Positions 1-64,000 are shown, counted from the stretch's first letter. The stretch: DNA of 64,000 bases from Clostridiales bacterium (GCA_004555155.1 SFJH01000004.1:28586-92585), one strand, 5' to 3'. The notes: a model not told the origin generated them from the sequence alone. Numbers and translations are program-made.

Positions 1-69
1 GCGGGCCGATGAAACGGAACCGGCGTTTGGACGGGCGCATCTCTCCCAAATACAAAGACAGCGGCCTTG

Positions 70-86
70 CGGACGGTATGCGTCCG
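70..86 (-). terminator. possible terminator hairpin downstream of the LTD gene
   Basis: cggac-ggtatgc-gtccg hairpin. On the minus strand it is followed by a T-containing tract (ctgtctttgtattt). The stem is short, so the call is weak. Confidence 0.3.
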
Positions 87-116
87 AAGGTCGCTGTTCT
101 GTTTGGGGTGGATGGG

Positions 117-1352
117 TCAGTTGGCCGCGCCGGGCGTGGGCTCCGCAGTGGACCACGCGCCGTCCGCGCCCTTGCTCCAGGACGTGTCCGGCTTCATCAG
201 GTCAAAGTCCACGCGGTCGGCCACCTGTCCCTTCGCGTCGGACAGCAGGACGGATTCGCCCTCGGTGCTCAGGCTGAAGCTGGCGTGGGGGTGATCCGCG
301 TCCCGGCGGTTCAGACCGGAGGCGTACACGATGCGGTACTCGTCCGCCTGAAGGACGAAGCCCTCGGGCAGCCGCCACTTGGTGGGCTGGCCCACGGCGT
401 CGGACACGAACCAGCCGCTGAGGTCGATCGCCGCGCCGGTGGCGTTGTGCAGCTCGAAGTAATCGTGGAACTCGCCGTTCTCATCCGGCGCGTACCGGGA
501 GTTCGAGGACACGATTTCGGTGATCTCCACGCCGGCGTCGGTGCGCGGCTGATGCAGCGCGGTGTAGCTCTCGGCGGTGTTGGCCATGCCGGGCGTGGCC
601 ATGCTGCTGACCGACCAGGCGGCCTGATCCTGGCGCACATAGGCCATGTCGGCGGTCATCGCCGGGAAGTTCACCGAATCCACCGCCGTTCCCGACGGAT
701 TGAACAGCATCAGCGTGCCGCCCTGAGACGACAGCCGGAAGGGCGCGTGATAGGCGCGGCCGGTCTCCTGCTGAAGCGTGCTGTCCGCGTAGACGATGGC
801 GCACTCGCCGGGCTGCAGCGTGTGATCCGGGAAGGTGAACACATTGGAGGCGCGCTCATTCTTGCCCAGCGTATAGCCGGACAGATTGACGGCGCGGTCG
901 CTCACGTTGGCCACCTCGATCCAGTCCGACGTCAGGCCGTTGTCGTCCACGGCGGTGCTGTCGTTGCTGCTCATCAGTTCGTTGATGCGGATGGGGCCGC
1001 TGCCGTGAATCTCGGACACGGTAGAGGACGCTGCCACCGCGCCCTTGTCCGGGTTCACGGAGAGCCCGTTGGGCCACAGCAGATGCGCCGCCACGCCCAG
1101 CGCCAGCACCGCGATGGAAATGCCCACCAGCCGACCGAAGTCATAGGGCAGCCGCACGGAACGCCGGGGCCGGTACTGCGGCGCGGCGGGCCGAACCGGC
1201 TGCGCGGGGCGCGCGGTTCCCGACGGCGCGGCGGGACGGTTCTGTCCGGCAGGCGCGCCCGCTGGAGCAACCCGGCGTACCGGCACGGCGGGGCGCTGCT
1301 CGGAAGCCGGACGGCTTCCGCCCGGTCTGACCGGGCGCTTGTATTGCGACAC
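117..1352 (-). CDS. membrane-anchored protein with two lamin-tail-like (LTD) domains
   Basis: 411-aa ORF with a GTG start at 1352 and AGGAGGG about 6 nt upstream. It has an Arg/Pro-rich N-terminal ~75 aa and one TM (LVGISIAVLALGVAAHLLW). Two modules carry the LTD signature (IRINELMSSN..DWIEVANVSDRAVNLSGYTL and VEITEIVSSN..HDYFELHNATGAAIDLSGWFV). Confidence 0.8.
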   Translation of the reverse strand: MSQYKRPVRPGGSRPASEQRPAVPVRRVAPAGAPAGQNRPAAPSGTARPAQPVRPAAPQYRPRRSVRLPYDFGRLVGISIAVLALGVAAHLLWPNGLSVNPDKGAVAASSTVSEIHGSGPIRINELMSSNDSTAVDDNGLTSDWIEVANVSDRAVNLSGYTLGKNERASNVFTFPDHTLQPGECAIVYADSTLQQETGRAYHAPFRLSSQGGTLMLFNPSGTAVDSVNFPAMTADMAYVRQDQAAWSVSSMATPGMANTAESYTALHQPRTDAGVEITEIVSSNSRYAPDENGEFHDYFELHNATGAAIDLSGWFVSDAVGQPTKWRLPEGFVLQADEYRIVYASGLNRRDADHPHASFSLSTEGESVLLSDAKGQVADRVDFDLMKPDTSWSKGADGAWSTAEPTPGAAN

Positions 1353-1406
1353 GGGATTCCCTCCTTATTCCCGCGCCCAGCGCGGGATGATCCTTTGGAA
1401 TGGAGC

Positions 1407-2066
1407 TTATGCGGCCTCGCCCTGATAGGACACCAGCGTGGCGTCCTGCACGCCGCGGATGGAGTGAATCTTGTTCAGCACGGCCTCGGGCTTGTCCAGG
1501 CGCACCTCATAGGTCATCTCGATGCCAGCGCTGGAGACATTCTTGGACTTGAGCTTCTGGATGCGGATGCTGCCGACGATCTGGCTGACGGGGCGCTCGG
1601 CCTCCTCGGTCATGCGCACCACCAGCAGATAGCTGTTGACGCCCTTGGCCTGGATGTTCACCAGCAGGGTCAGCAGCAGCGCGATGAACACCACGGAGAC
1701 GGCGGTGAGCAGATACTGGCCCGCGCCCAGCAGGATGCCGGTGGTCAGCGCCCAGAACATGTAGGCCGTGTCCAGCGGATCCTTCACCGCGGTGCGGAAG
1801 CGCACGATGGACAGCGCGCCCACCATGCCCATGGACAGCGCGATGGAATTGCGGATGCACAGCACCACGGGGGTGGTGATCAGCGTCATCATGATCAGCG
1901 TCATGGCGAAGTTGCTGGAATACATCACGCCGCGATAGTTGCGGCGATAGACCCACGCGATGCCGTAGCCCAGCACTACGGCCAGCAGCATGGACACGAT
2001 AATGGTCAGAATCGAGGAGACGCCCAGCGTCATGGAGCTCGTCAGATCGGCAGTCAGGTTGTTCAT
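1407..2066 (-). CDS. DUF4956 family integral membrane protein
   Basis: Track ORF is 1407..2114. I prefer the ATG at 2066 (MNNLTADL), which follows GGAGGAGG. It has several TM segments and the motif GALSIVRFRTAVKDPLDTAYMFWAL that I recognise from DUF4956 proteins, plus a soluble C-terminal ~70 aa. Confidence 0.75.
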   Translation of the reverse strand: MNNLTADLTSSMTLGVSSILTIIVSMLLAVVLGYGIAWVYRRNYRGVMYSSNFAMTLIMMTLITTPVVLCIRNSIALSMGMVGALSIVRFRTAVKDPLDTAYMFWALTTGILLGAGQYLLTAVSVVFIALLLTLLVNIQAKGVNSYLLVVRMTEEAERPVSQIVGSIRIQKLKSKNVSSAGIEMTYEVRLDKPEAVLNKIHSIRGVQDATLVSYQGEAA

Positions 2067-2124
2067 CGGTATTTCCTCCTCCATCATTTTCACTTCCGCA
2101 TTGCGGGAAGTCATGCACGTCAGA

Positions 2125-2847
2125 TCAGTCGAAGCCGCCGCCGCCCAGCGGCTCGAAGCGGCGGCAGAGCACGTATTTCGAAACGGCGCTGCGCTCCGCG
2201 CGGGTTCCCGCCAGCAGCTTTTGGATGTGGTCGGGCAGGTAGTTGTCGTATTTGACCTCGAGAATTTCCAGCTTCTCGTCCAGCGGACTGATCACGGGGA
2301 TGTCCGCGTTGAACAGATCCGTGCTGTGCAGTCCCGAGCGCAGCCTGAGGTCGAAGGTGATGCGCACGTTCTCCGCCGGATGCAGATAGGCCTCGCGCTG
2401 GTAGTCCACGATCACGCTGGGCCGCAGCAGCTTCGTGCGCATCTGCACGAACATGTCCTGCAAAAGCGGATTGTTGGAGCGGTACAATCCCCTCGGGTCG
2501 CCGGAGATGATCTGCTCGCAGAGCCTGCGGGTGATCTGCACGGAGGATTTCTGGATCAGATCGCCCAGCTTGCGCTTGCGCTCCAGGAAGATCTCCGCGT
2601 CGGAGTAGCGGTAGATGCGGATGCGGTACTTGTCGCGGTGCATCACGCCGCCCACCTTGTCGAAGTAGGCGCTGTCCTCGATGTCGTCGAAGTACAGCGA
2701 CCGGATGGCGTAGGGGCGGCCGCCGCGGCAGTGGGAATCCAGCTCCATGCCCCTTCTGAGCTGAATCCGCAGCGCTTCAACCTCGGCGGGATGAATGAAG
2801 TATTTCAGCTCGTGCCGCGCGGGCAGTTGAGCTCTCTTCTGCTGCAA
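2125..2847 (-). CDS. VTC-domain (CYTH-like polyphosphate polymerase domain) protein
   Basis: Track ORF is 2125..2904. I prefer the TTG at 2847, which follows AAGGGGGA and lies 17 nt after the CotH stop. The signature is RHELKYFI..YAIRSLYFDD..DKYRIRIYRY..IFLERKRK, typical of bacterial VTC-domain proteins. No TM segment. Confidence 0.8.
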   Translation of the reverse strand: MQQKRAQLPARHELKYFIHPAEVEALRIQLRRGMELDSHCRGGRPYAIRSLYFDDIEDSAYFDKVGGVMHRDKYRIRIYRYSDAEIFLERKRKLGDLIQKSSVQITRRLCEQIISGDPRGLYRSNNPLLQDMFVQMRTKLLRPSVIVDYQREAYLHPAENVRITFDLRLRSGLHSTDLFNADIPVISPLDEKLEILEVKYDNYLPDHIQKLLAGTRAERSAVSKYVLCRRFEPLGGGGFD

Positions 2848-2863
2848 GTTCTTTCCCCCTTCT

Positions 2864-5800
2864 CTACGCGCCGTAGTTCTGAGCGGCTTCCAGCGCGTCG
2901 CCAAAGTAATGATACATCTCGTCCGTGGTCAGGTTCAGGTGGTCCGTATTGCTGAAGTACTTCAGCAGCTTCATCGGGCGCTCCTCCGCGTAGTTGATCA
3001 GGAAGGCCAGCTCCTTTTCATACTTGCTCTCGGAGGTGTTCCAGCGCGCCAGCTGATCGGGCAGCAGCGGCTCGAGGATCTCGTACCGCTCGCGGATCAT
3101 GCGCACCACGTTTTCGCTGGTGAACGTGGTGGCCATCTGTTCGCCCATGTAGGTCAGGAACTCGTCGCGGAAGCGGGGGTTCTTCATGCAGGCGATGAAC
3201 AGCGTGTTGTCCGTGCGGGAATTGGCGCCCATGCCGCCGGGCGTCAGCCAGCGGTTGATGGAATCGGTGTCCGTGGTGAACGCCCAGTCGAAGTCGAACA
3301 GGATCCAGCGCCACTTGCCGTCGGCGTTGGCGTTTCGGTATCGCTTGACGTTGAGCGTGTCGGTGTTGCCGGTGAAGATCTCCACGGCCATGTATTCGAT
3401 GAAATTCCGGATGTCGATGGCCTTGTCCAGGTTTTCATAGAAAGCGTCCGCAGTGGGATCCGCCTTCTTGACCGCTGCCAGCAGCTCGGCGAAGGTGTCA
3501 TTGGAGCCCTGCATAGTGTTGGAGTTGGCCTTCACCAGGTCGATGTCGTCCTCGTCGCCCTCCCAGCCCTCGAACTGGCAGATCGACTCGGGATTGATGC
3601 GCTCGCGGAGATTGTACTGGCCCCAGTACTGGCCGTCCAGATACAGCACGCAGATCTCCGTCTCCTGGTACATCACCGACGATTCCGCCGCCAGCGCGGT
3701 GAGAATGGAATCGCGCATGCGGGTCTTGCCGGTGTCCTGGCCGGAGGAGCGCAGGATGAACGACTGGTACTCGGTGTAATCCCGGTTGGAGAACAGCGCG
3801 ATGGGGAAGCGGTTGGAGCCGTACTGGGTGCGGGCGATGACCTTGAAGGCCTGCTGGGACTCCGCGCGGCTGTACTGGCCGTGCAGCTTGATGCCGCAGC
3901 CCTGGCTGAGCAGCTCGCTGCCGTCCCCGCCGTAGATCTCCACGTGGGCTTCGCGCTCCCAGTCCTGCCAGAAATTCGCGCCGGTGTAGGGGTGCTTCTC
4001 GGAGGCGTTCGGGCCCTTGACCATGATGCCCGTCTCCTGACTGGTCAGGTTCACGGGATCGGACACGAGCGAAACGACGTAGACCCCGTCGCCGTTGTTG
4101 ACGTCGTAGAGATAGCTCTGGGTGTCCATGAAGGATTCCAGCCAGCCGTCCGCGTACACGCGGGTGCGCAGGATGGTGGTGCCCGAAATCTGGATCGGGC
4201 CGGTGTACAGCGCGTCCGATTCATCGGGATCGGAGGAATCCAGCGTGTAGTAGATGCGCGCGCCGGGGACGTCGCTGTTCAGGGAGACCGTCAGCGTCTC
4301 GCCGCTTTCAAACATGCCGCCGCGCACCGAATAGCCGGGCGCGGGCGCCTTGCCCAGATAGGCCTGGCTGTCGTTGCGGGCCATCGGCGTGGCCAGCGTG
4401 AAGTAGCGCAGGCCGTCCGCGCCGTCCGCGCGGCCGTAGGTCACGTCCTCGTACTGCTGCGGCACATAGACGCGATCGACGATCGTGCCGTCGGGCGTGC
4501 TCAGCGTGGCGGAATAGCCGCCGCTGGCGGACAGACTGAAGCTGGTGAACAGCTTGCCGTTTTCCGCCCTGTCCGAGCCGTCGCAGAACACCGCCGTATA
4601 CTGACCGGGCTGAAGCACGGTTCCCTCGGGGAACTGCCACTTGCGCGGGCGCGCCGCGTTGTCGGAGAGTCCCCAGCCGGACAGATCGACGGGATTGGCG
4701 CCGGCGTTGTACAATTCAATCCAGTCCGGAGTGCTGCCGGAGACGGCCGCGGCGATCTCATTGATGATCACGCCGGAGTCATTGGCCGTGCGGATGCTTT
4801 CACCGGCGGACAGCGCGTTCTGCGCGGTGTTGGCCAGCCCGGGCGTAGGCGCGAGGGCCGTCGTCCAGCCGTCGCCGGTCAGCGAATACGCCTGATCGGT
4901 CTCCAGAGCCGGAACCTCGGCCGTGGAGGCGGTCTGTCCGTCGCTGCGGGTCAGGATCACCGTGGTCGCGTCGCTGCTCAGCCGGAAGCTGCTGTGCAGA
5001 TGTCCGGACACGCTGCGGTCGTAGCCGGAGCAGTGGACGATCAGGCTGCCGCCGGCGGGCAAGGAGACCTCCGGGAACTGCCACAGCGCCGTGTTGGCCG
5101 CATCGTCGCTCAGATACCAGCCGGTCAGGCTGACGTCCGCGCCGGAGACGTTGGTCAGCTCCACATAGTCGAAAAACTCGCCGTTTTCATCCGGCGCATA
5201 GGTGGCGTTGCGGGTCATGACCTCGCTGATGATCACGCCGCTGTCCACCGCGGTCAGATCGACGCTGCTGGGGAGGGCGGCGGCCGCGATGCGGTTGGCC
5301 TCTCCCGGCGTGGCGGAGAAGCTGGTCTGCCAGAGGCCGCTTTCGTCGCGGCAGTAGACCTGATCCTTCTCCAGCGAGGGCGTTTGAACGATGTCGGCCG
5401 CCTGCCCCGCGGCATTCATCAGCGTCAGCGTCTCGCCGGAGGCCGCCAGCCGGAACGGGAGATGCACGTCCCCGTCCGCCGGGCCGTCGCCGCCGTCGGC
5501 GTAGACCACGATGCGTCCGCCCGCGGGGAGCACTGCGGTGGAAAAGCAGTACATCTGGCCCGGATCGTTGCCGGCCATGATCGCATAGCCCGACAGCGTC
5601 ACGTCCTTCGACGACGTGTTTTCCAGTTCAATCCAGTCCGGCAGCGTTCCGTCGGACCGCACCAGCGCCGAAGCGTTGGAGGTCATGATTTCGCTGAAGC
5701 GGATCGGACTCTCCGCCGTGGCTTCGGCGACCGGGCCGGCGCTCGCAGCGCCGCCGGTGCTCTGCTCCGGGAGAATCGACAGCAGCACGACCAAAACCAG

Positions 5801-5878
5801 AACTACCGCGAGCAGTCCCAGACCGGTCGCGTTCTTCACATTTCCTGCCGTATGCGGCTTTCTCTTTTTTTTCGTCAC
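2864..5878 (-). CDS. TM-anchored multidomain protein: three LTD modules, an Ig-like module and a CotH kinase-family domain
   Basis: 1004 aa. Lys-rich N-terminus plus TM (GLGLLAVVLVLVVLLSILP). Three LTD repeats (IRFSEIMTSN..DWIELENTS; VIISEVMTRN..FDYVELTNVSGADVSLTGWYL; VIINEIAAA..DWIELYNAGANPVDLSGWGL). A chitobiase/hexosaminidase-C-like segment (ARIYYTLDSSDP..LYTGPIQISG). CotH-like C-terminal half (YLDGQYWGQYNLRERI, NFIEYMAVEIFTGNTD, KWRWILFDFDWAF). Confidence 0.85.
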   Translation of the reverse strand: MTKKKRKPHTAGNVKNATGLGLLAVVLVLVVLLSILPEQSTGGAASAGPVAEATAESPIRFSEIMTSNASALVRSDGTLPDWIELENTSSKDVTLSGYAIMAGNDPGQMYCFSTAVLPAGGRIVVYADGGDGPADGDVHLPFRLAASGETLTLMNAAGQAADIVQTPSLEKDQVYCRDESGLWQTSFSATPGEANRIAAAALPSSVDLTAVDSGVIISEVMTRNATYAPDENGEFFDYVELTNVSGADVSLTGWYLSDDAANTALWQFPEVSLPAGGSLIVHCSGYDRSVSGHLHSSFRLSSDATTVILTRSDGQTASTAEVPALETDQAYSLTGDGWTTALAPTPGLANTAQNALSAGESIRTANDSGVIINEIAAAVSGSTPDWIELYNAGANPVDLSGWGLSDNAARPRKWQFPEGTVLQPGQYTAVFCDGSDRAENGKLFTSFSLSASGGYSATLSTPDGTIVDRVYVPQQYEDVTYGRADGADGLRYFTLATPMARNDSQAYLGKAPAPGYSVRGGMFESGETLTVSLNSDVPGARIYYTLDSSDPDESDALYTGPIQISGTTILRTRVYADGWLESFMDTQSYLYDVNNGDGVYVVSLVSDPVNLTSQETGIMVKGPNASEKHPYTGANFWQDWEREAHVEIYGGDGSELLSQGCGIKLHGQYSRAESQQAFKVIARTQYGSNRFPIALFSNRDYTEYQSFILRSSGQDTGKTRMRDSILTALAAESSVMYQETEICVLYLDGQYWGQYNLRERINPESICQFEGWEGDEDDIDLVKANSNTMQGSNDTFAELLAAVKKADPTADAFYENLDKAIDIRNFIEYMAVEIFTGNTDTLNVKRYRNANADGKWRWILFDFDWAFTTDTDSINRWLTPGGMGANSRTDNTLFIACMKNPRFRDEFLTYMGEQMATTFTSENVVRMIRERYEILEPLLPDQLARWNTSESKYEKELAFLINYAEERPMKLLKYFSNTDHLNLTTDEMYHYFGDALEAAQNYGA

Positions 5879-6067
5879 TCTGTGCCTCCATTCAGGTACT
5901 GCTTACCATCATGATTGCATATAGTAATATAATACACCCCAAGTCGCGGCGAATGTAGTCAATTTTCCAATATCTATCCGAATATTTTGTAAAATCATGG
6001 CGATCGGAAGCGAAAAAGCAAGCGCTGGCTGTGTGAAAATGCCGGCGCTTTTCGGAATTGAAGGGGA

Positions 6068-7087
6068 TCAGTCCGCAGCGGCCTCGGCCATGGCCTGCAC
6101 GTTCTGCCAGGGAACGTCGGGCAGGATGGATTCGTGGCTGGGCGAGACGACGTAGTTGGGGCCGAACAGGTCGCGCAGGCGGTGCACCTCGTCGCGCACC
6201 TGCTGCGGCGTGGCGCGGGGCAGCAGCTGCTGGGTATCCACGCCGCCGACGAACACGATCCTGTCCTTGAACTCCCGGGAGAGCGTCACGGCGTCCATCC
6301 GGGCGGCCTGGGCCTGGATGGGGTGCAGCGCGTCCACGCCCGCGTCGATCAGCCGGGGAATCACACGGTAGATCGAGCCGCAGGAGTGCAGCAGCACCTT
6401 CATGCCGTGGCGATGCGCCTGCTGCGTGAACTTCACGAAGGCCGGCATCACGAAGCGGTCGAACAGCTCGGGGGAGATCAGCGTGTCCAGCTGGCTGCCG
6501 AAGTCGTTGCCGAAGAAGAACATGTCGATCTTGTCGCCCACCTGGCTGAACAGGCGCTCGTTGATGCGCAGATAGAAGTCGACCACGTGCTCCGTCACCG
6601 CTTCCACCACGTCGGGATCCGTGTACATCTTCACGAAGTAGTTCTCCATGCCGAAGAAGTCGCACACGTTGTGGAAAAAGCAGGACCAGGAGCCGGAGAG
6701 CACCGCCTGTCCGGCGGCGACGGCGCGGTCGATTTCCGCAATCGTCGGGCCGAAATCGACGTATTTCTCCTCCGGCCAGTCGAAGGCCTCCACCTCGGCC
6801 ACGTCCTCGCACTCGGCGAACACGCCGTCCTGGCTGAGGGTGCGGCGCTCCTGACCGCCGAGCACGTCGAACATCGGCTTTCCCTCGGGATGCCTGTACA
6901 GGCCGAAGCTCTCCGGCTGGATCCAGCGGCAGGTGCTGCCCAGCTTCACGCCCAGCTCGAAGTCGTCCTTGACGTCGAACGCGCGGAAGAGGTTTTCCGT
7001 ACTCGCCGGGTTGGGGCAGCCGTGCCAGAAGCCGCAGTGGTCGCTCGTATGATTCAATATGGATTTCAGATGTTCACGACCGGTCAT
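6068..7087 (-). CDS. uroporphyrinogen decarboxylase (URO-D) family protein
   Basis: 339 aa with an AGGAGGA RBS. Family-level resemblance to URO-D/MtaA-like TIM-barrel proteins (FFGNDFGSQ, LLHSCGSIY, DAGVDALHPIQ). Specific function not inferable. Confidence 0.7.
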   Translation of the reverse strand: MTGREHLKSILNHTSDHCGFWHGCPNPASTENLFRAFDVKDDFELGVKLGSTCRWIQPESFGLYRHPEGKPMFDVLGGQERRTLSQDGVFAECEDVAEVEAFDWPEEKYVDFGPTIAEIDRAVAAGQAVLSGSWSCFFHNVCDFFGMENYFVKMYTDPDVVEAVTEHVVDFYLRINERLFSQVGDKIDMFFFGNDFGSQLDTLISPELFDRFVMPAFVKFTQQAHRHGMKVLLHSCGSIYRVIPRLIDAGVDALHPIQAQAARMDAVTLSREFKDRIVFVGGVDTQQLLPRATPQQVRDEVHRLRDLFGPNYVVSPSHESILPDVPWQNVQAMAEAAAD

Positions 7088-7123
7088 GGGAATCCTCCTT
7101 CAGCGTATTGCTGTGATGCCTCT

Positions 7124-7152
7124 ATTATAGGATGAAACGGCGGGATCGTCAA
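7124..7152 (-). promoter_or_regulatory. sigma-A-type promoter TTGACG-17-TATAAT for the URO-D-family gene
   Basis: Minus-strand read: cgaTTGACGatcccgccgtttcatccTATAATagagg. The spacer is exactly 17 nt, about 35 nt upstream of the start codon. Confidence 0.6.
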
Positions 7153-7200
7153 TCGGCATTCTGCCGCACAAAGACCGCTTTCGACCGGCGGAAGGGCTGA

Positions 7201-8376
7201 TTACTTTTTGCTCAGCACGCCGGAATCGCGGAGGATCCCTGCGATTTCGCGCAGCTCCTCTGCGGGACGCACCAGCGCGAAGCGCACGTAGCCCTCGCCC
7301 AGCGATCCGAAGGCCGTGCCCGGCACGGCGATGACGCCGGCCCTGTCGATCATCGCGCCGACGAATTCGGCGGCGGAGGCGTAGCCCTCCGGCACGGGCG
7401 CCCAGACGAACATGGTGCCCTTGCAGTTCGGGACGTTCCAGCCCGCGTCGCGCAGCGCGCCGCAGAAGGCGTCCCGGCGGCGCTGGTACTCCATGCACTG
7501 CGCGCGCACGCCGTCCAGCGGGCCGGTCAGCGCGGCGATGGCCGCGTGCTGCGCGGGCAGGAACATGCCGAAGTCGATCTGGGAGCGCAGCAGATTCATG
7601 GCGCTGAGCACGTCCCGGTTGCCGATGAGGAACGACACGCGCGCGCCGGTCAGATTGAAGGACTTCGACAGCGAGAAGAACTCCACGCCCACCTCCTTCG
7701 CGCCCGGCAGGGACAGGAAGGAGTAGCCCTCCGCGCCGTCGTAGATGATGTCGGAATAGGCGTTGTCGTTGACGATGAGGACGTCGTGGGCGCGAGCCCA
7801 TTCGATCAGGCGGACGTACATCTCCTTCGGGGCCGTCGCGCCCACGGGATTGGAGGGGTAGGACACGACGATGTATCGCACGCGGGCCAGCGTCCCGTCG
7901 TCGAAGCCGCTCAGGTCGGGCAGATAGCCGTTTTCCTCCAGCAGCGGATAGAACAGAAGCTCCGCGCCGCCCAGCCAGGAGCCCGCCTCGAAGATCGGGT
8001 AGCCGGGGTTCGGCAGCAGCACCGCGTCGCCGGGACTGCACAGCGCCAGTCCCAGATGTCCCATGCCCTCCTGCGTGCCGTGGACGGAGATCACCTCGTC
8101 CGGCGCGAGCGCCACGCCGAAGCGGCTCCGGTAGTAATCGCACACGGCCTGCGTCAGCTCGGGCAGATCCTTGATGGCGTAGCGGTAGTTTTTCGGATCC
8201 TCGCACGCGCGGCGCGCGGCTTCCATGACGTGCTTCGGCGGCTCGAAATCCGGCGTGCCGATGGACAGGTTGTAGACCGGGCGTCCCTCCGCCAGCAGCG
8301 CGGCCTTTTTCTCGTCCAGCGCGGCGAAGACGCCCGTTTCAAAGTGGTTCAGTCGGGATGCGGGTTGAATGTTCAT
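7201..8376 (-). CDS. class I/II PLP-dependent aminotransferase
   Basis: 391 aa. Motifs NLSIGTPDF, LLPNPGYP, SYPSNPVG and the PLP-lysine motif SLSKSFNLTGARV. Confidence 0.85.
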   Translation of the reverse strand: MNIQPASRLNHFETGVFAALDEKKAALLAEGRPVYNLSIGTPDFEPPKHVMEAARRACEDPKNYRYAIKDLPELTQAVCDYYRSRFGVALAPDEVISVHGTQEGMGHLGLALCSPGDAVLLPNPGYPIFEAGSWLGGAELLFYPLLEENGYLPDLSGFDDGTLARVRYIVVSYPSNPVGATAPKEMYVRLIEWARAHDVLIVNDNAYSDIIYDGAEGYSFLSLPGAKEVGVEFFSLSKSFNLTGARVSFLIGNRDVLSAMNLLRSQIDFGMFLPAQHAAIAALTGPLDGVRAQCMEYQRRRDAFCGALRDAGWNVPNCKGTMFVWAPVPEGYASAAEFVGAMIDRAGVIAVPGTAFGSLGEGYVRFALVRPAEELREIAGILRDSGVLSKK

Positions 8377-8441
8377 AGGCGGCCTCCAGGCTTGCGGGGA
8401 GCGAATCGCACTTCGCGCCCTTGAGAAATGATGGTCATTTT

Positions 8442-8470
8442 ATGATAGCATACAGCCGGCATTTGTGCAA
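8442..8470 (-). promoter_or_regulatory. sigma-A-type promoter TTGCAC-17-TATCAT (TG-extended) for the aminotransferase gene
   Basis: Minus-strand read: tcTTGCACaaatgccggctgtatgcTATCATaaaatg. Confidence 0.5.
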
Positions 8471-8687
8471 GAAACGTTTCCATAAATGAAAGGGCTCCCG
8501 CGGAGATGCATTCCTGCCGGTCTATATATAGGAACAAATGGGAACGGGGGATGAACGCGGCGTCTCGCGAAGAACCGCATAAATTTCGCCTGCAAAACAC
8601 TTGAAGCCGAGTGCTTTACAGGCGATTTTCATCGATGATTGGCGCGGCTTGCCCCTGGGAAGCCCGCCCGTTTCGCATGAAGAACGA

Positions 8688-9905
8688 TCAGAGAATCCTG
8701 CGCGCCTCCATGTAATAGCGCTTCTCGGTGGCCTCGCCCATGGAGAAGGTCTTGCGCGGCAGCGCGCCCCAGCGGCGGATCGCGCCGAAGAGCTCGGACT
8801 TGTCAAAGGCGCGGGGCATGAAGCCCATCGCGTCGGGACGGTCGGCGACCAGCGCGCGCAGCGCCTCGTCGCCGTGGATGTAATCGATCTCCGCCTCGGG
8901 GTGCTCGGCGAGATAGCCGTCCAGGAAGGGCTGGAGCACGGGCAGCGGATGCTGTTCCATTCGGAAGGACAGCGCGCCGTCGCGGTCGAAAGCGATCAGA
9001 TCGCTGCCGCCCTCGGTTGCGCCGCTCTCTGTCATGCAGGCGCGCAGGCGCGCCGTTACATCGGCGGGATCCACGTGGAAGAGCACGCGGTGAATTGGCT
9101 CGAAGATCATCGCGGGGCAGTTCAGATTGACCAGCTCCACCAGCGCGTAGCGCGCGGGATGATCTTCCCGTTCCGCTTCGCTCAGCGTCTCGCGCAGCCG
9201 CATCCAGCACTGCTTCGCGGCGGCGAGCGAGTGGTTGCCGTCGCCCACGGCGTACAGCAGTCCGCCGCAGCGCTGCGCCAGCGCGTCGACGGCGGCGAAC
9301 ACCGCGTCGGCGTCTTCGTCCTCCACGGCCCAGCCCCGCAGATGGCCGCCGCCCAGCATCAGTTCGAAATCGTAGAGCGGACGCAGCGCTTCGCGACGGG
9401 CGTACAGCGGCTCGATCACCGAGCGCGCGGGGTCGTCGATCAGCATCATCACGTGGGGCAGCTCCAGCGGCGCACCGGCGCGGATGGCCGCGCGGGGCGG
9501 CACGCGGGAGGGCACGGTGCCCTCCGTGGCGCGGATGAGCGACGCGGAGCCTTCGGCGTAATCGTAGCAGTCCAGATCGAGGGCGACCATCAGTCCGGGG
9601 CGCACGCCGGAGGGCGTGACGCGCTCCACCAGCAAAAAACCGTCGACCGCCTCCTCCAGCGCGCCGCGATCCAGATAATCCCGCATGGCGGCGTGGATGG
9701 CGGGCGTGCGGACTTCGCGCTCGGGCAGGAAGATCTCGGGCAGCGTCAGGCGCAGCGCGGAGGGCGCGTCGCCCACGATGGCTTCCGCCTTTTCCCAGTA
9801 GTCCGGCTGGGCGGTGAACTGGTCGCAGGCGATCACCGCCCACCGTTCGTTTTCAACATTCCCGGCCGGCAGCAGAATGCGGGCCTTTTTCAGTGCGGTA
9901 TTCAT
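8688..9905 (-). CDS. DUF1015 domain protein
   Basis: 405 aa. The N-terminus ILLPAGNVENERWAVIACDQFTAQPDYW is typical of clostridial DUF1015 proteins. It sits directly downstream of serA, an arrangement I recall from Clostridia. Confidence 0.75.
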   Translation of the reverse strand: MNTALKKARILLPAGNVENERWAVIACDQFTAQPDYWEKAEAIVGDAPSALRLTLPEIFLPEREVRTPAIHAAMRDYLDRGALEEAVDGFLLVERVTPSGVRPGLMVALDLDCYDYAEGSASLIRATEGTVPSRVPPRAAIRAGAPLELPHVMMLIDDPARSVIEPLYARREALRPLYDFELMLGGGHLRGWAVEDEDADAVFAAVDALAQRCGGLLYAVGDGNHSLAAAKQCWMRLRETLSEAEREDHPARYALVELVNLNCPAMIFEPIHRVLFHVDPADVTARLRACMTESGATEGGSDLIAFDRDGALSFRMEQHPLPVLQPFLDGYLAEHPEAEIDYIHGDEALRALVADRPDAMGFMPRAFDKSELFGAIRRWGALPRKTFSMGEATEKRYYMEARRIL

Positions 9906-9915
9906 GGCGTTCTCC

Positions 9916-11085
9916 TCACGGCAGCAGCAGGCGCACGCGATAGCTGGTGTCCAGTCCGCGCAGCCGCTCGATCAGCGCGTCGCTGGGGCGGGCGCTGACG
10001 TCCACCACGGTGTAGGCCAGCGCGCCGCGGGACTGGTTGACCATGTTTTCGATGTTCAGCCCCTCGGCGGACAGGTGCTGGGTGATCGCGCCGATGACGT
10101 TGGGCACGTTCTTGTGCAGAAGCGCGATGCGGGGGATGGTCACCGGGCCCAGCGGGCAGTTGGGGTAGTTGCAGGCGTTGACGATGGAGCCGGTCTTGAG
10201 ATAATCGTCGATCTGTCGGGCAACCATGCGCACGCAGTTGTCCTCGCTCTCGGGCGTGGACGCGCCCAGATGGGGCGTGAGCACGGCGTTCTTCACGCCG
10301 ATCAGCTCGCGGCAGGGGAAGTCGGTGACATAGGCGCGCAGGCGTTCGCGCTCCAGCGCTTCGATCACGGCGGCGGTATCCACCAGTCCGCCGCGGGAGA
10401 AGTTCAGCAGCGCCGCGCCCGGCTTCATGCGACCCAGCACGGTGGCGTCGATCATGCCCCGGGTGGAGTCCATCAGCGGCACGTGCAGCGTGACGTAATC
10501 GCTCTTTTCCAGAACCTCGCTCAGTTCGGTGGCGTGGGCCACGGAGCGGGACAGCTTCCAGGCGTGATCCACGGAGATGTACGGATCGTAGCCCAGCACG
10601 TTCATGCCCAGAGACACGCCCATGTTGGCCACCAGCACGCCGATGGCACCCAGACCCACGACGCCCAGCGTCTTGCCCGCCAGCTCGGGGCCGGCGAAAC
10701 GGCTCTTGCCCTTTTCCACCAGCTTTTCCAGATCCGGCTCGTCGGCCAGGGTTCTGCACCATTCCACGCCCTCGGTGATGCGGCGGCTGGCCAGCAGCAG
10801 TCCGGCGACCACCAGCTCCTTGACGGCGTTGGCGTTGGCGCCCGGCGAATTGAACACCACCACGCCGGCCTCGGCCATGCGATCCAGCGGGATGTTGTTC
10901 ACGCCCGCGCCCGCGCGGCCCACGCACAGCAGGTTTTCACCGATGGCGTAATCGTGCATGTCCGCGCTGCGGACGAGGATGGCGTCGGGATGGGTCACGT
11001 TCGAGCCAACGAGGTATTCCGCGTCCTTCAGCGTTCCGTGATAGACGGGGGAGATGGAATTCAGCGTCTGAACATTGTATTTCAT
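9916..11085 (-). CDS. serA: D-3-phosphoglycerate dehydrogenase
   Basis: 389 aa. 2-hydroxyacid dehydrogenase fold with GRAGAGVNNIPL, NAD-binding GVVGLGAIGVLVA, and an ACT-like C-terminus. Its start overlaps the serC stop (ATGA). Confidence 0.85.
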   Translation of the reverse strand: MKYNVQTLNSISPVYHGTLKDAEYLVGSNVTHPDAILVRSADMHDYAIGENLLCVGRAGAGVNNIPLDRMAEAGVVVFNSPGANANAVKELVVAGLLLASRRITEGVEWCRTLADEPDLEKLVEKGKSRFAGPELAGKTLGVVGLGAIGVLVANMGVSLGMNVLGYDPYISVDHAWKLSRSVAHATELSEVLEKSDYVTLHVPLMDSTRGMIDATVLGRMKPGAALLNFSRGGLVDTAAVIEALERERLRAYVTDFPCRELIGVKNAVLTPHLGASTPESEDNCVRMVARQIDDYLKTGSIVNACNYPNCPLGPVTIPRIALLHKNVPNVIGAITQHLSAEGLNIENMVNQSRGALAYTVVDVSARPSDALIERLRGLDTSYRVRLLLP

Positions 11086-12161
11086 CGGAGGTTCTCCATT
11101 TCAAATTTCTTCATGAATGCCGCCAGCGCGCGCACACCCTCGATGGGCATGGCGTTGTAGATGCTGGCGCGGATGCCGCCCACCAGGCGGTGTCCCTTCA
11201 GATTGACCAGACCGGCGGCGGCGGCCTCCTTCACAAACTTCGCGTCCAGCTCGGGGCTGGGGGTGGTGAAGGTCACGTTCATGCGGCTGCGGGAGCCGGG
11301 CGCGGCGGTGGGGCGGTAGAAGGCGCTGTCGTCCAGCAGGTTGTAGAGGATCGACGCCTTTTCGATGTTGACCGGCTCGATGCCCTCCACGCCGCCCTGC
11401 GCCTTCAGCCATTTCATGCACAGACCGGCCATGTAGATGGCGTAGGTGGGCGGAGTGTTCAGCATGGAGCCGTTGTCCGCCATCAGCGTCCAGTTCATGA
11501 CCTTGGGGCAGTCCTTCCGGGCGCGGCCCAGAAGATCCCTGCGCACGATCACCAGCGTCACGCCCGCAGGGCCGATGTTCTTCTGCGCGCCGGCGTAGAT
11601 CACGCCGAAGCGGCGCACGTCGTAGACCTCGGAGAGGATGTTGGAGGACATGTCGGCCACCAGCGGCACGCTGCCGGTCTCGGGCAGGGCGGCATAGCGG
11701 GTGCCGAAGATGGTGTTGTTGGTGGTGATGTAAAGGTAGTCGGCGGCGGGGTTGAACTCTGCGGCGTTCCATTCCGGGATGTGGGTGTAGTTGTCGTCCC
11801 GGGAGGAGGCGACGCAGCGCACCGGGCCGTACTTCTGTGCCTCGACATAAGCGCCGTGGGCGAAGTTGCCGCTGTCGATGTAGTCCGCGCCGGAGGCGAG
11901 CAGGTTCAGCGGGATGGCGGCGAACTGACCGGTTGCGCCGCCCTGCAGGAACAGCACGGCGTAGTCCTCGGGGATGTGCATCAGCTCGCGGACCAGGGAC
12001 TCGGTCTCGTTGAAGATCTCCAGGTACATTCCGGAGCGGTGGCTCATCTCCATGACGGACATGCCGGTGTTGTTGTAATTCAGCATTTCCCGCGCGGCGG
12101 TCTCAAGGGCCTCTGCGGGCATGGCCGACGGGCCTGCGGCGAAATTGTAAACGCGATTCAC
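11082..12161 (-). CDS. serC: phosphoserine aminotransferase
   Basis: Track ORF is 11082..12206. I prefer the GTG at 12161 (VNRVYNFAAGPSAMP), which follows GGAGGG. Full-length class V aminotransferase of the SerC type. Confidence 0.9.
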   Translation of the reverse strand: MNRVYNFAAGPSAMPAEALETAAREMLNYNNTGMSVMEMSHRSGMYLEIFNETESLVRELMHIPEDYAVLFLQGGATGQFAAIPLNLLASGADYIDSGNFAHGAYVEAQKYGPVRCVASSRDDNYTHIPEWNAAEFNPAADYLYITTNNTIFGTRYAALPETGSVPLVADMSSNILSEVYDVRRFGVIYAGAQKNIGPAGVTLVIVRRDLLGRARKDCPKVMNWTLMADNGSMLNTPPTYAIYMAGLCMKWLKAQGGVEGIEPVNIEKASILYNLLDDSAFYRPTAAPGSRSRMNVTFTTPSPELDAKFVKEAAAAGLVNLKGHRLVGGIRASIYNAMPIEGVRALAAFMKKFEMENLR

Positions 12162-12249
12162 GGGGTATCCCTCCTCAAGGAGAATTGGAATCCGATGACA
12201 AATCACGGGTTCTTTTCAAAACGGTTCTGCTTTGCACCGGTTTCATTCT

Positions 12250-12278
12250 ATTATAATGATAGCTTTCGCGCTTTGCAA
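12250..12278 (-). promoter_or_regulatory. sigma-A-type promoter TTGCAA-17-TATAAT for serC-serA-DUF1015
   Basis: Minus-strand read: cTTGCAAagcgcgaaagctatcatTATAATagaatg. The leader to the serC start is about 80 nt. Confidence 0.6.
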
Positions 12279-12306
12279 GAGTGAAGCGTTAAATTTGCGC
12301 CTGCGT

Positions 12307-12756
12307 TCATCGCGCGGGATGGCGCCGGCGCATGGCGGTGAGCGCGAGCTGGAACAGCAGCGTGGTCAGCGTAACGCCGGCGGACATGCTGGCGGCGAAC
12401 AGCAGCGTGTACGAGCCCTGCTCGGCGAAGGCGTCCATGTGCTTGAGCATGAGCGCGCTGGCGGAGCGGTACAGTCCCGCGCCGGGGATCAGCGGGACGG
12501 CGGCGGTGACCAGAAACACGGTGACCGGCGTGCGGTGGATCCGGGCCATGGCCTCCGCGTACAGCGTCAGCGAGACGGACGCGATGAACGCGCACACGTA
12601 GGGGCTGTCCGTGAGCTGCGCGACCGCCAGATAGACGCTCCACGAGAGCAGTCCGCCCAGCGCGGCGAAGGCCAGCTTCCGGCCGTGAAGGTTGAACAGC
12701 GCGCCGAAGCCCAGCGAGCCCAGCAGCGCCGCGGGGAGCTGAATGAGAGGCGACAT
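12307..12756 (-). CDS. threonine/serine exporter family protein, small subunit (ThrE C-terminal/DUF3815-like)
   Basis: 149 aa polytopic membrane protein (LGSLGFGALFNLHGRKL..). It pairs with the upstream DUF1212-like gene, as in split ThrE systems. Confidence 0.7.
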   Translation of the reverse strand: MSPLIQLPAALLGSLGFGALFNLHGRKLAFAALGGLLSWSVYLAVAQLTDSPYVCAFIASVSLTLYAEAMARIHRTPVTVFLVTAAVPLIPGAGLYRSASALMLKHMDAFAEQGSYTLLFAASMSAGVTLTTLLFQLALTAMRRRHPAR

Positions 12757-12768
12757 GCCGTACCCTCC

Positions 12769-13524
12769 TTAAAACAGGAATCCCGCGAAGGTGAAGCCCA
12801 GCGCCACGATGACCGCCAGCAGCAGCGATTCCGAAAAACGGATCAGGCCGGTGATGGTGTCGCCGGAGAACAGATCGCGCAGCGAATTGGTGAACATCAC
12901 GCCGGGAATGAACAGCATGATGTTGCCGATGCTGATCAGATCCGCGTGACTGCCCAGCCGCAGCGCCACCGCCGCGTGGGAGAGCAGTCCGCCCGCGCTG
13001 GAGCACAGCAGCGCCGTGAACAGCCCGTTGACCGAGCCTCTGCGAATGAACGCCTCCAGGCACTTCAGCAGGACACCGATGGCTGCGGAGACCAGCATGT
13101 CCTTCCAGTCGCCGCCGAAGAACACGGCGAAGGAGCCGGATACCAGCGCATACACCAGCAGCTGCTGCGAAAAGCTGTAGGACCGGCCTTCGGCGATCCG
13201 GCGCAGCCGACCGGGAATCTCCTCCGGATCGGGCAGGGTGGAGCAGATATAGCGGGAGAGCTGGTTCAGCTCGTCCAGCTTGTTGAAATCGTTGCGCATG
13301 GACAGCACGCGCCGCGATTCGGTGACGGACTCGAAATCTCCGCCGAACATGGTGGTCACGATGCTGGAGGTGATGGAAAACACGTCCACCCGCGTCGCGC
13401 CGTAGGCCGTGCAGATGCGGCGGATGGTGTCCTCCACGCGGCTCACCTCCGCGCCGCAGGTCAGCAGCTGCTCGCCGATGGACATCGCGCAGTAGAGCAC
13501 CTTTTCTGCCTCTTCCCGATTCAT
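12769..13524 (-). CDS. threonine/serine exporter family protein, large subunit (ThrE/DUF1212-like)
   Basis: Track ORF is 12769..13557. I prefer the ATG at 13524 (MNREEAEKVLY). Motif GAEVSRVEDTIRRICTAYG. Confidence 0.7.
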   Translation of the reverse strand: MNREEAEKVLYCAMSIGEQLLTCGAEVSRVEDTIRRICTAYGATRVDVFSITSSIVTTMFGGDFESVTESRRVLSMRNDFNKLDELNQLSRYICSTLPDPEEIPGRLRRIAEGRSYSFSQQLLVYALVSGSFAVFFGGDWKDMLVSAAIGVLLKCLEAFIRRGSVNGLFTALLCSSAGGLLSHAAVALRLGSHADLISIGNIMLFIPGVMFTNSLRDLFSGDTITGLIRFSESLLLAVIVALGFTFAGFLF

Positions 13525-13572
13525 ATTGAACCTTCCATCCTGCGTAAATTGGCGCAAGCGCCGTATGCAAGC

Positions 13573-13601
13573 ATTATAGCACAGGCGTGCGGCAGGGTCA
13601 A
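13573..13601 (-). promoter_or_regulatory. sigma-A-type promoter TTGACC-17-TATAAT (TG-extended) for the ThrE-like pair
   Basis: Minus-strand read: gtTTGACCctgccgcacgcctgtgcTATAATgcttgc. Confidence 0.6.
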
Positions 13602-13684
13602 ACGCATTTTTCCCAGCGGAAGTGATATCGTTTTTAACCCGAATGTGCTATACTGAAAAAGAATTATGATCGGAGGCATTTTCC

Positions 13685-15217
13685 TTGGCACGCAAAGAGA
13701 AGATTCTGCACAGCACGCTGCTGGTGACGATGGTGATCATCCTCAGCAAGGCGGTGGGCTTCGCCCGCGATATGGTGACCACGGCCTACTTCGGCCTGAC
13801 CTACGCCAACGACGCATACGTCTCGGCGTACAGCCTGTTCTACCTGCCGGTGCTCCTGTTCAATTCCTGCATCTCGGCCACGCTGATTCCGCTGTACGTG
13901 GAGGAGCGGGAGCAGCACAGCCTGGCCCATTCCAACCGCTTCGCCAGCAATGCCATCAATCTGTTCGCGCTGGCGGCGCTGGCGGTGTCGGCGGTGATGT
14001 ACGCGCTGGCCGGGCCGCTGGTGCGCCTGGTGTACAGCGGCTTCGACCCGGAGAAGGCCGCGCTGACCGCAAGGCTGACGCAGATCATGCTGCTGGCGCT
14101 GGTGTTCAACGTGACCTCCATCTCGGTGGCCAGCCTGCTCAACGCCATGGAGAGGTACATCGCCGCGCAGCTGACCGGCTTTCCGCTGAGCGTCTGCGTG
14201 ATTCTGGCCTCCGTGCTGTTTTCGGGCAGCTTCGGCATCGAGGCGGTGGCCTGGGGCGTGTTTGCGGCGAACATCCTGCAGCTGCTGGTGCTGATTCCGT
14301 TCATGCGGGGCTGGTTCCGGTATTCGCCCATGCTGGATTTCAGGGACAGGCGCTTCCACCGGCTGATGGTGCTGGCGCTGCCGGCGATGTTCTCCATGGG
14401 CATCAGCGAGCTGAACCACATGATCGACCATGCGCTGGCTTCCGGCCTGGCGGAGGGCACGCTGACGGCGATGACCTCGTCCTACCGGCTGATCACGTTT
14501 CTGCAGGGCATCCTGATCGTGCCGCTGACCACGATCATGTTCTCGAAGATGAGCAAGCACGTGGCCGGGCACGACGAGCGCGGCGCGCTGCGGATGCTGC
14601 TGGACAGCCTGCTGCAGCTGTCGGTGGTGGTGCTGCCGGTGGTGGTGATCGGCGTGATTCTGTCGAAGGACGTGATCAAGTTCGCCTACATGCGCGGCAG
14701 GTTCACGCTGGAGGACGTGCAGATCACGGCGGGACTGCTGATCTTCTATCTGGTGGGCATCCCCGCGTTCGGCATGCGCGATTTCCTCAGCCGCATGTTC
14801 CACGCGCTGAAGGACACGAAGACGCCGTTTCGCGTGTCCTGCGTGGTGGTGGCCACGAACATCGTGCTCAATATCATCCTTCGGCAGCTGATGGGCGCCA
14901 ACGGACTGGCGCTGGCCACGTCCATCGCGGGCTATGTGGGCACGGCGGCGATGATCGCGCTGCTGAGAAAGCGCTTTGGACGCATCGGCTTCAGGCGCGT
15001 GCTGAGGGAGCTTGTGAAGATTCTTGCGGCCACCGCGGTCTGCGCGCTGGCCTGTATTGGGATGAACGCCGTCGTGCCCGAGGTCGTTGGCACGGGCAAG
15101 GTGTTTTTGCGCCTGGCGGTCTGCGCGGGCGCGTCGCTGATCGTGTATGCGCTGTGCTGCGTCGCGCTGCGGGTCAAGCCGCTGATGGGCCTGCTGAAGA
15201 GCCTGCGCCGCCGCTGA
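13685..15217 (+). CDS. murJ: lipid II flippase MurJ
   Basis: 510 aa with a TTG start 8 nt after GGAGG. N-terminus [31 protein letters not shown] is typical of MurJ/MviN. Polytopic membrane protein. Confidence 0.85.
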
Positions 15218-15242
15218 TTGGGACGAAAAGGGAGGGAGAGCC

Positions 15243-16283
15243 ATGCAGGAGGAGGATCGCCTCATTACCACCGGCTTCCGCGAGGAGGACGAGGATGCGG
15301 AGCAGTCGCTTCGCCCCAGAACGCTGGCCGAGTACTTCGGTCAGGATAAACTGAAAAAGAGCCTGAGCGTCTACATGCAGGCGGCGCTCGCCCGCCGGGA
15401 GCCGCTGGATCACATCCTGCTGTACGGCCCGCCCGGACTGGGCAAGACCACGCTGGCGGGCATCATCGCCTCGGAGATGGGACACAACATCCGCGTGACC
15501 AGCGGCCCCGCCATCGAGCGCGCGGGCGACCTGGCGTCGATTCTGACGAACCTGAACGCCGGCGACGTGCTGTTCATCGACGAGATCCATCGCCTGAGCC
15601 ACACCGTCGAGGAGGTGCTCTATCCGGCGATGGAGGACTACGCGCTGGACATCATGATCGGCAAGGGCCCGTCGGCGCGGTCGATTCGGCTGGATCTGCC
15701 GAAGTTCACGCTGATCGGCGCGACGACGCGCAAGGGCATGCTGACCTCGCCGCTGCGGGATCGATTTGGCATCAGCTTCCGTCTGGAGCTGTACACGCCG
15801 GAGCAGCTGGCGGTGATCGTGAAGCGCTCGGCGAAGATCCTGAAGACCGAGTGCGACGATGACGGCGCGCTGGAGATCGCCAGCCGCAGCCGCGGCACGC
15901 CCCGCATCGCCAACCGGCTCATCCGGCGCGTGCGCGATTTCGCCGAGGTGCGCGGCGACGGCCGCATCACCGTGGAGGTGGCGCAGGAGGCGCTGGACAT
16001 GCTGGAGGTGGACGAGCTGGGCCTGGATCACACCGACCGCACCATGCTCAATGCCATGATCTTCAAGTTCGGCGGCGGCCCCGTGGGACTGGACACGCTG
16101 GCCGCCAGCACTGGCGAGGACGCAGCGACCATCGAGGACGTGTACGAGCCGTATCTGCTTCAGCTGGGCTTTCTGATGCGCACGCCCCGGGGGCGCGTCT
16201 GTACCCGAGCCGCCTACGAGCACATGGGCGTCACGCCCCCGCCGACGTCCGGTCAGGGCGGACAGGTGAAGATGGATCTGTGA
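15243..16283 (+). CDS. ruvB: Holliday junction branch migration helicase RuvB
   Basis: 346 aa. [12 protein letters not shown], Walker [30 protein letters not shown]. No ruvA is adjacent. Confidence 0.95.
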
Positions 16284-16344
16284 GCCGCCGGCATTGCGCG
16301 CCCGGGACCGTCCGAGGCGCGATCGCCGCAGGAGGAGGAGAAAC

Positions 16345-16812
16345 GTGAAACCCACGCTGCATTTGATGGTAGGCCTTCCGGGAAGCGGAAAGACCACCCG
16401 CGCGAAGGAATTGGAGCAGGAGTGCGGCGCGCTGCGCCTGACGCCAGACGAATGGCATCTGCAGCTGTTCGGCAATGATTTTCCCGGCCCGGATCACGAT
16501 GACCGCCACAACCGCGTGGAGTGGCTGATGTGGTGTACGGCGCGGCGGGCGCTGGAGCTGGGCGTGAGCGTGATTCTCGACTTCGGCTTCTGGGGCCGGG
16601 AGGAGCGCGACGGGCTGCGCGAGCAGGCGCGGCTTCTGGGCGCGGATTTCCGGATTCACTACATGGATGTGCCGCTGGAGGAGCTGCTGCGCCGCGTCGA
16701 ACGGCGCAACGCGCAGGCGACGCCGGAGAACGGCGTGTTCAGCATCCCACAGGAATGGATGATCGAGTGGGCGGGGATGTTCCAGCCGCCCACGGAGGAG
16801 GAGCTTCGATGA
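16345..16812 (+). CDS. small P-loop kinase-like ATP-binding protein (AAA_33-like)
   Basis: Track ORF is 16294..16812. I prefer the GTG at 16345, which follows GGAGGAGGAG. Walker A GLPGSGKTT, about 155 aa. Substrate unknown. Confidence 0.7.
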   Translation: MKPTLHLMVGLPGSGKTTRAKELEQECGALRLTPDEWHLQLFGNDFPGPDHDDRHNRVEWLMWCTARRALELGVSVILDFGFWGREERDGLREQARLLGADFRIHYMDVPLEELLRRVERRNAQATPENGVFSIPQEWMIEWAGMFQPPTEEELR

Positions 16813-17882
16813 ACCGGGATATTCTCTTTCGCCAGGATGGATTCGTCTTTTCCTATCGGGTGGCGGGCGTGCTGATCCAAGGCGGAAGGATCCTCCTTCA
16901 GAAGCCGGAGAACGACGGCTACGCCTTCATCGGCGGTCATGCGGAGGCCTTCGAGGCTTCCCGGGAGACGCTGGCGCGGGAATTTCGGGAGGAACTCCGC
17001 GCGGATGTGGACGTGGGCAGGCTGCTGGCGGTGGGGGAGATCTTCTTCCCCTGGGGCGACCGGCCCTGCCATCAGCTCGCGCTGTACTACGCAGTATCGC
17101 TGAAGGACGAATCGCAGATCCCGCTGGACGGCGTGTTCCGCGGCTGGGACGAGCTGGGCGGCGAGCGGATCGATCTGGATTTCTGCTGGACGCCGCTGGA
17201 GGAGCTTCCCGGCAAGGAGGTCTATCCGGCGGAGCTGGTTCCCCATCTTCTGGGCGGGTCGACGGAGGTGCTGCATTTCGTGTCCCGGCAGCTTGAGAAT
17301 ACGCCGACGCTGGAAACGCCGAGACTGATCCTGCGCCGGTTTGCGCCGGAGGATATCCCGGCGATTCTGGAGATGCATCGCGACGAGGAGGTCAACCGCT
17401 TCCTGCCGTGGTTTCCGCTGAAGACGCTGGAGCAGGCGAGGGATTTCTACCGCGAGCGCTATGAGGCCGTCTATGCGCAGCCGTGGGGCTATGCGTATGC
17501 CATCTGTCTTAAAGGGGACGATGTGCCCATCGGCTATGCGGGCGTTGAACTGGGCGGAGCCAATGATCTGGGCTACGGGCTGAGAAGAGAATTCTGGCAT
17601 CAAGGAATCGTTTCGGAAGCGGCGAAGGCGCTGGTGGAGCGCGTCCGCGCCGACGGTCTGCCCTTCGTGACCGCCACCCACGATGTGAACAATCCCCGCA
17701 GCGGCGCGGTGATGCGCGCCGCGGGCATGAAATACTGCTATTCCTACGAGGAGCAGTGGATGCCCAAGAACGTTCCGGTCACCTTCCGCATGTACCAGCT
17801 GAATCTGGACGGCAGGGACGATCGGGAGTACAGGGGCTACTGGGAGAAGTACGCGCGTCACTTCGTGGAGGAGAATCTGTGA
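16809..17882 (+). CDS. NUDIX hydrolase - GNAT (RimJ/RimL-like) N-acetyltransferase fusion protein
   Basis: ATG at 16809 overlaps the upstream stop (ATGA) and follows GGAGGAGGAG. The N-terminal half carries a Nudix box (GGHAEAFEASRETLAREFREELR). The C-terminal half is GNAT-like (PRLILRRFAPEDIPAILEMHRDEEVNRFLPW .. GYGLRREFWHQGIVSEAAKAL). Confidence 0.75.
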   Translation: MNRDILFRQDGFVFSYRVAGVLIQGGRILLQKPENDGYAFIGGHAEAFEASRETLAREFREELRADVDVGRLLAVGEIFFPWGDRPCHQLALYYAVSLKDESQIPLDGVFRGWDELGGERIDLDFCWTPLEELPGKEVYPAELVPHLLGGSTEVLHFVSRQLENTPTLETPRLILRRFAPEDIPAILEMHRDEEVNRFLPWFPLKTLEQARDFYRERYEAVYAQPWGYAYAICLKGDDVPIGYAGVELGGANDLGYGLRREFWHQGIVSEAAKALVERVRADGLPFVTATHDVNNPRSGAVMRAAGMKYCYSYEEQWMPKNVPVTFRMYQLNLDGRDDREYRGYWEKYARHFVEENL

Positions 17883-17990
17883 AATCCGGAACGGAGATGC
17901 GCCGGATCGCCGCTGGGATGTCAGACCGGTCGGAAACAACGCTGGGTATTCCGAAACGCAAACCGATGTTGATATGAAGGATGAAACGAA

Positions 17991-19010
<1,020 letters not shown>

Positions 19011-19079
19011 ACCCGCGCGCCTGCCGCGAATAAACGAAAACGCCTTCGCATACGCTTGATCATGCGGAGGTGTTTTATT

Positions 19080-19346
19080 GTGCAAATCCCGTGGGAATTG
19101 GTGGCCTCGTTTGCGATTGGGCTGGCGCTGCTGTGCCTGATCGGGTATCTGCTGCTGGTGCCGATGCGGTTCATGTGGCGGCTGGTGGCGGGCTGCGTGA
19201 TGGGCGCGGCGGCGCTGGGACTGGTCAATGCCTTCGGATCGCTGGTGGGGTTTTCGGTGGAGATCAATCCCTTTACGGCGATGGCCGTGGGCTTTCTCGG
19301 CCTGCCCGGCGCGGGCATGGTCATCGCGCTGCAGCTGCTGCTGTAG
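19080..19346 (+). CDS. bofA: pro-sigma-K processing inhibitor BofA family protein
   Basis: Track ORF is 19056..19346. I prefer the GTG at 19080, 7 nt after GGAGGTG. Small two-TM protein ending GFSVEINPFTAMAVGFLGLPGAGMVIAL, typical of BofA. Confidence 0.65.
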   Translation: MQIPWELVASFAIGLALLCLIGYLLLVPMRFMWRLVAGCVMGAAALGLVNAFGSLVGFSVEINPFTAMAVGFLGLPGAGMVIALQLLL

Positions 19347-19573
19347 GCGGGAAGCGCGTCCGCCCAAAATTGGTATTTTTGCGAAATACAGATGTGCATC
19401 TCTCAAAATGCTCTGGGGATCATCCTACTCAAATGGACGAAAATAATTCAGATTGTGTTGATAGGTATCGACATTGATTTACCACGGTACTATGATGTTC
19501 TTGCTGTCATGCGACGGAAAATACGGATGGAGGAACCTGAGATGAAAAGTTTGTCACTCTTCTTCTGGCGCTC

Positions 19574-21061
19574 GTGCTGGCAATGAGCAGCGTGAGCGCG
19601 TTCGCCTGCACCGGATTCTATGTTGGCAAGGGCGCCAGCGCCAATGGCACGACCATGATCGGCCATACCGTCGACTCCTGGACCACGGCGCAGAGCGTCA
19701 CCTGGGTGGTGGATCGCGTGGAGGACGAGCCCGGCCGCACCTACAAGGTGGCCGACGGCGTGGAATTCCCGCTGCCCGATACCACTTACAAGTATACCAC
19801 GACGCCCTTCACCTACGGCATCTGGGACGGCGCCACCGCCAATGAAATGGGCGTCGGCTGCACCGCCGCCATCACCTGCTATGTGACCGACGAGATGAAG
19901 GAGCTGGATCCCACCGTTGAAAACGGCCTGAGCGAGCAGTTCCTGTGCGCGCTGGTCGCCCTGTGCGCGTCCTCTGCGCGCGAGGGCGTTCAGGTTCTGG
20001 CCGATTACATCGACATGTTCGGCAATGCCGAGCAGAACACCATTCTGATCGCCGACCAGAATGAGGCCTGGTACATGGAGACCTACACCGGCCATCAGTG
20101 GTGCGCGGTCAAGATGCCCGAGGACTGCGTCGCCGTGTTCGGCAACCAGTTCATGCTGCAGTCCGTCGATCCCGAGAGCGACGACGTGATGTACTCCGAC
20201 GAGCTGTTCTCCATGCCCGAGGAGGCCGGCCTGGCGGTCTATACCGAGGACGGCAGCATGGATCTGTTCGCCACCTATTCCGGCAACGTGCTGCGCGACG
20301 GCAACAACCTGCGCACCTGGTACGGCCACGTGCTCTTCGCGCCCTCCACGGCCGGCGAGTATGCCACCGAGACCCACTACGATCTGTTCTATCAGCCCGA
20401 CGCGCCCATCACGCTGAACGACGTGTTCGACATGACCCGCGCCCGCTATGAGGGCGCCGAGTATTGCCCCGAGACCATCGAGGACTACGCATATGACATC
20501 CGCGTCATCGCCATCGAGCGCCAGATGAACATCGGCGTCATCGAAATCCACGACGATCTGCCCGCCGAGATGGCCATCACCACCTGGGTCTGCACCACCG
20601 ATGCGGAGCACTCCGTGTATCTGCCCGTCTCCAACCTGGTCACCGACCTGGCGGACGTGTTCGAGTACGTTCCCGAGACGGACGGCCCCGACGAGAACTG
20701 CGCGCACTACCTGTTCAAGCGCCTGTCCGCGCTGGCGAAGCAGGACCGCGAGTGGTACGGCCAGGGCGTCCGCGCCTACTGGAACCAGGTCGAAGAGCAG
20801 CTCGTCGACGTGAACGGCGATGTGCTGGCCGAGACGCTGAAGCTCTATGAGACCGATCCCGAGGCCGCCAAGGCGTACATCACCAACTACACCATCGGCG
20901 TTCAGCAGAAGGCGGTTGAGGATGCGAAGACCATCTTCGATGAGCTGATGTGGTATGTCATCTCCTGCACCAACACCTCAAAGGATCCCCATGCCTTCAA
21001 TCCCTTCGTGCCCTCCCTGCTGATCGTTGAGGAAGAGGCCGAGACGGAAGAGGCCGCCTGA
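19574..21061 (+). CDS. C69 family dipeptidase (5' end apparently frameshifted, see findings)
   Basis: 495-aa ORF. AFA/CTGFYVGKGASANGTTMIGHTVDS has the N-terminal Cys nucleophile context of C69/Ntn dipeptidases. The RBS-linked ATG at 19542 is in another frame. Confidence 0.8.
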   Translation: MLAMSSVSAFACTGFYVGKGASANGTTMIGHTVDSWTTAQSVTWVVDRVEDEPGRTYKVADGVEFPLPDTTYKYTTTPFTYGIWDGATANEMGVGCTAAITCYVTDEMKELDPTVENGLSEQFLCALVALCASSAREGVQVLADYIDMFGNAEQNTILIADQNEAWYMETYTGHQWCAVKMPEDCVAVFGNQFMLQSVDPESDDVMYSDELFSMPEEAGLAVYTEDGSMDLFATYSGNVLRDGNNLRTWYGHVLFAPSTAGEYATETHYDLFYQPDAPITLNDVFDMTRARYEGAEYCPETIEDYAYDIRVIAIERQMNIGVIEIHDDLPAEMAITTWVCTTDAEHSVYLPVSNLVTDLADVFEYVPETDGPDENCAHYLFKRLSALAKQDREWYGQGVRAYWNQVEEQLVDVNGDVLAETLKLYETDPEAAKAYITNYTIGVQQKAVEDAKTIFDELMWYVISCTNTSKDPHAFNPFVPSLLIVEEEAETEEAA

Positions 21062-21084
21062 TTGACGGAAACCATCTGAATGAC

Positions 21085-21119
21085 CCAAGGGCCCTGCCGC
21101 TAAGCGGCAGGGCCCTTGG
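21085..21119 (+). terminator. 16-bp perfect hairpin downstream of the dipeptidase gene
   Basis: ccaagggccctgccgc-taa-gcggcagggcccttgg. There is no strong T-tract, so it may be a factor-independent terminator or an RNA-stability element. Confidence 0.55.
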
Positions 21120-21243
21120 CATGGGAGCCGAATGGGCGCGATAAATCCCCCGGATTCGACTGGGGGTAGAGATGCCCTTCTTGGAGGGCCATCACAGGAG
21201 TTAAGCCCTTACCTGTTCAACGGGTGGTTATGACTGCGGGAAA

Positions 21244-21300
21244 GCGTTTCGCGGCGGTCTGCCGTCAGCCCCGCGGAGACGGCAGGCCGCCGCGGAACGC
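21244..21300 (-). terminator. 23-bp hairpin downstream of the phosphodiesterase-family gene
   Basis: gcgtttcgcggcggtctgccgtc / gacggcaggccgccgcggaacgc (two G-U pairs, 11-nt loop). The minus strand continues with tttccc. Confidence 0.55.
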
Positions 21301-21341
21301 TTGAGGTTCGGCGACAGCCTGTGCGGGGGTCAAAGGCGGGT

Positions 21342-22643
21342 CTATTCGCTGAACAGCTCGGTCAGACAGCGGCCGTCCGTGCCCTCCATCTTCAGACCGA
21401 GGGCGTGGGCGAAGGTGGGCGCTTCGTCGACCAGCAGCGCGTCCGGGATCACTGCGCCGGGCTTCATGTGCGGGCCGAAGGCGATCAGCGTGGGCTGAGG
21501 TCCCTTTTCCGGCAGATGACCGTGCGTGGCGCGGCCGAACCGGTAGTTGCGGTTGTCCTGGGGGCGCACCAGCGGACGCACCCAGTCGTTGGCGAAGGTG
21601 GTGTAGCCGTCGGTCTCCACCACGAAGGAGAAGTCGCCGCCCAGATGGTGCTGCGCGCGGGCCTCGGCTTCGGTGAACACCTGACCGACGCCCATGACCT
21701 CGCCGGCGGCCAGCTCGTCCAGCACGGCCTTCGTGCGCGCCAGATCCTCCGCGCAGTCGGGATGCTTCAGATAGACCAGCGCGGAGAGTCCGCCGGACTT
21801 CGCAAAGGCGGTCCAGTCGCGGATTTCGCCGCTTTCGTCCACGTCGATCAGCCCGCGCTCGGCCAGCAGCGCGTTCAGCGCCACGCAGCGGCGAATGGCC
21901 AGCTGACCGTGGTCGCTGACGATGAAGAAGTCGGTCTTGTCCAGAATGCCCGCGTCGTCCGCCGCCTTCATCAGCTGGCCGATCCACAGGTTTGTCTCGT
22001 ACAGACCCGCTTCCACCTTGGGCGTGAACAGACCCGTCTCGTGGCGGTAGGCGTCCACGTTGGCGGGATGCACCATCAGCAGGTTGGGCTTGAAGCTGGT
22101 CAGCATGTCGCAGGCGCAGGCCATCACGAAGGCGTCGCACCAGGGGTGCTTGCGGTGGCGGTTTTCCACATACTTCAGGTTGGGCAGCACGATCTTCTGC
22201 ATGACCTCCTCGCTGGAGCCGGAATCGCGGAAGCACTGCTCCGAGGACTCGCCGTGCTGCGGCCAGTATTCGTTCACGAGATAGTCGATGTTCTTGTCGT
22301 TGCCGGTCACCGGCCAGAACACGGCGGCGGTGGACAGTCCGGCCTCATGGGCGCAATCGAAGATCGACTTCGCCTTCACCAGACTGCGCTCATGCTGCCA
22401 GAGACTGCTGCGCACCAGCAGCTCGGGGCGCTCGTTGTTCACGATGCCGTGGGTTTCGGGGTATACGCCGGTCATCATGGTGGAATGGCAGGGATAGGTG
22501 ATGGTGGGATAGACGGACTTCACGCGATTGACGCGGGCAGTGCGATCCCATACCGATTCAAAGGTGTACAGCTTCGATAGAATTTCCAGATCTTCATAGA
22601 CCATCGCGTCCACGGACACGACGACCACATGCCGGTCGTTCAT
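21342..22643 (-). CDS. alkaline-phosphatase-superfamily nucleotide pyrophosphatase/phosphodiesterase-like protein
   Basis: 433 aa. VVVSVDAM .. VYPTITYPCHSTMMTGVYPETHGIVNN matches the type I phosphodiesterase/NPP family, with the Thr nucleophile context. Confidence 0.8.
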   Translation of the reverse strand: MNDRHVVVVSVDAMVYEDLEILSKLYTFESVWDRTARVNRVKSVYPTITYPCHSTMMTGVYPETHGIVNNERPELLVRSSLWQHERSLVKAKSIFDCAHEAGLSTAAVFWPVTGNDKNIDYLVNEYWPQHGESSEQCFRDSGSSEEVMQKIVLPNLKYVENRHRKHPWCDAFVMACACDMLTSFKPNLLMVHPANVDAYRHETGLFTPKVEAGLYETNLWIGQLMKAADDAGILDKTDFFIVSDHGQLAIRRCVALNALLAERGLIDVDESGEIRDWTAFAKSGGLSALVYLKHPDCAEDLARTKAVLDELAAGEVMGVGQVFTEAEARAQHHLGGDFSFVVETDGYTTFANDWVRPLVRPQDNRNYRFGRATHGHLPEKGPQPTLIAFGPHMKPGAVIPDALLVDEAPTFAHALGLKMEGTDGRCLTELFSE

Positions 22644-22661
22644 GGCGAGTTCCTCCTGATT

Positions 22662-23300
22662 TCATTCAAAAATTCTGCGAACCTCGCGGGCGACGGCCTG
22701 TCCCAGCGCGCGGTGAGATTCCGGTTCCATGTGAATGCCGTCGATCTTCGAGGGCTGCGCGACTGCGGCGGCGTCCAGGAAGAACACGCCCTTGGCTTCG
22801 GCCACATGGCGATAATATTTCGCGAAGCTGCGGCTCTCCGCGGCGGCGTTGCGGAGCGTGCCGAAGGGATCGTTTTCCACTGCGGGATCGATCAGGATCG
22901 GCGAGACCAGCAGGATCTTCACACCGTTGGGGAACACAAGACTGCTCTCCCTGCGCGCCTGCACGGCTTCCGTCAGCGCGATCAGCGCGTCGCAGCCCCG
23001 GGCGGCGGAGAATGCGTCCACAAATTTCAGATCGTTGGTGCCCAGCATCAGCACCAGCAGATCCAGCGGCTTCTGCGCCACCAGCGCGACGGGCAGCGCG
23101 TCGCAGCCCAGCCGCCAGGGCGTGCAGGGATCCTCATAGACGGTGGTGCGGGCGTTGGAGCCGTCCTCGATCACGCGGAAGTCCGCCCCCAGTTCGCGCT
23201 GGAGCACGCCGGTCCAGCGGGTATTTTCGTCATATCGCACGCCGGAGCCGGGGGTGAATCCCCAGGTGTTGGAATCGCCAAAGCAAAGGATGTTCTTCAT
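22662..23300 (-). CDS. SGNH/GDSL hydrolase family protein
   Basis: Track ORF is 22662..23438. I prefer the ATG at 23300 (MKNILCFGDSNTWG), which follows GGAGG. Block I GDS, plus LGTND and a C-terminal DGIH block. Confidence 0.8.
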   Translation of the reverse strand: MKNILCFGDSNTWGFTPGSGVRYDENTRWTGVLQRELGADFRVIEDGSNARTTVYEDPCTPWRLGCDALPVALVAQKPLDLLVLMLGTNDLKFVDAFSAARGCDALIALTEAVQARRESSLVFPNGVKILLVSPILIDPAVENDPFGTLRNAAAESRSFAKYYRHVAEAKGVFFLDAAAVAQPSKIDGIHMEPESHRALGQAVAREVRRIFE

Positions 23301-23434
23301 GTGTGCCTCCACATTCGATGGGTTGAATATTTTACTACATAAATTATACGCTTCCGCCGGAAAATTCGCAATGGTTTTGTCGGAATCTGTGCAAAAAAAC
23401 GCGCAGTTCCCGGAAGGGGAGCTGCGCGCAGGGA

Positions 23435-24466
23435 TCATACGCCCTGATCGAGGATCTCCTTCAGCAGCGGAGTCAGGTGGTCGGCGATGACGCGATGGCC
23501 GTCCCGAAGCGGATGCAGCGGCTCCGCCGGCACCCAGCCGCGGCTGGAGATAAAGTGGATGGGGTGCGCGTGCGTGCGATTGTACTCGGCGACGAACGCG
23601 CCCACGTCGGCGTCGAAGTTGCCGCAGAAGGCGCTCAGGCAGACGACGATGGACTGCGGCGCGCGTTCGCGGATCAGATCGACCAGCTCGCCATAGCGAA
23701 GGATGTATTCCTCCGCGCTGGCGGCGAAGTCGTTCGCGCCGTGGTTGATGACCGCGATGTCCGGCTTCTCGCCGGTATAGGGCACGCCGTCGAAGACCCA
23801 GGGGTAGATCAATCCGGCCCGGGGCACGCTGCCGCAGCCCGCCCGGGTGAGTCCCACCGCGCCGTAGGCCTGATAGATCGCCCGCAGGTTCAGCCGCTCG
23901 GCGGTGAGCGCGGCGTAGGTGGCGGCGTTGTCGTCCTGATAGGGGCGGTTGAACTGGTCGATCAGGTTGGCGGGCGTTTCGGCGTAGTCCGCGTCCGTCA
24001 GCACGCCCTCGGTGATGGAATCGCCGATGAATTCAATGATCTTCCGATCGTCCGGCGGGAGCGCGCCGGGCGCGTCCGCGTCCGCGCCAATGAAGGCGAT
24101 CGAGCCCATCAGCGGCGCGTACCAGCGGGGGAGCTGCTCCATGCCGCCCTTGTAGGTCACGCGCACGACGTGCTCGCCGTCGCGGCCGGCGTCAATGCGC
24201 AGATAGCGATCCACCGGAACCTCGACCCGCGCGCCGCCGTCCACCTGAATCCACAGGTGGGGAAAGGGCTGGCCCAGATAGCCCAGGTCGAAGCGCAGCC
24301 GCGCCTCCCGTCCCCGGAAGGCCAGCTCGAAACAGGAACCCGCCGCCGTGGTGGCGGTATACGCCGCAGTGGGCTGTACGAATACATGGGGATCCGCGCC
24401 GTCCGCGCTCAGACAGCTCCAGCGACCGGTCAGGCGCACCGCCGGGTCGTGCCAGGGAATGAACAT
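23435..24466 (-). CDS. SGNH/GDSL hydrolase with an N-terminal beta-sandwich-like domain (carbohydrate-esterase-like)
   Basis: About 343 aa. The C-terminal half has FIGDSITEG, INHGANDF and the catalytic-end motif LHPLRDGH. The N-terminal ~140 aa is non-catalytic. Confidence 0.7.
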   Translation of the reverse strand: MFIPWHDPAVRLTGRWSCLSADGADPHVFVQPTAAYTATTAAGSCFELAFRGREARLRFDLGYLGQPFPHLWIQVDGGARVEVPVDRYLRIDAGRDGEHVVRVTYKGGMEQLPRWYAPLMGSIAFIGADADAPGALPPDDRKIIEFIGDSITEGVLTDADYAETPANLIDQFNRPYQDDNAATYAALTAERLNLRAIYQAYGAVGLTRAGCGSVPRAGLIYPWVFDGVPYTGEKPDIAVINHGANDFAASAEEYILRYGELVDLIRERAPQSIVVCLSAFCGNFDADVGAFVAEYNRTHAHPIHFISSRGWVPAEPLHPLRDGHRVIADHLTPLLKEILDQGV

Positions 24467-24496
24467 ACGCTCGCGTCCTTTCAATAGAGGTTCGGT

Positions 24497-25543
24497 TTAT
24501 CCGATGCGGACGACCGCCTTGACGATGTCGGCCTTGTTTTTCACGCTGTCGTCCATGGCCTGCTGGACGTCGTCCAGATCGTAGCAGTTGGTGACGATGC
24601 CCTTCAGATTGATCCGGCCCGCCGCGACGGCCTCGATGGCCATCGGGTAGATGTGGCGGTAGCGGAACACGGTCTTGAAGGTCAGCTCCTTGTCCAGCGC
24701 CAGACTGACGGGCAGCGTCAGCTCGCCGGTTCTGCTGTAACCCACCAGCACGATGGTCGCGCCCTTCTTCGCCATGTGAATGGCCTGAACGGTGGTGACC
24801 TGGGTTCCGGCGGTCTCGATGACCAGATCCACGCCGCGGCCGTCGGTCAGCTCCGCGATCTTTGCCAGCACGTCCTCCTTTGCGGCGTTGATCGCGCCGT
24901 CCGCGCCCAGCTCCAGCGCCTTCTCCAGACGCTTTTCCATCACGTCCACCATGTAGACCCGGTTGACGCCCATGGCCTTCAGCGCCATCATGCTCACCAG
25001 TCCGATGCAGCCGGAGCCGGTGACCACCGCGGTCTGACCCGCCTGCGCGCCGCCCTGACGCGCGGCGTGGAAGCCCACCGCCAGCGGCTCGATCAGCGCG
25101 CCCTCCAGGGTGCTGACGTTTTCCGGCAGCTTGAAGCACAGATCGGCCTCGTGGGCCACGTATTCCTGAAACACGCCGTCCACCGGCGGGGTGGCGAAGA
25201 ACACCACGTCGGGGCAGAGGTTGTAGCGGCCCGTCTTGCAGAATTCGCACTTGCCGCAGGTCTTGCCCGGCTCCAGCGCCACGCGGTCGCCCACCTTCAG
25301 ATGCCTGACGTTCGCGCCGACCTCCACCACCGTGCCGCCCGGCTCGTGTCCCAGCACGAAGGGCGGTTCCACGACGTAATTGCCGATGGCCCCGGATTCG
25401 TAATAGTGCAGATCGCTGCCGCAGATGCCGACGTACTCCAGCTTCACCAGCACCTCGTCGTCCTTCGGCACGGGGATGGGGCGCTGTTCGAAGCCCATCT
25501 TGCCGATGCCCAGCATCACTGCGGTCTTCATGGTACCCTTCAT
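24497..25543 (-). CDS. zinc-dependent alcohol/polyol dehydrogenase (sorbitol/threonine dehydrogenase-like MDR)
   Basis: Track ORF is 24497..25606. I prefer the ATG at 25543, which follows [21 protein letters not shown], structural-zinc [18 protein letters not shown] motif VTGSGCIG. Confidence 0.85.
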
Positions 25544-25673
25544 GGAAATCAGCCTCCGTATGTGATAAAATGGATCCAAAACGACCAGAATAATGACCGA
25601 CATCATTGTATCACGCGCTTCACAGACCTGTCAATGCGCACAGGATGCAGGCAGAAAAAATGAAGGACGGGGC

Positions 25674-25702
25674 TTGTATCTTGGCTGTGAATGTTATATA
25701 AT
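25674..25702 (+). promoter_or_regulatory. sigma-A-type promoter TTGTAT-17-TATAAT for pfk
   Basis: gcTTGTATcttggctgtgaatgttaTATAATgg. Confidence 0.55.
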
Positions 25703-25756
25703 GGAAATGTAAATGTCCGTTCCGGAACGTATGAACCACGAGAGAGGTGTTTATTC

Positions 25757-26830
25757 ATGATCAGAATCGGTATGCTCACCAGCGGCGGCGACTGCCAGGC
25801 GCTGAACGCGGCGATGCGCGGCGTGGCCAAGACGCTTTACAATTCCAAAGAAGATGTGGAGATCTACGGCTTCCTCGACGGATACCAGGGCCTGATTTAC
25901 GGCCGGTTCCGCCTGCTGACCTACGACGATTTCTCCGGCATTCTCACCAAGGGCGGCACCTTCCTGGGCAGCAGCCGCACGCCCTTCAAGACCATCCAGG
26001 AGCCGGGCGCGGACGGCGTCGACAAGGTTGCAGCGATGAAGCAGAACTATTACAAGCTGCAGCTGAACTGCCTGGTGATCCTGGGCGGCAACGGCACCCA
26101 CAAGACCGCGAATCTGCTGCGCGAGCAGGGACTGAACGTCGTGACCCTGCCCAAGACCATCGACAACGACCTCTGGGGCACCGACATGACCTTCGGCTTC
26201 CAGAGCGCCGTGAACGTGGCCACCGACGCCATCGACTGCATTCACACCACCGCCGCGTCCCACGGCCGCGTGTTCATCGTGGAGGTCATGGGCCACAAGG
26301 TCGGCTGGCTGACCCTCAACGCGGGCATGGCCGGCGGCGCGGACATCATCCTGATCCCCGAGATCCCCTACGATATCGACAAGGTGGTCAAGAAGATCAA
26401 GGAGCGCCACGACAAGGGCAGCCGCTTCACCATCCTGGCCGTCGCCGAGGGCGCCATCTCCAAGGAGGACGCGAAGCTGTCCAAGAAGGAATACAAAAAG
26501 AAGATGGAGAACTACAAGTATCCCTCCGTCTCCTATGAAATCGCCGAGCAGATCGCCAAGAAGAGCGGCTTCGACGTGCGCGTGACCGTGCCTGGACATA
26601 CCCAGCGCGGCGGCAGTCCCTGCCCCTATGACCGCGTGTTCGCCAGCCGCCTCGGCTCCGAGGCGGGCCGCCTGATTCTGAAGGGCGAGTACGGCTTCAT
26701 GGTGGGCTACAAGAACCGCGAGATCGTGAAGGTCCCGCTGGAGGACGTGGCCGGCAAGCTGAAGATGGTCGATCCCGACGCCTCCATCGTCAAGGAGGCC
26801 AAGATGCTGGGCATCAGCTTCGGCGACTGA
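25757..26830 (+). CDS. pfkA: 6-phosphofructokinase family protein
   Basis: Track ORF is 25691..26830. I prefer the ATG at 25757 (MIRIGMLTSGGDCQALNAAMRG). PKTIDNDLWGTDMTFGF, PGHTQRGG. The nucleotide-loop variant is GGNGT (see rejected notes). Confidence 0.8.
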   Translation: MIRIGMLTSGGDCQALNAAMRGVAKTLYNSKEDVEIYGFLDGYQGLIYGRFRLLTYDDFSGILTKGGTFLGSSRTPFKTIQEPGADGVDKVAAMKQNYYKLQLNCLVILGGNGTHKTANLLREQGLNVVTLPKTIDNDLWGTDMTFGFQSAVNVATDAIDCIHTTAASHGRVFIVEVMGHKVGWLTLNAGMAGGADIILIPEIPYDIDKVVKKIKERHDKGSRFTILAVAEGAISKEDAKLSKKEYKKKMENYKYPSVSYEIAEQIAKKSGFDVRVTVPGHTQRGGSPCPYDRVFASRLGSEAGRLILKGEYGFMVGYKNREIVKVPLEDVAGKLKMVDPDASIVKEAKMLGISFGD

Positions 26831-26894
26831 GTGCAATTCATTTCCGGGGGCCGCACAGGTTCTCCTTTTCGAGCGCGAGACCGAATGTATAAAC

Positions 26895-26921
26895 GGGGCG
26901 GAGAGGTGAACTCTCCGCCCC
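26895..26921. terminator. hairpin between convergent pfk and the DUF2992 gene
   Basis: ggggcggagag-gtgaa-ctctccgcccc (11 bp). Confidence 0.5.
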
Positions 26922-26928
26922 GCTGGCG

Positions 26929-27339
26929 TCAATGACCGCGGTGGCGCTGCTTCTGCCGCTCGCGCTTCAGAAGATACTGCCGCCGGGCCTCCGCCTCCCG
27001 CTGCGCACGGGTTTGAATCCGCCGTTCCTCCTTTGCCGCTTCGCGCCCGGCCTGCAGTGCCTGCTGGGCGCGGGTGCCGATCCCGCGATCGATGGCTCTC
27101 GCCGCTTCCCGCTGGCGTCGCTTCGGGTTGGCTGCGGGCGGCTTGACCAGCCCGCCCGGCTGCGCCGGAGAGAAGGTCAGCCCGGAAAACGACCGCAGTA
27201 GCCACGCGTGAACCTCGGGTTCGCTGGGCTCCGGGCCGAATACGTGCCGCGCTGCGGAGAGCTGTCCGAGATCATCGGTGCGCTCCGCAACGCCCACCCA
27301 GAAGGGGGATTCAAAGAAAACCGTCAGTGCAATGCGCAT
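26929..27339 (-). CDS. DUF2992 (YjdF-like) family protein
   Basis: Track ORF is 26929..27390. I prefer the ATG at 27339 (MRIALTVFFESPFWVGVAERTDD..), which follows AGGAGG. Basic Arg/Lys/Glu-rich C-terminal tail, as in YjdF-like proteins. Confidence 0.65.
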   Translation of the reverse strand: MRIALTVFFESPFWVGVAERTDDLGQLSAARHVFGPEPSEPEVHAWLLRSFSGLTFSPAQPGGLVKPPAANPKRRQREAARAIDRGIGTRAQQALQAGREAAKEERRIQTRAQREAEARRQYLLKRERQKQRHRGH

Positions 27340-27472
27340 GTTGCACGCCTCCTGTTCGCCGAACCAGGTTTGGAAGGGCGGACGACCCACAGGAGGGGAG
27401 GGCTACTGATGGCGAAAAGCCACGCACGGACTACCAACCGCGCCGTGTTTTTCCCTTCGGTTCGACAGAGTC

Positions 27473-27501
27473 AGTATAGAGGAAAACGAACGCGCTGTAA
27501 A
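27473..27501 (-). promoter_or_regulatory. sigma-A-type promoter TTTACA-17-TATACT upstream of the DUF2992 gene
   Basis: Minus-strand read: tcTTTACAgcgcgttcgttttcctcTATACTgac. It implies a leader of about 130 nt. Confidence 0.5.
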
Positions 27502-27717
27502 GAAGGAAATTCGGGCCGCGCAAAATCCATGACCAGCCGCGAAACCTCCGCCTTCCAAGTCAACGGTCCGAAATTCTCGGCTGCAGTTCAAACCTCCCGT
27601 CCAAACCGGACGCCGGGCCGCCGTCCGGCCCGACGTCCCCCGAACAGAAATGAAAGTCCACAAAAAGAACTCCGCCGGCTGCATGCAGCCGGCGAAGCGT
27701 TTTCTTTGGAGGGGTGC

Positions 27718-27754
27718 GGGGAGGGATTTCTTTTTCAAAAAGAAATCCCTCCCC
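27718..27754. terminator. 18-bp perfect palindromic hairpin at the 3' end of phoR
   Basis: ggggagggatttcttttt-c-aaaaagaaatccctcccc, 25 nt beyond the phoR stop. Confidence 0.6.
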
Positions 27755-27778
27755 GCCGTCATCCTGCGTTTCCCCGCG

Positions 27779-29449
27779 TCAACCCTCCGCAAACTCCACC
27801 GCGATCTCCGTTCCGACGCCCGGCTCGCTTTGGAGGGAGATGGGGGCGTGGTGGAAGGCGGCGATGTGCTTGACGATGGAGAGGCCGAGACCGGTGCCGC
27901 CGATGGCGCGGGAGTGGCTCTTGTCCACGCGGTAGAAGCGCTCGAAGATCTTCTCCCGGTGCTCGGGGGCGATGCCGATGCCGGTGTCGCGCACGGAAAG
28001 GCGCGCGCCGACGGCGGTGGGGGCGACGGCAACGGTCACGTCGCCGTTGGGGCGGTTGTATTTGATCGCGTTGTCGATCAGGTTGGTCAGCAGTTCGTCG
28101 ATCATCTGGGCGGAGCCCTGAACTGTCGCGGGGGTCAGATCGGTGCGGAAGGTCAGACCGGCGGCCTCGGCCCGGGGCTGCAGCCGCTCGCAGACGGATT
28201 GGGCGAGCCGGGCCAGGTCGACGGATTCGATCTCCACGGGCGCGGCCTCGTCCAGACGGGAGAGGTGAATGATGTCCTCCACCAGCTGCAGCAGCCGCTG
28301 CGCCGCATCGTGAATCTGCCCGGCGAAGCGCGCGGTGTCCTCCGGCGGCACCAGGACGCTCTGCATCAGCTCGGCGTAGCCGAGGATGGAGGTCAGGGGC
28401 GTCTTCAGCTCATGGGAGACGTTGGCGGAAAATTCGCGGCGGTTGCGCTCGGCCTCCACGCGCTCGGTCACATCGGGGATCAGCAGCAGGATGCCCTGGG
28501 TCTCGCCGTTTTCCACCACGGGGCTGGCGATCAGCTGTAGCACGCGGCCGCCCATGCGCATCAGTTCGCTGGAGGCTTCGCCGGATTCCGCGCTGCGGAT
28601 GACGTCCATCAGCTCCGTGCTGCGGTGCAGCGAGAGCATGTACTGGCCGGTGTAATCCGCTTCGCCCGCGCGGAAGATGCTCCGTGCGCTGCGGTTCATC
28701 ATCAGAATTTCGCCGCGGGCGTTGAGAATGACCAGTCCCTCGGACATGTTCTCCGTGATGGCCACGAACTCGCGCTGGCGGCGCTCCAGCTCCTGCATCT
28801 GGCTCTCGATGCGCCGGTTCTGAGCGGAGAGCCGCAGCAGCAGCGGCGTGAACTCGTCGTAGATTTCATTGTCTGCAGGGCGATCCAGATTCAGCGCGTC
28901 GATGGGGCGCAGGATGGAGCGGGTGGTGTGCCCGGACAGCGCGGAGCTGGCCAGCAGCGTGGGCGGAACGGCGACCGCCAGGCACAGCAGCGCGCCTGCC
29001 AGCACGCTGAACACGCTGCGCTGCGCGCCGGCGAGCCGCAGCACCCGCCCGTCGTCCAGGCGCTGCGCCAGATAGAAGGTCATCTCGTCCAGCGTGGCCG
29101 ACTGTCGGTGGGAAGCGCCGAAGCCGGTCTCCAGCGCGGAGGCGATCTCGGATCGCGCAGCGTGGTTCTCCATCTGCGCCGCGTCCGCGCCGGTGTCGGC
29201 CAGCACCGTTCCGTCCGGGGCGATCAGCGTCAGGCGGAAGCTGCCGGACTGCTCTGCCCACAGGGAAAACACCTCGTCGGGTTCCGGGGAGCGGTTCATC
29301 GCCGCCGACAGCAGCGAAAGCTCCGAATGCAGCTGGGCCTGAAAGCTCCGTGCGAATACGAAGTACAGCCCTGCGGACAGGATCAGGCTGAACACCAGCA
29401 GCGAAGCCAGCACGATGGCCACGGTGCTGCGATAGATGCGCGCTTTCAT
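27779..29449 (-). CDS. phoR: PhoR-type sensor histidine kinase
   Basis: 556 aa. Two TMs flank a ~140-aa extracytoplasmic region, followed by a PAS-like segment, an H-box FSANVSHELKTPLTSI, and an HATPase domain (NLIDNAIKYN, DTGIGI, GGTGLGLSI). It lies at the end of the pst locus. Confidence 0.8.
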   Translation of the reverse strand: MKARIYRSTVAIVLASLLVFSLILSAGLYFVFARSFQAQLHSELSLLSAAMNRSPEPDEVFSLWAEQSGSFRLTLIAPDGTVLADTGADAAQMENHAARSEIASALETGFGASHRQSATLDEMTFYLAQRLDDGRVLRLAGAQRSVFSVLAGALLCLAVAVPPTLLASSALSGHTTRSILRPIDALNLDRPADNEIYDEFTPLLLRLSAQNRRIESQMQELERRQREFVAITENMSEGLVILNARGEILMMNRSARSIFRAGEADYTGQYMLSLHRSTELMDVIRSAESGEASSELMRMGGRVLQLIASPVVENGETQGILLLIPDVTERVEAERNRREFSANVSHELKTPLTSILGYAELMQSVLVPPEDTARFAGQIHDAAQRLLQLVEDIIHLSRLDEAAPVEIESVDLARLAQSVCERLQPRAEAAGLTFRTDLTPATVQGSAQMIDELLTNLIDNAIKYNRPNGDVTVAVAPTAVGARLSVRDTGIGIAPEHREKIFERFYRVDKSHSRAIGGTGLGLSIVKHIAAFHHAPISLQSEPGVGTEIAVEFAEG

Positions 29450-29502
29450 CTTGCCTTTCCTCCGATGCGATAGCCGAAGCCGCGGATGGTCTCGACGCGC
29501 TG
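29446..29502 (-). pseudogene. 3' remnant (~18 codons) of an OmpR/PhoB-family response regulator
   Basis: Minus-strand frame reads ..QRVETIRGFGYRIGGKAR-stop, the characteristic C-terminal wHTH end (TxRGxGY). Its TGA overlaps the phoR ATG (ATGA). There is no receiver domain or start codon upstream. Confidence 0.6.
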
Positions 29503-29504
29503 GC

Positions 29505-29594
29505 GCTGGACTCGATGGCGTATTCGATCATGGTGCCCATGTCGATCAGATCGGCGTTGAGCTGGGAAAGCTGTTCGTCAAAGCGGGTTCTCAT
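29505..29594 (-). pseudogene. phoU: 5' remnant (~30 codons) of phoU
   Basis: ATG at 29594, 10 nt after GGGAGG and just after the pstB stop. It encodes MRTRFDEQLSQLNADLIDMGTMIEYAIESS, a typical PhoU N-terminus. The frame then runs into non-PhoU sequence that overlaps phoR out of frame. Confidence 0.6.
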
Positions 29595-29595
29595 G

Positions 29596-31029
29596 TCAGC
29601 CAAACCTCCCTGTGATGTAATCCTCGGTGCGCGAATCCCTCGGCGATGAGAACAGCTGCTCCGTGTCGCCGAATTCGACCAGATCGCCCAGCAGAAAGAA
29701 GCCGGTGCAGTCCGAGATGCGCAGCGCCTGCTGCATGTTGTGGGTGACGATCACGATGGTGTAGCGCTCCTTGAGGGGGAACGCCAGCTCCTCCACCTTG
29801 GAGGTGGAGATGGGATCCAGCGCGGAGGTGGGCTCGTCCATCAGCAGCACCTCCGGCTCCACGGCCAGCGCCCGGGCGATGCACAGCCGCTGCTGCTGCC
29901 CGCCGGACAGGCCCAGCGCGCTCTTCTTCAGCCGGTCCTTGACCTCGTCCCAGATGGCCGCGTCCCGGAGCGAGCGCTCCACGATCTCGTCCAGGCGCGC
30001 CCGGGCGCGGATGCCGTGGGTGCGCGGGCCGTAGGCGATGTTGTCGTAGACGGACATGGGGAAGGGGTTCGGCTTCTGAAAGACCATGCCCACCCGCCTG
30101 CGCAGGAGGTTGACGTCCATTCCGTGGTAGATATCCTCGCCATCCAGCGTGACCGAGCCGGTGATCTGGCAGCCCTCCACCAGATCGTTCATGCGGTTGA
30201 GGGATTTCAGCAGCGTGCTCTTGCCGCAGCCGGAGGGGCCGATCAGCGCGGTGATGCAATTTGAGGAGATGTCCATGTTGATGTTGGTCGTCAGCGTCCG
30301 CACGCCCTTCAGGATGGAATCGGGGATGCGCGGCTGATTGCCGGCCACCATGATTACCGCCATCGTCTCGCCGATGGCCCGGCCCACGCCCAGAATGATG
30401 CCGGCCATCACGCCGGACTTTGCGGCGGGGAGCACTGCGAAGAACGCGCTGCGCTCGTGGCTCGCGCCAAACACTAGGCTGCCCTCATAGCAGCTTTCCG
30501 GCACGGCCCGCAGCGCGGCCTCCGCCTGGCTGATGATGGTGGGCAGGATCATCATCGCCAGCAGGACGGATGCGGTCAGGATGCTGCTGCCCGTGCCGCC
30601 GAAGGTGTTGCGCACCAGCGGAACCAGCACCACCAGTCCGAAGAAGCCGTAGACCACCGACGGAATGCCCGCCAGCAGGTTGATTGTCGGCTTCAGCAGC
30701 CGGTACAGCGGCTTCGGGCAGAAGCGCGCCAGAAACAGCGCCGTCAGAATCGCCACCGGGACGCCCAGAACCAGCGCGCCTGCGGTGACATAGAGGCTGC
30801 CCACGATCATCGGAAAGATGCCGTAGAGGTCGTTGCCGAGCTTCCATTGTTTGCCCAGTAGGAAATTCAGGGGCCCGATTTCCAGGAAGGCGGGGATGCT
30901 GTTGGCGAACAGGAACACGCAGATCAGCGCCACTGCGGCGATGGAAGCGCAGGCCGCCAGCAGGAATACGCCGTGCATCGCCAGCTCCCGGAACTGCGAC
31001 CACGAGCGGGAAGGGTTGTTTTTCCTCAT
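29596..31029 (-). pseudogene. in-frame pstC'-'pstB fusion (pstC 3' end, all of pstA and the pstB 5' end are absent)
   Basis: Track ORF is 29596..31161. The likely start is the ATG at 31029 (alternative 31050). The N-terminal ~250 aa is PstC-like with 5 TMs and an EAA loop (..[35 protein letters not shown]). It joins directly to the PstB core ([22 protein letters not shown] .. [14 protein letters not shown] .. [11 protein letters not shown] .. EDYITGRFG). Confidence 0.7.
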
Positions 31030-31154
31030 ATGCTTACTATCCTTTTTCATCCCTTTCGACAGTGACAGAATAAATGGATGCCGTAAAGCCATCATACGGC
31101 AATGATCAAAAGCAGATGAAGTTTCTGAAAAGAATCGACTGCCGGAGAGTGCGG

Positions 31155-31194
31155 TTTTCAAAAACAGATCAGCCCCTGCGCGGGGCAGGGGCTG
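31155..31194 (-). terminator. intercistronic hairpin with T-tract between pstS and pstC
   Basis: Minus-strand read: cagcccctg-ccccgcg-caggggctg followed by atctgtttttg. This is typical of pstS-distal attenuation. Confidence 0.55.
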
Positions 31195-31210
31195 AGGGGA
31201 GGCGGGGGAT

Positions 31211-32041
31211 TCAGAAGTCCCAGCTGGTGATTTCGCCGGTGAAGATGGCCTTCACGGTCTCGGAGGAGATGTCGGTCAGCGGGTTCGCGGTATTGACGAT
31301 CACGGCGATGACGGTGCCGGTCAGACCCGCTGCGATTTCCTCATCCTTCAGATCGCGGGAAGCCATGCCGATGTCGCACAGGCCTTCGATGGCGCCGTTG
31401 ATGCCGGTGGTGGAGTCGCTCTGCTGGATCTCAATCTGGGCGTTGGGGTTGACGGCGGCGTAGGCCTCGGCCAGCTTCTCCATGACGGGGGTGACGGAGG
31501 AGGAGCCTGCGACCACAACCTTGCCCTCGGGAGCAGCGCCCGCATAGGCTTCGCTGCCTGCGACGGCGATGTAGCCGTTTGCTTCGATCACGGCCTGGCC
31601 TTCGGCGGAGAGAATGTAGCTGATGAAGTCCTGAGCGGCCTCGGACGCGCCGTCCCGGGCGGCGATGTTGAAGGGGCGGGCGATGGCGTAATCGCCGGAC
31701 TTGATGTTGTCAGCGGTGGCTTCCGCGCCGTCGATGTTCAGGGCCTTCACGGTGTCGTTCAGGGAGCCCATGGAGACGTAGCCGATGGCGCTGGGATCGC
31801 CCGCGACGCCGGTGAGCATCACGGAGGTGGAGTTGGTGATGATGGCCTCTTCGGTGGTATAGTCGACCTTTTCGCCGGCGTCGTTCTTCTGCTCGACGAC
31901 GAACAGCTCGATGAACGCGCCGCGGGCGCCGGAGCCGTCCTCGTGGGAGTAGACGGTGATGGCGCTCGACGCGTCGAATTCAGCAAATGCTGCGGCAGAC
32001 AGCAGGCACAGGGCCAGAAACAGACAGATGATCTTTTTCAT
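31211..32041 (-). CDS. pstS: PstS-family phosphate-binding protein with swapped (circularly permuted) halves
   Basis: 276 aa. Signal peptide [20 protein letters not shown], then the segment that is normally C-terminal ([16 protein letters not shown] .. AIGYVSMG .. YAIARPF .. EANGYIAV). The normally N-terminal segment comes last ([20 protein letters not shown] .. [13 protein letters not shown] .. [10 protein letters not shown] .. [13 protein letters not shown]-stop). Confidence 0.75.
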
Positions 32042-32088
32042 TTTCGTTTTCTCCTTTCATTCTGTACGCATACAGCATACAGCGCGCC

Positions 32089-32127
32089 CGTCACAGATGA
32101 ATATGATATCCGTCAAAAATGCGTAAA
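32089..32127 (-). promoter_or_regulatory. Pho-box-like array: four hexamers at exact 11-bp phasing upstream of pstS
   Basis: Minus-strand read: TTTACG-cattt-TTGACG-gatat-CATATT-catct-GTGACG, then TATGCT (-10-like) and an AGGAG RBS. It resembles the TT(A/T/C)ACA direct repeats bound by PhoP/PhoB. Confidence 0.55.
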
Positions 32128-32277
32128 CAGGCGGCAGATCCGGGAAAAGGCCGGATTTGCTGCATAAACATGTCCGATCGTTAATAATGTTCGCCGAATC
32201 GCGATATCGGATTTGTGCAATGAGCAAAAGGATCGCTTTTTATTTGTGAGTTTGGGTCAAAAAAGTTTCGTTTGGGG

Positions 32278-32306
32278 TTGATTTTTGCGCGTACAGTGAC
32301 TATAAT
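32278..32306 (+). promoter_or_regulatory. sigma-A-type promoter TTGATT-17-TATAAT for the sugar-uptake operon
   Basis: ggTTGATTtttgcgcgtacagtgacTATAATagt. Confidence 0.6.
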
Positions 32307-32376
32307 AGTATACATACTACATGCGAGGGTGAGCGCGGCGCGCGCGTCCGGGAGCATGAGAATGGAGTGAAGCGCC

Positions 32377-33336
32377 GTGAAGAACGGAGACAACGCAAAG
32401 GTCAGAAAGCGGATGTCGCTTAAGCAGTTTATTATCGCCAAGAGAATCAATCGGAACTGGCAGTTGTATCTGATGCTGATTCCGGTCATCGCCTTCTTTG
32501 CGGTGTTCTGTTATGCGCCAATGTACGGCATCACGCTGGCGTTCAAGGATTACAAGGTGCTCAAGGGCATCATGGGCAGTCCCTGGGCGAACCCGTGGTA
32601 CAAGTATTTCCTGCAGTTCTTCCAGTCCCCGTACTTCTCCCGCGTGCTGAGCAACACCATCATCGTTAGCCTGGAATCGCTGGTGCTGGGCTTCCCGCTG
32701 CCGATCATCCTGGCGCTGAGCCTGAACGAGGTCAAGTCCATCAAATACAAGAAGTTCGTTCAGAACATCACCTATGCGCCCCACTTCCTGTCCGTGCTGG
32801 TACTGGTGGGCGTCATCAAGGCGTTTACCAACTCCGATTACGGCATTGTCAACATCGTCATCCGCAAGCTGGGCGGCGAGGGCTACAACTGGATGCAGAA
32901 GGCCAGCCTGTTCCGGCCGCTGTACGTGGGCTCCGGCATCTGGCAGAACATCGGCTGGGACTCCATCATCTACATTGCGGCGCTGGCCGGCATCGACCCC
33001 GGCCTGCATGAGGCGGCCATGATCGACGGCGCGAACCGCATGCAGCGCATCTGGCACATCAACCTGCCGGGCATCATGCCCACGATGGTCATTCTGCTGA
33101 TTCTGAACTCGGGCCACATCATGAACGTCGGCTTCGAAAAGGTGTTCCTGATGCAGAACGACCTGAACCTGTCGGTCTCGGACGTGATCGCTACCTATTC
33201 CTATCGAATCGGCATTGAGAGCGCCCAGTACAGCCTGTCCACGGCCATCAGCCTGTTCAATTCGGTGATCAACTGCGCGCTGCTGGTGCTGGTGAATACC
33301 TGCTCCCGCAAGCTCAGCGAGACCAGCCTGTGGTAA
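32377..33336 (+). CDS. carbohydrate ABC transporter permease (LplB-like)
   Basis: 319 aa. N-terminus ..NWQLYLMLIPVIAFFAVFCYAPMYGITLAFKDY and an EAA-like loop (AALAGIDPGLHEAAMIDGANRMQRIWHINLP). Confidence 0.85.
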   Translation: MKNGDNAKVRKRMSLKQFIIAKRINRNWQLYLMLIPVIAFFAVFCYAPMYGITLAFKDYKVLKGIMGSPWANPWYKYFLQFFQSPYFSRVLSNTIIVSLESLVLGFPLPIILALSLNEVKSIKYKKFVQNITYAPHFLSVLVLVGVIKAFTNSDYGIVNIVIRKLGGEGYNWMQKASLFRPLYVGSGIWQNIGWDSIIYIAALAGIDPGLHEAAMIDGANRMQRIWHINLPGIMPTMVILLILNSGHIMNVGFEKVFLMQNDLNLSVSDVIATYSYRIGIESAQYSLSTAISLFNSVINCALLVLVNTCSRKLSETSLW

Positions 33337-33356
33337 TGGGGAAGGGGGAGTTTGAG

Positions 33357-34283
33357 ATGACGAAAGCAAAAAAGATCTCGGCGAACCATTCTGCCCTGGA
33401 CAGAATGTCCCACGGAGACAAGGTTTTTGAGGTGATCAACTGCATCTTTCTGGGCATCGTCGCCTGCATCATCCTGTATCCGCTGATCTACGTCGTCAGC
33501 GCGTCCTTCAGCGACGCCATGTCGGTCACGTCGGGCAAGATGATCCTCTGGCCGGTGGATCTGACGCTGGAGAACTATCAGGAGGTCTTCAAGAACGACA
33601 ACATCATGCGGGGCTACCGCAATTCGCTGATCATCATGGCCTCGGGCACGGCGCTCAACCTGGTGATGACCATTCTGGCGGCGTTCCCCATGTCCCGCCG
33701 CGACCTGTGGGGCCGCAACGTGCTGATGAAGCTGATGACCTTCTGCATGTTCTTCTCCGGCGGCCTGATCCCCACCTATCTGCTGGTGGGCAAGACGCTG
33801 GGCCTGATGAACAACTGGCTGGCGCTGATTCTGCCGGGCGCGATTTCGGTGTACAACATGATCATCATGCGCACCTATTTCTCCACGTCCATTCCGTATG
33901 AGCTGCACGAGGCGGCGGACATCGACGGCTGCACGCCCTTCGGAACGCTGATTCGCATCGTGCTGCCGCTGTCCGGCCCGATCATCGCGGTCATCGGACT
34001 GTACTACGCCGTGGGCCACTGGAACAGCTACTTCAGCGCCCTTCTGTACATCAACCAGGAAAACATCCAGCCCCTGCAGCTGTACCTGCGCAAGGTGCTC
34101 ACCGCCAACAATGCGCAGGCGCTGATGGAGATGGGCGCGGACGAAGCGGCCCGCGCGGCCATGCGCGCCGAGACGATCAAATACTCGGTCATCGTGGTCT
34201 CCAGCGTGCCGATGCTCATCATCTATCCGTTCGTACAGAAGTTCTTCGTCAAGGGCGTCATGATCGGCGCCGTCAAGGGTTGA
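33357..34283 (+). CDS. carbohydrate ABC transporter permease (LplC-like)
   Basis: Track ORF is 33330..34283. I prefer the ATG at 33357, which follows GGGGGAG. YPLIYVVSASFSD, and an EAA loop LHEAADIDGCTPFGTLIRIVLP. Confidence 0.85.
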   Translation: MTKAKKISANHSALDRMSHGDKVFEVINCIFLGIVACIILYPLIYVVSASFSDAMSVTSGKMILWPVDLTLENYQEVFKNDNIMRGYRNSLIIMASGTALNLVMTILAAFPMSRRDLWGRNVLMKLMTFCMFFSGGLIPTYLLVGKTLGLMNNWLALILPGAISVYNMIIMRTYFSTSIPYELHEAADIDGCTPFGTLIRIVLPLSGPIIAVIGLYYAVGHWNSYFSALLYINQENIQPLQLYLRKVLTANNAQALMEMGADEAARAAMRAETIKYSVIVVSSVPMLIIYPFVQKFFVKGVMIGAVKG

Positions 34284-34326
34284 TCCTTACCGCGCAAGCG
34301 GAGGAAAATATGGAGGAGGTATATCC

Positions 34327-35934
34327 ATGAAAAAGCGTCTGTTTGCTCTTATGATGGCGCTCGCGATGCTGCTTTCTGCCGGTGCGCTGGCGGAAATCAA
34401 TCCCGAGGGACTGCCCATCACCACTGAACCCATCGTGCTGACCGCTGCGTGCAGCCAGTCCGAAATTCAGGGCGACTTCAACGAGATCGTTATTCTGAAG
34501 GATTTCGAAGAGGCCTCCGGCATCGACATCCAGTATCAGAACATCCCCTCTTCCGACCGCGCCACCCAGCTGAGCCTGATGCTGGCCTCCGGCGAGGTTC
34601 CGGACATCCTGTTCAAGATGAGCGTTTCTTCCACCGACCAGGCCAAGTACGCGGAGGAAGGCATGTTCGTGGCCCTGTCCGACTATGAGGAGCTCATGCC
34701 CAACCTGATGAAGTACTTCGAGGAGTATCCCACCGCGAAGCAGGCCGTGACCCAGGCCGACGGCAAGATCTATGCCGCGCCCTACATCCTGACCGGCGAC
34801 GCCATCCGCGTTGGCTCCAAGATGTGGTTCAACACCGACGTTCTGGCCAAGCTGGACCTGGAAGTGCCCACCACGCTGGACGAGCTGTATGACTATCTGA
34901 CCGCCTGCAAGGGCCTGGATTACAACGGAAACGGCGAGGCCGACGAGATCCCGCTGACCTCCGCTTCCATCGATGAGATCGAGACCATTCTGTCCGGCTC
35001 CTTCGGCTGGATGAACCGCGGCTCCTCTCACCGCGACGTCTATGTCAACAAGGACGGCGCTCTGGCCTATGCCTATGCCAGCGACGAGTATCGCGAAGAG
35101 CTGAAGTACATGGCCAAGCTGTATGCCGACAAGCTGATCGACCAGGACATCTTCACCATGGACTATGCCCAGGAGATCGCCAAGGCTTCCACCGGCCGCG
35201 CGCTGACCTACATCATGGTCAACAACAGCCCCGTCTCCAACTCTGAGTTCGAGCAGTACACCCTCGGCATCAAGGAGCCCTTCACCGGCTACAATGGCGA
35301 GAAGATGTGGACCAACTACTCCCTGCCGGCCAGCACCTCCGGTCAGTTCCTGATCACCTACAAGTGCGCCGAGAAGGGCGAGGACTATGTGAAGGCCGCC
35401 GTTCGCTGGATGGACCACTGGTATTCCGACGAAGGCATCATCGCCTACTTCATGGGCGTTGAGGGCGTCACCTACGAGAAGGACGAGAACTCCCCCGGCG
35501 GACTGAAGCTGACCGACGCCGTGCTGAACAGCCCCGACGGCCGCACCTTCGAGCAGGTTCTGGCCGAGTACGTGCCGTGGGCCGGCGGCGCCAACCCCTC
35601 CGTCGCTTCCAACGAGTACTTCAAGGGCGGCGAGACCTGGCCGGTCTGCCTGGACGCCGTTGAAGGCCTGCGCAACTACTTCCCCGAGGAAGTCTGGGCT
35701 CCCTTCACCCGCTACTACACCACCGAAGAAGCTTCCGAGCTCTCCGCCATCAAGACCGAGCAGGAGAACTACTGGAAGGAGTGGCGCGCCTACTTCATCA
35801 CCGGCCAGAAGGACATCAACGACGACGCCGCCTGGGCTGAGTACGTTGCTGGCTACGCTGGTGTGAACAACGCCCGCTACATGGAGATCTACCAGAAGGG
35901 CTACGAGGCCTATGTCGCCGAGCAGGCTGCTTAA
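34327..35934 (+). CDS. extracellular solute-binding protein (LplA-like, large family-1 SBP)
   Basis: 535 aa. Signal peptide MKKRLFALMMALAMLLSAGALA. Typical large SBP that accompanies LplB/C permeases. Confidence 0.85.
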   Translation: MKKRLFALMMALAMLLSAGALAEINPEGLPITTEPIVLTAACSQSEIQGDFNEIVILKDFEEASGIDIQYQNIPSSDRATQLSLMLASGEVPDILFKMSVSSTDQAKYAEEGMFVALSDYEELMPNLMKYFEEYPTAKQAVTQADGKIYAAPYILTGDAIRVGSKMWFNTDVLAKLDLEVPTTLDELYDYLTACKGLDYNGNGEADEIPLTSASIDEIETILSGSFGWMNRGSSHRDVYVNKDGALAYAYASDEYREELKYMAKLYADKLIDQDIFTMDYAQEIAKASTGRALTYIMVNNSPVSNSEFEQYTLGIKEPFTGYNGEKMWTNYSLPASTSGQFLITYKCAEKGEDYVKAAVRWMDHWYSDEGIIAYFMGVEGVTYEKDENSPGGLKLTDAVLNSPDGRTFEQVLAEYVPWAGGANPSVASNEYFKGGETWPVCLDAVEGLRNYFPEEVWAPFTRYYTTEEASELSAIKTEQENYWKEWRAYFITGQKDINDDAAWAEYVAGYAGVNNARYMEIYQKGYEAYVAEQAA

Positions 35935-36130
35935 GGGCTGATCGCTGCCAATCGCCGTTTCGTGCTTGAATTCCACCGAAATGTGTGTTAGAATGTCATA
36001 GCAGGAAAATTCGGCAGACCGGAGCCGGGCTTTGCCCGGCTCCCGGCGTGCCGGAACGGGAGGAGGGAATTTGACGGCTTGTTCCGTTGAGTTCCCCTTT
36101 TTTCATGAAGATGAACAGGAGGTACGAAGA

Positions 36131-36955
36131 ATGAATGTCGGCATCGTGATCATTCATGCAAAGGAAGGCATGGCGGAGAAGTTTGCCAGCGCCGCGTCCC
36201 AGGGCTTCAAACACTGCCAGCTCATCAGCTGGGATCCCACCCTGTGGACCGACGAATCCGCCGAGGAGATCAAGCGCCTCAGCGCCGAGCACGGCGTTGA
36301 AATCACCGCGTTCTGGTGCGGCTGGGTCGGCCCGAAGCGCTGGAACTTCACCGAGGGCCCGGAGACGCTGGGCATCGTGCCGGTGGCCTATCGCGCGGAG
36401 CGCGTGCAGAACCTGCTGGACGGCGCGGCCTATGCCCGCAAGCTGGGCGTGGCGGACGTGGTGACCCATATGGGCTTCATCCCCGAAAACATGAGCGATC
36501 CCAACTATCCCGGCGTGGTGGCCGCGGTGAAGTGCATCGCCCAGGATTTGAAGAAGAACGGCCAGAATCTGCTGTTCGAGACCGGCCAGGAGACGCCCGT
36601 GGTGCTGCTCAGACTGTTCGAGGAGATCAACACCGGCAATCTGTTCCTGAATCTGGATCCCGCCAATCTGATCCTGTACGGCAAGGCCAATCCCGTGGAC
36701 GCGCTGGATGTGTTCGGCGATTACGTCCGCGGCGTGCACGCCAAGGACGGTCTCTATCCCACCAATGGCCGCGAACTGGGTCATGAGGTGAAGGTGGGCG
36801 AGGGCAAGGCCAACTTCCCCGCGCTGCTGAAGGGACTCAAGGAGCACGGCTTCGACGGCAGCCTGACCATCGAGCGCGAAATCTCCGGCGAGCAGCAGCT
36901 CATCGACATCAAGGAAACCCAGGAGTATCTGAACAACCTGATCGCTACGCTGTAA
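36131..36955 (+). CDS. sugar phosphate isomerase/epimerase (xylose-isomerase-like TIM barrel)
   Basis: Track ORF is 36032..36955. I prefer the ATG at 36131, which follows AGGAGG. LFETGQETP, NLDPANLILYG, HAKDG, TIERE: family-level motifs. Confidence 0.8.
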   Translation: MNVGIVIIHAKEGMAEKFASAASQGFKHCQLISWDPTLWTDESAEEIKRLSAEHGVEITAFWCGWVGPKRWNFTEGPETLGIVPVAYRAERVQNLLDGAAYARKLGVADVVTHMGFIPENMSDPNYPGVVAAVKCIAQDLKKNGQNLLFETGQETPVVLLRLFEEINTGNLFLNLDPANLILYGKANPVDALDVFGDYVRGVHAKDGLYPTNGRELGHEVKVGEGKANFPALLKGLKEHGFDGSLTIEREISGEQQLIDIKETQEYLNNLIATL

Positions 36956-36973
36956 AGATGAAGGTGAAATGAA

Positions 36974-37927
36974 ATGCTGAAAGTTGCAATGCTGGGTATG
37001 GGCGGCATCAGCGGCGCGCACCGCGGCGCCTGGAAGGAGATCCCGGAGGCGAAGGTCATCGCCGTGTGCGATATCCGCCCCGAAAAGGCCGACGCCGCCG
37101 CCGAGGACATGGGCGCGAAGGCGTACTATGCGTTTGAAGACATGATGGCGGCGGAGAAGTTCGATATTCTGGACATCTGCCTGCCGACGTATCTCCATGC
37201 CGACTATACCGTCAAGGCGCTCAACGCCGGCGTGCATGTGCTGTGCGAAAAGCCCATCTCGCTGAAGATCGAGGACGTGGACCGCGTGTACGACGCGGCG
37301 AAGAAGAACGGCAAGTGCGTGATGATCGCCCAGGTCGTGCGCTTCTGGCGCGAGTATCTGGTGCTGAAGGACGCCTATGACACCGGCAAGTACGGCCGCC
37401 TCCTCAGCGGACGCATGACTCGCCTGGGCAATACCCCCAAGGCCAGCTGGGACGGCTGGATGCGCGATCCCGAGCGCAGCGGCCTGGTGCCCTTCGATCT
37501 GCACATTCATGACCTGGATTACATGATCTATACCTTCGGCAAGCCCGAGAAGATGACCCGCTTCCGCGCCGGTACGCCCACGCAGGATTACTTCGAGGCC
37601 ATCTATCAGTATCCGGATTTCTTCATCTCCGCCGAGGCGGCGTGGTTCGACTGCGACTATCGCTTCCAGAGCGCCTTCCGCTTCCAGTTTGAGAAGGCGG
37701 TGCTGGAGTTCAAGGACGGCAAGCTGACCATCTTCAACCAGAATGGCAACGTCGAGAGCCCCGACGACCAGAAGGCCGAGGAGGGCGACGGCTATGTGCC
37801 CAAGACCAACGCCTACTACGAGGAGATCCGCTACTTCGTGGATTGCGTGCTCGCCGGCAAGCCCTGCGACAAGGTCAAGCCCGAGGAGCTCAAGACGGTG
37901 CTCGATCTCATCGACCAGCTTGCGTGA
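36974..37927 (+). CDS. Gfo/Idh/MocA family oxidoreductase
   Basis: 317 aa. Rossmann N-terminus MLKVAMLGMGGISGAH .. and the CEKP motif (LCEKPISL). Confidence 0.85.
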   Translation: MLKVAMLGMGGISGAHRGAWKEIPEAKVIAVCDIRPEKADAAAEDMGAKAYYAFEDMMAAEKFDILDICLPTYLHADYTVKALNAGVHVLCEKPISLKIEDVDRVYDAAKKNGKCVMIAQVVRFWREYLVLKDAYDTGKYGRLLSGRMTRLGNTPKASWDGWMRDPERSGLVPFDLHIHDLDYMIYTFGKPEKMTRFRAGTPTQDYFEAIYQYPDFFISAEAAWFDCDYRFQSAFRFQFEKAVLEFKDGKLTIFNQNGNVESPDDQKAEEGDGYVPKTNAYYEEIRYFVDCVLAGKPCDKVKPEELKTVLDLIDQLA

Positions 37928-37940
37928 GATCCGACTGGAG

Positions 37941-37980
37941 AAAACCCTTTCTTTGGAAAAAGAAAGGGTTTTCTGTGGTT
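37941..37980 (+). terminator. terminator hairpin after the oxidoreductase gene
   Basis: aaaaccctttcttt-ggaa-aaagaaagggtttt (14 bp), with a U-rich 3' arm. Confidence 0.6.
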
Positions 37981-38122
37981 CTGCGGGAGAAAAATGATCC
38001 ATGGGCACCCGGAGAGAGCGCTCAGCACAAACAGGCTGCGCCGCCCGGCGAATGGCGTACAGGGCGGCGCAGCTTTGTGGAAATATGTTAACGGAGCCAG
38101 CGGCGTCCGGGATTGTCGGAGG

Positions 38123-38767
38123 TCAGCGGGTTTTGAGCGCGGCGGCGATGCGCTGCATCTCCAGGTCGAGGGCGGCGGACTGATCGGCGCAGCGTTTGAG
38201 GCGTTTTTTCAGGGAGACGGCGGCTTCGGAGTCGTTTTTGTAGCGCAGCTGATGCTCCAGGCTGGCCCAGAAATCCATGGCGATGGTGCGGATCTGAATC
38301 TCCACCGGCACCAGTTCGGTGTGGCTGGAGAGATAGACCGGCACGCGCACCACCAGATGCAGGCTCCGGTAGCCGTTGGGCTTGGGGTTTTCGATGTAAT
38401 CCTTTTGACGAACCAGCTCAAGATCCGGCTGACGGGTGATCATGCCGGCCAGGCGATAGATATCGTCGATGTAATTGCAGATAATGCGCACGCCTGCGAT
38501 ATCCTGCAGGTGCGCCTCCGCGGACTCCACGGACACGGGCCAGCCCTTGCGCTCCAGCTTTTCCACGATGCTGGCGGGCGATTTCAGGCGGCTGTCGATG
38601 TGGTGGATGGGGTTGCTGGCGTAGTAGATGCTGAATTCGCGATCCAGGATTTCCAGCCGGGTGCGGATCTCACGGATGGCCGCATCGTAGAGATGGGACA
38701 TCTCGAGAAACGCCTGCTGGATTTCATAGTCGCCGGTCATTCTGGTCAATGCTGTCTGCGTATCCAT
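38123..38767 (-). CDS. small alarmone synthetase (RelA/SpoT-domain GTP pyrophosphokinase, RelP/RelQ-like)
   Basis: Track ORF is 38123..38860. I prefer the ATG at 38767, which follows AAGGAG. SRLKSPASIVEKL, DIAGVRIICNY, GYRSLHLVV, EIQIRTIAMDFWASLEH. Confidence 0.85.
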   Translation of the reverse strand: MDTQTALTRMTGDYEIQQAFLEMSHLYDAAIREIRTRLEILDREFSIYYASNPIHHIDSRLKSPASIVEKLERKGWPVSVESAEAHLQDIAGVRIICNYIDDIYRLAGMITRQPDLELVRQKDYIENPKPNGYRSLHLVVRVPVYLSSHTELVPVEIQIRTIAMDFWASLEHQLRYKNDSEAAVSLKKRLKRCADQSAALDLEMQRIAAALKTR

Positions 38768-38924
38768 GATGCACTCCTTTCCTGTAAAGTATTGTAGCGC
38801 GGAAATATCAACGCAATATAAACAGGCTGTGAACGATTTCGCGGTAAAGCGGGCTCGCAATTCTGCGGAAAAGTGTTTATAATGAGTTTATACAGCTGTG
38901 GCAGAATAAAATGGAGGTGAGAGC

Positions 38925-39599
38925 ATGTTTCACATTCTGGTGGTTGAAGACAACGCGAACACGCGCAAGCTGATGGAAGCGGTGCTGCTTCAGAATGGCT
39001 ACGAGCCCGTGCTGGCCTGCGATGGGGTGGAGGCGCTGGAGATTCTGGACAGAAAGCACATCGATCTGATCGTGCTGGACATCATGATGCCCAGAATGGA
39101 CGGCTATGAGTTTACGGAAACGCTGCGCGCGTCCGGCTGCGAGCTGCCGATTCTGATGGTCACCGCCAAGGAAAAGCCGGCGGACAAGCACAAGGGCTTC
39201 CTGATCGGCACCGACGATTATATGGTGAAGCCCGTGGACGAGGAGGAGATGATCCTGCGCATTGCGGCGCTGCTCAGGCGGTCGAAGATCGTCAACGAGC
39301 ACCGGCTCGCGGTGGGCCAGACCGTGCTGGATTACGATTCCCTGTCCGTCAGCGCGAATGGAAATACGACGGAGCTGCCCAAGAAGGAGTTTCTGCTGCT
39401 GTTCAAGCTGCTGTCCTATCCGAACAAGATCTTCACCCGCCGCCAGCTGATGGATGAGATCTGGGACATGGACAGCGATACCGATGAGCGCACGGTGGAC
39501 GTTCACATCAACCGCCTGCGCGACCGCTTCCGTGCCAACGCCGATTTCGACATCGTGACCGTGCGGGGCCTGGGCTACAAGGCGGTGAAGCGCGCATGA
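38925..39599 (+). CDS. OmpR-family response regulator
   Basis: 224 aa. Receiver domain (ILVVEDN .. DLIVLDIMMPRMDG .. ILMVTAK) plus wHTH (..VDVHINRLRDRF .. IVTVRGLGYKA). Confidence 0.9.
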   Translation: MFHILVVEDNANTRKLMEAVLLQNGYEPVLACDGVEALEILDRKHIDLIVLDIMMPRMDGYEFTETLRASGCELPILMVTAKEKPADKHKGFLIGTDDYMVKPVDEEEMILRIAALLRRSKIVNEHRLAVGQTVLDYDSLSVSANGNTTELPKKEFLLLFKLLSYPNKIFTRRQLMDEIWDMDSDTDERTVDVHINRLRDRFRANADFDIVTVRGLGYKAVKRA

Positions 39600-40648
39600 A
39601 GCGCGAGCCGAAGCATTCGTTCAACGGTCTGCTGCTGACCTATCTGCTGACCATCCTGATCATGTCGGGCGTGCTGACGGGTACGTCCTATATGGTCATG
39701 TTCTTTTTGGGATTCCTGCCGGGCATCCTGCTCAGCCATGTGGGATCGCCCTTTGGCATCATCGGCATGCTGATCGTGTTCGCGCTGGTGCTTTCGGTGC
39801 AGGTGGGGCGGTCGAAGTTCAAGCCGATCAACGATCTGATCCATGCCATGTCCCAGGTGTCCCAGGGGGACTTCTCCGTGCGCGTGGACGACGAGGACGC
39901 GCAGGGCGACATGGGCGATCTGGTGCACAGCTTCAACGACATGGCCAAGGAGCTGGGCAGCATCGAGATGTTCCGCAAGGACTTCATCAACAATTTCTCC
40001 CACGAGTTCAAGACGCCCATCGTGTCCATCCGCGGCTTCGCCAAGCAGCTGGAGCGCGACGATCTGACGCCGGAGCAGCGAAGGGAATACACATCGATCA
40101 TCGTCAGCGAATCCGAGCGCCTGGCGAACATGTCCAGCAACATCCTGCTGCTGACCAAGCTGGAAAATCAGCAGATCGTCACGGACAAGGTGGAATACCG
40201 CCTGGACGAGCAGCTGCGCAGCTGTATCCTGCTGCTGGAGAAGCAGTGGAGCGCCAAGGAGATCGAGCTTTCGCTGAACCTGGAGGAGACGCGGTTTGTG
40301 GGCAACGAGGAGATGATGTCCCACGTGTGGGTCAACCTCATCGGCAATGCCATCAAGTTTTCGCCTCAGGGCGCGCTGCTGGAGATCAGCTGCGAACGGC
40401 AGGAAGGAAAGGTGGTCGCCGTCATCCGCGACCACGGCGAGGGCATGACCGAGGCCACGCAGAGGCGCATCTTTGAAAAATTCTATCAGGGCGACTCCGC
40501 GCATGCCACGGCGGGCAACGGCCTGGGACTGTCGCTGGTCAAGCGCATTGTGGATCTCTGCGGCGGCCAGGTGCGCGTGGAGAGCCGGGTGGGAGAGGGC
40601 TCCGCCTTTACTGTCATCCTTCCGGACATGCCGGCCACCCGTGCCTGA
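39596..40648 (+). CDS. intramembrane-sensing-type histidine kinase
   Basis: 350 aa; the start overlaps the RR stop (ATGA). Two TMs are joined by a loop of only ~10 aa, followed by a HAMP-like segment, an H-box FSHEFKTPIVSI, and an HATPase domain (NLIGNAIKFS, DHGEGM, GNGLGLSL). Confidence 0.85.
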   Translation: MKREPKHSFNGLLLTYLLTILIMSGVLTGTSYMVMFFLGFLPGILLSHVGSPFGIIGMLIVFALVLSVQVGRSKFKPINDLIHAMSQVSQGDFSVRVDDEDAQGDMGDLVHSFNDMAKELGSIEMFRKDFINNFSHEFKTPIVSIRGFAKQLERDDLTPEQRREYTSIIVSESERLANMSSNILLLTKLENQQIVTDKVEYRLDEQLRSCILLLEKQWSAKEIELSLNLEETRFVGNEEMMSHVWVNLIGNAIKFSPQGALLEISCERQEGKVVAVIRDHGEGMTEATQRRIFEKFYQGDSAHATAGNGLGLSLVKRIVDLCGGQVRVESRVGEGSAFTVILPDMPATRA

Positions 40649-40787
40649 ACTGCGGCGGCATGAGACCGGATTCGCGCCGGATATCGGCGGGACGGCTCAA
40701 GGGAGGCAGCGCAGCGCGCGCGGCCGTCTGCCTTGGCTCAGAACGGAGCATGCTCTGCTGCATGGTGCGCAGTGAACCGGATGAAAA

Positions 40788-40830
40788 ATCCGCTCCCCGA
40801 TAGAAAGCGGGGAGCGGATCATTTTGTGTT
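40788..40830. terminator. bidirectional terminator between the kinase gene and the PG-binding protein gene
   Basis: aaaa-atccgctccccg-atagaaag-cggggagcggat-cattttgtgtt. Confidence 0.65.
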
Positions 40831-40855
40831 TGATGGGTGTTTGCAGAGGCGGGAA

Positions 40856-42760
40856 TCACTTCTTCAGCGCGGTGATGATCGCGGCATCCGCCACGCCGGT
40901 GACGGTCAGCCCCATGTCCTTCTGAAGCTTGCTGACGGCGTCCTTGGTAGCCGCGTCGTAAACGCCGTTCACGGTGATCAACAGGCCGTTCTGCAGCCAT
41001 TCCACAGAAGTCTTTTCGTCGTATTCGCTGCCGAATTCCTCCTGCATGGCGGCGACAAAGGCCTTCAGCTCTTCGTCAGTGATGGCCTGCTTGGGCTCAT
41101 CGGTAGGCTCGTCGGTGGGCTCATCAGTGGGCTCATCGGTGGGCTCGTCGGTGGGAGCATCAGTGGGCTCGTCGGTGGGAGCATCAGTGGGCTCGTCGGT
41201 GGGAGCATCGGTGGGCTCGTCAGTGGGCTCGTCGGTGGGCTCATCAGTGGGCTCATCGGTGGGCACGTCAGTGGGCTCGTCGGTGGGCGCGTCAGTGGGC
41301 TCGTCGGTGGGAGCATCAGTGGGCGCATCGGTGGGCGCGGGGGTGACCTCGGGCTTGGTGTACGTGAACATCTGCTTGATCAACGCGGCGTCGGCGGTCT
41401 TGCCGCTGCCGGTTTCACCGATGGCCTCGAGGAACGCCTTGACGGCCTTTACGGTGTTGCTGTCATAGACGCCGCTGGCCTTGGCGGTCATGAAGCCCAG
41501 CTTGCGCAGCTGATTCTGCATCTCGGTCACGCGCTTGCCGGTATCGCCCTTCTGCAGGGGGATGTACTGCTTGCAGGCGGGCGCGCCGGATTTGTCCAGC
41601 GCCTTGAGGGTGGCCGTGCCGGCGACGCCGTCCTGGGTCAGACCGGCCTGCTTCTGGAAGCGCTTGACGGCCGCCTGCGTGCGGGAGCCGAATTCGCCGT
41701 CAACGGGCTCCGCCAGATAGCCCAGCTCGCGCAGACGGGACTGGAGCTTCTCCACACGGATACCGCTGGAGCCCTTGCGGAGCGTGACGTAGGTCTGGAA
41801 CGCGGGCGCAGCGGTGGAGAACAGCTTCTCCTGAAGCGAAGCCGAGGCGACGCCGGTCTGGCTGACGCCGAGCGCGTCCTGGAAGTAGCGGACGGCCGCC
41901 TTGGTGGCGGAGCCGTATACGCCGTCCACGGCGCCGCAGCTGTAGCCCAGCTCGTTCAGACGGCGCTGCAGCGCCTTGACCGCCTCGCCGTGGTCACCGC
42001 TGGTCAGCGTGGAATAGGAAACGGCCGTGGGAGCGACGGTGGGAACGGGGGTGGGCGCAGTCGTGGGTTCAGCCTCCGGCGCGACATAGCGCAGGCTGCA
42101 CAGCACGGGCGTCAGGCCCTCGAAGTCGGCATCGGACTCCGTGCGAACCTCCTTGACGGTGAAGGGATACGCGGGCGCATCGGCCTCTTCCAGAACCTCC
42201 GCCTCGGTCAGCACCGCGCACAGGCCGCCCAGGCGCACATCGTCCTCGCCATAGAGGCCGAAGCCCACCAAGGTATCGCCGCTGAAGTCGGCGGCGTAGC
42301 GCTCGATGATGATGTAAGTGGAGCCGGGATCGGACAGCTGCATCAGATAGCGATCGCTGGCCGCATCGTAGTGCACGGAATAGTCGGCTTCATCGGCCGG
42401 CAGCTCCGGGAGCTGTTCGGCGCCGTCGAACGCGACGTTCAGCATCTCCGTCAGCATTTCCGGCGCGACGCTCATGGTCATGTCGGAGACGAAGACGCGG
42501 GGATCGTCCTGCATCCAGTTGACGCTCGTCAGATACAGCTGATCCCAGACGAACCGGGCGTCGTCCGCCGAATAGGCGACCTCGCCCTCAATGCCCATAT
42601 TCCGGGCAAAGCTGTCCAGCACGGGGATCATGCGCTCCAGCTTCTGCTCCGTGGTTTCTTCGGCGGCCGGGAAGCTCAGCGTGCCCTCTGCAAGGGCCAG
42701 CGTGGAGATCAGCAGCAGCGCCGAGATCACAATACATAAAATGCGTTTCACAGGAATCAC
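40856..42760 (-). CDS. secreted multi-domain protein with four peptidoglycan-binding (PG_binding_1-like) repeats and a PTD(E/A) linker
   Basis: 634 aa. Signal peptide (ILCIVISALLLISTLALAEG), a ~190-aa N-terminal domain of unknown function, and a Pro/Thr linker. Three PG-binding repeats follow (e.g. GDHGEAVKALQRRLNELGYSCGAVDGVYGSATKAAVRYFQ), then 20 PTDx units and a fourth PG-binding-like repeat. Confidence 0.8.
   Translation of the reverse strand: MIPVKRILCIVISALLLISTLALAEGTLSFPAAEETTEQKLERMIPVLDSFARNMGIEGEVAYSADDARFVWDQLYLTSVNWMQDDPRVFVSDMTMSVAPEMLTEMLNVAFDGAEQLPELPADEADYSVHYDAASDRYLMQLSDPGSTYIIIERYAADFSGDTLVGFGLYGEDDVRLGGLCAVLTEAEVLEEADAPAYPFTVKEVRTESDADFEGLTPVLCSLRYVAPEAEPTTAPTPVPTVAPTAVSYSTLTSGDHGEAVKALQRRLNELGYSCGAVDGVYGSATKAAVRYFQDALGVSQTGVASASLQEKLFSTAAPAFQTYVTLRKGSSGIRVEKLQSRLRELGYLAEPVDGEFGSRTQAAVKRFQKQAGLTQDGVAGTATLKALDKSGAPACKQYIPLQKGDTGKRVTEMQNQLRKLGFMTAKASGVYDSNTVKAVKAFLEAIGETGSGKTADAALIKQMFTYTKPEVTPAPTDAPTDAPTDEPTDAPTDEPTDVPTDEPTDEPTDEPTDEPTDAPTDEPTDAPTDEPTDAPTDEPTDEPTDEPTDEPTDEPKQAITDEELKAFVAAMQEEFGSEYDEKTSVEWLQNGLLITVNGVYDAATKDAVSKLQKDMGLTVTGVADAAIITALKK
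41093..41335 (-). repeat. 20 tandem 12-nt units encoding (P-T-D-E/A/V)n inside the PG-binding protein gene
   Basis: Plus strand reads gggctcatcggt / aggctcgtcggt / gggctcatcagt ... The translation is PTDAPTDAPTDEPTDAPTDEPTDVPTDEPTDE... Confidence 0.9.
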
Positions 42761-42899
42761 TCCATTCTGTTGGAAATCGTCCGCTCAATGGACTCGACTA
42801 TTAGATGCAGTTCGGGGCGAAAAGGTTCAATGTTTTTTGTGAATTTCAGGAAAGATTCTGAACTGTCATATTTTCCACATGATTCCTTTGCCTTCGCGT

Positions 42900-42928
42900 C
42901 CTTGCGAATGGAACGGGCGCATGCTATA
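42900..42928 (+). promoter_or_regulatory. sigma-A-type promoter TTGCGA-17-TATAAT (TG-extended) for the MreB-like gene
   Basis: ccTTGCGAatggaacgggcgcatgcTATAATgaag. Confidence 0.6.
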
Positions 42929-42963
42929 ATGAAGCGAATGTAAAGAATCCGGGAGGGAACAGG

Positions 42964-43992
42964 ATGCGCTGGGACGTGGGCATTGATCTGGGCACGGAAA
43001 ACGTGCGCATGGCGGTGTGGAAGGAGGGACCGGTGCTGGACGCGGCGGCGGCGCTGGCCTTTCGCGAGGGGCGCGATACGCCCGTCTGCTGCGGCGACGC
43101 GGCGCGGCAGCTCTATGGGCGCACCTGCGAGGGCATGTCCGTGGTCAGTCCGCTGCGCGACGGCGCGCTGGAGAACAACTTCATCGCCGACCGCATGTTC
43201 CACTGGCTCTATCGTCAGCTGGAGCTGTCCGGCCGCAAGCGGCGGTTTAACGTGCTGATCACCTGCGCGCCCTTTTCGCGCCCGGTGCAGCGGGAGGCGC
43301 TGCTGAGCGCGGCCATCGACGCGGGTGCGGCTGCAGCGGCGCTGATCCGCAGCGATGCGGCGGTGGCGCTGGGCGCAGGCCTGGATCTGAACGCGCCGGA
43401 GGCCAAGCTGCTGGTGGACGCAGGCGCAGGCAAGCTGTCCGCGACGCTGTTCACCTTTGGCCGCGTTGCAGCATACGGATATCTGCCCTATGGCATGAAC
43501 CGCATCGACGAACGCATCCAGCGCATCCTGCGCACGGACTGCGGCTATCGCATTGGCCGCAACGGAGCGCGGGAGATCAAGCATACGCTGGGCTCCGCGC
43601 TGCCGAAGACCGCGGCGGCGGATGTGATCATGCACATGACCGGCTTCAGCATGTTCGACCGGCTTCCGCGCAATTTCGATGTGGAAACCCGCCCGGTGCT
43701 GGAGGCCTGCGAGGACGTGATGCGGGAGCTGACGGGCCTTTGCGCCTCGGTGGTGGACAACGCGCCGGAGGAGCTCTCCGCCGACCTCAACGATGCGGGC
43801 GCGGTGCTGGCCGGAGGCGGCGCGGAGATGACGGGCCTGGACAAGCGCATCGGCGATGCGCTGGGCATTCCCTGCCGCCTGGCAGAGGCGCCGTCCACCT
43901 GCGGGATCCGCGGCGTATACCGGATTATGGAAAATCCCGATGATTACAAAGCCGCGTTCATGGATCAGAAGTTCAATGCGGCGTGGCGGTGA
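42964..43992 (+). CDS. divergent MreB/actin-like ATPase family protein
   Basis: 342 aa. The phosphate-1 motif is conserved (VGIDLGTENV). It is collinear with MreB (SPLRDGAL.., ..AAVALGAGL.., ..LAGGGAEMTGLDKRIG..), but phosphate-2 reads DAGAGKLS rather than the DxGGGTT I recall for MreB. Confidence 0.7.
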   Translation: MRWDVGIDLGTENVRMAVWKEGPVLDAAAALAFREGRDTPVCCGDAARQLYGRTCEGMSVVSPLRDGALENNFIADRMFHWLYRQLELSGRKRRFNVLITCAPFSRPVQREALLSAAIDAGAAAAALIRSDAAVALGAGLDLNAPEAKLLVDAGAGKLSATLFTFGRVAAYGYLPYGMNRIDERIQRILRTDCGYRIGRNGAREIKHTLGSALPKTAAADVIMHMTGFSMFDRLPRNFDVETRPVLEACEDVMRELTGLCASVVDNAPEELSADLNDAGAVLAGGGAEMTGLDKRIGDALGIPCRLAEAPSTCGIRGVYRIMENPDDYKAAFMDQKFNAAWR

Positions 43993-43998
43993 TCCGGC

Positions 43999-44706
43999 AT
44001 GAAGCGCGTGGTGCGCGCCGGAGACCGGCGCATTGAGTACATCCTGATTCAGTCCGTGCGCCGCGACGTGCTGCTGCAGGCGCTGCCCGAGGGGCAGACC
44101 CGGGTGTACGCGCCGAAGCAGATGCGGCTGAGGGACATTGACGAGACGGTTCGAAAAAACGTGGATGCGATCGAGCAGATGCACCGGACGCTGGATCGCC
44201 GGCTGGACGAGGAGCGGGCGAGCCATCCCGTGTCCGACGGCAGCCGGATTGCGGTGGAGGGCGCGCTGTTCACCCTTCGCCTGCACCGGGGACGGCCTCG
44301 GGCGGAATACGGCGACGGAGAACTGCATCTGTGGCTGATGGAGCCGGAACGCGAGGAAGCCGTGCGGGCGGCGCTGAAGTCCGCGCTGGCGAGCCGGGCG
44401 CTGGAGCGGATCCGCCAGCGGCTGGAGCTCTATGCGCCGCGCATCGGCGGCCAGTACGGCCGGGTGACCATCCGCGAGCAGCGCAGCCGCTGGGGCAGCT
44501 GCTCGTCGAAGCACAATCTCAACTTCAACTGGAAGCTGATCATGGCGCCGCCGCAGGTGCTGGACTATGTGGTGATTCACGAATTGTGCCATCTGCACGA
44601 GTTCAATCATTCCCCACGGTTCTGGCGGCTGGTGGAGAGCCAGATGCCGGAGTATGAGGCGTGGAAGAAGTGGCTGAAAGCGCACGGCGCGGAGTTGGGC
44701 GTGTGA
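43999..44706 (+). CDS. YgjP-like (DUF45/M48-type) zinc metallohydrolase
   Basis: 235 aa. C-terminal motif VVIHELCHLHEFNHSPRFWRLVE (HExxH). Confidence 0.8.
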   Translation: MKRVVRAGDRRIEYILIQSVRRDVLLQALPEGQTRVYAPKQMRLRDIDETVRKNVDAIEQMHRTLDRRLDEERASHPVSDGSRIAVEGALFTLRLHRGRPRAEYGDGELHLWLMEPEREEAVRAALKSALASRALERIRQRLELYAPRIGGQYGRVTIREQRSRWGSCSSKHNLNFNWKLIMAPPQVLDYVVIHELCHLHEFNHSPRFWRLVESQMPEYEAWKKWLKAHGAELGV

Positions 44707-44723
44707 GCATGGGAGGATCGGAT

Positions 44724-45509
44724 ATGAAATTTGGCATTTGCATCGGCTTTGACCGTTTGGATCAGATCGAAATCGCGGCGCGGAGCGGCGCCGACTACAT
44801 CGAAACCGGATTTGCGGCGATGACGCAGGCGAGCGATGCGGCTTTTGATGCGTTTTGCGAAGCGCTGACCCGATCCGGCGTGCGCTGCGAGGCGGCGAAC
44901 GGTTTTTTGCCGGGCACGCTTCGGGTGACGGGCAGCGGCGTGGACGCGGGCGCGCTGCGGGCGTTTATGGAGAAGGGCATGCGGCGTGCCAGCCGGGCGG
45001 GCATTCGCACGGTGGTGTTCGGCTCGGGCGCGGCGCGCAGTCTGGACGGCGATACGTCGTTCCGCTGGGGCTTTGAGCAGCTGGCGTCCTTCCTTCGGGA
45101 AATCGCGGGGCCGGCGGCGGCGGAGTACGGCATCTCCATCGCCGTGGAGCCGCTGTGTCCGGCGGAGTCCAACATCATCAATACGGTGAAGGAGGGCGCG
45201 ATGCTGGCGGCGGCTTCGGGTTATGCCAATGTCGGCGGCCTTGGCGATCTGTATCACATGGCGATTGTGAAAGACAGCTTCGACAATCTGCGCGCCCTGA
45301 AGGGCTGCCTGCTGCATGCGCACATCTCCAATCCTGCACTGGATTCGCAGCGCCCGCGGCGCTTCCCGGCGGACGTGTCCGAGTGGGACTATCGCGGATT
45401 CATCGAGGCGGCGGAGGCAGCCGGATGTCCCCGGTGCTCGGTGGAGGCCGGATGCGATGATTTCGCGGTGGAAGCGCCCCGCGCCATCGCCCTGCTGAAG
45501 AGCCTGTGA
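44724..45509 (+). CDS. sugar phosphate isomerase/epimerase (xylose-isomerase-like TIM barrel)
   Basis: Track ORF is 44661..45509. I prefer the ATG at 44724, which follows GGGAGGA. MKFGICIGF.., ISIAVEPL.., DLYHM.., HAHISNP. Confidence 0.75.
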   Translation: MKFGICIGFDRLDQIEIAARSGADYIETGFAAMTQASDAAFDAFCEALTRSGVRCEAANGFLPGTLRVTGSGVDAGALRAFMEKGMRRASRAGIRTVVFGSGAARSLDGDTSFRWGFEQLASFLREIAGPAAAEYGISIAVEPLCPAESNIINTVKEGAMLAAASGYANVGGLGDLYHMAIVKDSFDNLRALKGCLLHAHISNPALDSQRPRRFPADVSEWDYRGFIEAAEAAGCPRCSVEAGCDDFAVEAPRAIALLKSL

Positions 45510-45566
45510 GGGGCGGCTCGGCTGCCGAAAGGACCGGTTCACGGATGTTTTACGGCAAGCGTTTGA

Positions 45567-46313
45567 GTGCCAGTGCATGGCTGGGAGAGGCTCTGCCGCT
45601 ATGCGCCGTTTGATCTGAGCGAAAGGAAGCCGAAGGCGATCCGGAATATCTCCGCGCTGGAAAGACAGTGCAAACTGCTGGAATCGCTTGACGTGCGCGC
45701 ACTGAAACGGAAGTTTGAGAGGATTGCGTCAGCTCTGCCGAGCGATGACGACGTCACGGTCGCAATTTTTCCCGGCGATCCGGACGACGCAACGGTGAAT
45801 GAGCGGCAGAACGGCGTGGTCGGCGGCTCGACGTTCGGCAATATGTATATCCGGGCGAACCCCTGCGTGGAGGGCTATGAGGATTGGATTGGGTATGTCT
45901 TTGCCCATGAGTATCATCACGCCGTGTGGGGCAATTACTGGTACGTGCTTCACGGCGGCGAGCTGGAGAACAAGCTGATCGACGCGCTGGTGATTGAAGG
46001 CGAAGCGGATTGCTTTGCGCTGGATTTCTATCCGATGCTCAAGCCGCAGTGGCTGTTCGGCATGACCGAAGCGGAGATCGCCGCGATTTGGGAGGAGAAG
46101 TACCGGCCCGCCGCGGAGAAAACCGACGTCGATGATGAAACCTATATGTTCGGAAGCGCGGCGCAGGGGATTCCCTGGTGCGCAGGATATGCCGTGGGCT
46201 ATCGTCTGGTGAAGACATACCTGAGCGCCGTCGGGAAATCCGCTGCGGAGATTCTGGAAATCAGGCCGGAGCAGCTGCTCAGAGAGCTGACCGAGATGGG
46301 ACGATGGAAGTAG
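45567..46313 (+). CDS. DUF2268-like predicted zinc-dependent protease
   Basis: 248 aa with a GTG start (uncertain). Motif VFAHEYHHAVWG .. EGEADCFA. Confidence 0.65.
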   Translation: MPVHGWERLCRYAPFDLSERKPKAIRNISALERQCKLLESLDVRALKRKFERIASALPSDDDVTVAIFPGDPDDATVNERQNGVVGGSTFGNMYIRANPCVEGYEDWIGYVFAHEYHHAVWGNYWYVLHGGELENKLIDALVIEGEADCFALDFYPMLKPQWLFGMTEAEIAAIWEEKYRPAAEKTDVDDETYMFGSAAQGIPWCAGYAVGYRLVKTYLSAVGKSAAEILEIRPEQLLRELTEMGRWK

Positions 46314-46344
46314 AGGCGGGCGGAAACGGTCGCGTTTGACTGCA

Positions 46345-46379
46345 GGCATTCGGGTGTACGTGGCCCGGATGCCTTTTTT
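46345..46379 (+). terminator. intrinsic terminator after the DUF2268 gene
   Basis: ggcattcggg-tgtacgtgg-cccggatgcc followed by tttttt. Confidence 0.7.
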
Positions 46380-46500
46380 GTCGGTCAGGCGTCCGGCTTT
46401 GCCAGGGCGTGCTTTCCCGGAGCCATGATCTGACCCAAAACCGGGATTGCGAAAGCGAAGCGGCTGTGATAAGATGAAGGCGAACAAGGGAGGCGGAACG

Positions 46501-47472
46501 ATGAAGGACGAACGAAGATGCGATGCGGTGATCATCGGTGCGGCGATCGCGGACATTCTGCTGCGGCCGGTGGATGAGACGGTGTTTTCGACGGGCTCCT
46601 GCGCGGTGGACAGCATCCGCATGAGCGTGGGCGGCGACGCGCTGAACGAGGCTACGGTGCTGGCGCGGCTGGGCCATGCGCCGATGCTGGCGACCAAATT
46701 GGGCTGCGACGGTGTGGCGGACTTCATCCTCGCCCACTGCGCGCGGGAGGGCGTTGCGGTGCACGCCGTTCGCGACGGGGCGATGGACACGGGCATCAAT
46801 GCCGTGCTGGTGCGCCCTGACGGCGAGCGCAGCTTCGTCACGAACCGCAATGGCAGTCTGCGGAGACTCTCGCTGGAGGACGCGCTGTCCGCGCTGGAGA
46901 CGCCGGCGTTCGTTCAGGCGCGGGCGGTCTGTCTGGCCAGCATGTTCGTGTCGCCGCAGCTGGGGCTCACGGAGATGGAGGCGCTGTTTGCACGGGTGAA
47001 ATCGGCGGGCAAGCTGCTTTGCGCCGACAGCACGAAGCGCAAGCATGGCGAGACGGTCGCGGACGCCGCCGGTGCGCTGGGATATCTGGATTATTTCTTG
47101 CCCAACCTGGATGAAGCGCAGCTGCTGACCGGCTGCGATGAACCCGATGCGATGGCTGACGCGCTATTGGATGCGGGCGTGAAGCACGTGGCGCTGAAGC
47201 TGGGCGGGCGGGGCTGTCTTCTGAAGAGCGGAGGGGAGCGGACGATCGTGCCCGCGTATCCGGATGCGGTCTGCGTGGACACCACCGGCGCGGGCGATAC
47301 CTTTGCGGCGGCGTTCATCGCGGCGCTGCTGGAGGGGCGTTCCTTCGCGGAGTGCGGCGCGTATGCGAATGCGGCGGCGTCGGTCTGCATCGAGCGGCTG
47401 GGCGCGACGTCCGCGAAGCTTGCGCCCGCCGAGGTGTGCCGCCGGTATGAGCGGATTCTTCTTCGAATGTAA
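46501..47472 (+). CDS. PfkB-family carbohydrate kinase
   Basis: Track ORF is 46447..47472. I prefer the ATG at 46501, which follows GGGAGG. The C-terminal motif DTTGAGDTFAAAFIAAL is typical of ribokinase/PfkB kinases. Confidence 0.8.
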   Translation: MKDERRCDAVIIGAAIADILLRPVDETVFSTGSCAVDSIRMSVGGDALNEATVLARLGHAPMLATKLGCDGVADFILAHCAREGVAVHAVRDGAMDTGINAVLVRPDGERSFVTNRNGSLRRLSLEDALSALETPAFVQARAVCLASMFVSPQLGLTEMEALFARVKSAGKLLCADSTKRKHGETVADAAGALGYLDYFLPNLDEAQLLTGCDEPDAMADALLDAGVKHVALKLGGRGCLLKSGGERTIVPAYPDAVCVDTTGAGDTFAAAFIAALLEGRSFAECGAYANAAASVCIERLGATSAKLAPAEVCRRYERILLRM

Positions 47473-47575
47473 AATGTTTATTCTGCGCTGTCTCAAACCT
47501 TGCATGGGTTATTGGATTTAATTTTGTCATGGTAAAATAAGAAAGAATAGATTTGAAGGTTTACAGGAGGAGAAG

Positions 47576-49006
47576 ATGAGCGGAAAACTGAGACAAATGT
47601 TTGGCGCACAGGATATGACGGTTGGACGGCCGCTGGCCAATCTGGCGGCGTTTTCCATTCCGCTGCTGATCGGAAATCTGGCGCAGCAGATGTACAACAC
47701 CGTGGACTCCATCATCGTGGGCCGTTACGTGGGCGACAACGCGCTGGCGGCGGTCGGCGCGGCGAATCCGATTCTGAATCTGCTCTTGCTGCTGTTCATG
47801 GGCATCTCCACGGGCGCGGGCATTCTGGTGGCGCAGTACTTCGGTGCGCGCCGTCCCCGGGAGCTAACCAGCGCGGTGGGCACGTGCCTGGCGCTGACGT
47901 TCTTCGCCAGCCTGATCATCATGGTCGTCGGCCCGCTGGTCACGCCGCCGCTGATGCGCCTGCTGAAGACGCCGCCTGAGGTCTACGGCATGGCGGTGGA
48001 CTATCTGACGATCATCTGCGTGGGCATCATCGGCTGCGGCTATTACAACATCGTCTCCGGCATTCTGCGCGGCATGGGCGATTCCATCACGCCGCTGCTG
48101 TTTTTGATCGTGGCCTGCGTGCTGAACATCTTCCTGGACATCCTGTTTGTTGCGAAGTTCAACATGGCGGCTGCGGGCGTGGCGCTGGCCACAGTGATTG
48201 CCCAGTTCATCTCGGCGATTCTGTGCATCTGGCGGCTGATGCGGATGCGCGACGTGGTGCAGCTGACCCGCCGCTCGCTGGTGCCCGACCGGCAGATGAC
48301 CCGCGACACCATCCGGCTGGGCCTGCCCTCCGGACTGAGCCAGATGATCTTCTCGCTGGCGAGCATCGTGATTCAGTCGCTGACCAACTCCTTCGGCCCC
48401 AGCGTGATGGCCTGCTCCGTGGTGGTCATGCGCGTGGACGGCTTCGCGATGATGCCGAACTTCACCTTCGGCGCGGCGCTGACCACCTTTGTGGGACAGA
48501 ACGTGGGCGCGCGCCGTCTGGATCGCGTGAAGGAGGGCGTGCGCGAGGGCTTGGTTGCCGGACTGGCGATTGCCGTGGTGCTGGTGGCATGCATTCTGGG
48601 CTTCGGCGAGGCGCTGATGCGCATGTTCACCGAGACCGAGGAGGTCGTGCAGCTGGGCATGCACATGATGCGCATTCTGGCGGTGGGCTACATTGCCATG
48701 GCCGTCACCCAGAGCCTCTTCGGCGTGATGCGCGGCGCGGGCGACACCGTGACGCCCATGTGGGTGTCCTTCGTCACCACCGTGGTGATTCGCACGCCCA
48801 TCGCCTATCTGCTGGCGTATCTGACGGGCTCGCCCGATTCGCTGTTCATCTCGCTGCTGACCGCCTGGATCATGGGCGCGGTGATCACGTCGGTGCTGTA
48901 CCGCATGGGCGTGTGGAAGCGCAAGGCGGAGAAGGTCGGCGCGGCCATGGAGACGATGCAGGTCGAACCGGCAGTCGACCGCCCCGAGGGCGAGCTCGAG
49001 GCGTAA
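47576..49006 (+). CDS. MATE family efflux transporter
   Basis: 476 aa with 12 predicted TMs. N-terminus ..PLLIGNLAQQMYNTVDSIIVGRYVG is typical of MATE/NorM. Confidence 0.85.
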   Translation: MSGKLRQMFGAQDMTVGRPLANLAAFSIPLLIGNLAQQMYNTVDSIIVGRYVGDNALAAVGAANPILNLLLLLFMGISTGAGILVAQYFGARRPRELTSAVGTCLALTFFASLIIMVVGPLVTPPLMRLLKTPPEVYGMAVDYLTIICVGIIGCGYYNIVSGILRGMGDSITPLLFLIVACVLNIFLDILFVAKFNMAAAGVALATVIAQFISAILCIWRLMRMRDVVQLTRRSLVPDRQMTRDTIRLGLPSGLSQMIFSLASIVIQSLTNSFGPSVMACSVVVMRVDGFAMMPNFTFGAALTTFVGQNVGARRLDRVKEGVREGLVAGLAIAVVLVACILGFGEALMRMFTETEEVVQLGMHMMRILAVGYIAMAVTQSLFGVMRGAGDTVTPMWVSFVTTVVIRTPIAYLLAYLTGSPDSLFISLLTAWIMGAVITSVLYRMGVWKRKAEKVGAAMETMQVEPAVDRPEGELEA

Positions 49007-49070
49007 ACAGAGACGGCGCAAATGAAAAATCCATCCGATTGAAGTCGGATGGATTTTTTGCTGTGAAGCG

Positions 49071-50192
49071 TCAGGCGCCCAGTCCCTCGTAGATCAGATC
49101 GCGGATGGCGGGGTGGAACTCGCTGTAAGCGCGGCCGCAGGAGAGCACGTGCTGGACGTAGAAGGCGGAGAGGTGATGCTCGGGATCGATCATCGTCCAC
49201 GCGCCCGCCGCGCCGTCCCAGCCGAACTCGCCGACGGGACTGCGGGAGGTCGAAGCGTCCACCAGCGTGCGCACGCCCAGACCATAGGAATACCCGACCT
49301 TCCCGCACAGATCGAAGTCCGCGCGGCACGCGCCCTTCTGACGATCCCTGCGCAGCTCGTCGATGGACGCGGGGGAGAGGATGTGCGCGCCGGTGCGGCC
49401 CACGCCGCCGTTGGCCAGCGCGTCGGGCAGCAGGACGTAGCTGTCCAGGTCGCTGAGAAGTCCCGCGCCGCCGCTGTCGTAGGCCGGAGAGAGCACATAG
49501 GCGTTGACGCGGCGATCCCGGGGATGGGGCTGCTCCTGCTCGTCCCACTGATAGGCCGCGGCCAGACGATCCATCTGATCCGCAGTGGGATGGAAGGTGA
49601 TGCTCTTCATGCCCAGGGGCTCGACGATGTTTTCGCGGACGAATTCGGCAAAGGTCTTGCCGGAGACGACCTCGATCACCGCCGCCATCACGTCGTGGCA
49701 GAGACTGTAGCGGAAGCGCGTTCCGGGATCGAACCCCAGCGGCCGCTGGGCGAAGGCGTTCACGATCTGAAGGGTCGCGGCTTTGTCGCCGTATGCTTCC
49801 AGACAGGCCCGGATGGCGGGCGTGTTCAGTTCGTAGTCCAGACCGCCCTGCATGCTCATCAGGTGCTCCAGCGTCATCACCGTGCGCGCCGGGCGAACGG
49901 TTTCGCCGTCCAGAAAGGTCAGATTTTCGTAGGCGGGCAGGTATTTGGACACGGGATCGTCCAGGCGCATGGCACCGCGTTCGATCAGCTGCATGGCGGC
50001 GGTCATGGTGAAGAGCTTGGTGGCGGAGTAGAGCCAGTAGGTCTCGTCGCCGCAAATGGGCTGGCCGGGACGGCCCTCGCCCGCCATGTGGCGGTAGATG
50101 GGTTCGTGATGGAGAAACACGGTCATGGCGCAGCCGGGAACGCCTTTCTCCGGAAGCGCGTCCAGATATCGGGTCAGAGCATCAAAGTTCAT
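49071..50192 (-). CDS. serine hydrolase (class C beta-lactamase/PBP-like family)
   Basis: Track ORF is 49071..50228. I prefer the ATG at 50192, which follows AGGAGG. The SxxK motif reads YSATKLFT. Confidence 0.8.
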   Translation of the reverse strand: MNFDALTRYLDALPEKGVPGCAMTVFLHHEPIYRHMAGEGRPGQPICGDETYWLYSATKLFTMTAAMQLIERGAMRLDDPVSKYLPAYENLTFLDGETVRPARTVMTLEHLMSMQGGLDYELNTPAIRACLEAYGDKAATLQIVNAFAQRPLGFDPGTRFRYSLCHDVMAAVIEVVSGKTFAEFVRENIVEPLGMKSITFHPTADQMDRLAAAYQWDEQEQPHPRDRRVNAYVLSPAYDSGGAGLLSDLDSYVLLPDALANGGVGRTGAHILSPASIDELRRDRQKGACRADFDLCGKVGYSYGLGVRTLVDASTSRSPVGEFGWDGAAGAWTMIDPEHHLSAFYVQHVLSCGRAYSEFHPAIRDLIYEGLGA

Positions 50193-50224
50193 ACAATAAC
50201 CTCCTGCGCGGCGACGCCGCGATT

Positions 50225-51136
50225 TCAATCGAACAGTCCTTCCACCTTCGCGCAGCTGCTCTCCTTGCAGCGCAGCGTGGCCGAAGCCAGCCGCGCGCCC
50301 ACGGCCACGGCCTGCCGCAGCGACCTGCCGCGATTCAGCGCCATCACCGTGCCGGCAAAGAAAGCGTCGCCCGCGCCGGTGGAATCCACCATCTCGGCGG
50401 GCACGGCGGGGCAGTGTCCGGCTTCGCCGGAGTCGCCGTCGAAGTAGACCGCGCCCTTTTCGCCCATCGTGATCACCATGGAGCGAATCCCGGCGCGCTT
50501 CGCACCCGCGATCAGCGCGTCGAGCATTTCGAAGGGCGTGTTTTGCGTCAGATCCGCACCGAACAGCCGTCCGGCTTCGATCTCATTGCAGATGAACACG
50601 CGCACATGCCGTAGAAATTCAGGCCGGCGCAGGATCACGCCCATATTGCCGACGATGGCGTAGACGGGCTTGCCATGCTTTTCCGCCAGTTCGAGCACCG
50701 TCTCGGCGATGGACTCGTTCATGTCGATTTCGAGAATCACGTTTTCCGCGGCGGAGACGATCTCCTCGCCGTGGGCGCGGAGGTATGCCTCCAGCGGGCG
50801 GAAGTCCGGCTGCTTGGATACGGAGCCGACCAGATCGCCGTGCTCGTCCAGAATTGCCAGCCACATGCCCATGCCGTCCTCCGCGAACAGCGTGTGGCGC
50901 AGGTCGACGCCCAGTCCTTCCAGGCGCTCGCGCACCTCACGGCCGAGCGCGGAATGGTCCGTCATGCTGACGAAGGACGCCTTCACGCCCTGATTTCCGA
51001 AGTCCTCGCAGACGTTGCGGCACACGCCGCCGTGCACGAACTGCACCGCGCCGATGTTTGTGCCCGTGGGCGAGTAGTGCTCAAAGGCAAATCCCTTCAC
51101 GTCCACAAAGACTGCGCCGATGATCGCCGTATCCAT
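50225..51136 (-). CDS. PfkB-family carbohydrate/nucleoside kinase
   Basis: Track ORF is 50225..51229. I prefer the ATG at 51136, which follows GGGGGAA. VDSTGAGDAFFAGTVMAL motif. Confidence 0.8.
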   Translation of the reverse strand: MDTAIIGAVFVDVKGFAFEHYSPTGTNIGAVQFVHGGVCRNVCEDFGNQGVKASFVSMTDHSALGREVRERLEGLGVDLRHTLFAEDGMGMWLAILDEHGDLVGSVSKQPDFRPLEAYLRAHGEEIVSAAENVILEIDMNESIAETVLELAEKHGKPVYAIVGNMGVILRRPEFLRHVRVFICNEIEAGRLFGADLTQNTPFEMLDALIAGAKRAGIRSMVITMGEKGAVYFDGDSGEAGHCPAVPAEMVDSTGAGDAFFAGTVMALNRGRSLRQAVAVGARLASATLRCKESSCAKVEGLFD

Positions 51137-51155
51137 GAAGATTCCCCCATCCTTG

Positions 51156-52547
51156 TCATGCGGCTTGATGAAATCCAAGGCTGCGCTTCCAGCGGCCGCC
51201 GAAATAGCGCAGGCCCAGCAGCAGCGCACGGGACACGTTGTCCCCTACCATGCACAGCCAGACCGCCGTCAGGCCGAGTCCCAGTCCCCGCACGCAGATC
51301 AGCGTGCCCAGCACGCGCACGCCCCACATGGTGATCAGCGAGACCGCGAAGGGATACTTCGTCTGGCCCACGCCGTGAAATACGCCCTCGAAGATGATCA
51401 TCGCGGCGTACAGCGGCTCGGAGCAGGCGACGATGCGCAGAATCTTCGCACCGCCCGCGATGACCTCCGCGTCTGCGGTGAAGATGGACATCATAAAGCC
51501 CGGGAAGGCGAACAGGATCGCGCCGGTGATCGTCATCAGTCCCATGCTGACCAGCAGGATGGTTCTCGAGACGCTGTCCAGCTTTTTCTCGTCGCCCTCG
51601 CCCAGGGCGCTGCCGCTCAGCGTGGACGCGGCGGCCTGCATGCCGAAGCCGGGGATGTAGAAGGCCTGCTCCGCAGTCAGTGCGATGGAGTGGGTGGCCA
51701 GAGCGGTCTTGCCCAAGGATGTGACCAGCGCGGAAAACGCCACTTGTCCGCCGAACACGCCGATGTTCTGCAGCGCCACCGGGAGACCCACGCGGACGCA
51801 GCTGTTCATGACCTCGCCGTCCCAGCGCTTTTTCAGCTTGATCGGCGAGAGCACGGGACTGGAGAGCACCTTGTACAGCATCATCGCTCCGCTGAACGTC
51901 ACGGCGATCGCCGACGCGATGGCTGCGCCCACCACGCCCCAGCCCGCGCCGGGAACCGTGAACACCGCGCCTGCCAGCGCGACCTGTCGGGTCGGGAAGA
52001 TCAGCAGGAAGTTGAGCAGGACGTTGATGGCGTTCATGCCCAGGTTCACCAGCATCGGCGTGCGGGTGTCGCCCGAGGCGCGCAGTGCGCTGCCAAGGAT
52101 ATACGAAAGCGCGCGGAAGATCAGCGGCGCGCACAGAATGGCGAAGTACAGATATCCATCCTGGCGGATGTCCGGCTCCGCACCCAGCCAGCCGGGCAGG
52201 CGGGGCGCAGCCAGTTCGGTGATCAGCGTCATGGCGACGCCCACGATGAGCGCCAGCCATATGCCCTGCTGGGCGGCGCTGCGGGCGCGGTCGAGGTTCT
52301 TCGCGCCGATGGCGCGGGCGATGCAGGCCAGTACGCCTGCGCCCATGGCCCACAGCGGCGCGTTGGTCAGCCAGGTGACGGTGGTAGTGAGCCCCACCGC
52401 CGCCATGGCCCGCACACCCAGTCGACCCACCATGGCCGAGTCCGCGTACTGAACGATGGTCTGCAGCGCCTGCTCCACCATGGCGGGCCATGCCAGCGCA
52501 AGGATCGTCGCCAGCATTGTCCGCGATTGCTTTTCGGGTTGAGACAT
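51156..52547 (-). CDS. MATE family efflux transporter
   Basis: 463 aa polytopic protein. LALAWPAMVEQALQTIVQYADSAMVGRLG. Confidence 0.85.
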   Translation of the reverse strand: MSQPEKQSRTMLATILALAWPAMVEQALQTIVQYADSAMVGRLGVRAMAAVGLTTTVTWLTNAPLWAMGAGVLACIARAIGAKNLDRARSAAQQGIWLALIVGVAMTLITELAAPRLPGWLGAEPDIRQDGYLYFAILCAPLIFRALSYILGSALRASGDTRTPMLVNLGMNAINVLLNFLLIFPTRQVALAGAVFTVPGAGWGVVGAAIASAIAVTFSGAMMLYKVLSSPVLSPIKLKKRWDGEVMNSCVRVGLPVALQNIGVFGGQVAFSALVTSLGKTALATHSIALTAEQAFYIPGFGMQAAASTLSGSALGEGDEKKLDSVSRTILLVSMGLMTITGAILFAFPGFMMSIFTADAEVIAGGAKILRIVACSEPLYAAMIIFEGVFHGVGQTKYPFAVSLITMWGVRVLGTLICVRGLGLGLTAVWLCMVGDNVSRALLLGLRYFGGRWKRSLGFHQAA

Positions 52548-52736
52548 GTTTTTTCACTCCATTGTGTTGGCTTTCAGCATTTGCCGCAGCGCTCCTGTCG
52601 CCGATATCCCCGCGTGCGAACCCGTGCGGGGCGGAAGACGCGCTACCGGTCGGCGGGAGGGGACGGCTCTCCTCCGCGCGGGAGAGATTGGCGCGGGAAT
52701 CATGAAACCCGCATCCGGGATTTGACCGAAGGGATC

Positions 52737-53840
52737 TCAGCCGCCGGCAAGGCGGCGGTAATCGGCCTCCAGTTCCCTGGCGGCGGAGACGAGGTCGTAG
52801 CCTGCGCGGGAGACGGCTTCCATCCCCGTGCGGCTGGCGGCGGCGCGGTCGGCGGCGGGCAGATCCAGCACCGCGCTGACCCAGCTCTCCGCGTTCAGCG
52901 GCAGGAACTGCGCGCTTCGGACAAAGGCGCAGTCGGGCGTGATCGCGTCGGACATCAGCACGGGCAGTCCGGCGCACTGCCATTCCAGCGCCACGGTGGG
53001 GAAGCCCTCGTGCAGCGACGGAAGCAGCATGGCGTCCATCATCTGCAAAAGCCGCGGCACATCCGTGCGCGTGCCCAGAAAGCGAACGCGCTCCGAGACG
53101 CCCAGCGCCCGGGCCTTCTCCTCGATTTCCGCGCGCAGCGGGCCGTCGCCCACCAGCACCAGCAGGTAATCGGGACTGCGCCGGGACACCTCCGCAAAGA
53201 CCTCCAGCAGAAAGGCGTGGTTTTTGGCCGGGGTGAAATTGGCGACACAGCCCAGTACCGTGCGGTTTTCACAGTTGAATTCCCGCCGCAGCGTCTCGCG
53301 CACCTCGGCGTCGAAGGCGAAGCTGCGGGTGTCGACGGCGTTTCGCACCACGGTGAACGGCCGGCGGCCGAACAGCCAGCGCCCGGCTTCTTCGCCGCAG
53401 GCCATGGCGTGCGTGTAGAGACCGTTGAACAGCGGGCGCAGCAGATGGTGCAGCGCCGCGTATTTGCAGCGGCTGTTGTGGCTGTGGGCGATGCGCACCT
53501 TCGCGCCGCCTAGCCGCGCCGCCAACAGGTCAATGGCCAGCGTGCAGGAATTGCCGTGGCAGTGCACCACGTCGTAATCGTTTTCGCGAACGGTCTTCGC
53601 GACAAACCGCACATAGCGCAGCGGATGCTTCAGCCGATGGGGCGCGATGAGCACGTCGCCGCCCAGCGCCTCCGCCTTCGCGCGGATGCCGTCGTCGTCG
53701 ATGCGGTAGCTCAGAAAATCCGCGCGCACGCCCTTCATCTGCCCGACCAGGCGCAGGGGAAACAGCGTCTGACCGTTGAACTTCATGGGCGTGGTGATCA
53801 GCTCCAGCGCGCGGAGTTCATTTTTTCGGGATGCGCACAT
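52737..53840 (-). CDS. glycosyltransferase family 1 (GT4-like)
   Basis: Track ORF is 52737..53855. I prefer the ATG at 53840, which follows GAGAGGAG. C-terminal signature LLPSLHEGFPTVALEWQCAGLPVLMSD (E-x7-E type). Confidence 0.8.
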   Translation of the reverse strand: MCASRKNELRALELITTPMKFNGQTLFPLRLVGQMKGVRADFLSYRIDDDGIRAKAEALGGDVLIAPHRLKHPLRYVRFVAKTVRENDYDVVHCHGNSCTLAIDLLAARLGGAKVRIAHSHNSRCKYAALHHLLRPLFNGLYTHAMACGEEAGRWLFGRRPFTVVRNAVDTRSFAFDAEVRETLRREFNCENRTVLGCVANFTPAKNHAFLLEVFAEVSRRSPDYLLVLVGDGPLRAEIEEKARALGVSERVRFLGTRTDVPRLLQMMDAMLLPSLHEGFPTVALEWQCAGLPVLMSDAITPDCAFVRSAQFLPLNAESWVSAVLDLPAADRAAASRTGMEAVSRAGYDLVSAARELEADYRRLAGG

Positions 53841-53851
53841 GGCGGCTCCTC

Positions 53852-54718
53852 TCAATCCAGCGCGCGTAGCTCTTCAAACTCGCCGCCGTGCTTTTCGTAT
53901 TCGTAGATCTTGGCGTCCACCAGCATGCGGTACCAGAGGCATTCGAAGTAATGGAACAGGAAGCCCTCCCTGCCGTCCAGGAAGCCCAGGCGGAAGATGT
54001 AGTTGTAGAGGAACCACAGCCAGGCGCGCAGGAACTTCGGCGCGCGATAGTACAGTCCGAATTTCTTCTTGCGCCGGGACTGGATGTAGGGATCGGCCTG
54101 GATGTCGGTGGACGCGCCGCGGGTGAAGGCGATGTAGTCCTGCATCTCGCGGGTGGCGTACCAGTTGTAGCGGCGGATGTAGTTGTCCAGATCCTTGAAG
54201 TCGTAGTGCAGGAAGCGCTCCTTCAGGCTGACGTTGCGGCCGGAGGAGAGAACCGAATGGGGATCGCGCTTGCGGTCCTCCAGACGGCCGATTCCGCGCT
54301 TGAACAGCATCATCTTGCGCTTCTTACGGATGCCGTGCAGAATGGGTCGGCCGAGGAAGTAGAACACCGCCTCCATGGTGATGCCGTTCAGGTCGCCGTG
54401 CAACGCCTCGTCGCTGGAGAGGAGCGATTCGGCCTCGGCGATCAGCGCGGGGGTCAGGCGCTCGTCGGCGTCCAGGCGCAGGATCCAGTCGGTGTCGATG
54501 CCGGCGTTGTCGATGGCCCAGTTGAACTGGGCGGCGTAATAGGTGAACTCGTGCACCAGCACGTCCGCGCCGTGCTCGCGGGCGATCTCCACCGTGCGGT
54601 CGGCGCTGCCGCAGTCCACCACCACCGCGCGCTGTGCGAATCCCCTGATGGATTTCAGACAATCGCCGAGGTTCTTTTCCTCGTTTCGGGTCAATACAAT
54701 CGCGGTTACGCTTGCCAT
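53852..54718 (-). CDS. glycosyltransferase family 2
   Basis: 288 aa. VTAIVLTRNEEKNL .. VVVDCGSADRT .. LRLDADE (DxD). Confidence 0.85.
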   Translation of the reverse strand: MASVTAIVLTRNEEKNLGDCLKSIRGFAQRAVVVDCGSADRTVEIAREHGADVLVHEFTYYAAQFNWAIDNAGIDTDWILRLDADERLTPALIAEAESLLSSDEALHGDLNGITMEAVFYFLGRPILHGIRKKRKMMLFKRGIGRLEDRKRDPHSVLSSGRNVSLKERFLHYDFKDLDNYIRRYNWYATREMQDYIAFTRGASTDIQADPYIQSRRKKKFGLYYRAPKFLRAWLWFLYNYIFRLGFLDGREGFLFHYFECLWYRMLVDAKIYEYEKHGGEFEELRALD

Positions 54719-54788
54719 AGAGCTCCTCCTTGATTCCCGGCACGGCCGCCGGACAGAACATCACATTATTATACACAGTATTATACAT

Positions 54789-54817
54789 GAATTCCGCGCC
54801 TGCGGCAAGAGAATGTT
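54789..54817 (-). promoter_or_regulatory. sigma-A-type promoter TTGCCG-17-TATAAT for the GT2-GT1 pair
   Basis: Minus-strand read: cTTGCCGcaggcgcggaattcatgTATAATactgtgtataat. Confidence 0.5.
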
Positions 54818-54910
54818 TGATTTCGGATGCTGCGGTGAAAGGAAATTGTGAAAACCGAACAAAACCGCCTGCGCGGGAGAAATCGTCGGCAAAATTCATC
54901 AAAAATACCC

Positions 54911-54939
54911 TTGAGTGTTGGAATCAAAAGTGTTATATT
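54911..54939 (+). promoter_or_regulatory. sigma-A-type promoter TTGAGT-17-TATATT (TG-extended) for potABCD
   Basis: ccTTGAGTgttggaatcaaaagtgtTATATTaaac. Confidence 0.55.
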
Positions 54940-54988
54940 AAACATAATCTGTCGGCCGTATCAAAACGGCTGGGCGTATGGAAAGGAA

Positions 54989-56071
54989 ATGAGCGCGATG
55001 GGCGAGAATGTGCTGCTGAGACTGTCCGGTCTGGAAAAATCCTTTGAGGGAACGAAGATCCTGCGGGGCATTTCGCTGGAGATCCAGGCGGGCGAGTTCG
55101 TCACCCTGCTGGGCCCCTCCGGCTGCGGCAAGACCACCACGCTGCGCATCATCGCGGGGCTTCTGGAGCCGGACGCCGGCACGGTCATGCTGGACGGAAA
55201 GGACATCACCCGTCTCGCGCCGGAAAAGCGCGATGTGAACACCGTGTTTCAGAACTACGCGCTGTTTCCCCATATGAACGTGGAGCGCAACATCTCCTAC
55301 GGACTGCGCGTGCGGGGCATGAAAAAGCCGGAATGGCAGAAAAAGGTGGCGGAGATGCTCCGGCTGGTGCAGCTGGAGGGCTATGAGAAGCGCATGCCCG
55401 CGCAGCTGTCCGGCGGACAGCGTCAGCGCGTGGCCATCGCCCGGGCGGTGGTGCTCAATCCGAGGCTGTTGCTGCTGGACGAGCCGCTGGGCGCGCTGGA
55501 TCTGAAGCTGCGCCAGCAGATGCAGCAGGAGCTGAAGGATATCCAGAAGCGTTTGGGCATCGCCTTCGTGTACATCACGCACGATCAGGAGGAAGCGCTG
55601 AACATGTCCGACCGCATCGCAATCATGCACGACGGGCAGTTTGAGCAGATCGGCTCTCCCGAGGAGATCTACGAGCATCCGCAGACCCGCTTCGCCGCAG
55701 GCTTTATCGGTCAGACGAACCTGATCGAGGCGAAGGTGGTCGAGGCGGGCGCGGACGGTCTGACGCTGGAGTACAACGGCGTGCGCTTCCCCGCGCGCAG
55801 GGCGGACTTCGGCGCGAAGGCTGGCGACGAGGTGGCGCTGAGCCTGCGCACCGAGCGCGTCGGCTTCGCCCGAAAGCCCATCGCGGAGTGCGCGCTGCCC
55901 GGCGTGCTGAAGTCGCGCCACTATGCCGGCGGCTCCATGCGCGCCATCATCCGCCTGGACAGCGGGCGCGAGGTGCTGGCGCTGTGCCAGTCCGCCGAGC
56001 GCGCGCAGGGCGAAGCCGGCGAGCGCGTGTTCCTCTGCTGGAACCGCGACGAAGCGCCGGTGGTGCGATGA
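54989..56071 (+). CDS. potA: spermidine/putrescine ABC transporter ATP-binding protein
   Basis: Track ORF is 54848..56071. I prefer the ATG at 54989. GPSGCGKTT, LSGGQRQRVAIARA, LLLDEPLGALD, and a C-terminal TOBE-like domain. Confidence 0.9.
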   Translation: MSAMGENVLLRLSGLEKSFEGTKILRGISLEIQAGEFVTLLGPSGCGKTTTLRIIAGLLEPDAGTVMLDGKDITRLAPEKRDVNTVFQNYALFPHMNVERNISYGLRVRGMKKPEWQKKVAEMLRLVQLEGYEKRMPAQLSGGQRQRVAIARAVVLNPRLLLLDEPLGALDLKLRQQMQQELKDIQKRLGIAFVYITHDQEEALNMSDRIAIMHDGQFEQIGSPEEIYEHPQTRFAAGFIGQTNLIEAKVVEAGADGLTLEYNGVRFPARRADFGAKAGDEVALSLRTERVGFARKPIAECALPGVLKSRHYAGGSMRAIIRLDSGREVLALCQSAERAQGEAGERVFLCWNRDEAPVVR

Positions 56072-56085
56072 CGGGAGGAAGTCAA

Positions 56086-56973
56086 ATGCAGGAAGAATAC
56101 CGTGAAGAGCCGAGGGGCGGGAGAGGGGACAGAGCGTCCTTTCTGCTCTCAACGCCGCTGATTGTCTGGACGCTGCTGTTTGTGGGCGCGACGATCGTCT
56201 ATATCCTCGTGCTGAGCTTTCTCAAGCGCGATCCCGACGGCTTCGGCGTGACGGGCGAGTTTACTTTGGAGAACTATGCCAGACTGCTGGACGCGAATTA
56301 CGCAAAGGTCTTCTGGAATACGATTGTGCTGGGCTTCAAGACCACGATTCTGTGCGTGCTGCTGGGATATCCCTTCGGATATTTCATGGGGCGGGCGTCG
56401 AAGAAGTGGCGCACGATCCTGATGCTGCTGGTGATCGTGCCGTTTTGGACGAACGCGCTGATCCGCGTGTACGGATGGCGGATTCTGCTGGTGGGCAACG
56501 GCCCGATCAATTCCGTGCTGATGGCGCTGGGACTGATCGAAAAGCCGCTGAAGCTGCTGAACACCTCGGGCGCAATGCTGCTGGGCATGGTATACGCGCT
56601 GCTGCCGTTCATGATTCTGCCCACCTACACCAGCGTGGAGAAGATGGACTGGTCGCTGGTGGACGCGGGTCGGGACATGGGCGCGCATCCGTTCAAGGTG
56701 TTTCTGACGGTCACGCTGCCGCTGACGGCGCCGGGGCTGCTGACGGGCTGCGTGCTGGTGTTCGTGCCCAGTCTGGCGCTGTTTTTCATGGCGGATCTGC
56801 TGGGCGGGCCCAGCGATCTGGTGATCGGCAATCTGGTGAACGACCAGCTGCTGAAGAGCCGGGACTGGCCCTTCGCCGCGGCGCTCTCGGTGGTGCTGCT
56901 GGCGATTACGTGTCTGATCATGGCGGTCTATCGCCGACTGGGCGGAAAGTCCAGCGACATGGCGATGTTCTGA
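56086..56973 (+). CDS. potB: spermidine/putrescine ABC transporter permease
   Basis: Track ORF is 55888..56973. I prefer the ATG at 56086, which follows GGGAGGAAG. EAA-type loop DAGRDMGAHPFKVFLTVTLP. Confidence 0.85.
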   Translation: MQEEYREEPRGGRGDRASFLLSTPLIVWTLLFVGATIVYILVLSFLKRDPDGFGVTGEFTLENYARLLDANYAKVFWNTIVLGFKTTILCVLLGYPFGYFMGRASKKWRTILMLLVIVPFWTNALIRVYGWRILLVGNGPINSVLMALGLIEKPLKLLNTSGAMLLGMVYALLPFMILPTYTSVEKMDWSLVDAGRDMGAHPFKVFLTVTLPLTAPGLLTGCVLVFVPSLALFFMADLLGGPSDLVIGNLVNDQLLKSRDWPFAAALSVVLLAITCLIMAVYRRLGGKSSDMAMF

Positions 56974-56989
56974 CGGGAGGCGGTCTGAG

Positions 56990-57784
56990 ATGAACAGGAA
57001 ACGCAAATCCCCGTGGGCGCCGCTGTATCTGACGCTGGTGCTGATTCTTTTGTATCTGCCGATCGTGGTGGTGGTGCTGTATTCGTTCAACGCGAACGCC
57101 AGCCGCTATCCCAACGAGTTTACCGGGTTTTCCCTCCAATATTACAAGGCGCTGTTCAGGGACACGAAGGGTCTGCTGCGCGCGCTGAAGACGAGTCTGA
57201 TTCTGGCCGCGTGCAGCTGCGGCGCGTCGATGGTGATCGGCACGCTGGGCGCGGTGGGCATGGCCCGCCGGAAGTTCCGGGGTCAGGGCGCGCTGGAGAC
57301 GCTGGCGATTCTGCCGATCATGGTGCCGGAGATCATTCTGGGCATGGCGTTTCTGGCGGTGTTCACGGCGGTGGGACTGAAGTTCGGCATGCTGACGCTG
57401 ACGCTGGCCCATGTGACGTTCTGCACGCCGTACATCTTCATCATCGTGAAGGGGCGGCTGGCGGGCATGGATCCGTCGCTGGCGGAGGCCAGCCGGGATC
57501 TGGGCGCGACGCCGGTGCGGACGTTCTTTGAGATCACGCTGCCGCTGATCCTGCCGGGCGTGCTCTCCGGCGTGATGCTGGCGTTCGCCATGAGTCTGGA
57601 CGACTTCGTGATCAGCTTCTTCGTCACCGGCGCGACCACCACGACGCTGCCGCTGAAGATCTATTCGTCGGTGAAGACGGGTGTGTCGCTGCAGGTGAAC
57701 GCGCTGTGCACGCTGATGCTGGTGTTCGTGGCCGTCGTGATGGCGGTGAAGACGCTGGTGGTCGACCGCCGCAAAAATCAGTGA
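56990..57784 (+). CDS. potC: spermidine/putrescine ABC transporter permease
   Basis: 264 aa. LAEASRDLGATPVRTFFEITLP. Confidence 0.85.
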   Translation: MNRKRKSPWAPLYLTLVLILLYLPIVVVVLYSFNANASRYPNEFTGFSLQYYKALFRDTKGLLRALKTSLILAACSCGASMVIGTLGAVGMARRKFRGQGALETLAILPIMVPEIILGMAFLAVFTAVGLKFGMLTLTLAHVTFCTPYIFIIVKGRLAGMDPSLAEASRDLGATPVRTFFEITLPLILPGVLSGVMLAFAMSLDDFVISFFVTGATTTTLPLKIYSSVKTGVSLQVNALCTLMLVFVAVVMAVKTLVVDRRKNQ

Positions 57785-57832
57785 TTCGCCGGACTCCGGC
57801 TGATCATAAATCTACCACGAGGGGGATTGTAC

Positions 57833-58876
57833 ATGAAAAGGTTTTTCGCTGTTCTGCTGGTTGCCGCGATGCTGCTGTGCATGGGCGTGACCGCGCTGGC
57901 CGAGGAGGAAAAGGTGATCAACATCTTCACCTGGGAAGGCTACTTCGATGAGAATACGCTGGCCCGGTTCACCGAGGAGACCGGCATCCAGGTCAATTTC
58001 CAGACCTTTGCCAGCAACGAGGAGATGCTGCTGAAGCTGCAGTCCAACGGCGGCTCCGAGTACGACATCGTGCTGGCCAGCGACTACGCCATCAGCGCCG
58101 CCGGCAAGGAAGGTCTGCTGCTGCCGCTGGACAAGTCCAAGCTGAGCAACTGGGAGAATCTGAATCCCGACTATCTGAATCAGTACTTTGATCCTCAGAA
58201 CGTGTACTCCGTGCCCTATGCCGCCGGTTCGCCGATGATCGTGTATGATCCCGCCCAGGTTGAGGGCGAGATCACGGCGTTCTCCGATCTGTGGGACGAG
58301 CAGTTCGCCGACGGTCTGTGGCTCATCGACGACGCCCGCGTCATGACCGGCGAGGTGCTGAAGTCTCTGGGCTATTCCTACAACACCACCGACGAGGCTC
58401 AGCTGGCCGAAGCCGCCGCGAAGCTGGAAGAACTGAAGCCCAACATCCGCGTGCTGGAGTACGACATGAGCTACAACTACCTGCTGGCGGGCGAGGTCAA
58501 GGCGGCGTATCTGTTCACGCCTTACGTGGTCAACGCGCTGTTGGAGAACCCCGATCTGGTGGCAGTCTATCCGTCCGAGGGCATCGGTTTCGGCATCGAC
58601 AGCATTGTGATCCCGGTGAACGCGCCCCATCCGGACAACGCGCACCAGTTCATCAACTTCTATCTCCAGGGGGATGTGGCCGCAGCGGTTGCCGAGTGGC
58701 AGCGGTACATCAATCCCAACCAGGCCGCCAACGATCTGATCGATCCCGATTTCGCTGCCATGACGCCCTTCAACATCCCCGCCGACCTGCTGGCGACCAA
58801 GGAATACGTTGAAGACCTCGGCGAAAACGAGTCCCTCTTCCAGGACATTTGGACCGCCTTCAAACTGGCAAACTGA
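57833..58876 (+). CDS. potD: spermidine/putrescine-binding periplasmic protein
   Basis: Track ORF is 57827..58876. I prefer the ATG at 57833, which follows GAGGGGGA. Signal peptide followed by INIFTWEGYFDEN, typical of PotD/PotF. Confidence 0.85.
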   Translation: MKRFFAVLLVAAMLLCMGVTALAEEEKVINIFTWEGYFDENTLARFTEETGIQVNFQTFASNEEMLLKLQSNGGSEYDIVLASDYAISAAGKEGLLLPLDKSKLSNWENLNPDYLNQYFDPQNVYSVPYAAGSPMIVYDPAQVEGEITAFSDLWDEQFADGLWLIDDARVMTGEVLKSLGYSYNTTDEAQLAEAAAKLEELKPNIRVLEYDMSYNYLLAGEVKAAYLFTPYVVNALLENPDLVAVYPSEGIGFGIDSIVIPVNAPHPDNAHQFINFYLQGDVAAAVAEWQRYINPNQAANDLIDPDFAAMTPFNIPADLLATKEYVEDLGENESLFQDIWTAFKLAN

Positions 58877-58931
58877 GTTTGCATGCACTTGCTGCCGCGG
58901 CAAACTAAGTTTGCATCTACTTGCTGTCGCG
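58868..58931 (+). repeat. two tandem 32-nt units (28/32 identical), each starting with a 15-nt palindrome GCAAACTnAGTTTGC
   Basis: Unit 1 is gcaaactgagtttgcatgcacttgctgccgcg (it contains the potD stop). Unit 2 is gcaaactaagtttgcatctacttgctgtcgcg. Confidence 0.85.
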
Positions 58932-59016
58932 TGGATGCGACGGATTCTGTGCCGCCGTGGTGGCGGCGCAGAATCCTGCGTTGGAGCGCTGGATGATTCG
59001 CGGTATCGAAGCGACG

Positions 59017-59062
59017 CCCTGACCGGCCATAGATCCGAGCCGGTCAGGGCTGCGTTTGTTTT
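59017..59062 (+). terminator. intrinsic terminator of the pot operon
   Basis: ccctgaccggc-catagatccga-gccggtcaggg followed by ctgcgtttgtttt. Confidence 0.6.
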
Positions 59063-59102
59063 GGGGAGGCTGGTACGCGGATTGGGGGAGAGTTCTGGGC
59101 AT

Positions 59103-59130
59103 ATAAAAAACGGAAGCGATGTGCTTCCGT
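59103..59130 (-). terminator. intrinsic terminator of the small ORF 59197..59394
   Basis: Minus-strand read: acggaagc-acatc-gcttccgt followed by tttttt. Confidence 0.65.
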
Positions 59131-59196
59131 TCGGAGACGCCGCGTCGGCGGCGAATTCAGCAGAGCGCCGGAAGTCTCGCGACTTCCCTTCTACGA

Positions 59197-59394
59197 TCAG
59201 AGAACCTGGCAGATGTAGGTTTCCTCAAGATCGTGCATGCCACAGAACCAGCGGAAATAGTCGGGGCGAACCTCGTGCTCGTCGGGCAGGCAGCGGAAGA
59301 ACTCGTCCTCCGTATGGATGGTGTGAAGACCCAGACGGATATGGCTGAACAGGCTGATTCCGCGACGCTCCTTGTGATTTTCATTGCGCTTCAT
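59197..59394 (-). CDS. hypothetical small protein (65 aa)
   Basis: ATG at 59394, 7 nt after GGAGGA, with GC3-rich codons and its own terminator. Translation is MKRNENHKERRGISLFSHIRLGLHTIHTEDEFFRCLPDEHEVRPDYFRWFCGMHDLEETYICQVL. I do not recognise a family. Confidence 0.4.
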   Translation of the reverse strand: MKRNENHKERRGISLFSHIRLGLHTIHTEDEFFRCLPDEHEVRPDYFRWFCGMHDLEETYICQVL

Positions 59395-59639
59395 AGTCAA
59401 TTCCTCCTTTTCCTTTCTTCGAGGATATTATATCCTGTCAAGGTAACGAAATCATAGGATAGAGATATGTTTTCAGGAAGCGACTGGTTAAAAGTGGAAA
59501 CCCGCGTTTGACTGTTCGCACAGAATCCAAATGCATCCTCACTGGAATCCTACTGAAAGTATTGAATCATAACTGATAGTTCTGCTGATTGAAACGGAAA
59601 TATCCAGATATTGTCCAAATATGGAAAAGCACAAATCAA

Positions 59640-59672
59640 CGCCGCCGTGCATCGGAGAGATGAACGGCGGCG
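59640..59672 (-). terminator. hairpin downstream of the P-type ATPase gene
   Basis: cgccgccgt / acggcggcg stem. On the minus strand it is followed by ttgatttgtgctttt. Confidence 0.5.
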
Positions 59673-59687
59673 GATTGCATAAAGGGA

Positions 59688-62294
59688 CTAACGATGCCGG
59701 CCAGTCAGCTTCACAGCCTCCATGACGAGCAGGGGAACGAGGATCAACGCCAGGCCGATCAGATAGAGTCGGGCCGGGAGATAGACCAGGCCGAAGGCGA
59801 CGGACAGGGGGGTGAACAATACCAGCGCCACCAGCAGCATCGAAGCCAGCGCCGCCCAATTCAGCTTCCGGTTGGTGAACGGGCCGATGGCAAACAGCGA
59901 GCGGTCAGAGCGCATGTTGAACGCCTGAACAATCTGGCTCAGGGACAGCACCATGAACGTCAGCGTCTGTCCGCCGGCCTCCAGACCGGTGAAGCGTTCG
60001 CCGATCCAGTAGGCGATCAGCGAGAGCGCGCCGAACATCGCGCCCTGGAGCGCGATGCGCACGCCGTAGCCATGGGCGAAGAGGCTCTCGTTCTTCGGCT
60101 TGGGCTTCTGATCCATCACGTCAGGCTCCACCGGCTCCATGCCCAGCGCGATGGCCGGCATGCTGTCCGTGACCAGATTGATCCACAGCAGCTGCATGCT
60201 CAGCAGCGGAGAGCGCCGCCACAGCAGCATCGCCACAAAGACCGTGATGATCTCGCCGATGTTGGTGCCCAGCAGGAATCCGACCACCTTCTTGATGTTG
60301 GCGTAGATGCCGCGCCCCTCGCGCACCGCGTCCACGATGGTGGCGAAGTTGTCGTCGGTGAGGGTCATGTCCGCCGCGCCCTTGGCCACGTCGGTGCCGG
60401 TGACGCCCATGGCGCAGCCGATGTCCGCGGCCTTCAGCGCGGGCGCGTCGTTCACGCCGTCGCCGGTCATGGAAACCACCTGGTCCTTGCGCTGCCAGGC
60501 CTTCACGATGCGGATCTTGTTCTCAGGGGACACGCGGGCGTAGACGGAGATCTTCTCGACCTCGGCGTCCAGCTCGGAATCGGTCATGGCGTCCAGCTGC
60601 GCGCCGGTGATGGCCCGGTCGCCCGATTCCATGATGCCCAGCGCTTTCGCGATGGCCGACGCAGTGACCACGTGGTCGCCGGTGATCATCACGGGCTTGA
60701 CGCCGGCGCGGCGGCAGAGCTTCACCGCCTCGGCCGCTTCCGGGCGCGGCGGGTCGATCATGCCCACCAGTCCCCGCAGGGTCAGTCCGCATTCCAGCGA
60801 TTGACTGGTCGGCTCAGCGGGAACCTCGTCGATCTCCTTGACGGCGATGGCCAGCACGCGCAGGGCGTTGTTGCTCATCTCGTCGTTGACGCGGCGCGCC
60901 GTTTCCAGATCGCCGGCCACGCACAGCTTCGACATCACGTCGAACGCGCCCTTCGTGATCACGATGTTCTTGCCGTCGATGCGGTTGACGGTGGTCATCA
61001 GCTTGCGGTCGGAATCAAAGGGCAGCTCGGCCAGGCGGGGCGATTCCGCGTTCAGCGCGTCCTTGGGCATGCCGGATTTGTGGGCGGCGAGGACGATGGC
61101 GGTTTCCGTGGGGTCGCCGATGTGCTGTTCGGAATCGCCCTGGAAGACCACGGAGCCGTCGCAGCAGAGCGTGCCGAAGCGCAGCAGCCGCCTGACCGAA
61201 TCGGAATTGCGGTCGGAGAGATCGACGGCGGCGCCCTCGCCGTCCACATACGCCTTCACCAGCGTCATGCGGTTCTGGGTGAGCGTGCCGGTCTTGTCCG
61301 AGCAGATGACGGACGCGCTGCCCAGCGTCTCCACGGCGGGCAGGCGGCGGACGATGGCGTTTTTCTTCACCATGCGCTGCACGCCGATGGACAGCACCAC
61401 CGTGACGATGGCGGGCAGTCCCTCGGGAATCGCGGAGACCGCCAGCGAAACCGCCGTCATGAAGATCTCCATGACCGGAATGCCGTCCATCACGCCCACG
61501 ACGAAGATGATCGCGCAGGCCGCCAGCGCCATGACGCCCAGATACTTGCCCAGCTGCGCCAGTCGCTTCTGGAGGGGCGTCTGCGTTTCCTCCTCGCTCT
61601 CCAGCAGGTCGGCGATTTTGCCCATTTCGGTGTCCATGCCGGTGGCGGTGACGACGGCGGTCGCCGTGCCGTAGGTGATGGAGCAGCCGGAGAAGACCAT
61701 CGTGGCGCGGTCGCCCAGCGGCGCGTCTTCCGCGATGACCGCGTCGGCGGCCTTTTCGGAGGGCACGGACTCGCCGGTCAGCGCGGACTCCTCGCTCTTG
61801 AGGCTCACGCTGCGGATCAGCCGCGCGTCGGCGGGCACGAAGTCGCCGGCCTCCAGGCGGATGATATCGCCGGGCACCAGCTCCGCCGCGTCGATGATCT
61901 GCTCCGCGCCGTCGCGGAGCACGCGGGCGTGGGGCGCGGACAGGCCCTTCAGCGCGTCCAGCGCCTTTTCCGCCTTGCTCTCCTGCATCACGCCGACGAT
62001 GGCATTCAATATCACGATCAGCAGAATCAGTACGGGTTCGAAGAACTCGCGGGGATTGCCCTCCGTGCAGGCGACGACAAAGGATACGGCAGCCGCCGCG
62101 ATCAGGATCAGGATCATGGCGTCCTTGAACTGATCGAGGAAGCGCTGCGGCAATGTCCGCTGCTTTTTCTCGCGCAGACGGTTTTCACCGTGGCGGGCGC
62201 GCTTTTCGAGAACCTGCTGTCCGGTCAGACCGCGCTCCGCGTCGGACGAGAGGGCTCGGACGACTTCGTCGCTGGACAGATGATGAACATTCAC
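59688..62294 (-). CDS. calcium-translocating P-type ATPase (P2A/P2B-like)
   Basis: 868 aa with a GTG start 7 nt after AGGAGGG. TGES, PEGLPAIVTV, CSDKTGTLTQN, MITGDHVVTA, TGDGVNDAPALK. Confidence 0.9.
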   Translation of the reverse strand: MNVHHLSSDEVVRALSSDAERGLTGQQVLEKRARHGENRLREKKQRTLPQRFLDQFKDAMILILIAAAAVSFVVACTEGNPREFFEPVLILLIVILNAIVGVMQESKAEKALDALKGLSAPHARVLRDGAEQIIDAAELVPGDIIRLEAGDFVPADARLIRSVSLKSEESALTGESVPSEKAADAVIAEDAPLGDRATMVFSGCSITYGTATAVVTATGMDTEMGKIADLLESEEETQTPLQKRLAQLGKYLGVMALAACAIIFVVGVMDGIPVMEIFMTAVSLAVSAIPEGLPAIVTVVLSIGVQRMVKKNAIVRRLPAVETLGSASVICSDKTGTLTQNRMTLVKAYVDGEGAAVDLSDRNSDSVRRLLRFGTLCCDGSVVFQGDSEQHIGDPTETAIVLAAHKSGMPKDALNAESPRLAELPFDSDRKLMTTVNRIDGKNIVITKGAFDVMSKLCVAGDLETARRVNDEMSNNALRVLAIAVKEIDEVPAEPTSQSLECGLTLRGLVGMIDPPRPEAAEAVKLCRRAGVKPVMITGDHVVTASAIAKALGIMESGDRAITGAQLDAMTDSELDAEVEKISVYARVSPENKIRIVKAWQRKDQVVSMTGDGVNDAPALKAADIGCAMGVTGTDVAKGAADMTLTDDNFATIVDAVREGRGIYANIKKVVGFLLGTNIGEIITVFVAMLLWRRSPLLSMQLLWINLVTDSMPAIALGMEPVEPDVMDQKPKPKNESLFAHGYGVRIALQGAMFGALSLIAYWIGERFTGLEAGGQTLTFMVLSLSQIVQAFNMRSDRSLFAIGPFTNRKLNWAALASMLLVALVLFTPLSVAFGLVYLPARLYLIGLALILVPLLVMEAVKLTGRHR

Positions 62295-62325
62295 ATTTTT
62301 TCCCTCCTTTGGAAAAGATTAAAGT

Positions 62326-62354
62326 ATTATAGCGCATCCTTGGAATATATGCAA
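62326..62354 (-). promoter_or_regulatory. sigma-A-type promoter TTGCAT-17-TATAAT for the P-type ATPase gene
   Basis: Minus-strand read: gaTTGCATatattccaaggatgcgcTATAATacttt. Confidence 0.6.
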
Positions 62355-62449
62355 TCGGATCGCAGGTATTCTTTCTGTAAAATCCGACAAACATACGAAG
62401 GAAACGGAAAACGACGGTGTTAAGGTTTTGCGACAACCGCCGAATGCGA

Positions 62450-62478
62450 TTGACAGGCGGCGACAGGTATGGTAAGAT
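62450..62478 (+). promoter_or_regulatory. sigma-A-type promoter TTGACA-17-TAAGAT (TG-extended), about 250 nt upstream of mnmA
   Basis: gaTTGACAggcggcgacaggtatggTAAGATgatg. Confidence 0.6.
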
Positions 62479-62653
62479 GATGAAACAAAACATACCATTG
62501 AAATAGGAAAGAGGGACGGAATCTCATGGATCGCAGCGCGCAGGCCAGGGGTCGGAAGTGTATGCGCATGGTGCAGGCCGGAGATTGCCGCACCGTGCGC
62601 CGCCGCATGGGATGATGGAGCGCGCGACGCGAGGAAAGATGATGAGCAATCTC

Positions 62654-62679
62654 TGGAAGCGGCAGGCTTCCATTTTTTG
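62654..62679 (+). terminator. terminator/attenuator hairpin inside the mnmA leader
   Basis: tggaagc-ggcag-gcttcca followed by ttttttg, about 50 nt before the mnmA start. Confidence 0.5.
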
Positions 62680-62730
62680 TGCAATGGAAAAATTTTTGTG
62701 CAATGAAGGAGAGGACGGTGGGCGCGGGCG

Positions 62731-63801
62731 ATGGCGCGGGTGATTGTCGGAATGTCGGGCGGCGTGGATTCCTCCGTGGCCGCGCTGCTGCTGAAGCGGG
62801 CGGGCCACGATGTGACCGGGATTTTCATGAACAACTGGGAAGAAAAGGATGCCTTCGGCGTCTGCACCTCCGAGCCCGACTGGGCGGACGTGCGGGCGGT
62901 GTGCGATCTCATCGGCATTCCCTGCTACAGCGTGAACTTCGCCCGTGAATACCGCGAGCGGGTGTTTTCCCACTTTCTGGAGGAGTACCGGAAGGGCCGC
63001 ACGCCGAATCCCGATGTGCTGTGCAATCGGGAGATCAAGTTCGGCGTGTTTCTGAGCTTCGCGGAGAAGCTCGGCGCGGAGAAGGTCGCCACGGGCCACT
63101 TCGCCAAGGTCGATCGGAGCGGTCAGGGCTGGCAGCTCCGGCGGGCGAAGGATGAGAACAAGGACCAGACCTATTTTCTGTACATGCTGGGCCAGCGCGC
63201 GCTGTCGAAGGCGATGTTCCCGGTGGGCGATCTCACCAAGGGTGAAATCCGCCAGATCGCCCGGGATGCGGGCATCCCGGTGAGCGAGAAGAAGGATTCC
63301 ACGGGCGTGTGCTTCATCGGCGAGCGGAACTTCAAGAAATTCCTGTCCGGCTATCTGCCTGCGCAGCCCGGCGACATGGTGACGGTGGACGGAAGGATCG
63401 TCGGCCGGCACGACGGGCTGATGTACTATACGCTGGGCCAGCGGCGCGGGCTGGGCATCGGCGGCAGCGGCGACGGCCGGCGCTGGTTCGTCGTGGCGAA
63501 GGATCTGGAGCGCAACCGCCTGGTGGTGGATCAGGGCGAGGATTCGCCGCTGCTCTATACCTCGCGCGCCGACGGCGGCGAATGCACCTGGCTGGCGGGC
63601 TTCCCGCCGGTGGAGGAGGATCGGCCGCTGCGCTGTCAGGTGCAGCTGCGCCATCGCCAGCCGCTGCAGGATTGTTCGATCATTCTGCGCGGGGACCGCG
63701 TGCAGATCGACTTCGATCGCCCTCAGCGGGCGGTCACGCCGGGGCAGTCCGCCGTGTTCTACGACGGCGAGGTCTGTCTGGGCGGCGCGATCGTCGACTG
63801 A
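62731..63801 (+). CDS. mnmA: tRNA 2-thiouridine(34) synthase
   Basis: 356 aa. VIVGMSGGVDSSVAALLL (PP-loop), RTPNPDVLCNREIKF, DQTYFL, GVCFIGE: canonical MnmA/TrmU. Confidence 0.95.
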   Translation: MARVIVGMSGGVDSSVAALLLKRAGHDVTGIFMNNWEEKDAFGVCTSEPDWADVRAVCDLIGIPCYSVNFAREYRERVFSHFLEEYRKGRTPNPDVLCNREIKFGVFLSFAEKLGAEKVATGHFAKVDRSGQGWQLRRAKDENKDQTYFLYMLGQRALSKAMFPVGDLTKGEIRQIARDAGIPVSEKKDSTGVCFIGERNFKKFLSGYLPAQPGDMVTVDGRIVGRHDGLMYYTLGQRRGLGIGGSGDGRRWFVVAKDLERNRLVVDQGEDSPLLYTSRADGGECTWLAGFPPVEEDRPLRCQVQLRHRQPLQDCSIILRGDRVQIDFDRPQRAVTPGQSAVFYDGEVCLGGAIVD

Positions 63802-63845
63802 CGCAAGCGCGGGAGAATGCATAGTATGGGTGGGGGAGTGAGCGT

Positions 63846-64000
63846 GTGGACTGGAATTTTGTGCAAAAGTTCGCGCCGATGTACGTCACCGCGGCGGGAC
63901 TGACGCTGCGCATCGCGGCCATCGGCATCCTGCTGTCGATGGCGGTGGGCATGCTTTGCTGCATCGTGCAGTCGTTCCGGGTGCCGGTGCTGCGGAGAAT
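63846..64000 (+). CDS. amino-acid ABC transporter permease, 5' partial (runs off the window)
   Basis: GTG at 63846 follows GGGGGAG. Translation VDWNFVQKFAPMYVTAAGLTLRIAAIGILLSMAVGMLCCIVQSFRVPVLRR resembles the N-termini of HisM/GlnP-type permeases. Only ~51 codons are visible. Confidence 0.5.
   Translation, partial: MDWNFVQKFAPMYVTAAGLTLRIAAIGILLSMAVGMLCCIVQSFRVPVLRR

Follow-up and report, generated by a model that had tools for sequence, protein, structure and literature searches.

The near-constant pairing of VTC-domain proteins with a CotH-family kinase predicted to face outward raises the question of what powers phosphorylation outside the cell, where, to our knowledge, a kinase has no supply of ATP. 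We analysed a 64,000-nucleotide stretch of DNA from a gut Clostridia bacterium (the window), in which four genes on the minus strand, 5878..117, form a compact operon with such a pairing:

2864..5878, minus strand: gene i, encoding a 1004-aa protein with a transmembrane (TM) helix, three lamin-tail domains (LTDs), an Ig-like domain and a CotH domain; GTG start downstream of GGAGG
2125..2847, minus strand: gene ii, encoding a soluble VTC-domain protein of 240 aa; TTG start at 2847 after AAGGGGGAAA
1407..2066, minus strand: gene iii, encoding a DUF4956 membrane protein of 219 aa, assigned from Pfam and gene calls; good ribosome-binding site
117..1352, minus strand: gene iv, encoding a 411-aa protein with a TM helix, two LTDs and an Arg/Pro-rich tail; GTG start downstream of AAGGAGG
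5958..5995, minus strand: ATTTTACAAAATATTCGGATAGATATTGGAAAATTGAC, a candidate site for a regulator, with direct ATATT(C)GG repeats spaced ~11-12 nt
5928..5937, minus strand: GTGTATTATA, resembling a -10 promoter element, ~50 nt before the start of gene i
1369..1387, minus strand: hairpin TCCCGCGC-TGG-GCGCGGGA, read from the sequence, directly before the gene iv ribosome-binding site

Intergenic gaps in the open reading frames are 16 nt (i/ii), 10 or 58 nt (ii/iii, by start choice) and 54 nt (iii/iv), bearing out an initial annotation of four closely spaced genes on one strand. An alternative ATG for gene iii at 2114 gives 235 aa, and gene callers use both the 219- and the 235-aa forms. The mechanical frame of gene ii from 2904 overlaps gene i; the real start is the TTG at 2847, and the resulting 240-aa product is identical to database protein P0001. 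The identical operon is present on at least 24 independent metagenome contigs, which excludes an assembly artefact. When the upstream regions of six related operons were aligned, the core of GTGTATTATA was invariant in 6/6 relatives and the ATTTTACAAAATATTCGGATAGATATTGGAAAATTGAC element was kept in the window, L008, L010 and L015. A generic sigma-70 scan called no full promoter at GTGTATTATA, a consensus promoter and terminator scan gave no signal above shuffles, and the hairpin is not followed by a T-run. Genes for URO-D and an aminotransferase lie upstream of the operon; a 156-aa ORF, polA and coaE lie downstream. NCBIfam held no informative model for the operon proteins, and PADLOC matched no defence-system component except for a marginal, LTD-only hit (E 0.0012).

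All four proteins scored above their Pfam cut-offs, and the domain content first proposed for them stood: three LTDs, an Ig-like module (CHB_HEX_C/Fn3_assoc) and CotH in gene i; a ~240-aa soluble VTC polymerase-domain protein in gene ii, on which Pfam, fold and the lack of a TM segment agree; a polytopic DUF4956 protein in gene iii; and, by Pfam and composition, a TM anchor, two LTDs and an Arg/Pro-rich tail in gene iv.

A Vtc4-type tunnel domain and an MgtC-like partner

The textbook chemistry of bacterial polyphosphate (polyP) synthesis is that of PPK1 and PPK2; in yeast, the VTC complex couples synthesis of the polymer to its translocation. The features of genes ii and iii that bear on a comparison are these:

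Gene ii, VTC tunnel residues: E13, K15, R75, R77, K91, K100, Y149, R151, R162, E197, K199, S223, K224
1767..1829, minus strand: gene iii signature loop GMVGALSIVRFRTAVKDPLDT, aa 80-100, a basic R-F-R..K cluster on the predicted cytoplasmic face
1419..1640, minus strand: gene iii C-terminal beta-alpha-beta-beta-alpha-beta (ACT-like) domain, aa ~143-216, from an AF2 model (pLDDT ~76-82)

Gene ii matched the Pfam VTC model (PF09359) at E 3.2e-38 (132 bits against a cut-off of 23), has neither a TM segment nor another Pfam domain, and matched Vtc4 (3g3q) by phmmer. Foldseek with its AF2 model (pLDDT 89, pTM 0.85) returned tunnel domains of Vtc4, Vtc2, Vtc3 and Vtc5 at ranks 1-13 (3g3r_B, E 2.6e-15, TM 0.72); generic TTM enzymes, including ygiF, entered at rank 14 with E 5e-8 or worse and TM ~0.5. 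Vtc4 residues K200, R264, R266, K281, Y359, R361, R373, E426 and K458 correspond to K15, R75, R77, K91, Y149, R151, R162, E197 and K224 of gene ii. These nine were invariant in 78 diverse homologues and also in homologues from Lachnospiraceae, Planococcus, Paenibacillus and Nonomuraea at 26-29% identity, so the basic tunnel residues flagged in the initial annotation are conserved down to 26% identity. The family comprises 4915 clusters at 50% identity. Its long members (365-620 aa) carry basic, disordered N-terminal extensions, and a Rosetta-stone search among them found no fusions to DUF4956 or CotH. A literature search found no published assay of any bacterial VTC-domain protein.

The likeness to the eukaryotic complex (3G3Q, 8I6V, 7YTJ) covers the tunnel fold, all polymer- and nucleotide-contacting residues and an enzyme obligately tied to a membrane protein. 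The bacterial system differs in that the catalytic domain forms a soluble polypeptide of its own, without SPX, in that its membrane partner is MgtC-like and not a three-helix, Vtc1-type channel domain, and in lying at the plasma membrane, so that export would lead outside the cell. It also differs at one tunnel position, where bacterial VTCs have an invariant Glu13 in place of Thr198 of Vtc4, a substitution that, judging from the motif, brings them nearer to the hydrolytic ExExK-motif TTM enzymes.

Gene iii is polytopic and matched DUF4956 (PF16316) at E 1.5e-9 (38.3 bits against a cut-off of 30.6). Its GALSIVRFRTAxKD signature was at least 95% conserved in 85 sequences, Actinomycetota and Bacilli among them, and by itself pulled 468 relatives out of metagenomes. 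Foldseek with the C-terminal domain ranked the MgtC C-terminal domain (7qa5, E 2.9e-4) first, followed by ACT domains; MgtC models scored below threshold (PF02308, 18 bits against 31.4; NCBIfam MgtC/SapB, 18.9 bits against 214). The TM region was modelled with low confidence (pLDDT 50-68), and we trusted the model for the C-terminal domain only and took no conclusion about a pore from it. DUF4956 is thus predicted to be MgtC-like, with a TM bundle and a C-terminal ACT-like domain and a fold likeness confined to the latter, and to be unrelated to the Vtc1-type TM domain. As in MgtC/SapB/YhiD proteins, a polytopic N-terminal domain precedes the ACT-like domain, with the P. aeruginosa MgtC C-domain as the best match; DUF4956 differs in its own invariant signature and in nearly always adjoining a VTC gene. 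MgtC proteins are known as regulators, not channels, and ACT domains are classic ligand sensors. Because DUF4956 is MgtC-like and not Vtc1-type, translocation is a step that we infer.

An outward-facing CotH protein and its kinase-less paralogue

Genes i and iv encode the anchored proteins of the operon, with these parts:

5828..5878, minus strand: gene i polybasic cytoplasmic tip, aa 1-17, MTKKKRKPHTAGNVKNA, with 6 K/R; kept in orthologues
5771..5827, minus strand: gene i single TM anchor, aa 18-36; hydropathy 2.92 over 19 aa
4466..5713, minus strand: gene i LTDs, three copies, aa ~56-471; Pfam LTD 6.4e-52
4133..4297, minus strand: gene i Ig-like CHB_HEX_C_1/Fn3_assoc domain, aa 528-582; Pfam 2.7e-13 and 1.2e-11
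2972..3892, minus strand: gene i CotH kinase-family domain, aa 663-969; Pfam 4.6e-45
3359-3361, 3350-3352, 3293-3295 and 3287-3289, minus strand: CotH catalytic residues D840, N843, D862 and D864, respectively
3851-3853, minus strand: atypical CotH residue Q676, from column counts
1131-1352, 1074-1130 and 120-1001, minus strand: gene iv tail, TM helix and LTDs, respectively

The CotH domain scored 154.9 bits against PF08757 (cut-off 23.8). Profiles reached B. cereus CotH in the PDB (5jd9, E 3.8e-5 and 1.1e-38); single-sequence phmmer searches of the PDB with the whole protein and with the kinase domain alone gave no match. In the alignment to B. cereus CotH, D840/N843 and D862/D864 fall in the region of its catalytic and metal-binding Asp residues; all four were invariant in 46 orthologues. 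In B. subtilis CotH, D228 and D251 are validated catalytic residues, the latter metal-binding (PMC7821199). Q676 replaces a near-invariant N-lobe Lys of the G-x-S-S-R...K-K-S-Y motif, aligned with B. cereus K56; the column holds Lys in 44/46 orthologues and in distant clades. Of the CotH catalytic residues that the initial annotation singled out, the Asp/Asn pair and DxD are intact; with Gln at the N-lobe Lys position, the window CotH may be a weakened kinase.

From its position after a single N-terminal TM helix, the CotH domain is predicted to face outward, in keeping with the surface display first suggested for it. The same holds for layout elsewhere: in all clades examined, an N-terminal TM or signal segment was followed by CotH with LTD, CHB_HEX_C, FN3 or beta-helix modules. 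The basic cytoplasmic tail proposed for this protein is also a general feature, with a median of 8 K/R among the 23 aa that precede the TM helix of CotH orthologues and at least 6 in 51/56, against a crude background median of 4.

In gene iv, an Arg/Pro-rich cytoplasmic tail of 74 aa (14 Arg and 15 Pro over an 80-aa stretch) precedes a single TM helix at aa 75-93. The LTD model (PF00932, cut-off 34.3) scored 175 bits over the three copies in gene i and 121 bits (3.6e-35) over the two in gene iv. The two proteins share 38% identity over 320 aa (BLASTP, E 2e-60), LTD1-2 of gene i being colinear with gene iv, which on this likeness is a paralogue of the front part of gene i, its residues 34-350, without the kinase domain. 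A second LTD protein was found in only 9-10/80 species, all closest relatives, so the LTD partner of the initial annotation is a lineage-specific addition that lies outside the core. Both ectodomains are strongly acidic (66 K/R versus 131 D/E in gene i; 19 versus 42 in gene iv), which speaks against the LTD modules binding polyP directly through charge, and we rejected such a role for them.

Linkage across genomes and relation to known systems

A scan of GTDB species genomes seeded with a 14-sequence VTC alignment found DUF4956 next to VTC in 79/80 loci, the lone exception being a contig end. The two genes adjoin in either order, with a median gap of at most 29 nt; with LTD-CotH as LC, DUF4956 as D, VTC as V and LTD as L, the orders included LC-D-V (42 of the 80), LC-V-D (10) and LC-V-D-L (9). 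Conversely, a metagenome scan seeded with DUF4956 found VTC in 34/37 loci long enough to judge, and CotH in 14/16 loci whose flanks reached at least 4.5 kb each way. VTC is obligately linked to DUF4956, and CotH accompanies the pair in ~80-90% of loci of judgeable length, a strongly positive outcome for the co-occurrence on which the initial annotation depended. CotH presence was scored with a Pfam check plus an iterated HMM; an HMM built from Christensenellales only misses divergent CotH-beta-helix proteins. A profile search for distant VTCs gave mainly close Clostridia, and breadth came from plasmid tblastn and the DUF4956-seeded scan. Actinomycetota (Nonomuraea), Bacilli (Planococcus) and Lachnospiraceae have the triad too.

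In ~9/80 species the VTC-DUF4956 pair has no CotH within 10 kb, so the core function can do without CotH; in CotH-less loci its position is filled by a Cthe_2159 beta-helix protein that is secreted and binds carbohydrate. Several instances of the triad lie inside exopolysaccharide loci, pel loci and NELoc-2 among them, and no conserved exopolysaccharide neighbour was found among the 80 species. Flanking genes are not conserved, since no family occurs in more than 12/80 loci and those found are housekeeping genes, which suggests that selection acts on the module itself.

The gene combination was introduced as one without an assigned function, which still holds. The triad itself is already described, having been published as accessory genes of Gram-positive pel operons (bioRxiv 10.1101/768473 = PMC7112168; bioRxiv 10.1101/2024.04.20.589940), with S. 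intermedius SIR_1592-1594 encoding CotH, polyphosphate-polymerase and DUF4956 proteins, and the 2024 preprint reported that it was not found outside pel operons (bioRxiv 10.1101/2024.04.20.589940). As in that set, the three families in the window lie side by side on a single strand, with CotH secreted or exposed at the surface, the VTC catalytic residues kept and DUF4956 combining a TM domain with an ACT-like domain. Unlike it, the window locus has no pel genes within 10 kb on either side, nor do those of the 80 related species; its CotH protein carries three LTDs and CHB_HEX_C instead of FN3, and the operon lacks a DUF4832 hydrolase and has an LTD paralogue in addition. The window operon is not contiguous with a pelDEA(DA)FG operon, its flanks being housekeeping genes, and we rejected a pel-dependent function for it. 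VTC-domain proteins and a CotH kinase are also encoded in the NELoc-2 pathogenicity locus of C. perfringens (PMC11677781); this locus differs in being plasmid- or island-borne and in its HEAT-repeat, glycosyltransferase, deacetylase and sigma/anti-sigma genes, all absent from the window operon. As read from sequence, the window operon represents a widespread envelope module of three genes in a form that stands alone among housekeeping genes and is joined by a kinase-less LTD paralogue.

A model of membrane-linked polyphosphate synthesis and its rivals

Our preferred reading, held tentatively and with somewhat more reason to doubt than to accept it, is that polyP is made at the membrane and passes to the outside by way of DUF4956 or alongside it, where the ecto-kinase uses it. 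The VTC domain, docked on DUF4956 at the inner membrane face (where the invariant RFRxAxK loop and ACT-like domain are the likely contacts), would polymerise the gamma-phosphate of cytoplasmic NTP into polyP, and a DUF4956 oligomer would hand the chain across or into the membrane. The TM helix and polybasic cytoplasmic tail would hold the CotH ectodomain nearby. With the exported phosphoanhydride polymer serving either as its donor or as its substrate, the ectodomain would phosphorylate a polymer on the cell surface or decorate it, and a glycan is a likelier target than a protein. By rough estimate the steps differ in strength: it is probable that VTC and DUF4956 produce polyP at the membrane; its export is plausible yet somewhat less apt to be right than wrong; and use of polyP by CotH as a phosphoryl donor is doubtful. 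The claim in full, that the pair is a bacterial polyP synthase-translocase distinct from PPK1/PPK2 whose exported product is the donor for a surface CotH phosphorylating envelope glycans or proteins, is unlikely to hold in every part. Against the preferred reading stand Glu13 for Thr198, a DUF4956 that is not Vtc1-type, the CotH-less pairs, the acidic ectodomains and Q676, and we know of no kinase with a protein-kinase-like fold that uses polyP. The initial annotation had proposed a split analogue of the VTC complex; the obligate pair fits this idea and the MgtC-like nature of DUF4956 does not.

The same MgtC-like features (a sub-threshold Pfam MgtC match, the top Foldseek match to the MgtC C-domain and an ACT domain that could sense a ligand) would suit a cytoplasmic polyP store, in which DUF4956 is an anchor or sensor that tunes synthesis in response to a metabolite, the CotH and LTD proteins hold on to polyP granules by their polybasic tails or come under the control of these granules, and CotH is merely co-regulated, with a donor of its own such as environmental ATP. 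Those tails lie on the cytoplasmic side, many VTC homologues have long basic disordered N-terminal extensions, VTC-DUF4956 pairs exist without CotH, and a cytoplasmic location of polyP was the assumption made in the S. intermedius preprint as well (bioRxiv 10.1101/2024.04.20.589940). Such a store nevertheless leaves unexplained why the third gene almost always encodes an extracytoplasmic enzyme or glycan-binding protein, and why a soluble enzyme has an obligate polytopic membrane partner (79/80 and 34/37 loci); we consider it unlikely. Less likely still, exported polyP might itself be what the module is for, as an anionic polymer of the surface or matrix that serves as counter-ion for cationic Pel-like exopolysaccharides or as cation chelator, with the CotH and LTD proteins anchoring, capping or trimming it and not drawing on it for phosphoryl transfer. 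The recurrence of the triad beside exopolysaccharide loci, the replacement of CotH by the non-enzymatic carbohydrate-binding Cthe_2159 protein, the kinase-less LTD paralogue and the K676Q change in the window CotH all fit this role, but the Asp, Asn and DxD residues invariant in 46 CotH orthologues imply retained catalysis, acidic ectodomains would bind polyP poorly, and Christensenellales-type loci have no adjacent exopolysaccharide locus.

Two further readings concern the enzymes themselves. That the VTC protein acts on another substrate (triphosphate, NTP or thiamine triphosphate), as a hydrolase or cyclase of the triphosphate-tunnel type, with DUF4956 as sensor or effector, gains from Glu13, which restores part of the ExExK motif, and from the significant structural matches to generic TTMs. 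It is improbable given that all Vtc4 polymer- and nucleotide-contacting residues are invariant, that Vtc tunnel domains lead other TTMs by 7 orders in E-value and ~0.2 in TM-score, and that Pfam VTC was matched, with CYTH absent from the matches listed. A spore-coat kinase system active in sporulation, the setting of the Ser kinase CotH of Bacillus (5JD9/5JDA), which works within the mother cell on coat proteins of the CotB/CotG type, is very improbable and was rejected, and with it the sporulation angle of the initial annotation. The family name and a shared catalytic core are all that speak for it: the fold aligns over residues 39-353 (E 1.1e-38), with the catalytic Asp/Asn and DxD present. 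The window domain differs in lying behind a TM anchor and ~640 aa of extracytoplasmic LTD and Ig-like modules and in having Gln for the N-lobe Lys; no CotB/CotG-like gene with Ser/Lys/Arg repeats, the type of substrate expected, lies nearby; and the triad occurs in Actinomycetota and in non-sporulating Streptococcus and Bifidobacterium (bioRxiv 10.1101/768473; 10.1101/2024.04.20.589940).

The window locus corrects the published impression that the triad is exclusive to pel operons, and its stand-alone, housekeeping-flanked form of four genes is the cleanest genetic unit of the module, free of confounding pel genes. The VTC family is abundant in gut Clostridia and also occurs in biofilm loci of streptococci and in a pathogenicity locus of C. 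perfringens. If the preferred reading is true, these bacteria would have a third, Vtc4-like route to polyP, in every case coupled to a membrane protein, changing the PPK1/PPK2 picture, and a surface CotH fed by polyP would be a previously unrecognised way to energise extracellular phosphorylation where ATP is absent.

Architecture and conservation of the operon

The window begins immediately 3' of a four-gene operon that lies on the minus strand, with intergenic gaps of 16, 10/58 and 54 nt and with the following genes:

5878..2864, minus strand: gene i, 1004 aa, three lamin-tail domains (LTDs), CHB_HEX_C_1/Fn3_assoc and CotH
2847..2125, minus strand: gene ii, 240 aa, VTC; true start is TTG 2847, after a purine-rich RBS
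2066..1407, minus strand: gene iii, 219 aa, DUF4956; alternative ATG 2114 gives 235 aa
1352..117, minus strand: gene iv, 411 aa, two LTDs

Pfam searches confirmed all of the domain calls made in the initial annotation; a match of gene iii to MgtC fell below threshold. Gene callers use both the 219- and the 235-aa version of gene iii, and the gene ii product matches a database protein (P0001) at 100%. Hydropathy analysis found no TM helix in the VTC protein, a polytopic DUF4956 protein, and one TM helix each in gene i (aa 18-36, preceded by a tip with 6 K/R) and gene iv (aa 75-93, preceded by a tail with 14 Arg and 15 Pro). The operon recurs on at least 24 metagenome contigs, and its 90%-identity protein cluster contains a member annotated as Candidatus Faecivicinus sp., a Clostridia genus; it is real and well delimited. 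A URO-D-family gene flanks it on one side; on the other lies a convergent 156-aa ORF, with polA and coaE beyond it. This ORF (12932-13402, minus strand, of locus L002, just past the window start) lies between operon and polA in all contigs of the organism and has no Pfam match.

The polymerase active site of VTC is under strict selection. K15, R75, R77 and K91 align with K200, R264, R266 and K281 of yeast Vtc4, and these residues together with Y149, R151, R162, E197, K199 and K224 are invariant among 78 diverse VTC homologues. The active-site columns are still invariant at 26-29% identity, in homologues from Lachnospiraceae, Planococcus, Paenibacillus and Nonomuraea. The 13 best PDB matches of the AlphaFold model (pLDDT 89) are Vtc4/2/3/5 tunnel domains, with other triphosphate-tunnel enzymes far behind. 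An invariant Glu13 marks the bacterial proteins, whereas yeast Vtc4 has Thr198 at this position.

For the kinase domain, profiles of 46 CotH orthologues and of 28 very diverse module-linked CotH domains both retrieved B. cereus CotH (5jd9; E 3.8e-5 and 1.1e-38, respectively). D840/N843 and D862/D864, which are invariant among the 46 orthologues, align with the catalytic and metal-binding Asp region of CotH, in which D228 and D251 have been validated for the B. subtilis protein (PMC7821199). Codon 676 of gene i (3851-3853, minus strand) encodes Gln where 44 of 46 orthologues and distant CotH clades have Lys; the position aligns with K56 of B. cereus CotH, a nearly invariant Lys within the N-lobe motif EKKSY. 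Gln is limited to the window and its nearest relative (L008). As judged from sequence, the substitution might signal a weakened or re-tuned kinase, and the CotH of the window may therefore be atypical.

Obligate pairing of VTC with DUF4956 and its usual third partner

The initial annotation had predicted that these families would co-localize in other genomes, and they do. When VTC was used to search one genome for each GTDB species, 80 loci (48-81% identity) were returned; DUF4956 adjoined VTC in 79 of them, the remaining one being a contig end, with a median gap of at most 29 nt. Gene orders were CotH-DUF4956-VTC (42 loci), CotH-VTC-DUF4956 (10), the four-gene order of the window (9) and the pair alone (13, about 9 of them with flanks long enough to exclude CotH). 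The most widespread flanking family reached no more than 12 of the 80 loci, and the families checked were housekeeping. A reciprocal scan of soil, sea and gut metagenomes, seeded on a DUF4956 motif, recovered VTC in 34 of 37 loci of judgeable length; of the 16 loci with 4.5 kb or more of flank on each side, 14 carried CotH. VTC and DUF4956 thus form an obligate pair, conserved in at least two phyla and probably stoichiometric.

As a rule, the third member is either an extracytoplasmic CotH kinase that retains its catalytic Asp residues or, failing this, a secreted protein that binds glycans. Cthe_2159, a secreted beta-helix carbohydrate-binding protein, occupies the CotH position in both CotH-less metagenome loci and in Paenibacillus, and another clade of the module always pairs a ~920-aa CotH-beta-helix protein with a ~345-aa protein that has an N-terminal TM helix, is helical and returned no Pfam match:

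L091 9416-11350, L092 8705-10549, L093 8691-10400: Cthe_2159 gene after VTC-DUF4956, replacing CotH, Paenibacillus-like clade
L125 2362-3396, L130 2271-3281: ~345-aa protein, with equivalents in L103, L124, L128, L131, L135, L157 and L159

Among annotated records, the triad occurs on a Pseudobutyrivibrio plasmid (in a glycosyltransferase-rich locus), on a Planococcus plasmid and in Nonomuraea. The module has other neighbours too. In about six loci (L076 10478-11812, L058 10570-11928) it is directly followed, in the same orientation, by a gene for a secreted PGA_cap (CapA-like) protein; in L052 (2033-9103) a co-oriented gene for a 2357-aa FctA/Cna_B isopeptide-domain surface protein immediately precedes a DUF4956-VTC pair without CotH; and in Paenibacillus a divergent OmpR-type two-component system adjoins the pair.

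The triad has been reported before. Whitfield et al. (bioRxiv 10.1101/768473) described cotH, DUF4956, DUF4832 and a polyphosphate polymerase gene as accessory genes that adjoin the pel operons of Gram-positive bacteria; SIR_1592-1594 of S. intermedius have been analysed by authors who failed to find the combination outside pel operons (bioRxiv 10.1101/2024.04.20.589940); VTC and CotH genes lie in NELoc-2 of C. perfringens (PMC11677781); and in B. thetaiotaomicron DUF4956 adjoins DUF2490. Neither pel nor other exopolysaccharide genes were found within 10 kb of the operon in the window's organism. Standing alone and rich in LTDs, the operon represents a form not previously described of a triad that was published earlier without an assigned function. 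A literature search found no experiments on any bacterial VTC-domain protein or module-linked CotH.

Gene iv and candidate regulatory elements

Over its ectodomain, gene iv aligns colinearly with gene i residues 34-350 (38% identity, E 2e-60), which identifies it at the sequence level as a kinase-less duplicate of the gene i anchor and first two LTDs; only 9-10 of the 80 species, those most closely related, have it. The ectodomains of genes i and iv are both strongly acidic, which counts against electrostatic binding of polyphosphate (polyP) by the LTDs, a role that we consider disfavoured. Three elements lie upstream of or within the operon:

5958-5995, minus strand: conserved element containing ATATT(C)GG direct repeats, common to related operons
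5928-5937, minus strand: -10-like box GTGTATTATA, invariant across related operons
1369-1387, minus strand: GC-rich hairpin TCCCGCGC-TGG-GCGCGGGA, perfect 8 bp, directly 5' of the gene iv RBS

No T-run follows the hairpin, which could modulate gene iv translation or mRNA stability. Elsewhere, the sole Rfam match in the window is an azaaromatic (yjdF) riboswitch aptamer (RF01764; 27362-27464, minus strand; 63.9 bits, gathering threshold 45), and the 64 kb contain no tRNA genes.

Possible export or cytoplasmic retention of polyP

The most economical mechanism is one in which polyP would be synthesized at the membrane by VTC on DUF4956, moved outward and consumed by CotH, an ecto-kinase that would otherwise lack a phosphoanhydride donor. 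This is close to the split synthase-translocase with a surface kinase proposed in the initial annotation, which is reasonable but unproven. We infer every step past the intact VTC site and its membrane partner. That glycan-type modules (CHB_HEX_C, FN3, beta-helix and Cthe_2159) recur, and that exopolysaccharide neighbourhoods occur, suggests a surface glycan as the target of CotH.

In the main rival explanation, polyP would remain cytoplasmic, DUF4956 would act as a regulator resembling MgtC, and polyP would be contacted by the polybasic tails. The AlphaFold model of DUF4956 comprises a low-confidence helical membrane domain and a better-defined C-terminal beta-alpha-beta-beta-alpha-beta domain, whose closest structural match is the MgtC C-terminal domain, with ACT domains next; one loop, GALSIVRFRTAxKDxxD, shows 95% or higher conservation across 85 sequences from Clostridia, Bacilli and Actinomycetota. 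Nearly all CotH orthologues carry a polybasic tail ahead of the TM helix: its final 23 residues contain a median of 8 K/R, and 51 of 56 have at least 6, compared with 20% of a crude background set. Polybasic tails reside on CotH and LTD proteins in the lineage of the window; in other clades, many VTC homologues (P0245, P0249, P0252, P0262, P0265 and P0327) instead have N-terminal extensions of 90-400 aa that are Lys/Arg/Pro-rich and of low complexity, and in which a Pfam search found no domains. The operon is of interest chiefly as a clean system for asking if a polyP exporter of the VTC type exists in bacteria and drives phosphorylation outside the cell.
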